Shown here: piece after piece, positions 1 to 64,000 of the stretch
Layout of the letters: each line of letters opens with the position of its first letter
Position numbering within the stretch: the first letter of the stretch is position 1
DNA from: Sphyrna mokarran
Taxonomy: Eukaryota
Assembly (NCBI GenBank): GCA_024679065.1
Contig: JAGIQG010000019.1
Location: forward strand, 31,992,001-32,056,000
Direction: 5' to 3'
Length of the DNA stretch: 64,000 nt
Notes under the pieces: model-generated
Told to the model about the DNA's origin: nothing
What the model saw: only the letters and a program-made list of their open reading frames with translations
The model's database searches: none
Made by a program: the position numbers and the translations under genes

Positions 1-559
1 TTTTTGAGTTTCATTTGATGTTTAATTCCATCAGCCTATCTGTCATCTTGAAATCTATGTCTTTCATGCTTGTTTATCTCACTAGCAAATTTTAGCATCT
101 GCAAATTGAAATTCACTCTTGCATCCTCAAGGTCTATTCATTAATGTAAATCTGAAAATAAACTGCCAACTGTAACAACAGGTTTTTATTTTTTAGTCAA
201 TTCTGTATCCATGCTGCTGTTCCTTTTGTTCCCTGGACTTAGTTTTGTTAACAAGCTGAAATATAATTTATATAATTTATCTGCTGCACTGCTGTCATCC
301 AGCTTCTGTTAGCTCATTCAAAAACTCAGTCAAATTAATCTCATTTTGCTCTTATTACTTGTGACTTTATTTTGTTCATATTTGTTCAAATGTTTAATTT
401 TCTTTTGGATTATTGTTTCCAAAAGCTTTCTCACCACACACTGTAAACCTGGTGCAGTTTATTCCTCTCTTCTGTAAATAAGGGTTCAGTAAGTGTAGAA
501 TAATATGTCAGACACAGAAACATGTGTATCATGAGGTGCCAACTTAACGAAATTGAGAG

Positions 560-1060
560 CCACATGCACGTGAACAAGAGTAAGTAGCATTCTGTTGACA
601 AAGTGTGGCATTGCATCAACTCTCTGGTATTGTCAGCCAGTTGTGAATCTTTGAAGTTGCATCCAGCATCCAGGGAAGATAGTGTGGCCATTGGATGCCA
701 GTCATCTCAGTGCTAAGATGTTGATGCAGGAATTCCTCAGGGCAGTGTCTCCTTCTGTCACAAAGTTCAAAGTGGGAAGTATTAAATGATGATTGCAGTA
801 TCAGCTTCACTCAATTCTTCGGGTTATTAAAGTCTGACTGCATTCAGCAGGTCCTAAACAGTATCCAGGCTTGAATGACAAGGCATTGTCTGGCAGTTAT
901 ACAAAAGCAATGTCCATCTCCAATAAGAAAGTCTAACCACCTCCTTTTTGCAATCAATGCAATTGCCAAACTGAATCTCTCACTGTCAAATCCTTTAGAG
1001 TAACTTTTGATCAGAAACTTGACAGCAACATTCATAGATGCATGAGATGCTTTTCTGAGG
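560..1060 (+). mobile_element. Old, degenerate CR1-superfamily LINE fragment (RT region)
   Basis: similar to 35660-36200 (gcatt.gac.aagtgtgg; catctcag...caggaattcctcagggcagtgtc). Confidence 0.55.
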
Positions 1061-1859
1061 ACAGATCAAATAAATGGCCCTTAATGTTGAAGAAAAATTT
1101 GCCTCAAATTCAGTCATGTGGAAATGGGCAGTGGTTGCACTTTTTCTAGTGACTTGGCCCTTCACTGTGGCCCAGTGATGTTGTTTTGCTGCCAAAGTTC
1201 TTTGGGCTCAGTTGCAATTCCTCTGGTAATGGATTGGCTTGCCCATGATTACTGCAAACAGCAGGAGCTGGATAATATCCAGGCTTGGGCTTACAAATGG
1301 CAGACAATGGAAGAAGTTGCAATGATCCAACACTAGATATCAGGCAGGCAGTTTAGTGCACAAGAAATGGGAGTATTGTCTCCCTCAGCTCCTTAAGGAT
1401 TTTATAGATTTAAATAAGATCACCTCCCATTCTTAAATTGCGGAGATTATAAACCCAATTTAGTTAATCTTTCACTATAAGACAACTGACTCCCTCATCT
1501 CAGAAGGCAATTTGGTGAACCTACCCTGTCGCCATACAATATGATGGGGTCAAGGGAATTGGGTAAGTCTGCAATCCCCATGAAACACTTGGTTACACTT
1601 GTATATATTTCTTTGCAGCCTCTGTGTTCTCATAACTTACTTTCCCAACTAGCCTTGTATTATCAGCAAACTTGGACACATTATTCTTGATCTCTTAATT
1701 TAAGCCACTAATATAGATTGTAAATAGTTGACTCTATTAATGATCTTTGGCACTCCACTTGTTACAACCTACAAACTTAAATGCCTTGTCTATCTCTACC
1801 CTCCGCTATCTCTGTCAACTAATCATCTTTCAGTGCTAAAATATTACTCCAACTCCATA

Positions 1860-2133
1860 ATCATAGAATCCTGCATTGTAGAAAGAGGCCATTTGGCCCA
1901 TCAAGTCTACACAAACCATAAGTCCCTATCCCCATTTACCCTAGCTAGACACTAAGGGACAACTTGGCATGTCTGATCCACCTAACCTGCATATCTTTGG
2001 ATTGTGGGAGGGAACTGGAGCAGACACAGAAAACGTGCAAAGTCCACACAGACAGTGACCCAAACTGGGAAGCAAACCCGGGTCCCTAATACTGAGAGGC
2101 AGCGGTACTAACTACTGTGCCACCATGCTGACC
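1860..2133 (-). mobile_element. HE1-like tRNA-derived V-SINE
   Basis: reverse complement has the ggcagcatggtggcacagtagttag head, the V-domain (ctcccacaatccaaagatatgcaggttagg) and a CR1-like tail. Confidence 0.85.
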
Positions 2134-2139
2134 CTCATG

Positions 2140-3400
2140 AGCTTTTAATTTGCATGTTAATCTTTTGTGTGGCATTGTATCAGATGTCTTTTGGAAATTC
2201 AAATATATTACATCTGTCTCTCCAATATCTAATCTATAAACTGCATGCCCAAATAGCTAATAACTTTGTCAAACACGATTTCTCTTTCTTAAAATCTTGA
2301 GCCTTTTTGATTGTAGTGTGATTTTTTTTTTAAGTGCATTATTAAGATTTTCTTAATAGATTCCAGCATTTTCCTGACAATTGTTGTCAGGATAACTGGC
2401 CTGTGGTTTCCTGTTTTACCCTTCTCTACCTTCTTGAATAATGTTCTATTTGTTAATTTTCAATGCACACGTTCCATTCCAGAATTCAAGGAATTCTAGA
2501 AAATTCTGACCAGTGCATCCAGTATCTGCAACTATCTCTTTTAGAATTCTTGTACATAGACCACTAGCATTTGGGGATTTGAGGGCAGGTTTGCTCTTGT
2601 TTCTCTAACACCTTTTCTCTGCTAATGTTAATTACTTTAAATTTCTCAACATTAGCCCCTCGGATAGCTATCTCTGGTATGTAATTTGTATCTTTAACTG
2701 TGAAGACAAACGCAGACTTGGCCAGCGTCTGTTATTTCCTCATTCCCATGTTTTCTTGTCCTTGTCTCCAAAGCTACCGTTTACTTCAGCTGGCCTCCTT
2801 TTTGAATATTAATAAAAGATCTTACAATTGTGTTTTGTATTTCTGGCTAGTTTACACATTTTATATTTCCCCTTTTTATAAAGTACTATCCATAACTTCT
2901 TAGTATGCCACAGATCTTTGTCACTTATTTTTTATGTCTTTAATTAAATGTATTAGTGTTCAACATTTTGGGAAACATTTAAAGAAACAATTCAGTGTTT
3001 AGTTCCCGCCATATCTTGTAGTCTCTTACCCAATTGATCTTAGTCAGCTATCCCCTCAGACCAACTTAATTTACTTTAGTCAGTTTAATGTTATTTTGGA
3101 TTCGTGTATGTCCCTTTTTAAAATTGATTATCTTCAATATTATGACCACAGTTTTGCAGAGCATCTTTTTCTAATGAGATTACAAATTAATCCTGCTTCA
3201 ATAGTACATCTAAAATCCTGTTGATTATTCTACGAATGTATTGTTCTATGAAGCGATTTTGAAAGCATTCTACAGATTCATTTTCCAGGCTATTTATGCC
3301 AATTTGATTGATTCAGCTGTTACGAAGCCCTATTCAGTTATTGAATTATCTTTGTCCGGTGTTTCTTGATGCTCTATCTTGTATTATAACTGCTGTTCAA
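2140..3400 (-). mobile_element. Highly decayed CR1 ORF2 remnant
   Basis: antisense CR1 motifs (ttgtcaaacacgatt; gtcaggataactggcctgtggtttcctg; ttccagaattcaaggaatt). Confidence 0.5.
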
Positions 3401-3863
3401 AGGATATGTTGTGGTTAGGTGAAGGTTGGAAGGAAAGGGTGGCATCAATCAATTGGGCAGAATGGAATTCTGGAATATTGTACATTCAGTGTAATCTGTT
3501 AACTGTTTACATGGTTACTGCTTGAGTTACTTTCTCTATTAGTGATTTCCACATCTTCAGAACAAGAATAAAGTTTGCTCATTATACTTGCCTAAACCTC
3601 TTAACAAAAACTTGTATCAATGTCCACTTGTTCTAGACTCCTCAATCATTGGAAACTGTTTCTTTTCATTGCATTCTCCTTCTGAAACTAATTACTTTTG
3701 TCAAATTAATCCGTAACTGTCCGTTCCAGTGAAAGCCAACCGAAAAAATTGTTTAACTATAGGTGAAAGGTGAAAATTATCTCCCATGTTGTGAATATGC
3801 ATTTAAATAGGGAATACGCCATCGAAAAGTTTAGGATATAACATACTGTTAAGGAAGTTTTAG

Positions 3864-4019
<156 letters not shown>

Positions 4020-5378
4020 TAAAATATTCATTGTCTTTTGTTCATTTAATTGCTGAGAAGATAAGATGACCAATTTTATCTCCATCATTTATATGCTGGG
4101 AGACTTGCAAGAGGAACAACGCCTCAAGTAAAGGAACCATCGGTGTTCAATGTAACTTGCATTTATACAACACATTAGAATTACATCTTTCAGGTGTAAT
4201 TAAACTAAAATGGACGCTGAGTCAAGGAAGAGATACTAGTTGGGGTGATCAAGTGCTTGGAATTAGATCTGAGGGAGGAGAAAAGGGACGTGGAGGATTT
4301 TAAGATAATTCAATAGTTTGTGCCCTAGAAGGCTTAAGGTGTGATCATTGAGAAACTCTATATATGCAGATTGTATAGCTAGAACCAATATTTAGAAAGC
4401 CTTCAAGAATGATGGGTCATGCTTTCTGGACTGGTAGAGCTGCAGCTAAAGACATAGAAACTTGATGGGAGCGATTCAGAGTCATTATGAGAAATATGAA
4501 AATGGTTTATGGATAGCAACACCATTTAGGCCTTTGGTGAGAAAAAGGCATTGAGACATTAGCTTCAAGGATAGAGCAGTTAAGTGTGAGGCTTTTGAAA
4601 ATGGATTCATGGTATTTTGAAATTGAGGATAACAATATCTGAAGATATAATGGTGAACTAGGAAGATAGAGGAGCTTGGCGAGGATACAAAGCAAGATGA
4701 GAAAACTGCCAAGGCACATGAGTTAAGAGTGGGACAGTCTGAGACGCGATTGGAATTAGTGGGTAAAGAGAACAGTAAATCAATAGCTGATTGGAGGCCT
4801 TGTTTCTGGTGGCAAAAAAAAAGTCATACATGAGTTTATTGCAGTTTCAAATTGGAGCTGAGAAGTTTAGAAAGGATATTGATGGTGGAAAAAAGATGCA
4901 AGTGTTTTTAGCAAAGGAACACATGGGCTGATGGTGTTAGCTGTGAATCAGCCAAATATTGTGCTAGAGAGAAAATCAACTCAGTAATCAAGTCTTTATA
5001 GCTTGGCCAGGTGAAACTGGAAAAAAGGACTATACTGTGGGGAATCTTCCAGCATGGAGGAGTCTAGACATTCAGCTGGGGACAAGAGCATCAAAAGAAG
5101 TGAGTGGTTGAGTAAACAGGCAGCTGAGCACTATAGCAAATGACTAACAGCTATGCATTGAGTTTTGATAGCTCCTTTCTGGGGCTATTGCATAAGGAAG
5201 TGTTTGTTTGTTCTTGATGTGTGCCACTGGCTAGGCCACATTTTTGCCCATTCTTAATTGCCCTTGGGAAAGTGGTGGTGAGTTGCTACCTTGAATCATA
5301 TGATATCAGTACATCCACAGTGCTGTAAGAGAGGGAGTTTCATAATTTTCACACATGGACAGAGAAGGTTGATATATA

Positions 5379-6626
5379 GAACATAGAACATTACAGCACA
5401 GAACAGGCCCTTCGGCCTTCGATGTTGCGCCGACCAATATAAAAAGCAATGCCCCTCCAAACTAAACCATTCCCTTCTCTTCCATATACTTATCAACTAA
5501 CCTCTTAAACGCCACCAAACTTGGCGCATCTACAACTGCTGCAGGCAGGGCATTCCACTCCCGAACCACCCTTTGGGTAAAGAACCTACCTCTGATATCC
5601 GTCCTATAACTATCACCCCTTAATTTAAAGCTGTGTCCCCTCGTGCTAGCTTTCTCCATCCTAGGAAAAAGGCTATCACTGTCCACCCTATCTAAACCTC
5701 TAATCATCTTATATGTTTCGATAAGGTCCCCTCTTAGCCGCCTCCTTTCTAACGAAAACAACCTCAAATCCCTCAGCCTCTCTTCATAAGACCTGCCCTC
5801 CATACCAGGCAACATCCTGGTAAACCTCCTCTGTACCCTCTCCAATGCCTCCACATCTTTCTTATAATGTGGGGACCAGAACTGCACACAATACTCCAAG
5901 TGCGGCCGCACTAGAGTTTTGTACAGTTGCAACATGACGTTGCGGCTCCGAAATTCAATCCCCCTACCAATAAAAGCTAAGACTCCATATGCCTTCTTAA
6001 CAACCTTCTTGACTTGACTGCCTACTTTCAGGGATCTATGCACATACACACCAAGATCCCTCTGTTCATCAAGACTACTAAGAATCCTACCATTAGCCCT
6101 ATACTCTACACATTTATTATTCCTGCCATAGTGCATTACCTCACACTTTTCCACATTAAACTCCATTTGCCACCTCTCGGCCCAGCTCTGCAACTTGTCC
6201 AAGTCCCTCTGCAAACTATAACACCCCTCTTCACTATCTACCACTCCACCGACTTTAGTGTCATCTGCAAATTTACTAATCCATCCTTCAATACCCTCAT
6301 CCAGATCATTTATAAAAATTACAAACAGCAGGGGCCCCAAAACAGACCCCTGAGGTACACCACTTGTCACCGAACTCCACGATGAATATCTCCCATCAAC
6401 CACCACCCTCTGTCTTCTATCTGCTAGCCAATTCCTAACCCAATTAGCTAAATCACCCTCTATCCCATACATCTGCATTTTCTGCAGAAGTCTTCCATGG
6501 GCCACCTTATCAAACGCCTTACTAAAGTCCATATATACCACATCAACCGCCTTACCCACATCCACCTCTTTAGTCACTTTTTCAAAAAAAAAAGTGACTA
6601 AAGAGGTGGATGGGGGTAAGGCGGTT
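5379..6626 (-). mobile_element. Young 5'-truncated CR1 (HER1-like) LINE nested in an older LINE 3' end
   Basis: uninterrupted RT ORF ([32 protein letters not shown]) ending at 5462; agaacat-type tail at 5379-5395; host repeat at about 5195-5378 resumes at 6627. Confidence 0.95.
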
Positions 6627-8447
6627 ACTTCCAAATCAGATAACTTGTAGGGAATCTTGCCTCCCCTAGTGTTCCAGGGGTATGTTGCTCTTGTTTGTTC
6701 TTCTAGGTGATAAAGATCGTGGGTTTGGAAATTGCTTTTGATGAGATCTTGATGAATTGTTGCAGTATCTTGTGGATGGTGTGTACTACTTCCACTGTAA
6801 ATTGGTGGAGGGAGTGAATGTTTAAGATAATGAATAAGATGTGTAATGTTAGTGGACCTTTAAGAAAGGTTTTTTGAATCATGATTTCTGTAGCTCAGTT
6901 TCTTAGCTCACTGATGCCATTGTTGCGATTTGGCTGAAATTATTCTTTTATTCCTTCTTAAGTGGCTTAAATGGGGTTGTTTGTATTTACTGTTGGATTA
7001 GTTTTACAATCCTACATCGTTGGGAGAAAAGGTCATGCGTTTTTCTACGGTTTATTTTTCTTTCCAGTGAGTTTATGGTTTCAGTTTTGAGAGTTCTGAG
7101 GCTGCCATTTAGATTTTAGTTTTAGCAGGGGCATCAAGCAAGAAAGAAGCTGAAGTCTAAGTCAACCTGTTCTACTCACATTCTGCTGGTTATCTCAGGC
7201 AACGTTTTGCCTTCCAGAAGGAAAGTGCAGGCTTTGAAAAGACTCAGTTCCAGTCGTGAGATTTTAATCTATGCTATATTAAGACTGTGAAAAGAATTTT
7301 GTCTATGAATGGTTTTGGTTTGTTGGAAAGCTTTAATATTCAATTATACATTATTGTCATGGTTTTTTGTAATCGTTAAAAGGTATTACTAATTTTCTTT
7401 ATATACATGTTAATTATAGTCTTAAATAAACTTTGTTTAATAAAAGCTGTCTATTGGGTCATTGAAACATGCCATGCTGATTCTAGCCAAATTGAAGATG
7501 CAAAAATTATGGTTCGGGTGGTCTCCATAAAACTTCGGAGTTTCTAATCTAACCTAATACAGATGTCAGTCAAGCAGGTACATTGTCTTAGAAATTACTT
7601 TGAGTGTCACTGAAGTTCCAGTAAAGAGTTGTGGGAGGAAAGGAGTTGAGTATAAATAAATAGTAAAATAAAGTATTATTTAATAGGACTATTGAAGTCG
7701 GGGTGCTTTGAGAAAAGGAGATGGTCGCATCAATAAGTCAGGTTTAGGAACAGCAGTGAAATTAGAGGAGCGTAGGAATTGAGATGCGAGGTTGAAATTA
7801 CTGAGTTATTCCATGTAGTTGCTGAAGAAAGGTATCTTAGAACCTTGATCATAGCCAATGAAGAGTTTAAAGAAAGGTTAGAGGAAATAACATAGAACAA
7901 ATGGCAGAGGAGTAAGTATAGGGAGAGACCAAGATATGAATAAGCAAATTAGGTTTGGTGAGAGGCAAAATATCATCCACGAAGTAAGTTTCAGTCAAAA
8001 TCATAATGTCCATATGCTATCCAGAATAGAGTTGAAAATAGCAGAAATCTTGTTTGTAAGTGAACAGAAATTCTGGAGAGAAATGCAGAGTTGAATCAGA
8101 CAGTGTTAGGTGAGCAAGTGGTTGGTCAGGGTTAGTCCCCATTCAGTATTTTGGACAAAGACCAGAGAGGAAAAGCTGGGGTTAGAGGGGTGTCTGTTTG
8201 TGATGAGGCAGAGATGGGATAAAGAGAATAGAGTGAGGCACTTGAGATAACTGAGCTTATTCAGCAGAATGACAAGTTTAGGTTATAGGCAGAAGAATAG
8301 AAGTGCAAAAACTGGCACCGGTTAGGGATTAGATTTGAGTTACAAATATGAGGGGGCACGTTCAATAGAAAACAATTGTCAGAAGCATGATCTTTGAAAA
8401 TAAATTGAAGTTGTACAATCCTGATGCAAATTGTGCCTAATGACTAA

Positions 8448-8594
<147 letters not shown>

Positions 8595-9367
8595 TGAATT
8601 CTTGGGCATGTTTTAATTATACTGTCCATTATTTCACAAATAGTATTTCTTTAAGGAAGGAAATCTGCTGTTCTTAACTGGTCTGGCCTGCATGTGACTC
8701 CAGAGTCTCAATATTGAGATTGACGCTCAACTGTCCTGAGCAGCTGGGGATGGGCAATAAATGCTGGCCAGCCAGCGATGTCCATGTCCCATAAATGAAT
8801 TTTAAAAAAGTAATTCCTCCCATAACAGCCTCATTTTCCATTGCAACATAAAAGAATATACTTGCCTAGTGTATGAATGAAAAGGGGAATAATATGTTGG
8901 TATGCTGGTCAACTGGATTTAATAATTATAGATGCCTTCATTTATGTAATATGATAATATAGATAGAACATAGAATTGAGTATAAAATAAGAATTCATTA
9001 CATTGATCTCGGTGCATTTATCCATTGATATGGCAGATTGTACAGATGATCTCTGCACAAAAGCCAATTTCTAACTTGGTTAGCCATCACCCTATCAGGA
9101 CAAATGCCAATTAAATGTGGGCGTTTTAAGCTAATAAGTAATATTGCAAGTGAAAATAAGGAAATGGTGTAATTGTTGAATGCTTATTTGCATCAGTATT
9201 TATAGTTGAGGATGTCCCAAGGAAACTAATATTAAATCCAGATAAAGGACTCACCAAATTAACAGAAACAAATTATAAGTAACAAAGAAAATTAATACTA
9301 AAGAGTGGCAAATCCAAACCATGACTTCAAAGGAAGATCTACTTTGGAGAAAGAGGGTGGCATACAG

Positions 9368-9590
9368 TTAATAGAATCCCAACAGTGCAGAAGGAGGCCA
9401 TCAGGCCCATCGAGTCTCCACTGACAACAATCCTACCCAGGCTCGATCTTTGACATTCCACGTATTTACCCTGGTAATCTCCTGACACTAGGTGGCAATT
9501 TAGCATGGTCAATCCAGCTGACCTGCACATCTTTGGACTGTGGGAGGAAGCTCATGCAGACACTGAAAGAATGTGCAAACTCCACATAGG
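9368..9590 (-). mobile_element. HE1-like V-SINE, 5'-truncated
   Basis: acctgcacatctttggactgtgggaggaa V-domain plus tagaatcc tail. Confidence 0.8.
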
Positions 9591-10974
9591 CAGATACCTG
9601 TTATTATTTTGTTATTTCTTCTGTCACTTGATCATAATCTTGGACGATAAAATCATAAAAAATAAGGACAGGAGTAGGCCATTTGACCCTTTGAGTCTGC
9701 TTCATCATTCAATAGGATCATAGCTGATCCTCAGATCCACTTTCCTGCCCCTCCCTGGAATCCTCAATTCCCTTTCTGATGCTGGAATTAAACCCAATGC
9801 TGTGAGGCAACAGTGCTAATGACCATGCCATCCAGTGCCAATGGACAAGTAACCCAGAAGTCCAGGCTAATGCCTTGGAGATACTACTGGTGAAATTCAA
9901 ATTCAAATGCATAAAATTTAGAATTGGAAGCCTCAATAATGGGGACCATGAAACTATCAACACTTGTTGGAAAAAACCAACTCAATCACTAATGCCCTTA
10001 AGGGAAGAAAATCTGCCATCTTTACCTGATCTGGCCTGCATGACCTCAGATCCACAGAAATATGGTTGACTTTTAACTGTCCTGAGAAATGGCTGAGCTA
10101 GCCACTTGACCCAAAGGGCAATTAGGACAACAAATTTTAAAAAAAATTGTAGGTGCCCAAATCAATCTTTCAAAATTCTCTTGGTTCAGGAATTGTTCAT
10201 TTAAATTGGAAAATTGTACATATTACTCTGCTGTGTAAGGTAAAATAAAAGATGGATGTTCATTATTGGGAAACTAGTTAAAGTCTATAATCAAGGATAA
10301 GATGATTCTTCATCTTGAACATTTTCAGCTGGTTAGAGTGAGCCAGTCCAGATATGTAACTGTTTGATTTTCCACCATTTTTCTGTTTTTTGTTTAATCG
10401 TGCCTGGTGCATCTGAGTGTTTTTACAGGCGATTAAAATAATAGACATGGGAATGCCTATGAATGTCACTTAAAATAGATTTCCGAAGGCATTCGATTAA
10501 AAACTCTCAAAAGAGACTTGCCTATAAGAAGCTCATGAGTTGAAGACAACTTACTGATCTGGTTAGGATATATGCTGAGCTCCAAGCAACAGTGCAAGGA
10601 TAATTTACAGAATATGACTAGTAGTCACCCATAGGGTGGTGCAATACTATTCACTGCATATTTTAGATAATGAGATGGAAAGCACTACTTGATAGGGTGG
10701 TGGATACATATATGGTAGTAGCCTTCAGAGGAGAATTGGATAATTATTTGAGGGAGATAAAATTGTAAGCATTTGCAGAAAGAGCTGGGGTCTCGTATTA
10801 ACTAGATGTAAAAGAGCTGGGACAGTCTTGATGGATAGAATGCCCTGTGCTGTCCAATTCTCTGATTCTTTGGGTTAGTGTTTCGTGTGCAATAACAATT
10901 TGTATTTATATAACATCTTTAATAAATCTTAGGATGCTTCACAAGTGAAATATAAAGCAAAGTTTGACACCAAG

Positions 10975-12200
10975 CTGCATGGCCTGATGTGGCAAAAATG
11001 TTACTTGCCATTTGTGTGCCAGGCAATGCCAGTCTCCAATAAGAGATAATCTAACCATCACCCTTTGAGATTCAATCGGCTTATCATCACTGAATCCTGT
11101 GGTTACTATTGACCTGAACTGAACCAGCATATAAATACTGTGCTACAAGAATAGCTCAAACTCTGATTCTGTCGTGAAATACCCACCTCTGAATCCCCAA
11201 AGCCTGTTCCTCATCTACAAGGCACAAGTCAGGAGTATGATAGAAAATACTCTTGCCTGGATGAATGCAGCTCCATCGACACTTAAGTGTGACACCATCT
11301 TGGACATAGCCTGCTTGAACAGCATGCAACACCACCTTAAACATTCATTCCCTCCAACACCAGTGCACTGTGGAAGCTCTATACACCATCTACAAGATGC
11401 TTTGTAACAGTTCCTTTTTAGCCTCTTTCAAACCCACATGCTGTACCAACCAGAAGAGTAAGGGCAGCAGACTTGGGCACACCACCATCTACGCTCCCTC
11501 CTCTGAGTCTCACACTACCCTGACTTGGAACAATGTTGTTATTTCTTCTGTCACTTGATCGTAATCCTGGACCATAAAATCATAAAAAATAAGGACAGGA
11601 GTAGGCCATTTGACCCTTTGAGCTTGCTTCACCATTCAGTAGGGTCATAGTTGATCCTCAGATCCACTTTCCTGCCCCCTCCCTGGAATCCTCAATTCCC
11701 TTACTGATCAAAAATCTATCTAACTCTGCCTTAACTATACTCAAAGACTCTGCTTCTGCAGCTCTCTGTAAAAAGGAGTTCCAAAGACTCTCTTTGAAAT
11801 AAGAAATTCCTCCTCATCTCAGTCTTAGATTGGTGTTCTTAATTTCTGAGACTGCTTCAGCCCTAGATTCTCCCACAAGGGAAATATCCTCTCAGTATTT
11901 ACATTGTCATGTCCCTTAAAGGATCCTGGATGTTTAAATGAGATCACCTTTCATTCCTCTAAAGTTCAGTGAACAGAGTTGCAACCTGTTTTCACTTTTA
12001 CTCATAAAGCAATTCTCCATACTGGGGCTCATCCTAGTGAACTTTCTCTGAACTTCTTTCAATGAAATTTTTCGTTTAAAAACTCCTGTCTTAATAGCAC
12101 TATGGTTGTATCTGTATCACACGACTCTGGTGGTTTAAGAAGATGGTCACCACCACCTTATCAAGGACAATTAGGGATGAGCAATGAATACCTGTAATGT
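10975..12200. mobile_element. Nested LINE remnants: + strand LINE 3' end interrupted by a - strand CR1 3' end (about 11573-12080)
   Basis: catctacaaggcacaagtcaggagt motif shared with 36265-36290; aggagtaggccatt CR1 tail in antisense. Confidence 0.65.
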
Positions 12201-12860
12201 TCACATATGAAAGAACAAAAAAGAGAACAATATTGGGACAGATGGCCAAGTATATAGACAGGAAGATGGGGGTTAAAGGATGTCTTAAGGGAAGAAAGAG
12301 GTTGAGTGACTCAGGTGTTTCAGGAGAGAATTTTGGAGCTTAAGTTAAGCAGCTGAAGATGTGGTCACTGATGGTGGAACAAATAAAATTTGGCATGCCA
12401 GATCTGGAGGCCAGAATTAGATAAAGTTGTAGGGCTGCAGGATATTAGAAATGGGAAGGAGCAAGGGTAGGAAGGGATATTAAAACAGAATTTTAAAATC
12501 AACGTGCTGTGTTACAGGGAGGCCATGTAGGTCATGGTGATAAATGAATGGGACTTGTTGTGAGTAAGGCCTGGAGCAGCAGAATTTCAGGTGATCAAGT
12601 TTATGGAGGGTAAAATGCCTTATGCTGGCCAGGAATATGTTGAAATAGTCACGTATGCAGGTAATGAAGGACATAAATGATGTTTCAATAGCAGATGGAC
12701 TGAAGCAGTTGGACCTGGATGATTATATAGAAGGGCAAATAAGCAATCCTGATAATGCCGTGGATGTGGTCAGAAGTTCATCTTGGTCAAATCACACCAA
12801 GGTTGTGAACAATCTGTTTTAGCCTCTGTGCTGGATGGAGAATGGAGCTTGTAACAGCAG

Positions 12861-13160
12861 GGTGGCACAGTGAAACCCACAATCAGTTGGGTCACTTCCT
12901 TGTTGAAGTTTGAACATTCTCCCCACGTCTGCGTGGATTTCCTCTGGGTGCTTTGGTTTCCTGGTGTTGTGAGACTTACAGTTCCTCCCACAGCCCAAAG
13001 ATGTGCAGATTAAGTTGACTGACCATGGTAGGTTGACTCCAGTGTCAGGGGATTAGCAAAGTAAATGTGAGAGGTTACTGGAATAGGGCATGAGTGGGAT
13101 CATGGTTGGTGCTGACTCGATGGACCAAATGATTTCCTCCTGCATTGTCAGGATTCTATC
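12861..13160 (+). mobile_element. HE1-like V-SINE inside an old antisense L2-like remnant (about 12260-13350)
   Basis: ggtggcacagtg head; ttctccccacgtctgcgtggatttcctctgggtgc V-domain; gattctat tail. Confidence 0.75.
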
Positions 13161-13462
13161 AAAGCTTTGGCAATGTTAATAATTAATTGGTGGAAATTTC
13201 TGCTCATCCAGTCTTGGATATCAGACTAACACTTTGATAATTTAGCGGTGTTGGAGGATGTGAAAGAACTAGAGCTGCATGTGAAAACGAGCATGGTTCG
13301 GATGATGATGCCAAGGGGCAGCGTATAGATAAGAAACAGGAAGGAGCCAAAGATTTATATGGCAAATTGCCATGGCCAACTTTGATTCTGTCATTTTGAA
13401 ATTTTCCTGCAAATTATTAGTCCTTGGCAGTTATTGTTGAGATATATTGAGTGGCAAGGGAC

Positions 13463-13564
13463 AATATCCTCCACTGTCTGTTACAAAAACTTTGAGAGAT
13501 TATCCAGCCAAGAAATATCCTCCACTGTCTGTTACAAAAACTTTGAGAGATTATCCAGCCAAGA
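13463..13564. repeat. Perfect 51-bp tandem duplication
   Basis: aatatcctccactgtctgttacaaaaactttgagagattatccagccaaga occurs twice head to tail. Confidence 0.95.
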
Positions 13565-13726
13565 AAAATAACTACTCAATTGGAATTGTACAGATATTTA
13601 GTGAATGAGTGTTTCATACCTTCTCGTGCAACTGTTATCCTTCATGCTGTTCACTGTTGGAGTGAGTTGTGCCCTGTTGCCCAAATAGCAAGTTACTATA
13701 ACACTATTGATTGTTTATCTTTGTAG

Positions 13727-13798
13727 GGCTTAATCTTTGTTGTGGACAGCAATGACCGAGAGAGAGTGCAAGAATCGGTAGACGAGCTACAAAAAATG
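13727..13798 (+). CDS. ARF5: ARF5-like, coding exon 4
   Basis: ttgtag|GGC...ATG|gtaaga; 72 nt: GLIFVVDSNDRERVQESVDELQKM; RERVQES is ARF5-like rather than ARF4-like. Confidence 0.93.
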
Positions 13799-15708
13799 GT
13801 AAGAAATGGCAGTGGTATTTGGTTGAGACGAAACCCAGTTTTCCTTAGTATCTGAGATGGGGTCTCACTTTGTTCCAGTTCTTTGCTGGATAAAATCTGT
13901 GTTGTATCTTAACTGAGAGGTCTCTGTCTTGAAGTATCTTACAAATGAGTTTTATAGTGGAACCAATTAATTTGCATATTTTGCCCTTCAAGAATGTTTA
14001 GAAATAAATATTCAACCATTTTGCCTCATTAGCCATTTATACAGATATCCCTTTTACATCACCTACTATGGATTTCTCAGCAGTCATTTGTTCAGTAGTC
14101 ACATTTATTAGCAGAAAAAAAACACTTTTACTGAGGAAATAATTTCAAAAATGTTAATAATGGCCCAGGGTGCAAAATGAAATCAGTCTTCAAATGAGAT
14201 TGACAACTTAGCTGTATTAATATTACAAATCATAGAATGGCTCAGTGCTCCATCTTACAATTATAAATACAGACAGGATTAAACTGAACATTTGATGTAT
14301 TTAACTTTGTGTAGTATGTGCATTGTCCTAGCCAGGCAATAGCTTTCAGTGGCTAGATGGAGTTCATTAATCCTGCTCAAGATTAGTCAACAGCCACTCC
14401 TTCATAGTGAGTCATTGTTTGCACTGCGCCACAGTTGCAAGTTCTTGCAACCCACTGATGTTGATGGCTTCAAAGAGGCATTGACCTGTTCAAGAAGTGG
14501 TTCAAAAGGGCCTGCTGTTGTCATGGGAGATCAAAGCAGTAGGCTTATGGTGGTTTCTGGTGAAATTTTCTCCTGCAAATTCTCCTGTTGGAGGTTCTCA
14601 ATTGCTACTCCCAGATATGGTGGGTTTAATCATGAGGTGGCATGAGGAAAATGCACTGTTGGTGGCTTGAGGAGGTAATTGAATAAAGCCAGGCTTTGGC
14701 TGAAGTAATTCCTATCCAATAGGCTGCCTGCTGCAATTACTTTCCTGATATGATAGGAGTGGGGCAGTGTTATTTGCCACTGGAAACCAGGGGAAGTGAG
14801 TTGGTCAGAAAGAAGCTGTGGTAATGCTCAATTGGTTGAGTTTTATATTGATTATTTTGTGGGCCAGTAGGTATAATACAGATTTACAGGTGGTAAGAGC
14901 AGACAGATTTTGAGCTGTGATCTCCATGGGGTATTGCCCAGTTTACTGAAGGTTTTCTTTTTACTATAGTCTTGACAAGGTGTTGCTTATAGATAAGGGT
15001 TATGTCAAGAATGACACCTGAAGAGTATAGAGATCATGCTTCTGTCTCTGGCCATCCAGAGGGAACTGGTTCCTGGCTCCTCAACTGTGGCTGAGTGACA
15101 ATTCACCAAAAACATCTCAAGTTCAATTGCTGTTCTGTGAATTAGTCTTTATTAATTAAAATGATGTGGGCTTTACTGGATTGGTTAGCATTCATTGCCC
15201 ACCCCTAATTGCCCTTAAGATGCTCTCACCTGATACAATTGTTGAAGATTTGGACGTCAGCCTTAATATTTTGCATTATAGAGAAGGGAAAATTAGCTAG
15301 AGTTTCTGCTCCTGCATATTCATTTAACCCTCACATTGATGTGGATATTGGGGATATTTGGAATTAAATTGTCATTCGGTTCACAGTTGAATAGTTGATC
15401 AACATTGGCTGTCCAATCTTGGTTTGTTCTCTAGAGCAATCAGAAATTGAGCTCTGCAGCACTGCACAATTACTGTGCACAATTTCTATTACCTACCAAA
15501 ACGGGTTCTGTCGCTGCCATTGTACTCTTTATTATCTCTAGGAAGTTTACATTGACATTCTAAAACGTTCGGAAAACATGAGAATTAATTTATGTAAAGG
15601 TTTCTAAAACCTTCAATTTTCTTCTAAAATGACAGTAAAGTGTTTCTTTAACTTTGGTTCATGTGATTACTGAGCTCACTTGGCTTGTACTTTGCTCTTT
15701 GTTCCCAG

Positions 15709-15834
15709 CTGCAAGAGGATGAGCTGAGAGATGCAGTATTGCTGATATTTGCAAACAAGCAGGATTTGCCAAATGCCATGGCAGTTGCTGAGCTCTCGGA
15801 GAAACTGGGATTACCGCGCATGCACAATAGAACT
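15709..15834 (+). CDS. ARF5: ARF5-like, coding exon 5 (NKQD motif)
   Basis: cccag|CTG...ACT|gtaagg; 126 nt: [42 protein letters not shown]. Confidence 0.94.
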
Positions 15835-17069
15835 GTAAGGCTTTTGTATTTCTCAAATACACATCTCCATTGTTGTTTGGTGTCATCTTTAATGTTCCAG
15901 TGGCAAGAAGGTGTTGGCTTTTAACTGCAGCTGTAATAAGCTTTGACAAGGAAAAGCAGTATTTGTTTCCGGCCATTACAGTGTTGGCCTCGGCTCTGGC
16001 TTGAAGATAGCGCACACTCCTCTGAGTGCGAGTCACGCTCAGATTTGTTCAGTTAATCTTGGTTGACACTGCTGTGCAGTGGTTGAGGAGTGGCACAATG
16101 TCAGAAGAGCAGTACTTGCCTTGCCAAAATTATGGCAGTGGCAAGATGGTGCTTATCACCAAATCAGCTATTAACCTTGTCCCTTTATTCCATTTTCTCC
16201 TCTTTTGAATCTTTTTGTTCTCATTTGAGATCTTTGTCCCTTATTGTCTCTCAACTGCCTTGAAAATTGTATTTCAATTGTATGCCTCCTATAGTCTCTG
16301 CACCACGAGGCTTTTCATCCTGGATTTCAGTCTTTATCCTGACTCATTCTTTTTTGGTCTCTTCTGAGTTCATTATCTTCCTTTCTCCCTTAATCTCACC
16401 CTCCATGTAAATGTCCTAACCCATATTCATGAATCCCTCTTTTCTAACCCACCTCCTTTATGCATGCATGCACCACTCTCCACACTATCGCTACCACTTT
16501 AACCAGGGATAAGGTAATCTTTGATCACTTTCTTATTAATCTTCACACACACACCATTTCCCTATCTCAACTGTCCTTTTGTATCTGTCCTTTGAGCAAA
16601 AGCTATCCTCCAATTCGTTTAGAATTTTAATTAATTTTAATTTAAAAATCCCAACTATTTAACCCTTGGCCTTCTGCCCAGCATGACTTTTCTGCAGCTG
16701 CAGATTTTCCTCATTCACATCTCACCTCTGCCCTAGTGCCCAGTTGAACCATTGTTCTCTCCCAAACTTGTCTTTCATCTGGGATGGCCCTCATCTCTGC
16801 TGCCTTGTTCCAAGGGACTCAGATGTGAACAGTTACGGTGGACAATTGGTTTAGCTATTTACTGCCAGATCTGGCTATGCCATATTATTGGATCCTGCTC
16901 TTATCTGTGAAAATTGCTCACTGTTGTCCAAAATAAAACCCCAACTTTAACAAAATGCCATCTTAAATTCCTCTTCCTGTTTCTGTAACATCCAAAAATA
17001 AGCTGCTGGATTTGTCATTCTGATTGATACTATCTGATCAGCTGCCTATTGTAAAGGGACTGAATGTAT

Positions 17070-19200
17070 CGCAGCTAAATTTAGAGATGACACCAAGATA
17101 ATTGTCGAGAAGATAGTCCCTCAGTGAATGAGCAAAAATTTGGCAGCATATAATGTCCACTTTAGCAGGAAGAATAGAAAAGCAATACACTATTTAAATA
17201 GAGACAGATTGCAGAATTAAATGGTATGAAGAATCTGGGTGTTCTTGAATAATTGCAAAAAGTTAGTATACGGATAAAGTAAGTGATTAGGAAGGCAAAT
17301 GGAATATTGGCATTTATTGCAAAAGGAATGGAATATTAGAAATGGAGAAATTTTACTGTAGCTATGTTGGCCACTGTAGTTATGTAGAGCTTGGTAAAAG
17401 CACATCTGGACTAATGTGTGCTGCTTTGACCTTATTGCAAAGTAATATTTATTTGATCTCCTTATTTAAAAAAAATTCTTTTGATCACTCTGACTTAATT
17501 CATTCCTGGGGTAAAGAGCATTTCTTATGAAAGGCTGTAACAGTTAGGCCTGTACCTGTTGAAGTTTAGAAGAATGAAGTGACCTTGAAACATAAGATCT
17601 TGAGGAGACTCAGTAGGATGGATACCAGGATGATGTTTCCTCTTGTGGGGAAAACTAGAATTAGCCACATAGTTTAAGGATAAGTCGTCTAATCTTTTAA
17701 GATCAAGATCAGAAGACATTTTTCCACGTGGAGTTTCCTTTCCCAGAAAATAGTGGAGGCTAGGTTTTTATTCAAGGCAGAGTTAGACAGATTTTTGTTG
17801 AACAAAGGAGTCAAGGGTAATGGGAAGCAGACAGGAAAGTGGAGTTGAGCCTCAGGCAGAGGGAGAGTCAATATGGTTTTGTGAAAGGGAAATTACATTT
17901 AACCAATTTATTGGAGTCCTTTGTACATACAAGTATATGCTATAGATAAGGGGAGACTGGTGGATGCACTGTACTTGCATTTTCAGAAGATATTTGGTAA
18001 GCTGCCTTTTCAAAGATTACTGCAGAAAATAAAAGCTCATGATGCAGGGGGAACATATTGGCTAACTATCAAGAAAACATAGCCATAAATGGGTAATTTG
18101 GTAAGATGTCATGTGTCACAGGATCTCAACTTTTTTATGATTTATGTAAAGGGACCAAAGGTATGGTTGCTAACTTTGCTGATGACAGAAAAATATGTAG
18201 CAAAGTTAGTTGTGAATGGAGCATAAGGAGGCTACATGAAGGATGTAAATAGGCTAAGTGAGTAAAGATCTGGTCAATGGAGCATAATATAGGAAAGTGT
18301 GAAACTCCATTGTGGCAGAAAGAATAATAAAACATATTTAAATGGTGAGAGATTTGCAGGCTCTGATTCAGATGGATCTGGGTGTCCAAGTGCAGGTACA
18401 ACAAATAATTAAATGTGATTGTTTATCCTGAGAGGAATTGAATACCAAAGAAGGGAGGTTATGTCTTGGTTGCACAGGCATTAGTGAGACTGCATGGAGT
18501 AACGTTACAGCCCTGGTCTCTTTATTTAATGAAAGAAACATAAAAACACTAAAGCACAAACAGGCCCTTCGGCCCACAAGTTGTGCTGAACATGTCCCTA
18601 CCTACTAGGCTTACCTATAACCCTCTAAGTTCCATGTAATTATCCAAAAGTCCCTTAAAAGATCCTATTGGATCTGCTTCAACCGCCACTGCCAGTAGCC
18701 AATTCCACGCATCCACCACCCTCTGAGTGAAAAGTAAATGTATTGAAAGTGGTTCTGAGAAGGTTTACCAGATTAATATCTGGAATAGGCTAGTGTATCA
18801 TGAGGAAAAATTGTACAGGTTAGGTTTGTATCTATTGGAGTTCAGAAAAGTAAGAGGCGACTTGATTGAGATAGTTAAGACCCTGGGGGATCTGACAGGG
18901 TAGATGTGGAAACGTTCCCTCTTGTGGGGAATCTGGAATGGTCATGGTTTATAAGTAAATGGTTGGCCATTTAATACAGATTGAGAAGCTTTTTTCTTAC
19001 CGTTTAGAGTCTTTGTATCTATCTCAAAACACTGGAAGCAGAACTTTTGAACATTAAGGCAGAGCTAAGGGGATGAAAGTTTCAGTATTTAGGAATATGA
19101 AGCTGAAGTTACAATTAGATCAGCCATGATCTTATTGAATGTTGGGGCAGGTGCGAAGGGTTGAATGGCCTAGTCCTGCTCTCATGTCTTATGCTCCTAA
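17070..19200 (+). mobile_element. Two decayed CR1 ORF2 3' fragments, with a younger antisense CR1 tail at about 18535-18730
   Basis: FADD-like (gatgacaccaagat; tttgctgatgacaga) and CR1 3'UTR motifs (gatcagccatgatcttattgaatg). Confidence 0.7.
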
Positions 19201-19605
19201 CTTTTCCCTCCTTTCCTCTGATTCAGCAGGTCAAAATTGTTTTAAATTTCTCCCTGCCCTAGTCTTGAATTTCATTCCAAACTCATGGCCTCCCATGCTA
19301 ATGAGACTTTTACAACCTTGACCCTATTGCCATGAAACACCTTCCCTGCCTAGTCCCCACTTTAGTTGATGTTTCGCTCCTTGGGTTCTATCCTTCTCTT
19401 GCTATGGATTTATTATGTTAAAATTGCTTTTTATATGTAAGTTGCTATTTACTGAGGGATCTCTGGTTCTTATTGATCTCTTTCTCCTCTAAGGTGCTGC
19501 TTAAAATCTACCTCTGACTAAACATTTGACAATGTTCCCTAATCGTATTATGTGGCAATGTCAAACTTTGATTTATCATACTCGTGTAAAGGTGTGAATG
19601 CAATT

Positions 19606-19890
19606 GGAAAACCAGTAGCACGCTGTGCCTAAGCCTGCTCTCGCCCAGGCCCCAAGAGCCAAAGCCGTTATATCTCACTCTGCTTCCCTACTCACTCACA
19701 TTGCCTGCTCCCGATGCTGCCCGTTGTCTACTGCCACTTTCTTTTTATACTCCCCGGTTCTCTTCCCAGCTAGCCCCACGCCTAACTATAGCAGCAAAAA
19801 GCATTCAAAAAGAGAGAGAGGAAAAAAAAGCAAATTGAAAAATTCACACAGCCACCAGCACTTCCAAACACTCTGTCCCAGAGAACAATG
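19606..19890 (-). mobile_element. Isolated CR1 LINE 5'UTR fragment with TATA box
   Basis: reverse complement aligns with 39605-39782 (gtagaca.cgggcagc.tcgggagc.ggca; gcagagtgaga; tgggcgag.gcaggctt). Confidence 0.8.
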
Positions 19891-20847
19891 AGAGCAAAAG
19901 TACTGTGGGATATTTAATTACATTAAAGTTGCTATTAAAATAGAAAGCTTACTTGTACCAGGGGAGAACAGCACTATGGGGGCAGGGAAAGAGAATCTTT
20001 TGGATGAGCCATCAGCCTCTCTGGTAGTCTAAAAGGTCCCATTGCAAGATACTGTTTTTCTCTGTGGTAAGTAGGAGTGTTTTATTTGCTGCACTGACTG
20101 CTACTTATCTCGTCCAGAAAGGCTATGGTCATCTGACTCTTTTTTAACCTTCATGCAATTTGTCTGCCAGAATTCCTACAACAGTAGCTACATTTAAGTA
20201 GCATTTCACTGGCTGTAAAATTTTGTGACATCTCGAGTTGTAGAAATCAAGACTTTATTTATCCACTGATCACCGTTGGAAATGCAGTTGAGTAAACTTT
20301 GAAAGAGAACAGATATAAATCCTGTCACTCTCTTTGGACACCTGATATTTGCATTTATAGTGTCTTTAACATGGTAAAACATCTTATCACAGTTTATTTT
20401 AACTTGTTCACACTTGTCTGAATTGGTGTGTGAAGTATAAATACTGGGAGCTGCAGCTAATCCTTGCAAAATTACCCATAAAGAAATGGAAGGATGAACC
20501 ATTTAGCCAGCTATGTTTACCATTGTCACTTCTATGTCAGACCTACTCAGACAAGTTCCATTCCTCTGCTGTTTTGCTGTGGCCAGTAATATTTTGTGGA
20601 GTGGTATCAGTTTCCTCACGTGATTTGCTTGTCTCAAAGACATTGTAGCAATTAATATTGTTTGCAGAATTGACAGCAAATTAAAAATCTAATCATAAAA
20701 TACCTAGCCATACACCACTTCTCTACATTAGCACATAGTAACTGGGCAATTTCACCCCATCACCATACGTTTTTTTAAACCGCTTCTTGTGTCACGTAGC
20801 CACATCTTAGATAATGCAGTCTTTGTTCTGTCTTTGTATTAAAGACA

Positions 20848-21047
20848 ATAAGAAGTCTCGCACCAGGTGGAAGTCCAACAGGTTTATTTGGTAGCAAATA
20901 TCACTAGCTTTTGGAGCTCTGCCCCTTTGTCAGGTGAGTGAGGAGTTCTGATCACTAATGGCTAAAGTTGACCAGGTCAACTTTAACCTGGTGTTTTGAG
21001 ACTTCTTACTGTGTTTACCCCAGTCCAATGCTGGCATCTCCACATCA
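20848..21047. mobile_element. Palindromic Penelope-like repeat with a decayed hammerhead motif
   Basis: taagaagtctc...agacttctta inverted ends; minus-strand tcac-CTGACAA-a-ggggc-aga-gctcc-AAAA-gcta-gtga at 20901-20937. Confidence 0.7.
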
Positions 21048-21146
21048 TTTGTATAAAGATTCAGACTTCAGCAGAATTTCAGGTGAACTGTGAAACAAAA
21101 CTTTTCATCTGTATTATTATGAGTTCTTAGCTTTACCACAGGGAAA

Positions 21147-23644
21147 TAAAATTTTTGCAGGAAAGACACGTGCCGGTAAGGAGGAAGGATGGGAAAGGTT
21201 GGATTAGAGAACCGTGGGTTACTAGGGATGTTGAGGACTTGGTCAGGAAGAAGCGGGAGGCGTACGTTAGATCTAGGCAACTGGGGACAGAGGCAGCGCT
21301 GGAAAAATATAGAGAGTGTGGATGGGATCTTAAAAGGGGTGTCAGAAAGGCAAAAAGGGGCCACGAAATGGCTTTGGCAGGTAGGATTAAGGAAAATCCT
21401 AAGGCATTTTACTCCTATGTAAGGAGCAAAAGGATGGTTAGAGGGAAGATTGGATCTCTCAGGGACAGAGGAGGGGAACTATGCTTAGAGCCTGAGGGAA
21501 TGGGGGAGATCCTGAATGAATACTTTGCGTCGGTATTCACGCAGGAGAGGGGCCTGATGTCTGATGCCGGCTTTGAGGAATTTGAGGACCCGTTAAAGGA
21601 AATAATCATTACGAGGGATGAAGTGTTGGGGCTTTTAGGTAGCATAAAGACTTATAAAGCTCCGGGGCCTGATGGTATTTATCCCAGGCTGCTAAGGGAG
21701 GTGAGAGATGACATTGCTGGGCCTCTGACGCAAATCTTTGTCTCTTCTTTGGACACAGGTGAGGTCCCAGAGGACTGGATGATTGCAAATGTAGTACCGT
21801 TGTTTAAAAAGGGTCAGAGGGATAACCCAGGGAACTATAGGCCGGTGAGCTTGACTTCAGTTATAGGTAAGCTAATGGAGAGGATTCTCAGGGACAGGAT
21901 GTATGAGCATCTGGAGCGCTGTGATCTGATCAGGGATACGCAGCATGGCTTCGTTAAGGGGAGATCATGCCTTACGAATCTAGTGGAATTTTTTGAAGAA
22001 GTGACAAAAACAGTTGATGAAGGACAAGCCGTTGATGTCGTCTATATGCATTTCAGTAAGGCGTTTGACAAGGTCCCTCGTGGTAGGCTGATAGAAAAGG
22101 TGAAGGCGCATGGGATACAGGGCCAGGTATGTAGATGGGTTGAGAACTGGCTTGGGAGGAGACAGCGGGTAGTAGTGGAAGGCTCTTTTTCCAACTGGAG
22201 GTCTGTCACTAGTGGTGTGCCACAGAGCTCTGTACTAGGACCCCTTCTATTTGTGGTGTATATAAATGACTTGGAAGAGGGGGTAGGTGGTGTGATCAGC
22301 AAATTTGCTGATGACACTAAGATGATTGGATTGGCGGGTACTGAGGAGCAGTGCCTGGCAATACAACATGACATAGATAGGCTGGTAGATTGGGCAGATA
22401 GATGGCAAATGAAATTTAATCCGGATAAATGCGAGGTGATGCATTTTGGCCGGAATAATGTAGAGGGGAGTTATAGGATAAAAGGTAAAACTATCCGGAG
22501 TATAGAGATGCAGAGAGACCTGGGGGGTGCAAGTTCACAAAAACCGTATGGTAAGTTAACCTTCATAGGAAGAGGTATAGAATACAAGAGTAGGAGTCTG
22601 ATGTTGCAGGTGTATAGAACGTTGGTTAGGCCTCATCTGGAGTACTGCGTCCAGTTCTGGTCGCCGTACTACAGGAGGGATGTAGAGGCCCTGGAGAGAG
22701 TGCAGAGGAGATTTACCAGGATGCTGCCTGGTATGGAAGGGCTGTCTTACGAGGAAAGGTTGAACGCACTGGGGTTGTTTTTCCTTGAAAGACGTCGGCT
22801 GAGAGGGGATCTATTAGAGGTATATAAGATTATGAGGGGTATAGATAGAGTAAATGGTGGTAAGCTTTTTCCACCATTAGAAATAGATAGAACGAGGGGT
22901 CACTGGCTCAGGGTGAGGGGGGCTATGTATAAGATGAATATTAGAGGCCAGTTTTTCACACACAGGGTAGTGGGGCTGGGAATGCACTGCCGAGTAAGGT
23001 GGTGGGACAGGCACACTAGGGTTGTTTAAAGGTCTCTTGGACAGCCACATGAGCGGTCTACAGATAGAGGGATATAGCAGGACTGTTTGAATATCGGGAG
23101 GACCAAATAGTAGTAGACTATCTTTAGTTTCGTCTCGGGAATGTCTTAGTTTTTTTTAGCATGTTTAATTAAGTCTTATTTGTTTTCGCAGGCAATTCGG
23201 TCCACCTTGTTGACCAACAAGGGGCATGCATGCGGCATGTCGTGCGAGAGCTGCTCTTGGAGGTTGCTTCAGGAGTTGCCTAGTGCTTCACGTCGTCAGT
23301 GTATGCTTACACTGGACCATCTGATGGGCAACATGACAGCTCAGAGACTATCGCTGTTGCTGTGCTGACACATGGATTTGGGCCTGTGTCTGCGGGAGTT
23401 TGCGTGTTCTCCCCGTGGTTGTGTGGGTTTCCTCCAGGTGCTCTGGTTTCCCCCCACATCCCAAAAATGTGCTCTTAGGGACAATTTGTTACCCAATCAG
23501 CCTATGTTGGTCCCTATATGGGAATCTTCAACAATAGGCATAGCCTAAAGTCAAGGATATGTCATTAAGATGTTAAGACGGCAGCGTGGGCTCGTTGGGC
23601 CGAAGGGCCTGTTTCCTGTGCCGTGTTGCTCTTTGTTCTTTGTT
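21147..23644 (+). mobile_element. Young 5'-truncated CR1 LINE (same family as 39535-44073) with long 3'UTR
   Basis: 624-aa ORF2 piece with [23 protein letters not shown]-like and FADD motifs; (ctttgtt)n tail; near-identical to 41630-44073. Confidence 0.96.
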
Positions 23645-23739
23645 ATAGCATGAAAAATTCTTAGCTAAAGAAATAAAATTTTAGCAGACAAGATTGTTGT
23701 AAGTTTGTTAATTTCTTTCTTTCTTTCTTGTCCTTACAG

Positions 23740-23826
23740 TGGCACATACAGGCCACATGTGCCACCCAGGGCACAGGTCTGTTTGAAGGACTGGATTGGT
23801 TGTCTACTGAGCTGTCCAGACAATAG
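23740..23826 (+). CDS. ARF5: ARF5-like, last coding exon with stop
   Basis: polypyrimidine tract then tacag|TGG; [28 protein letters not shown] with TAG at 23824-23826. Confidence 0.94.
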
Positions 23827-25344
23827 AAGAATCAGCTTCATCCACTATCCTGCCTGTATCAGTGTGTCAACTTCTAGGATTTGAACTTTTAACAATAGCT
23901 TCCTTTTCCTAACTCTCCTGTTCTGTCCCTTGATTTGCTTTCCATCTCATGCTTGTCGACTCTTTAAGGTCTGTGTTTTTTAATTAAAATGAAATTCTGA
24001 ATAGGCGTGATCTCCTCATTCAGAAATGGATGGATGCCCCCTTACATGACCAGGTCAAGAAGAGACAGCATCTGTAATTTCTTAACTGCGTTAGAATCTT
24101 TGCTTGTGACTGAATGAGAAATTTATACCCAGCCCCCAACTGCAGTAGTTTCTCACTGCAATCTAAATTTATGCCCTAACAACTGGACAAATTGCATTTA
24201 TACAGCATTTTGCTATATTTGCTAAATTTCTGATTTGAACCTTGGAGTATTATAAAAGATTGTTCAATGCACAGTGATACACTCCCTCTTCAGTGTTCCA
24301 CAAGATATACATGCTACTTGAAAACCCCAGGAAGATGTTTTGCAAATGTGAATTACAATGTTGGATGAAGCAGTAATGACTGGTTATGGTGTTTCAGGAT
24401 TAGGAAATGTGTGAATCCTTGTTTACTGAATGGTTAGCTTGTAGTTTGGAGAATGGACTTGTAATCTACATTTATGAGGGGTGCCAAGAATAGTGACCAG
24501 GTTCCTTAATCAGGTCATAGCTTTTCAGAGTAACTCTCTTTAATCCATTGCAACTGTCACCTGTTAACTGAACCAAGCCAAAAGTCTTTCCATTTGCTTC
24601 ATCCTGCGCAAAGGAGCTTAATCTTTTTAGCCTTTTAAGTGATCTCTTGATCTTGATTTTCCTTTCTTTTGGTAAAATGGGCTTGTCTCCTCCCTCTTAT
24701 ATCCCTGAAGAACAAGATTCCAGTGTTGGCATTTTCCCATTGGTGCAACAAAGGGTTAACTGTAGTGCATTCTGGTTTGATGTCACTGCTGTGCAAATCC
24801 AGACCTTGGTAGGAAATCCTTTTTGAATGGAATTACATCACTTCAAACCAGAAGAATTTGTATATTTTACTTTATGGCTGTGCTTTTGTTTTTCTTTTCA
24901 ATTTAGGAATAAACTATCAGGTTACAAAGGGCACTGGTTTGCTGTTTCAGTGGCTCAAATGTAAATCAGTTTCCACAATTGTACAGAAAAACAGTTAATT
25001 GTCTGAGACAAATATATATATGGTTTGAAAATACAGCCAAATCTTAAATTGTATGCATGGAGCATTTACCTCATCCTGCCATGGTATCATAATTGCGCTA
25101 ATGTAATAATGATGGGGAGCCCTTCTTGAAATTCCCCTTGTGTGTTAATGTAATGTTCTTTTGGTTATGTAAACACTTGTGCTTTAGATGCTGTAAACAC
25201 ACCTGCAAATGTATATTGCATTCCCTGTGGAGATTGTGATTCTGATAACTGCATTGTTACAAACAGTAAATCAGTGAAAAGAAGCAAACCATATTGAACG
25301 TAACTAAAGGCGTAGTATCTTTTCTCAAACATTGAATCAATCTT

Positions 25345-25350
25345 AATAAA
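25345..25350 (+). terminator. Candidate polyadenylation signal of the ARF5 3'UTR
   Basis: AATAAA after about 1.5 kb of repeat-free sequence, followed by a T/GT-rich tract near 25390-25410; an alternative AATAAA lies at 24908. Confidence 0.5.
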
Positions 25351-25654
25351 GGCCTTTTCAGAAACATTCCTTAATATTTTATGCAGCAATTGTTTTTGTA
25401 TTTTTGACTTAATTCATAAAATGACAAGAACTAGATTCTGATGGGAACTACTGAACCATGAAGGCAATGCAGCAACCTTAAGTTTGATAAGCTGGATTTA
25501 GTCAAACAAAAGGGTGTGTGACTGGTACCAGGGTAGGGAGTTGGTTAACTTTCTCAGGTTGAGGACACTGGATGATGAACTAGTTGTCAATGTCACTTAG
25601 AATTAGTGCTTCGTACCATCTTAAGGGCATTACGTAGGAAACCCAAACCCCAGT

Positions 25655-25830
25655 GTGGCACAGTACTGCTGCCTCAGTAGCAGGGATGTGAGTTTAGTTC
25701 CTGGGTTTGGCTCACTCTGCATGGGGTTTCCTCCCATATTCTGGGAGATGTGCTGGTTAGGTGAATTACTATGCTGGAGTGTGGTTCAGGATGCAGTGTG
25801 CATGTAAGCCTACTTGTGACTAATAAAACT
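25655..25830 (+). mobile_element. Decayed V-SINE
   Basis: gtggcacagtactgctgcctca head; gtttcctcccatattctgggagatgtgctggttaggtgaatt; gcctacttgtgactaataaa tail. Confidence 0.65.
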
Positions 25831-26644
25831 ATGTTCAGTGGACAAGATGAATTTGGAGAAGGCATGTCAAAATGGTACTAAAGTTGGTACAAGTTCAAAA
25901 TAAGAGGCTTAAGTTGAGTTTGGTTTGATAGTCTAGGATGGCAGAGGCACCTTAACACGTGAGCTCAATTTTAGTGACAGTCCATTTTTATTGGAGGTGA
26001 TCCTAGCAGAGGCAGGGAAGTGGGTTTTAACACAATTTGTAATCCAGAATATCCTGAAAATTGTGATTTGGGGATGATAATTATTGGGAGGTGTAGCCAG
26101 GGGTGTGTGTTACTGGTGGCTAGCTGTGATTTATTATCCACTAAGCTTAAATGTAAAGAGCTGTGTGCACAACTGCATAGACATAGATTATGGAGTGAGT
26201 TGCCAAAATCCACAGAATCGGCAGTAGGAGGGATAAGTGGAATGGGAAGATTAGTGCCAGTGAAACTGCTGGATGGCAAGGTGAGCAAATGTAGACAATG
26301 AATAAAATGAAGCCTAGATGAATGTCTAGAAAGGGATGTAGGGAAGCCATAAGCTTATTTAAAAGGGAATCTAGCCTGGGACAACAGCAGGACAGAAAAG
26401 GTGGAGGTGTAGAGATGGATTATGAGATTTGGAGAGAAAGGAAAGGAAGTGCAATAACAGGGCAGAGGCTCAGAGTAATACAACAATGGGCTCAAGTCTG
26501 AAGCAACATATCCAAACAACTATATTGAAGGAAACAAGTTATCTAAGTCCCATTACATAATGAGGAATAGAGGCCAAAGTCTGGTTTTGTGGTGGGATAT
26601 AAGGTAGGATGGGGTCAGCTTAGAGCAAAGATGTTCACCTGAGG

Positions 26645-26862
26645 AAATGTAGATATGCCAGTGTTGCACTGGGGTAGGCACAGTAAGTAATCTCTCAACA
26701 CCAGGGTAAACTCCAGCAGGTTTATTTGTTTGTGTGCGCTTTCAGAACACTGCTTTTATCAGGTGAGAGTGGACTCACCTGCTGAAGAGATACCATTGAA
26801 AGCTCATACTACCAAATAAACCTGTTGGAGTTTAACCTGGTGTTGAGAGACTTCTTACTGCA
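26645..26862. mobile_element. Palindromic Penelope-like repeat copy
   Basis: cagtaagtaatctctcaacaccagg...cctggtgttgagagacttcttactg inverted arms, with decayed CTGA..GAAAGC cores in both. Confidence 0.7.
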
Positions 26863-27167
26863 CCTAGAATGATTAGCAAAAGGAGAAGCCCAATGGGAAG
26901 TGAAATAGCCAGTGATTGTTCTGGCTCTTTAGGGAGCTCTCAAAATCAGCTATGACAGAATATGGTGTGCCTATCCCAATGGGAATAAAGCAGATGAAGA
27001 TTAAGAGAAAATAAAGGGCAGAGAAATAATGAGATTTAAGTATCGTGTACATGAATCATTCATTAAAAACTAGTGGTAAAGTAATAAATAAAGCTTTATT
27101 CTCATGCAGGAATGCAGAGGGAAGTTTTCTTTCTATTCTACAGACAGGTGATCAGAGTCCATTTGGA

Positions 27168-27325
27168 GTAAAAGCAAATTATTGCAGATGCTGGAATCTG
27201 AAACCGAAAGAGAAAACACTGGAAAATCACAGCAGGTATGGCAGCATCTGTAAGGAGAGAAAAGAGCTGATGTTAAGTCCAGATGACTGCCAGACCTGCT
27301 GAGATTTTCCAGTCTTTTTTATTTC
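27168..27325. mobile_element. Second Penelope-like fold-back repeat family
   Basis: ctggaaaatcacagcaggtatggcag...ctgccagacctgctgagattttccag inverted arms. Confidence 0.6.
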
Positions 27326-28122
27326 CATTTAGTACTACATTCATATTGAAACAGCATCAGAAAGATAATATTGGGTTTGGAATGGGTACAATACAGATTC
27401 ACCAGAATTATAATTGGGCTAAATGGATTATATTGTATTAGAAGGACAGGTTGTATGAACTTGGTTCATCTTTCCTTGAATATAGAAGATTATTTAAATG
27501 ATTTGATAGGACAGGATCCAGGACAACCTTGAAATTACTTAGGTCATTTGGACTAATACTTTTTTATGCAAAGCATAGAGGAAATACAGAAATGGCCCTA
27601 GAAAGACAGGCTCGGAGAATTGATGGAAAATTTCAAAGCTGAAATCAATACATAAGGTAAAAAGAAAACTATTGGGCCTAAAGGACCTGATGGATTGAAC
27701 CCTAGAATATTAAATGAAGTACAGAAATACTGGATATACTTACAGTAATCTTCCAAGAATCCTTCAATTCTGGAAAAGTTTCAGATTGGAGAACTGCTAA
27801 CATAACACCCTTATTCAAACATGTCATACATAATGTAACTAAACAAAATCAGCATGGTTTCATCAAGATTCATTAGCTGCTCATTGATGTTTGTGGGAGT
27901 TTGTTGTGTGCAAAGTGGTTGCTATGTTTCCTATCTTAGAGCAGTGAAAAAGTTGGTTGTAAAGCACTTTGGGATGCCTGGAAAGTGTACTTAAATGCAA
28001 GTCTGAGTTGCTAGAGTGGGACTTGTGTCCAGCACTCTGACTCCATTGAGCTACCAACTGACCCATGGCTGACATCAAATCACGTTTTTAAGAAGTTCCA
28101 AAAGTAATATTTTAATATATAT

Positions 28123-28128
28123 TTTATT
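28123..28128 (-). terminator. Candidate polyadenylation signal of the long SBF1 3'UTR
   Basis: TTTATT on + (AATAAA on -) with an adjacent ATTAAA at 28111-28116, at the border between repeat-poor and repeat-rich sequence. Confidence 0.45.
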
Positions 28129-31100
28129 AAATTTCAGTTATCTCTTTGTCTAAGCACAATACAGGACTCTGTATGGAGACCACAATGTTCAGACTCTAAT
28201 AGAAATCCCAAACTCTACATGGTTACTGTATTTTACAATCTGGACTCTCACCCATTTTTATACAGGAATTGTAAATTGAGATTATGTACAAAGAATTATC
28301 TTCATATTTCAAATAAAAGCATTTTCAAAGTTAAAAGCTTGGGGCAAAAGTAAAATAGATTTAAATGTGGGAAGAAACAAACATATTTGTCACTTCTTTT
28401 CAAACTAAACACAGCCCTGAACAGGATTTTAGAAATCCAAAATGAAAGGCTCAATTTACCACAATTTTTTCACACAAAATGTAGAGCAAGAAATTGCTTT
28501 GCCTGCCCTCCTGCTGTCAGATCCCTGGAATCATTCTGATATTCACCAAGAAAAAGACCCAGCAATGATTACTGAGATCACTAATAGAGCATTGCATGTT
28601 TCTGTTTTATTAGCTTATCAAGTAGCTGCAGTACTCTTCAATGTCTTTGTATAGAGAAAGGGGCTGGAGACAGAATCTCCCTGGATCATATGAATGGGAA
28701 ATACAGAAGAGTTGGTCTCTCTGGAAAGGGAGTTACATACTCAGATCTACTTTTGTTCAACAGATTCTCATCAGCATTTCTGTCACTTGGGACAGGCAAA
28801 GAAAGATAGTCTCAATCTAGATTGAACATAACAGAATGCAGATGAGTGTTGGGGAAATAGTGATTGTACTTACAAACTGAGGATGAGGCTGTAATAGTAA
28901 AATAGCTGTTTTACGATCCTCAAAGTGTCTGATATTTGTTATGAAGCAGTGCATCTCCCACCATACTAGCCTGATGTTGGTTAGCAGATTCATTCTCATC
29001 TTCAATCAATCACTTTTCCATTTTTGCAGATCTCACATCACTCTATCATGAGATGCCAAACAGTATCATGGAAATGACACAGGATGATGCGCGAATGAAT
29101 AGTGCATAATAGCCCATTTATGCCAGGATCTGAGTCTCATTCCTGCCTTGTATATCCTCTCAGCTTCCTCTACCGATCATAAACAAAATGGGTTTCCACA
29201 GGCCAGTATCAGTTGGATATAATCCACAACAGATCTAAAAGCAAAATACAGCCAGTGTGGGAAATGGGAATGTGATACAAAGGTGGTTGGTGAAGTGGGC
29301 AACATCTGAAGCTGAGAATTCCTGTTACAGAATAAACATTATTTTGTATGAAAGCTACACTGTATCTACACTAAGAGTGTTTGATGTGACAGAACAGTAA
29401 CAGCTTTATTTTGTATCTAATCCATGATGGACCTGGGATTTTTAACTGGAAAGAAATGAAGGAAGCTTTACACCGCACCCAATCTTCGTTATAATTGATC
29501 CAGCATGGGCTATGTGTTCTCTTCGCTTGCCAGGATATTTCATTTGAAAACACCTTAATTTACAAGTAGGTGACATTATTTTGCAAAAATAAAAAGGTGA
29601 AATTTGAGATCCAATCTCAATGCTGGCGACTCAATGCAAACTTACAATAAACATCCTGATCTGCAAAAACCTGCAGTAAGGAGTAGTGGCAGCCCTGAGT
29701 GACCCACAGTAATCTAAAGAGGCTGTGTAGGTAGGGTTGATACTGAAACTCAGAACATTACTTAGACCCCCATCATTCACTGAAGTGTCTAATTTTATGG
29801 AGAGACAAATCCAGGTGAATTTTGGTTAAGAAAGGGTAATAAACTGAATGCTGAAAATATATATTAGCTCTGAATCTACTTCAGGGGCAGCCTTATGTGG
29901 GTGACACTTGTGGAAGAAGGATATTCCATTTGATTAATACATACTTTTTACACTCAAATGTAAAAGTTCAAACAGCAAATTGCTCTGAAATTAGTTTGAG
30001 TAGATCTTTCCCCGTCCCCTCAAATCTTTCCAAAGTATCCCAAGGCTGACAGTTTTTTTGATTGACAATTACAGGCAGAACAATGTGCTCCCAGCAGGAA
30101 CATGGCTCAGGCAAGAAAAAACATGAACGGCAGCTGGAAGAGGGCATGGTGTGAACTGTGAGCCAGAAATGGAGTGTGGTTGCCACATTGCAAGTTTGCC
30201 CAAGGCACCATTTTTTTCCTAAGGCTGGCTGCATATACCTCAAAAATGAATGCTTCAGGACCATACCATTAACTGGACAATCCTGTGGACATTTTCAACA
30301 CATCCTGTGCATTCTGTATGAAACAACCAATGCGGCCTGAGTGAGTGAAACAAGGCTAGAGAGGCAGCCACTTAAGCCGTATGATGCTGTGATCTATTAA
30401 CTGGGAGTGAAGTGTCACTTTCTTTCACTTCCCTTAATGAAGTACTTCTTAATTTAGAAACAGATTTCACTCTCAGATTATTCAGCTCTTTCAGCCTGTA
30501 GAAGACATTCGGACAATGATATTGAGAACATGAGGCATAATCCCTTTTCAGAACATGATGTGTCTTTGCCATCATATTCAGCCATGTTTTAAGGATGGTG
30601 TGTTGCCCACAACAAAACCAATACAAGTATATCTCAGACCTTGTAGAATCTGAAACTTTAAGGCCCCAGCAAAATATCAGTCAGGTCTCTTTCATGATTA
30701 GTCTGGGCCTTCTAGAAATTTTGAAACTGCACATGTTAGCAGTTAACAGCGAAAATGCACACATGTAACAAAATTTGATTTGGGATCTGACAACACAGGG
30801 TCTAAAGGCAACATTACAGAATTTAGGACACTGTAAAACAGGACAATGAGACAGAACAGGCGTGAGCTGCAAAATTTACAGAAACTGTTCAAAACAGTCA
30901 AAGGCAAAGTGCGGTTTGGACAGAGTGAACAAATGACAGCAAAAGAGCATGAGCTTGTGAAATAGATTCTAGTTTGAATATTCCTAAATTGGCAACCACA
31001 ATATTCACACTAAACAGGATAAGATGCCTTAAAAGTTTGCAGTTGGAAACCATATATTTAAACAGCCTGGACAGATCTGAATACAATCTCAACCTCTCAG

Positions 31101-32932
31101 TCTGTGTCACAGGAGGAAATGATCAATGGTTTCATTCAATGTCGGCCAAAGATATAACTAAGATTCTACTTGTTGAGTTACAGCATAGAGATGATTACTT
31201 TGTGACCGCCCCACTCTGAATGCTAAAACTAACGACAATCTGCTTTCTGCTGCTTTAGCACCCTTCAGCTGTCCAAGCCTGAACAGACATGCTTATTAAG
31301 CCCTAATTGCTGTGTGTTGGTGATGGACACAGAGAGAGACCCTTCAGTGTACCACTGGCTCATTGACATTGCTTTTTTCAAATAGATAACAAATACATGT
31401 GGATACACAACAAATTGTAAATATCATTCAACCTGTACACTGATATCTAGGAAGCTATTGCATAAATAGAACAAGGATTAAACTATGTACAGCTGTACAT
31501 CACTAACAGCAGAACCAAAGCTACAACACTGTTAAAATAATTTCACAGCTGCGTTGTTTCTGTGCAGTTGCCCATGAGAGCTGGAAGCCCTTCCCCTCCC
31601 AGTTGTTCCTCCTTCCCCTCCTCTCTCAACATGACCCAAGAGAAGGTGGTGAGAGAGTGAGCAGTTTGGGAAAGGTATTGGTTAGCCCAGCCCCACTGCA
31701 TACAATCATCACAGCTGCCTCTGTAAACACAGTGAACGTATACCATCTGCCAAGCTCTGCCCCTTATTGCATAACATAGAAGCAAACAAACACATCCCTC
31801 ATCATCCTACTGCTGCCCTTGGTTTCAAGAGCTCTAGTAACTTTAAAGGAACATCATTAATACTCTCATTGAGAGCTGCTCGGTGAACAACCACCCACAA
31901 CCTTGTACCTTTAACCCTCTCTTGTTCACAAGTGCAAGCAGCTGCAGTTTTCCCTCAACAAAACTGACCACAGATAATTGCAGCAGTACTGACCCATCGA
32001 AAAATCAGACCTGAGCAAAAATTATTCCCACATCAATTTGTAAACAGCAGGCTATCCCTACTTTGTTAGCCTATATTTTCTGAAAATTATTCAGTTCAAG
32101 GTGAAAGCCTTTATACATTCCCCTTTCTGAAGATGGTTTGATTCTCTCTCGGGGACTGCTGTCGCACACCAGTCAATGTCTTCATTACTAATGTGGCTTG
32201 GTCATCCTGCTGCCTTGCACTGATTCTGTACTAACATCACACAATGAGGAGAGTGCAGAGGTTACAAAACAGCAGTTATAAGACATTTCACAAGGTCTCT
32301 AATAAAGGCAGTTGAAATGACTGACCGTCAATCCTCGTCCTTTCTCCAAGGACAGGCAACTAACCCAACAGATTTGAATTAAGCTTTGCTGGATCTTTTA
32401 AACGATTTTGATGAAGAAGTTGTTTTAGGCTGTGGTATTTGGGCAATGAGTTGCTGATTTAGAATATCAACTCTAGTCTCAGGTGTTTGGCCACAAAAGG
32501 TCTACTGAAAATGGTAACAGAATTAAACACAAGAGCAGAGGAAACCGTGTATGAAGGGCCCTGAGCAAGAAAGGGTTTAAAGGTTTAACTTTTGCTTAGA
32601 CTCATTCTAACTTACAACCTTCTTCCATGGTATGTGCATCAAGCTCTCTCTCTTCGCCCCCCCGCCCCCCCAACAACTCTTTGAGCATTTGCTGCTTCTT
32701 AGCAGAAGATTACCAACAAATGCACAAGTACACCAATACTGGATATGGATAGCAAGACCATCCTCTCTCATTTCTTCTGGACTCTGTAATTGAATGGCTG
32801 AGAAATCACAAGTTTCCATAACATTCTAGTTCTTGTGGTTTTGAAACACCAGTTGTCATCCGTTAGTGACAGAAATCCAGATGATGAGCTCTATACCCAG
32901 AAGTACATGGGCAATGCCTGCAATACAAACGC

Positions 32933-33031
32933 TCACGCATCAGACAAGCAGCTCTGTATTTTATCAATCCATTGCTGGGCACTCTGGCTGTCTTGGGCAC
33001 AGAAGTTGTAAACTCTTTTTGTTGTCTTCAG
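32933..33031 (-). CDS. SBF1: SBF1/MTMR5 last coding exon (end of PH domain)
   Basis: ttgtag|[32 protein letters not shown] (TGA); SCLSDA terminus as in SBF1. Confidence 0.93.
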
Positions 33032-33124
33032 CTACAAGATAAAATAATTAACAGTCAGCTTTGGTTAGCACATAGCCCATTATTATGACACTGCGATTTG
33101 TTGGGATTGCTGATAGAGACTCAC

Positions 33125-33256
33125 ATCAAAGAAGGCTTTGTCTTCGATGTTTTTGGGGGCTCCCAATGCTGCTGTTCCCAGAGTGACAGACTCCACCTCT
33201 GTGAGATCCACAATCCCTTTCACGTCGGTGTCTGATTTGCTGTCGTAATATCTCAA
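33125..33256 (-). CDS. SBF1: SBF1 exon (PH domain)
   Basis: ttacag|[44 protein letters not shown]|gtgagt; 132 nt. Confidence 0.92.
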
Positions 33257-33427
33257 CTGTAAAAGATAGCACAAGAATTCTAGAACATTTCCAGTCAAGT
33301 AGCACAGAAGTGCATTTAGTCTTTGTTTGTATAACATCCTGTCTGTTGAATCTCAGGAAACACATATACCACACCCAAGTGAGATGGGGTTAGAGCAGGC
33401 ATTCTTCATCTGGACTGGGTTTCCAGA

Positions 33428-33557
33428 GTTTTTATATGCTATGTTTGTGATCAGAACTCCCAATCACTTGATAAAGGAGCAGCGATTCGAAAGCTAGTGG
33501 TGTTTGCTACCAAATAAACCTGTTGAACTTTAACCTGGTGTTGTGAGACTTCTTACT
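33428..33557 (+). mobile_element. Single arm of the Penelope-like hammerhead repeat
   Basis: cac-TTGATAA-a-ggagc-agc-gattc-GAAA-gcta-gtg, then gctaccaaataaacctgttgaactttaacctggtgttgtgagacttcttact. Confidence 0.72.
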
Positions 33558-33872
33558 TTGTTTCCAGAATCTTACACAGGGGGAGGCCATTCATCCCATT
33601 GTGTCTGTTCAATTTGGTCCCATTATCCAGCCTTTCTCCATTACCCTGAAAAATTAGACTTCGAGTTCACCAGCCCAATCTTTAAAGTTCTTAGCAATAC
33701 CAATTCCATCAGCTTTTCAATTTGTTCATTCCAGATCTTCCTGATAAGCTGTATGAGAAAATTCTCATTCCTCCTCTGCTTTATTTACCAATTATTTTAA
33801 ATCAATGATATTTTGTTATTGACTGACCAATTAAAAGTTTCTCCCCAATTGCCCCAAGGATGGAGTGAGTCA

Positions 33873-34061
<189 letters not shown>

Positions 34062-34139
34062 TTAGTGATCCGAGACAGTTAATTCTCTCCTCAACAGTCT
34101 TTCATCTTGTCATGCTGTTATCATTACCTTGCTATACAA

Positions 34140-36760
34140 ACTGTACAAAGGCGAGGCTGAAGCATTTGCAATCACCTTCAGCCAGAAGTGTTGAGGGTAT
34201 ATAATCCCTCTCAGCCTCCTCCTGAGGTACCAGCATCACAGATGCCAATCTTCAGCCAATTCGATTGAAAAAGAACAAAGATCAAAGAACAATACAGCAC
34301 AGGAAACAGGCCTTTCAGTCTGTACTGCTCATTGGTCCAACCAGACCATTCGTTTGTATCCCTCCATTCCCCGTCTCTTCAAGTGACTATCCAGTTAAGT
34401 CTTAAATGATCTGTGTGTCCGCCTCCACCACCCTGCTTGCCAGTGCCTTCCAGGCTCCCACCACCCTCTGTGTAAAACACGTCCCTCACCCCCCCTCACC
34501 TTGAACCTGTGACCCCTTGTGTTCATCACCTCTGACGTGGGAAAAAGCTTTCCACTGTTCATCTATCTACGCCCTTCATAATTTTATAGACTTCCATTAG
34601 GTCTTTCCAGAGAGAACAACCCCAGTTTACCCAATCTCTCCTCGTAGCTAAGACCCTCTATACCAGGCAACATCCTGGTAAATTTTTTCTGTACTCGCTC
34701 CAAAGCTTCCACGTCCCTCTGGTAGTGTGGAAACTAGAACTGGATGCAGTACTCCAAATGTGGCCTAACTAAAATTCTATACAGCTGTAATATCAGATGC
34801 CAATTTTTATACTCTATGCCCCATCCTATAAATGCAAGTATGCCATATGCCTTCTTCACCACATTCTCCACCTGTGATGCCACCTTCAAGGATCTGTGGA
34901 CTTGCATACTCTGGTCCCTCTGTGTGTCTATACTCTGGATGGTTCTGCCATTAGTTCTATCAAAACGCATCACTTTGCATTTATCTGGATTAAATTCCAT
35001 CTGCCATTTCTCCGCCCAATTTTCCAGCCTATATCCTGCTGTATTCTCCGACAATGTTCATTGCTATCCGCAAGTCCAGCCATCTTTGTTTCCTCTGCAA
35101 AGTTACTGATCACACCAGTTATACCTTCTTCCAAATCATTTACATATATCACAAATAGCAGAAGTCCCAGTACAGAGCCCTGCGGAACATTACTAGTCAC
35201 AGACCTCCAGCCAGAAAAAGACTCTTCCACTACTACCCTCTGTCTTCTGTAGCCGTTCCGTGTTACATCAAGAAATGGCTAAAGATGCTGAATATTACAA
35301 AGAGTATGCACCCTGACAATACTCTAGCAATGGTATTGAAGGTAAGTGCTTCAGAAATAGTCATGACCCTAGCCAAGCTGTTCCAGAACAGCAAAACATG
35401 AGCACGTACCTATCAATGTGGAAAATTGTCCAGATATGTCCTGTTCAAAAAAAGTGGAAAATCTAACCTGGCCAATTACTGCCCCATCAGTCTACACTCG
35501 GTCATCAGCAAATAATGGAAGGGTTATTGATAGTAACACTTACTCAGCAATAACCTGCTGATAGGCACTCAATTTGAGTTCTGCCAGGACCATTCACCTC
35601 CTGATCTCATTACAGTCTTAGCCCAAACACGGACTGAAGAACTGAAGTCAAGAGGTGAGGCAAGAGTGAGTGCCCTTAGCATCAAGGCAGCATTTGACCA
35701 AATGTGGTCAAGAGCCCTAGCACAACTGCAGTCAATGAGAACTGCAGAAAACCTCTCCATTGGTTGGAGTCATACCTAGCACAAAGGAAGATCATTGTGA
35801 TTGGTGGAAGGGAGGCATCTCAGTCCCAGGACATCACTGCAGGAAGTTCTCAGGTTATTGTCTTAAGCCTAACCATCTTCAGCTACTACATCAATGACCT
35901 TCCCTTTCCAAGATCCGAAGTGAGGGAAGTTCGCTGATGATTGTGCAAAGTACAGCACCATTCACGACTTCTCAAATATTGAAGCAGTCCATGTAGGCAT
36001 GGATAACATTCAGACTTGAGCAAATAACTGGCAAGTAACATTTGTGCTACACAAGTGCAAGCAATGACCATCTTCAATCTAGCAATTTTCTCTTGACGTT
36101 CAATGACATTGCCAATGCTAAATCCCCAACTATTAACATCCTGTGAGTTACCATTGACCAGAAAATTAACTGAACCAGCTATATAAATACTGTAACTACA
36201 AGAGGTCAGAGGTTGGAACCTCTCTGATGTGGAACTCACCTCGAGCTCCCTAAAACCTAGTCACCATTTACAAGGCTCAAGTCAGACGTATGATGGAGCA
36301 GCCCCCACTTGCCTGGATGAGTGCAACTCCAACTATTCTCAAGATGTTCAATATCATTTAGAGCAAAACAATCCATAAGATTGGCATCCCTTCCACCACC
36401 TTCAGCATTCACTCTCTCCACCATTAATGTAAAGTAGTAGCAGTGAGTAGGATCTACACTGCAACTCACCAATACTCATTTGACAATACTATCCAAACTG
36501 ACAATCTCTACCTCCTAGGACAAGGAATGCGTATGCATCACCTGGAGATTCCCCTCAAAGTTATAAACTATCCTGACTTGGAACCATCTTGCTGTTCCTT
36601 CACTGTTACTGGATCAAAATCCAGGAACTCCTTCTGACAGCACTCTGGGTATAACTACACAAGGTAAACTGAAATAGCTCAAGGAGGCAACATATCACCA
36701 TCTTCTCGAGGGGAATTAGGGATGGGCAATGAATGCTGGCTTAGCCATTGACATCCATAT
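34140..36760 (+). mobile_element. Old CR1-superfamily LINE interrupted by a younger antisense CR1
   Basis: RT remnants (aattactgccccatcagtcta = NYxPISL; gttcgctgatgattg = FADD); tail aattagggatgggcaatgaatgctgg. Confidence 0.7.
34268..35250 (-). mobile_element. 5'-truncated CR1 LINE, frameshifted
   Basis: ORF pieces [28 protein letters not shown]; aagaacaaaga tail. Confidence 0.9.
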
Positions 36761-37290
36761 TTGATCAAAGTTTAAGATATCTGATAGTGTAGATAAACTA
36801 CTTTTGTTTGTTGGGAAATCTAGGACTAGAGAACATAGCATAAAAATTAAGGGACAGATCTTTTGGGGATGAGTTAAGATAAACTAGTAGAATGGTAGAA
36901 ATTTGGAACTATTTACTGCAAAAAGCAGTTAATGTCAGGTCCATTATTGCTTTGAATCTAACTGAAACATTTTTTTCTAACTAAAGGTATTAGGATATAT
37001 AGGGAAATAGTGAGCATATGGAGCCAGGTCACATGCCAGCTATGATCTCACTGACCAGCAAGCAGGTTTGCAAGATTAAATGGCTACTTGCATCGTTCCA
37101 ATGCTAGGGTACCTCTTTCTTGCATCAACAATGGTGCAATCAAAACTGGACATGTGCAAACAGGGGGATTGCTGAGGAGCCTAATGCTCTATTTTCAACA
37201 TCCATTAACAGATAAACACCATTCTGTTTGGCTGGGATGTATCAATAGCTGAAATATCTCTTGCCCTACAGATAATCAGAAATTGGAGAA

Positions 37291-38078
37291 GTGGGTATAG
37301 ATAGAATAAACAGGGTTAAGCTTTCTCCTAGGATGGACTCGAATAGCACGAGGGGTCACGGGCTTAGGGTGAGGGGGGCAAGGTATAATTTGGATGCTAG
37401 AGGGAGTTTTTTCACACAGAGGGTGGTGGGGGTATGGAATATGCTGCCAAGTAAAGTGGTGGAGGCAGGCACTCTGGAGTTATTTAAGAAATACTTAGAT
37501 GGGCACATGAACAGAATGGGAATGGAGGGGTATGGAAAACTGATTTAAAATCGGGATCATAGCCTTGGGAGTCCCTGGGAAGTGTGTAAATAGGTGATGA
37601 TATTGATGTACTTGTTTTTATCCTACAGGTGCTTTGGTCCACCTTGTCGTCTAACAAGGGGCATGCACAAGATGGGTCATGGGAGGGCTGCTCTTGGATT
37701 TTTTTCGAGAGTATCCTAGTGCTTCACGTTGTTAGTGTATGCTTGACCTGGACCATTTGATGGGCAACACGACAGCTCAATGACTATTGCTGTGCTGTGC
37801 GGATGCATGGATTTGGGCCTGTGTCTGTGGGAGTTTGCACATTTTCCCCGTGCTTACTTGGGTTTTCTCCAGGTGCTCCGGTTTCCTCCCACATCCCAAA
37901 GATGCGCTCTTAGGCTAACTGGCAAAACAAATTCTCCCTAAATTGTCTCAAATTTGGTTTTTAATCCATAGATCTATAAACATAGATAGGGATCGCGGGT
38001 AGAGGTGGGAACATCAGGGTGGCGATGCAGGCTCATTAGGCCGAAAGGCCTGTTTCCCGTGCTGTTTTGTTCTTTATT
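37291..38078 (+). mobile_element. 3' end of a diverged sister subfamily of the SINE-containing CR1
   Basis: GIDRINRVKL...TRGHGLRVRG...FFTQRVVGVWN; 3'UTR homologous to 23090-23640. Confidence 0.9.
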
Positions 38079-38312
38079 AACATGGCAATACCACAGTTTT
38101 CTTAGCAATAATTAAAACATTTTATAAATATTTATGCCACTCTGAAAGATTTCAGCAACGTAGCAAGAGTCCGAAGTGTCAAAACACAGTCCCAGCGTAG
38201 AGTTTCACGCTTCGTTTTACCACAGTCCTCTTGTAGAGTGTCATCCTGTTTTCTCCAAGTCCTTTTCAGTTATTCCTTCTTTCTTGCAGTTCTACGTGGA
38301 GTTATTCCTTAC

Positions 38313-38527
38313 CTGTGTTCACTTTCTGATGTCTGAAATTGGCTGTACAAAGTGCTTGTACTCTTTCGTCCCATGACACCACTGGAGGGAGTGGAGGTTG
38401 TGCTACTATCTGTGTCCAGACTCAGATTCAGAGTGGACCCAACTGCTGCTTCATGCAGATAAACACACTGTGACCTTCGATGGTGTGACAGGCTTGAGGA
38501 TATCAGCAGAGAACTTGAAGACAGGTG
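38313..38527 (-). CDS. SBF1: SBF1 exon (Ser/Thr-rich linker)
   Basis: [40 protein letters not shown]...[18 protein letters not shown](R)|gtaagg; HHRRS and [11 protein letters not shown] are SBF1-type rather than SBF2-type. Confidence 0.92.
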
Positions 38528-38789
38528 CTGCACAAATAAGAAATAAGAAAGTCAGGAGTGATATGGCCACAAAAATGTGTCATTGGGTTTCACTCCTTGT
38601 ATATTGTGTAATCGCACTGTGTAACAGGCTATGCTGTGACCTTCAATTGAAAATGGTTGGCTACTTCTGGAGTCCTGCAAGATTGTGATGATTGGCAAGA
38701 TGATGAGAATTACTTTCCTCTTTGGCTGGCATTACTCCAGTTACAGACATGTATCTGTTTAACCCATTTTAAGTTTTCCTCCAGTTTTA

Positions 38790-39500
38790 GCTGTTAGCTA
38801 TAGTTCAGTTTGAGCACTTTCTCTGAGCCAGAGGTTTGAGCACATAATTGTCACTGGCATTGCAGCATCACAGAGTCAGCAGTGAGGGAGCACTAACGTG
38901 CCGTGGGGTCAACAACGAGGGTGCGCTGCCACATCATAGTGTCAGCAGCCAGGGAATGCTACAGGGTCGGAGTGTCAGAATGAGGGAGGATTACTGTGTC
39001 GTTGAGTCAGCAGCGTGAGAGGGATGCAGAGTTCAAGGGTCAGTAGCTAGGGAATGTTGCAAAATCATAGGGTCAGTTGTGAGGGAGTTCTGATGTGTGG
39101 CAGCGTCAGTGGCAGATGAGAGCTGCAATATGAGGAAGTTAGTGGCGAGAGTGTGCTACACTGCTGATGAATCAGTAGCCTGAGCATGCTGCATTGCCAG
39201 AGAGCCAGCAGTGAGGGGATCTTGCACAGCATGGGTGGCAGTACCAAGGCAGCACTATCTTATCAGAGGGGCAGTGCATAGCTAGCACTGCACTCTCGAG
39301 AGGTTACTTCTGAGAGAATTCTATAAAATTTGAGATATTTCTTTTGGATGAAATTTTATGCTCCATCTGCTTTATCAGGTGGATGTAAAAAGATCCTTTG
39401 GCATTACTTTAAAACAGCACTGGCCTCCAGTGTTATGCCAAAATTCATTCCTTGATCAGCATCATTAACTCAGATAACCTGGCCATATATCTCATTATAC
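38790..39500 (+). mobile_element. DeuSINE (SacSINE1/AmnSINE1-like) element with an internal degenerate tandem array
   Basis: repeated gtcag.agtgaggga.tgctgca-type units, then tcaggtggatgtaaaagatcctttggcattacttt. Confidence 0.55.
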
Positions 39501-39830
39501 CAGTGTTGGACTGGGTGAACACAGTAAGAAGTCTGTGTTTTAATTAACAATAGTTTTAGGTCGCGAGGGTTTGTTGTTTATTTTGGCGCTCCGTAGCAGG
39601 AGATAGGCGCGGGGGCTGCTGGGAAGGGAGCGCGGCATTATATAAAGAAGGCCAAGGTAGACAGCGGGCAGCGTCGGGAGCGGGCAGTGGAGTGAGGCGG
39701 GGAGCAGAGTGAGAGCTGTAAGGGCTTAAGCTCACTGGGCTTGGGCGAGCGCAGGCTTGGACACAGTAAGTTACTGGATTCCTGTCCCACCAAACCTCTA
39801 GTGCCCATACCTCTAAAGAGGGTCTAGAAA

Positions 39831-51637: not shown

Positions 51638-52709
51638 CTGGAAGAGATAGAGACAAACTAACTGTCAACATTCAATTATCATTCCTCCAGTTATGCTATA
51701 AGAGCAGCAGCATCATTGGCTCTGTCCCCATCTCTATTTGGTAAAGGGCTGAGAGATCTGGGCCCAATTGCAAATGCAAATCAGGATTACACAATACTGG
51801 GGTGTTACTCTTGTTGATGCTTATCCTAAATAGTAGATTGCAACAGTCCCAAATGCTGTTCCAATGATTACAATTCACATAGCTATGAATGCTGTGTTAA
51901 TGTTTCTATCCTGCTTAAATATAATCCTTTATATTCTCTGATTGCAGGGCAAAACAAGGAAATGCTTGAAAAACAGGAAGATAATTCAAAGTTTTATTTC
52001 AGGCAACTTTTGGAAATTAGTGAAGTCGAGGTAGTCTTTTAGGAAATGAATATTTCCCCCACATTAGTCAGATGGCACAGTTAAGGAGACAGTAAAGACA
52101 GGGCCAGAACTCAATGCTCAAGTGGAATAGGGTATGAGAAAGAACAGCCATAGGCCAAGGAATGTGTTAGAGGGTGAAAAGGCCAATAAATGACAACTAG
52201 AAAACTGAAATGGGATTACCAGTATCACCAGTAATAGGAGACATCATCAGTAATAGGAGATCTGCAACTACATGGCAAGTGCTCACAGTGAAATTCCTAT
52301 TACAAATGTTTCGAAATAAAAGCATTGCTCAAAACGCATAATAACAAGGAAAGTTTGTAGGCCAAAGTATGTGCTATAGTCAAGGCAAGCAACATACCAG
52401 CTGTTATTCTAAGACAATGCAAGTGTTAGTACTGTGCAAGGACACAAAGGGATATACCTGAAACACTCGTGATAACAATGGTTGGAATATTAGACCAAAT
52501 CTTCTGATCTTTGGAGACCAGACATATGACTGAGGAAGGACCTTCTGGAAGTTTTGATGTACAGACCTATACGGGAACAGCTCAGGAAATTTAAACTTCC
52601 AACAGGTGATTTCCAAACTCCCTTACCCTCTGCAAATGTCTCCAACTACAGTCGGAGATTTAAGACAGATCCACAGTATCTATCTGCATAGTTATCCAGG
52701 AAATGTTAG

Positions 52710-53730
52710 ACATCCCACATGCCTTCTTAATCATCTTGTCCACCTGTGTTGCACTTCTAGGGAATTGTCGACATGTATGCCCAGATCCCTCTGTGTATTA
52801 ACATTCCTAAGAGTTCTGCCATTTATGTTATAATTCACATCTAAATTTGATCCTCCAAAATCGTGTTTGTCCGGATTAAACTACATTTGCTATTTCTGTG
52901 CCCAAATCTCCAATCTATCTATATCTTGTTGTATTCTCTGACAATCCCAGCACTACCAGCAACTCCGCCAATCTTCGTGTCATCAGCAAACCTACTAATC
53001 AGACTATCCACATTTTTCTCCAGATCATTCATGCTTACTACAAAACAGAAATCCCAGCACTGATACCTGCAGAACACCATGAAGATCTCCTTTCTGAAAA
53101 ATCACCCTTCCACTGCTACTCTTTCTTCTATGACCAAGCCAGTTCTGTATTCATCTAGCCAGTGAACCCCAAATCCCATGTGACTTTAAGTTTTTGTACC
53201 TGTCTGCCACTTGTAAGTTGTTAAGCACCTTACTAAAGTCCGTATAAACTACATCCAGAGCCCTTCCCTCATCAATATCTTTGTCACACCTTCAAAAACT
53301 CAATTAAGTTGGTGAGATATGGCCTTCCCTGTACAAAACCATGTTGCCTGTTACTAACAAGCCATTTTCTTCCAAATGTGCATATATGCTGATCTTTGAT
53401 GTCTTCTCCAAAGATCCCCCATTACTGACATCAGGCTCACTGGTATATAATTTCCTGGATTATCCCTGCTTTCTTTCTTAAACAAGGGAACAACATTCTC
53501 CATTTTTGAGTCCTCTGGAACCTCACCTGTGGTCAAACAGGATGTGAAGATATCTGTTAAATCACCAGCTATTTCTCCTCTTACCTTCCACAGATACTTG
53601 GGATAGGCTCCATCTGGCCCTGGGGACTTGTCTACCTTAATGCAATTTATTATATCCAATACTTCATCCTTCAATATATTAATATTCTATCGAGCATTCA
53701 CACATCTATCCCTAACCTCAACATGTCATG
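52710..53730 (-). mobile_element. Decayed CR1 ORF2 fragment
   Basis: KSPGPDG, NVVPLFKK, NPGNYIPVSL in ORF 53354-53674. Confidence 0.88.
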
Positions 53731-53739
53731 TCACTCTCC

Positions 53740-54480
53740 TTGTACATGATGAGTTGTGTATGTGTAGGTTATGCAGAGCATTTCTTGTATGTCCACATCT
53801 CAAATTCATTCAGCTGATCAATAATCTTTGTTTGTTGTCCATATGCCCATGGCATTTAACCTAGATGACAAAATATAGAAATTCAGCATTCTTTTCCTAA
53901 GACTCAGGGTCAATTTCTTTGATATTAACATGTCCTTCATCTAGACAGAGCTATTCGTAGCTCACTCAATTCTCCTTTGGATCTCTCAATCACATCTTTC
54001 ATCGGCTATGATAATCTGCCTAGTGTGCAACTTTTTCACTTGCTCTGGGACATGTCGATATATTTCAATTTTCACTTCACAGAATCATAAAATTGTTAGT
54101 GCAGAAAGAAATCATTCAGTCTGTGCCTGCACCGGTTTCCGAGGTTAGGTCTCTGCTTATCACCATTTTCTCAGTCTTCTTCACGTTCATTCTTAATCCA
54201 CGTTCCACACTTCTTTCACATATGTTTATAATTCCCTGTAGTTCCCCTCCGGACTCTGCAATCACTGCAGTATCACCTGCATCTCTCAGGTTTTTGACCT
54301 TCAACCCACCAACGTTGCAACTTGATAGATTTGCTATGTCTCTGATGATAGCTTAAGTGTACAGATTAAATGTTTTGTGTACCTAACACATCCCTAGCAC
54401 ATTCTTTCGTTTGGGAAGCTCTGATAAGTCTCTAGCAAGTCTTGTCGCTGCTGATTAATTCTACTATAGATTCTCAATTA
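53740..54480 (-). mobile_element. RTE-clade LINE RT remnant
   Basis: VKNLRDAGDTAVIAES...GLRMNVKKTEKMV resembles the RTE motif NLRYADD...GLxxNxKKT. Confidence 0.65.
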
Positions 54481-54999
54481 ACACAGGTTAATAAATCCAT
54501 TAAAAAAAAAATCAAACTAATCACGAAGGTTAATTTCTTGGTGGATAGAACTGAAGAGTGGAGAGGTATGTTAAAGTTATGTCAAATTTTTGTTAAATCA
54601 TAATTGGGATATTGAGGACAGTTCTAGCTTCTATAATAAGGATATAGAGACATCTATATGTCTCTATAGATAGTGAGAGTGCCAAAGAGAATTATGAGCT
54701 GATAACAGAATTTACGAAAAGAGAAGACTGAAGGATGACCTCACAGCAGACTTATGAAAGGATTGGACAGGGTCCATGTCAAAATGAGCAGAACTAGGAA
54801 CCATAAATATAAGGTTGATGTTAATGAATCCAAAAGAGAGCTTCAAGAGAAATTTCTTTAGGTAGAAAATAGTTGGAATATGGAGCTCACCATCCCAAAG
54901 AATAACTCAAATGAAGAGCTTAGAGGCACTTAATTTTGTTAAGAAGAGAAACAGGGTTGTTTTCCTTGGAGCAGAAGAGACTAGAAGGGGGTGCATGCT

Positions 55000-55750
55000 A
55001 TACAGACAAAGCTGTAAGAGAAAGAAGGAAGAGAAGGAAAGAGAAGAAAGAAAAGGAAATGAGAGAGTGCAGAATGTAGTGTTACAGTCATAGCTACAGT
55101 GTAAAGAAAAATCAATTTAATGCAAGTCCATTCAAGAGTCTGATGGCAGGCAGGCAAGAAGCTGCTCGAGTCAATTGGTACGTGGCTTCAGACTTCTGTA
55201 TCTTTTTCCCAAAGGAAGAAAGTAGAAGACAGAATGTCCGGGGTGCGTGGGATCCTTATGTTGACTGCTTTGCCCAAGCAGCAGGAAATGTAGACAGTTA
55301 ATGGATTGGCTACATTCATAACCTTTTGTAGTTCCTTGCAGTCCTGGGCAAGCCAGAAAGAATGATTTCTTTGGTGCATCTGTGAGAGAGTCAGAGCTGA
55401 CATGCCAAATTTCCTTAGTCTTCTGAGAAAGTAGAGGTGTTGGTGGGCTTTCTTAACCAAACTATCAGGATGGGGGGACCAGGACAGGGGTTGCTGTTGA
55501 CCTAGACACTTAAAACCTTGAACCTCTTGACCCTTTCTAGTGCGTCCCCTTTGATGTAGACAGGGGCATGTTTTCCTTTACACTTCCTGAAGTTGATGAC
55601 AATCTCTTTCGTTTTATTGACATTGAGGGAGAGATTATTGTTGCTGTACCAGTTCACCAGATTCTCTATCACATTCCTGTAGTCTGTCCCATCATTGTTT
55701 GAGATCTGACCCACTACTGTGGTGTGGTCAACAAACTTGAAAATCTAGTT
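55000..55750 (-). mobile_element. Rex1/Babar-clade LINE 3' fragment
   Basis: NNLSLNVNKTKEIVINFRK; VKKAHQHLYFLRRLRKFGM. Confidence 0.8.
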
Positions 55751-56563
55751 GGAGAAGATCAATACAGATAGGGACAGTAAATAGAAGGATGTTGATGGGA
55801 ATAAGAGGCAGCGCTTGTGAAAAATGAACAATGGCATGGAACTTTTGAATCAAATGGTCTGCTTCTGCACTTAAATAGTGCTTAAATTGTGTAAGCATAG
55901 CTTTGCTAATGAAACAGATTTCCAAGTTGGGGCAATAACTGTGCAACTGTACACAAATCTAATTTGGTTCACATCTTAATGATATACACTTTCTATTTTA
56001 TATGGTGCAATAATATTAATTTCATAACACTGGTTACAATTAGACAGAAAAAAATTACAACACTGTGGGGAAGGAGAGTTAGCTGAAGCTTGAGAGCAAA
56101 TGCAGGCTGATGAACTGCAGGATGCAAATCATCACCTCCACATGAAGGTGTAATTGGATTCACAAGTTTACATAAGTGATTTTCATTATAAAAATAGGAA
56201 TGAGAATTAATAATGGGAAAAGCTAAAATAGGAAAGTTAGGTTTTGTTGAGAGCAACTGTGGTAGTTGCAAATTTGTTTTACTATTGTATGCATATTACA
56301 ATGACTGATGATCACAAAAATATAGGTAACTTTACTACACAGAAATCTGGTTACTTTCATTTCAATCAGCTTTGTCTGTGACTGAGCAAAAGCTTAGACC
56401 ACAACTAAGTTAACTGGGTGAGTGAAATAGAAGTTAAGCGTGTTAGAACTGGTAGTCACCGTTTATATTTGTTATTGTAGGTTAATAAGTGGTTATTCTT
56501 GGCATTAGCCCTTTCATACATAGGGATAAAATTTGTTACTTTCCTTGTGCTCAAACGCAATAC

Positions 56564-56638
56564 CTTGAGGGCTTTCTCTCCCCTTCGTTGTGGCCCTTGG
56601 ATTTGCCAGAGTGATGACCCTGGCTCTGTGACCTAGTA
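56564..56638 (-). CDS. SBF1: SBF1 75-nt frame-preserving (probably cassette) exon
   Basis: cttcag|(V)LGHRARVITLANPRATTKGRESPQ(G)|gtattg; phase 1/1; resembles the RARVTTLSNP insert I recall from long mammalian SBF1 isoforms. Confidence 0.8.
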
Positions 56639-56805
56639 CTGAAGAGGCACAGCACAAAGAAAATCAATCCATGACTTACTCTAGTAATGAGACAGCACAA
56701 GCCAATCAGATCATTAATACACACCATTAATCATGTGTCACCCAATTCAGTACTGGTCTGGGCAGACATACCAGTCTCTATTTAAGCAGATGTCACTGTG
56801 AATAG

Positions 56806-56910
56806 TTCTGACAATAGGTTCTCAATCTGAAATATTAACTCCTTCTCTCACCACAGATACTTACACTTGAGGGTATCCAGCATTTCCAGTACATTGCTCT
56901 TGTTTCACAG
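56806..56910 (+). mobile_element. Decayed arm of the second Penelope-like family with a hammerhead-like core
   Basis: gtt-CTGACAA-t-aggtt-ctc-aatct-GAAA-tatt-aac, followed by ccacagat...ccagcattt. Confidence 0.45.
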
Positions 56911-57329
56911 AGTGTGATACTGGTACTGGATATACATATCAATTTATATTTAAACAGTATCACAACAAACTTGCCACATTTAAAAATAGTACCAATTACC
57001 ATCTGCTGTCAGACCCACTGACACCCATTACAATCTGGCACAGATCATGCTGATTTCCATGATAATCCTGCACAGGTCATACTCGTATCTAGTGCAGATT
57101 ACATTAATCCCATTGTAGTCTGTTACATGGCACCCTTATATTCATTATATACGGCACTAACAAGCCAAGTGTGAAAACCTGGACAGCAAAGTTTATATTG
57201 TAGAGTGTGACAAAACCATCATATCCCTATCCTTGAGAAAAATTCCAGTTTCAAACAGTATCCCAACAGAAATGAATAAATCTGGGAGATTCCATGTGGC
57301 TGTCAAGCTCAAAATTATATCACAAAATA

Positions 57330-58000
57330 TATGATCAACAATCCATTCCCCAGCCACAAATGTTTGCATGTAAAACAGAAAAGGGACAAAAGTCTGTGTC
57401 TCACAATCAGAGGAACCATGCTGCTTACAATTGCTAGTAAGAATCTTGCAAAGGAACAACTCAATAGATTGATGCCACGGGACAGAGCATACACTGCCAG
57501 AGTCAAATTGGGTTCAGGAACTGCAGAGATACTCAGAACATGTATTTGCCCAAAGGCGAAGATCAAGAGAAATAATGAGAACAACAGATGGGACTCTAAT
57601 GTGCCTTAGTTGACCTGATAAAAGGCCTATACACAGAGGCCTTACACAAAGTTTTAGACAAACTTAGATATCCTGACAGTGGTAAATCTAATACTAGTTT
57701 CACAATGAAACGATAACCAGAGTCACTGGCTGTGGTGTATATACTAACGCTATCGACATAGCAAGTTGTTTGAAACAGGGGTGATATGGTCGTTATGCTC
57801 TTCACTATATTCTTTGTCTTCATGCTGTCTGGGATATTTGATGGAAATACTAATGGATTATACATCTAATTTGGAACAAATGGCAATCTCTTCAGTATAA
57901 TACAACAGAAATCCTCAACTAAGGAGTCAGAGATGGAAATGGAGATTGCTGTTTGCCAGTCAATGTGCCCTCATGCCACGTGGCCCTCAATGGATCATGG
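57330..58000 (+). mobile_element. Very decayed RTE-like LINE remnant
   Basis: tagttgacctgataaaaggcctat (DL.KA-like), aaacaggggtg (KQG), ggcaatctcttca. Confidence 0.45.
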
Positions 58001-59967
58001 ACTGTTTTACAAAAGCAAATGCTAACAATGGGCTAAGCAACATTTTAAGACATATAATCCACCACACACTAACAAACACTAGTTCTACTGCATCTTCTAT
58101 AACTATAATGACACATGCCTGAAAGCTGTACATAAGGTCATGCTGACCAGTCCCTCCAATCGGAGTTGGACATTTCTAAACCAATGTACTTTTCTCTGGG
58201 TGGAGGTTGGGAGCCCTCTTTTTATATGACCTGAAATGGTCAAATTCTGATTTTGTTTGCCAATATGGCCTCGCAGGCCTGTAGAATGGGTCACTCCAAT
58301 TGGTGAAACAAACATGACTATAAAATTTCAGTATCCTCTAAGACTTTTCAATCTAAGAAGTAACATCACAAGCAAACCACAACAGTCGTCAGTACTGTTT
58401 TGGTTTTTACTTCAGTAGCACAGATTTTTGAAATGCACATAAAACATTCATTGCAGATGTCACTGGTGCTCATCCAACAAATTTTAACAGCCCTCCAAGT
58501 TTCAAAGGCCTAGTCTTTTAACATAAACCAGTATCAATGCACCTGCCACTGTTGGTACTGTGGCATTTTAGCGACAGGCAGAAGCTAGATCTAGCACAAT
58601 ACTGATACTAAAACTGCCAATCTTACTCCATTTCAGCATTGAATATACACACAAAATTGGAATAGAGAACTTCTAGATGTGGTGTTGGAAACCTGCTAAA
58701 CTAAGCACAGCCACTGGAGGAATTGGACAAATCGATCTTCCCAATCACCATTTTTTGGGCATGCCTCATTAGATAAAGTCATGATGAGCCAAAAATTCAT
58801 TCATTCTGCTGTAAATTATATGACTATATTCCATTCCTTTCTCCTGCGACAAATCCTGGATTTGTCTCATCACCCAAACTCCCTCTGAATGATTGTAGGT
58901 CTACTTCACAGTCCCATGCTCTGTTATGTAGTTTCTGCCTCCATCGGAAGCAGAGGCAAGATTCCTATTGACTAAGCACAAAGCAGCAGCAGTATAAAGC
59001 ACCAACAGTTCAGTTCAGCAGTTCCACTCAGCCCATTCTCCATCTGGAGGGAAACTTCAACCAAGGAAACAGTTCAGAAATTAAGAATTTTGAAGGAGAA
59101 GAATCTTAGTGATAATTACAAAACGTTGCTCATATTGATTGTACACGCCACACAGGCTTAGTGATTCTCACCTCCGCGACTGAAAGTGTTCGTCATTTCT
59201 TCCTTTCCACCCATCACCTGTTTCATCAGCACACCAATCTTAGGCTGCCTCTGCTTATCAGACGAGTCTACAGAATATAATAGGATACAGGTCAAGCAAA
59301 GGTTCCCCAGAACACAACAGGGCATGGAAAGATTCTACATCAGTAAGGGTACAGAAGGAAAGATAAGATGCAACAAAGCTCAGAGCAGTAAGCAGACTGT
59401 GGAACTTGGAACAGGCAAAGTGTGGATCAGCAGAGGGCAAACTGGCTGTTGTTGAACCTGCAGAGGTCAATCTTCTTCATAAGTGTCACTTTTCTTCTAG
59501 AGGAGCTTCGTGAATCAAAACAGTCTTTCCAATCTCTTCCAATGACGGTACTCAATATCCCAAACATCATCCAACTAGGGGCTTTAAGCAATTTCAATAC
59601 TACCACCTTGCTCCTGCATTCTGTATCTCCTGTCATAAAACCAAGGACTCAGTTTATTTTTTCAATGGCAAAGTGGCTATTTTGAAGTGTTTAAATAACA
59701 AAAGGTATGAATAAAATATTAGTAAAGAAATTCTTGGCTTTATTCAGGGTTATAGGACAAATGCAAATCTTTCACAAGCCTGAGCAAGGTTAGAGATTAG
59801 AAACTATTTTAATGAGGTAGAATGACTAGAATTGCACCTGTAAATTATAAATGGCCTTCCACTCTTGTTCAGCGTCAAGATAACTTCTAATTCAATGCAT
59901 ACAATACACATTTCACTTCATTGATAACTTTGAGAGATAAAAGAAATCTCAGAAAGGCACCACAAAC

Positions 59968-60105
59968 CTGAGCTGTTCATGTGAGCAGACGTGAATCCAC
60001 TGAGAGTATTACGACCACCCGTGTCTGCGTAGTGTGGCATGGAGTTTATCACTGCCTGTAAATACTTTTCTTGTGCTAAACTGGTGGAGTCTGTCTGAGA
60101 AGAAT
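59968..60105 (-). CDS. SBF1: SBF1 exon
   Basis: tttcag|(D)[45 protein letters not shown]|gtttgt; 138 nt, phase 1/1. Confidence 0.92.
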
Positions 60106-60150
60106 CTGAAATGAAAATCTGTTTTTTAATACATGTTCCTTCACAGATGA

Positions 60151-60443
60151 ATCACAGAATTCCTACAGTGCAGAAGGAGGCCATCGACAACAATTCCGCC
60201 CAGGCCTTATCCCCTCTGACAACATGCAATTATCCTGCTAATCCCCCTAACTTAACATCTTGGGGAAATTTAGCATGGCAATCAACCTAACCTGCACATC
60301 TTTGGACTGTGGGAGGAAATTGGAATACCCAGAGGAAACCCACACAGGCATGGGAAGAAACTCTACACAGACAGTGATCCAAGAATTGAACCTGGGTTCC
60401 TGACACAATGAGACAGTACAGCTAACCACTGGGCCACCTTGCC
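60151..60443 (-). mobile_element. HE1-like V-SINE, full length
   Basis: ggcaaggtggcccagtggttagc head with B-box-like aggttcaattc, V-domain and tail. Confidence 0.85.
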
Positions 60444-61450
60444 ATCTCTCTGAAGAACAGAAACAATTAACAAAGCCTCTAATTATAGCTGCAATATTCA
60501 AACACCAACTAATAAAGCAATCTGACAAAATCATACAAACCAAAAAGACTGAGCAATTAACACAGTGCCCTCCATCTTTCAGGTCAGCATGATGCCACTA
60601 GGAGCATGTCAGCATACATTCACCAAAATGATGGTTTAAATTACAAGTAACAATTTTACACATTAGGGTAGTACTCATGGAATTTAGGGAGATTTGAACA
60701 ATTTAGGTATATGCTGTCTATTGTCGGTTGGGAAACCTAGGATTTAGAAACATTATACAAAATTTAGAGCCAGGTCTTTCAGAAGTGATGTTAGGAAAAA
60801 TATTTACACGCAAAAAGTGTCTAACCATCACCTCTTCACATTCAACTGCATTACCTTTGCTGAATACCTCAAAATCAACATCCTGGAGGTTACTATTGAT
60901 TAGAAACTTAACTGGTCAGTCACAAATACCAAACAAGTAAAGATAGTCAGAAGCTGGTCATGAGTCATCTCCTGAATCCCCAAAACATCTCCAGCACACA
61001 TCAGCAATGTCATTTAATTCACTCTATTTGCTTAGGTGAGTATAGTTGCATCATTTAAGAAGTTTGACATAATCCAGGACAAAACAGACCATTGATCAGC
61101 ATCTCATTCAATTGCCTAAACATCGACTCTCTTCACCACCAGAGTCAGTCCCCATTGTTTGCAATACCAACTGGCTGGCACCTGGTGTCTACATGCCCAA
61201 TGTCTTTAATCTGTAACATTCATTCATGCTGCGATTGCCTGTAGTCTGTAATGCCCAATAATTACTTCGCAACATTCACAGTCCCACTGCCTGAAAAAGC
61301 TCAGTGTCTGTAAGCCCATTCAACTCACCCACCCGTCACCCACAATCCAGTGCCCACTTTTCCATTATTCAAACACCAACAGCCAAACTCATGCCACAAA
61401 CATCTCTATATTGTTACATTTCTTTTTCACATTGGCATCATGGTTAGTAC

Positions 61451-61647
61451 CTGTAGCTGGTGCATTTTGGGACTTGAAGAGACCGACAACACTCTTCCCA
61501 TGCAACCCTGCTGATCGCAGGAGCACGGCCTTTGTGCGCGAGTTCCTCCAACACACAACGGGGAAGCGGTTTTGTTTGTAACAGCGTGAGATGCGTTGCA
61601 TTGTACTGTCCTGTATGGTCTGCGGGATAATCAGGAGGCTGGGGTAA
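61451..61647 (-). CDS. SBF1: SBF1 exon (myotubularin domain N-terminal part); gene continues beyond the window
   Basis: tttcag|(S)[65 protein letters not shown]|gtacta; 197 nt. Confidence 0.93.
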
Positions 61648-62249
61648 CTGAAAACAGAAAATATTAGGTCAATCAAAACACCATCCTGCTGACACCACAA
61701 CAGCGGTACTACAGCAATAGTAAAATATTGCTGTTACTAAGGCAGTCTGCTTTTAGGTTCAGGAACTTGCACTTTACCTTGATGGGCCACGGATTTATCT
61801 GGTCAAATATGGTGTTTATAGGCAGACTGTTGTACTGAGCTCAAACAAAATATGGCTGGAGAAAAATGAGATGTAACTAATATTAAGATCAAAACAGAAT
61901 TTGCATAGATTGAGACAAAGGATGAGTTTTTTTTATTCTTTCATAAGATGAGGCATCACTGAAAGCCAGCATTTGTTATCCACCCCTAATTATTATTGAA
62001 CTGAGGGGGCGATTAAACCTCAATTACATTGACCACGTATCAGATCAGCTAGGGATGACAGATTTTCTCCCTTAAAGGACATTAATGAACTACATAAGTT
62101 TTCATGACACTCAATGATAGTTTCATGGTCACTTTTTCTGATTTGCTTAAATTTGTCCAGCTGGGTTAAACCCATGTGGGATTTGAAATGTACTCCCAGA
62201 GGATTACTAGCCCAGTGACATTACCACTAAATCACTATCTCCCTCTATA

Positions 62250-63368
62250 TTATATTAATGGACTTATATTAATGGACTTATATTAATGGACTTATATTAA
62301 TGGACTTATATTAATGGACTTATATTAATGGACTTATATTAATGGACTTATATTAATGGACTTATATTAATGGACTTATATTAATGGACTTATATTAATG
62401 GACTTATATTAATGGACTTATATTAATGGACTTATATTAATGGACTTATATTAATGGACTTATATTAATGGACTTATATTAATGGACTTATATTAATGGA
62501 CTTATATTAATGGACTTATATTAATGGACTTATATTAATGGACTTATATTAATGGACTTATATTAATGGACTTATATTAATGGACTTATATTAATGGACT
62601 TATATTAATGGACTTATATTAATGGACTTATATTAATGGACTTATATTAATGGACTTATATTAATGGACTTATATTAATGGACTTATATTAATGGACTTA
62701 TATTAATGGACTTATATTAATGGACTTATATTAATGGACTTATATTAATGGACTTATATTAATGGACTTATATTAATGGACTTATATTAATGGACTTATA
62801 TTAATGGACTTATATTAATGGACTTATATTAATGGACTTATATTAATGGACTTATATTAATGGACTTATATTAATGGACTTATATTAATGGACTTATATT
62901 AATGGACTTATATTAATGGACTTATATTAATGGACTTATATTAATGGACTTATATTAATGGACTTATATTAATGGACTTATATTAATGGACTTATATTAA
63001 TGGACTTATATTAATGGACTTATATTAATGGACTTATATTAATGGACTTATATTAATGGATTAAATAAATGGACTTATATTAATGGACTTATATTAATGG
63101 ACTTATATTAATGGACTTATATTAATGGACTTATATTAATGGACTTATATTAATGGACTTATATTAATGGACTTATATTAATTGACTTATATTAATGGAC
63201 TTATATTAATGGACTTATATTAATGGACTTATATTAATGGACTTATATTAATGGACTTATATTAATGGACTTATATTAATGGACTTATATTAATGGACTT
63301 ATATTAATGGACTTATATTAATGGACTTATATTAATGGACTTATATTAATGGACTTATATTAATGGAC
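62250..63368. repeat. Minisatellite of about 80 copies of the 14-bp unit TTATATTAATGGAC
   Basis: directly visible; variant units only near 63060 and 63180. Confidence 0.98.
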
Positions 63369-64000
63369 ATTCCACCATTTGCCTAATAATCAGGGGAAAT
63401 TAAGGAATGAGTAAAAAACATAGAATAAAATGGGGCAATTCGATGAACATTAAATAAATTGGTAAACGCAGGTAAATAGGAAAAAGAGTTTGCATGTGTT
63501 CTGGATTTATTTTTGGATCAAGAGATGGAAACTGAACAACGTAGATAACCGAAACAAATGTAGGAATATCTAGGTAACAGTAATTACAATGTCTGAGGTT
63601 CCAAGTAATGATGAAGGAACAAGACAAAGACCAAAGTAGGATATTCAAAGAAATATGGCTGACAGGATGAGAGAAGAACTAGAAAAGATAAACCAGAAAA
63701 ATATTTTGATAAAGACTTGGAAAACAAGTAGGACATTTTTAAAAAGGTGTTCAATCGTGTTCAGGAGAAATATTCATCAAGCCACCAAAGTAAAATTGAA
63801 ACCAAATAAAATGGCACACACCAAGTATATAGACAATAAAGACGAGGACAACAAGAAGGAAAGTGAAGTTTAAAAAAATTTGGGGCGAGAAAGGAGAAAT
63901 TGTAAAATCAAAGAACATAGGAAGAAATGGCAAATTGTTTTACAGACACATAAACCTAAACAATGATAGGAACATTAAGGGATGTATAAGAAAAGCTCAG

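What the first reader, a model, noticed from the sequence alone, without database searches (positions are those of the whole stretch)
23325..23500. An entire V-SINE is built into the 3'UTR of an autonomous CR1 family
Seen in three independent insertions (about 23325-23490, 37762-37940, 43757-43935): after the ORF2 stop comes gggcaacatgacagctcagagactatcgctgttgc, a degenerate form of the HE1 tRNA head, then the V-domain (gagtttgc...ttctccccgtg...gtgggttt.ctcc.ggtgctc.ggtttcc.cccacatcccaaa), then the normal CR1 tail. Established: shark HE1 SINEs share their tail with HER1/CR1 LINEs. Inference: here the flow ran the other way. A LINE acquired its partner SINE as its 3' end, kept the V-domain, let the Pol III boxes decay, and remained active across at least two subfamilies.
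Basis: partly seen in the sequence, partly recalled or inferred. Interest (0 to 1): 0.7.

Follow-up and report, generated by a model that had tools for sequence, protein, structure and literature searches.

The report
LINE carrying a captured V-SINE
A family of self-copying shark-type jumping genes has built the front two-thirds of a parasitic short element into its own tail end and kept it well conserved, which offers a direct way to test what the long-unexplained conserved core of such parasites does.

Summary
Confirmed in outline, corrected in detail. Three independently inserted CR1 copies carry a V-SINE-derived segment in the 3'UTR; one is full length with a target-site duplication, and two subfamilies differ by 26-30% in ORF2. 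The segment is a tRNA-type head lacking about 18 nt around box B, the V-domain, and about 40 nt more. Three other CR1 3' ends in the window have short UTRs without it.

Corrections: the head starts 154-235 nt after the stop, not at it. 'Entire' is not shown: the distal ~85 nt show no homology to the window's free V-SINEs, and the tail is CR1-like rather than like theirs. The head is not simply decaying: block+head+V are 84% identical between subfamilies, against 70% in flanking UTR and 58% at third codon positions.

Best reading: a CR1 extended its 3' end over a V-SINE and kept the module as a cis-acting RNA element. No genome-wide census was possible. A 2016 paper states that such domains had not been found in LINEs.

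The parts
39535..44073 (+). Copy 3: full-length CR1 LINE, inserted into another repeat, 6-nt target-site duplication at 39529-39534 and 44074-44079
39766..39771 (+). Splice-donor-like hexamer in the 5'UTR of copy 3 (function not shown)
   Evidence: one of 3 GTRAGT matches starting within copy 3; another at 40797
39831..40589 (+). ORF1, weak OSK-domain match (an SGNH-type fold, recalled), consistent with an esterase-type CR1 ORF1
   Evidence: PF17182 E 0.0027, below the curated cut-off
40590..43602 (+). ORF2 of copy 3 (AP endonuclease + reverse transcriptase), frameshifted; stop at 43600-43602
   Evidence: PF03372 E 4e-11; RVT_1 E 1e-29 on copy 1
43603..43630 (+). Copy 3 spacer (80 nt shorter than in copy 1), ending in a polypyrimidine-CAG|G acceptor-like site (AG ends 43623)
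43631..43749 (+). Copy 3 conserved 120-nt foldable block of unknown origin ('X block')
   Evidence: no Rfam family
43757..43825 (+). Copy 3 remodelled tRNA-type V-SINE head; box A altered, box B region deleted
43826..43896 (+). Copy 3 V-domain core
   Evidence: by eye 65 of 71 to MER6 and 60 of 71 to Ac1 as printed
43897..44018 (+). Copy 3 post-V segment: first 40 nt homologous to free V-SINEs, remainder not detectably so
44019..44073 (+). Copy 3 CR1-type tail and short terminal repeats
21140..23647 (+). Copy 1: 5'-truncated copy, same subfamily as copy 3 (stop 23088-23090, X block 23199-23318, head 23326-23394, V 23395-23465, tail from 23589)
23091..23198 (+). Copy 1 spacer: probable decayed remnant of an ancestral short CR1 3'UTR, then the acceptor-like site (AG ends 23191)
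   Evidence: local z 3.6 and 3.1 against two short-UTR CR1s, -0.3 against the third
37293..38078 (+). Copy 2: short 5'-truncated copy of a second subfamily (stop 37546-37548, acceptor-like AG ends 37628, X block 37636-37754, head 37762-37829, V 37830-37900, tail from 38030)
50825..50935 (+). Tail-only fragment of the copy 2 subfamily, truncated downstream of the V-domain, so uninformative about it
   Evidence: (82% over 110 nt to copy 2)

Best explanation
An elasmobranch-type CR1 lineage lengthened its 3'UTR from about 60-90 nt to about 470-560 nt by taking in a V-SINE, and the whole LINE is copied as one RNA (shown: full-length copy 3 with target-site duplication). Most likely route (inferred): a master copy read through its own short 3' end into downstream DNA holding the X block and a same-strand V-SINE that ended in a CR1-type tail. 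Reverse transcription was primed at the distal tail and the old tail decayed behind the stop. The SINE's Pol III promoter was then lost (shown: box B deleted in all three copies), so the segment exists only as part of the LINE's transcript. The 265-nt module (X block, remodelled head, V-domain) has since been held under purifying selection in the master lineages as a cis-acting RNA element that helps the LINE RNA, for example in stability, export or particle assembly (selection inferred from conservation; the molecular role is a guess).
For: One unit. Shared derived deletion in the head. Head and V homology. Old-UTR remnant in copy 1, in register with the stop: 10 and 16 of 2000 shuffles against 2 of 3 short-UTR CR1s. 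V-to-tail spacing 122-129 nt against 113-115 nt in 3 of 4 free SINEs. Conservation between subfamilies (copy 2 vs 3): module 222 of 264 (84%), flanking UTR 99 of 142 (70%, p 0.0009), third codon positions 49 of 85 (58%, p 2e-6), four-fold sites 14 of 25; indistinguishable from codon positions 1+2, 133 of 170. The X block folds alike on the sense strand in all three copies (z -5.2, -3.9, -3.4; antisense -0.7, -1.8, -0.1).
Against: Only three copies from one window. The old-UTR remnant is absent from copy 2 (z at most 0.4), was spotted by eye before testing, and a pooled test against all three tails gave nothing (z 0.3, -0.7, -0.7). The distal 82-89 nt are not homologous to the free SINEs, and the tail resembles other CR1s more than those SINEs. 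The X fold has 0 of 44 pairs with two-sided changes. In a blind scan 15 of 210 windows reached z below -3 and the X block ranked 9th. The X block alone is not significantly more conserved than the flanks (p 0.12). The ORF2 tree does not resolve copies 1/3 and 2 as one clade against a V-less CR1.
Confidence: 0.55

Rival explanations
1. Same capture, different route: a V-SINE (or its head, V-domain and ~40 nt) entered the LINE's 3'UTR internally, by insertion or reverse-transcriptase template switch, upstream of the LINE's own tail, which was never replaced.
For: Tail 61-75% identical to short-UTR CR1 tails versus 45-60% to the free SINE tails. Homology to free SINEs stops 40 nt after V. No old-tail signal in copy 2. 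Template switching is the usual proposal for module exchange (PMC4758252, passages).
Against: It does not explain the copy 1 remnant, the matching V-to-tail spacing or where the X block came from. A partner SINE of this CR1 lineage would carry a CR1-type tail anyway.
Confidence: 0.3
2. The module is a passenger. Its high similarity between subfamilies comes from recent swapping of 3' modules between CR1 lineages (V-domain as a recombination hotspot), not from selection.
For: V differs by 8-15% between subfamilies, about as much as between copies 1 and 3 (10%). ORF2 of copy 2 is equally distant from copies 1/3 and from a V-less CR1 (70-71% vs 70%). The hotspot idea is in print (PMC5804259, passages).
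Against: Divergence is uneven across the module (X 21%, head 12-15%, V 8-15%) and both sides of it are far more diverged (spacer 65-75%, post-V 62-68% identity), which needs two crossovers. The remodelled head cannot be homogenised by free SINEs.
Confidence: 0.25
3. The ORFs sit inside an intron: a 5'UTR donor splices to the acceptor 7 nt before the X block, giving a ~0.6-kb non-coding RNA (leader, X hairpin, V-SINE, tail) that is the selected product, as a small-RNA precursor or a Pol II SINE-like parasite.
For: A YAG|G site after a pyrimidine run sits at the same distance from X in all three copies although the spacer diverges. A strict rule finds 19 such sites in 128,000 positions, 2 of them here (copy 1 fails the strict rule). 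A consensus donor lies in the 5'UTR. The long arm of X is a ~37-bp hairpin in copy 1.
Against: No leader-to-X junction copy in the window. The pyrimidine run may be the old T-rich tail. Rfam gives only a chance-level match (E 9.7). No RNA data were examined.
Confidence: 0.15
4. Reverse flow: the V-domain is native LINE 3'UTR sequence from which V-SINE bodies derive (an extension of Kojima's LINE-origin hypothesis).
For: PMC5786205 proposes LINE origins for SINE bodies (text parts 1-4 of 5).
Against: A broken tRNA-type head sits directly upstream of V. V-SINEs reach back to cnidarians (PMC4824008, passages) while 3 of 6 CR1 3' ends here lack V.
Confidence: 0.03
5. Artefact: segmental duplication, or separate SINE insertions into three LINE copies.
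For: V-SINEs are common in this window (4 free copies).
Against: Unrelated flanks, different 5' ends, a target-site duplication; same position, same head deletion and same X block in all three.
Confidence: 0.02

Closest known systems
V-SINEs, including HE1 of sharks and rays (partner LINE HER1; PMC3747384 table; PMC4824008 passages)
   Same: tRNA-type head followed by the V-domain; similar V-to-tail spacing; CR1-clade tail.
   Different: Here part of an autonomous LINE's 3'UTR, box B deleted, head remodelled, distal body not alignable.
MER6/MER6A MITEs (PMC6887750, text parts 1-3 of 5 and supplement passages)
   Same: A V-SINE without a working head carried and spread by another mobile element.
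   Different: MER6 is a non-autonomous DNA element with no RNA step and no sign of selection on V; here the host is an RNA-replicating, protein-coding LINE.
SINE-like sequence inside LINEs: Ingi-3_AC (Ceph-SINE/RTE-like stretch in the 5'UTR), RTE-1_DAn (tRNA-like stretch) (PMC5786205); SINEs built into BovB ends (recalled; paper not held)
   Same: Sequence flow from SINE or tRNA into a LINE has precedents.
   Different: None of these involves the V-domain or a CR1 3'UTR, or shows head plus conserved domain kept across subfamilies.
Canonical vertebrate CR1 with esterase ORF1 (PMC13343379, passages)
   Same: ORF1, endonuclease-RT ORF2, 5' truncation, short terminal repeats.
   Different: 3'UTR of about 470-560 nt against about 60-90 nt in three other CR1 copies of the window; that paper's main text mentions UTR once and does not describe this.

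Membership tests
CR1-clade LINE | ORF2 with AP endonuclease and reverse transcriptase | tested here: met
   PF03372 E 4e-11, PF14529 E 3e-9, PF00078 E 1e-29
CR1-clade LINE | Esterase-type ORF1 | tested here: inconclusive
   only PF17182 at E 0.0027, below cut-off
CR1-clade LINE | RT phylogeny within CR1 against reference clades | not tested
   No reference set held; the label rests on architecture, tail and recall
CR1-clade LINE | Retrotransposed as a unit (5' truncation, target-site duplication) | tested here: met
V-SINE-derived segment | V highly conserved domain | tested here: met
   (E 1e-16 to 3e-21); by eye 65 of 71 to MER6, 60 of 71 to Ac1
V-SINE-derived segment | tRNA-derived head directly 5' of V | tested here: met
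   ranks 3, 4, 10 of 127,926; by eye 24 of 34 to the Rhinella V-SINE head with one gap, 9 of 10 mismatches transitions. ARAGORN and Rfam see no tRNA
V-SINE (as an element) | Intact Pol III boxes A and B | tested here: not met
   box A 2-3 mismatches (free SINEs 0-1); box B 4-5 (1-2 in the two free SINEs with whole heads); region deleted. Box consensus recalled
V-SINE (as an element) | Moves independently of a LINE body | tested here: not met
   3 of 3 copies of X+head in the window follow ORF2; genome-wide not tested
HE1 | Body and tail match the HE1 consensus | not testable with these tools
   HE1 sequence not available. Against the window's free V-SINEs the distal body and tail do not match
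Known structured RNA (X block) | Rfam match | tested here: not met
   one match at E 9.7, antisense

The most novel reading that the evidence does not exclude
An autonomous vertebrate LINE has domesticated its parasite. The V-domain, a rebuilt tRNA head and a new 120-nt hairpin form a functional RNA module of the LINE, possibly released as its own spliced non-coding RNA when both ORFs are removed as one intron. The V-domain would then work at the RNA level, independent of Pol III, and could be tested in cis in a standard LINE assay.
Probability: 0.25. Interest if true: 0.8.

Novelty: new variant of a known kind. Interest (0 to 1): 0.55.

Why it matters
Why SINE central domains stay conserved for over 500 million years is open. 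[quoted passage not shown] PMC5786205 says the origins of conserved bodies are unknown. A V-domain kept in a LINE lineage after loss of its Pol III promoter is a counter-example to that statement, separates V function from Pol III transcription, and allows a simple cis deletion test. It also matters for repeat annotation, since such 3' ends would be split into LINE plus SINE and miscounted.

Tried and rejected
No whole genome is held. No read-based depth, variant or junction data were obtained, so copy number, the share of copies with the module and splicing stay open. One search listed 23 runs, 20 holding part of the stretch in 11 studies; none was laid, so they are no evidence. Pattern scans for the X block or head found 0 matches in viral contigs, metagenome contigs and prokaryote genomes. 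ORF2 as query gave 37 distant loci in metagenomes (best segments 30-70% identity); none matched the SINE or X profiles. It gave none in viral contigs. ARAGORN found no tRNA. In one search the head of the free SINE at 60k was mis-cut, so its whole-head alignments are void; 5'-half alignments to single old copies were weak (z -0.1 to 2.5) and were replaced by the matrix test. Searching the supplement of PMC13343379 for X-block and head motifs gave 0, but cells are cut at 400 characters, so its CR1 3' ends were probably not seen; that table may bear on novelty. SINEBase supplements were not readable. Ogiwara 2002 and Walsh 2013 are not held. Repbase and Dfam could not be searched. Hammerhead, HDV, SECIS and 5S readings of X were considered by eye and by Rfam and dropped. 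A resemblance of the X 3' arm to a microRNA seed (recalled) was not supported by Rfam. The CR1 5'UTR fragment at 19609-19787 was checked as a possible spliced or bipartite copy and is not one. Earlier findings: three look-ups returned nothing.

Full report
Observation. Heads start at 23326, 37762 and 43757, and V-domain cores lie at 23395-23465, 37830-37900 and 43826-43896. Each follows the C-terminus of an endonuclease-RT ORF2. The copies are separate insertions: downstream flanks are unrelated and the 5' ends differ. Copy 3 runs from 39535 to 44073, carries ORF1 and a frameshifted ORF2, and splits another repeat with a 6-nt target-site duplication; the modelled empty site aligns across the junction to 4 of 4 other copies of that repeat tested. 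So the SINE-like part moved as part of one LINE RNA. Copies 1 and 3 are one subfamily (96% over the ORF2 end); copy 2 is another (72-74%; 70-71%). A fourth fragment at 50825-50935 is truncated downstream of V.

Is it a V-SINE? The window holds four free V-SINEs (about 1862-2135, 9370-9600 and 60150-60449 on minus; 12851-13160 on plus). A profile of these four hits the three LINE UTRs at E 3e-21 to 1e-16. Against sequences printed in the supplement of PMC6887750, counted by eye, the copy 3 core matches MER6 at 65 of 71 and fugu Ac1 at 60 of 71. The head is also homologous. A matrix from the first 38 nt of three free heads places copies 3, 1 and 2 at ranks 3, 4 and 10 of 127,926 window positions. 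Copy 2 matches the printed Rhinella V-SINE head at 24 of 34 with one gap, 9 of 10 mismatches being transitions (by eye). Pairwise tests of the 5' half against single old copies were weak (z -0.1 to 2.5). All three heads lack about 18 nt where box B lies, and best box scores are 2-3 mismatches for A and 4-5 for B (consensus recalled).

How much of the SINE? Homology continues for 40 nt past V in copies 2 and 3 (0 of 1000 shuffles each; 97 of 1000 in copy 1). The next 82-89 nt score like shuffles (168-332 of 1000). The V-to-tail distance is 122-129 nt against 113, 114, 115 and 88 nt in the free SINEs. Tails of copies 1-3 are 61-75% identical to those of two short-UTR CR1 copies and 45-60% to the four free SINE tails. 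So about 180 nt are demonstrably SINE-derived; 'entire' is suggested by spacing only; and the donor was not the SINE family now free in this window, or its tail was replaced.

The head starts 235, 213 and 154 nt after the stop. In between come a spacer, a pyrimidine run ending CAG|G, and 7 nt later a 119-120-nt block found only in these three copies (3 strong profile hits in the window). In copy 1 the spacer aligns, starting at the stop, with the short 3'UTR of the CR1 at 34272-34352 (10 of 2000 shuffles) and of that at 18535-18618 (16 of 2000), but not with that at 5376-5464. Copy 2 aligns with none, and copy 3 has lost 80 nt there. I noticed this by eye after a pooled test had been negative, so it is suggestive only. 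The X block folds in all three copies into a closing helix, a short hairpin and a long arm, on the sense strand only (z -5.2, -3.9, -3.4). Against this, 0 of 44 pairs show two-sided change, 8 show one-sided change, 7 are broken in one copy and 1 is gapped. In a blind grid 15 of 210 windows reached z below -3, with X ranked 9th. Rfam finds nothing.

Conservation. Between copy 2 and copies 1/3, identity is 72-74% for the ORF2 end, 65-75% for the spacer, 79% for X, 85-88% for the head, 85-92% for V, 62-68% after V and 84-86% for the tail. For copy 2 vs 3 the module scores 222 of 264, against 99 of 142 in flanking UTR (p 0.0009) and 49 of 85 at third codon positions (p 2e-6); it is not different from first and second positions (133 of 170, p 0.13). 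X alone is not significant against the flanks (p 0.12); head (p 0.017) and V (p 0.0002) are. Hence the head was remodelled once and then held; it is not decaying. Three other CR1 3' ends in the window have 60-90-nt UTRs with no V. A five-sequence tree on 258 columns leaves copy 2, copies 1/3 and one V-less CR1 unresolved (the short 18k fragment was left out), so single capture versus module swapping is open.

Mechanism. Shown: a unit LINE whose 3'UTR holds a promoter-less V-SINE front. Inferred: direction SINE to LINE (about 0.9); capture by 3' read-through with decay of the old tail (about 0.55) rather than internal insertion or template switch; retention by selection on a cis RNA module (about 0.65) rather than recent exchange. 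CR1-group LINEs need their own 3' stem-loop (PMC4176376, passages, shown for zebrafish L2 elements), so a captured end must carry a tail that ORF2 recognises, which fits a partner SINE as donor. The acceptor-like site (19 strict matches in 128,000 positions, 2 of them here; copy 1 misses the strict rule) and a 5'UTR donor leave open a spliced non-coding product.

Known and new. PMC5804259 (passages) states that no conserved SINE domain has been found in LINEs. PMC5786205 (parts 1-4 of 5) compared Repbase LINEs and SINEs and found only RTE and Vingi 5' parts in SINE bodies, plus stray SINE- or tRNA-like stretches in Ingi-3_AC and RTE-1_DAn. PMC6887750 (parts 1-3 of 5) describes a V-SINE captured by MER6. 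PMC4758252 (passages and section 11 part 1), PMC4824008 (passages and section 13), PMC11481361, PMC5499810, PMC3531059 and PMC13343379 (passages) do not report a V-domain in a LINE in the parts I saw. Nine searches listed no such report. Subscription papers, Repbase and Dfam were not searched, and the CR1 library in PMC13343379 was visible only in cut form.

Verdict. A real feature and a new variant of a known kind of element chimera. It is worth a genome-wide follow-up because it contradicts a printed premise and makes V-domain function testable in cis. It is held back by resting on three copies. Interest 0.55.

Noticed in passing
window 19609-19787 (-): Solo 180-nt fragment 76% identical to the 5' end of copy 3, including a TATA-like box that lies inside the element; it stops near the donor-like site. 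A TATA box about 100 nt inside a full-length LINE is odd if transcription starts downstream of it.
   Followed up: partly
window 39500-39534 and 44074-44332; also 20850-21050, 26675-26866, 33428-33560, 49226-49381: Abundant short repeat occurring as direct and inverted pairs; copy 3 inserted into one of them. Not identified.
   Followed up: partly
window 21124-21150 and 23658-23685: Copy 1's 5' junction shares about 13 nt between ORF2 and the downstream flank, next to a 9-nt duplication: looks like microhomology-guided 5' joining.
   Followed up: partly
window 42670-42890 and 43450-43610 (+): Coding stretches of ORF2 fold more stably than shuffles (z to -5.8 and -4.8), more than the X block.
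   Followed up: no
window 62068 to about 63500: Near-perfect 14-nt tandem array.
   Followed up: no
window 12960-12985 (+): A free V-SINE has about 24 nt inserted in its V-domain that resemble the abundant short repeat.
   Followed up: no
window 25720-25775 (+): Weak V-domain fragment, E 0.0007.
   Followed up: no
L001-L037: CR1-like ORF2 fragments in metagenome contigs, 34 of 37 from one assembly, probably vertebrate DNA; none matched the V-SINE or X profiles.
   Followed up: partly
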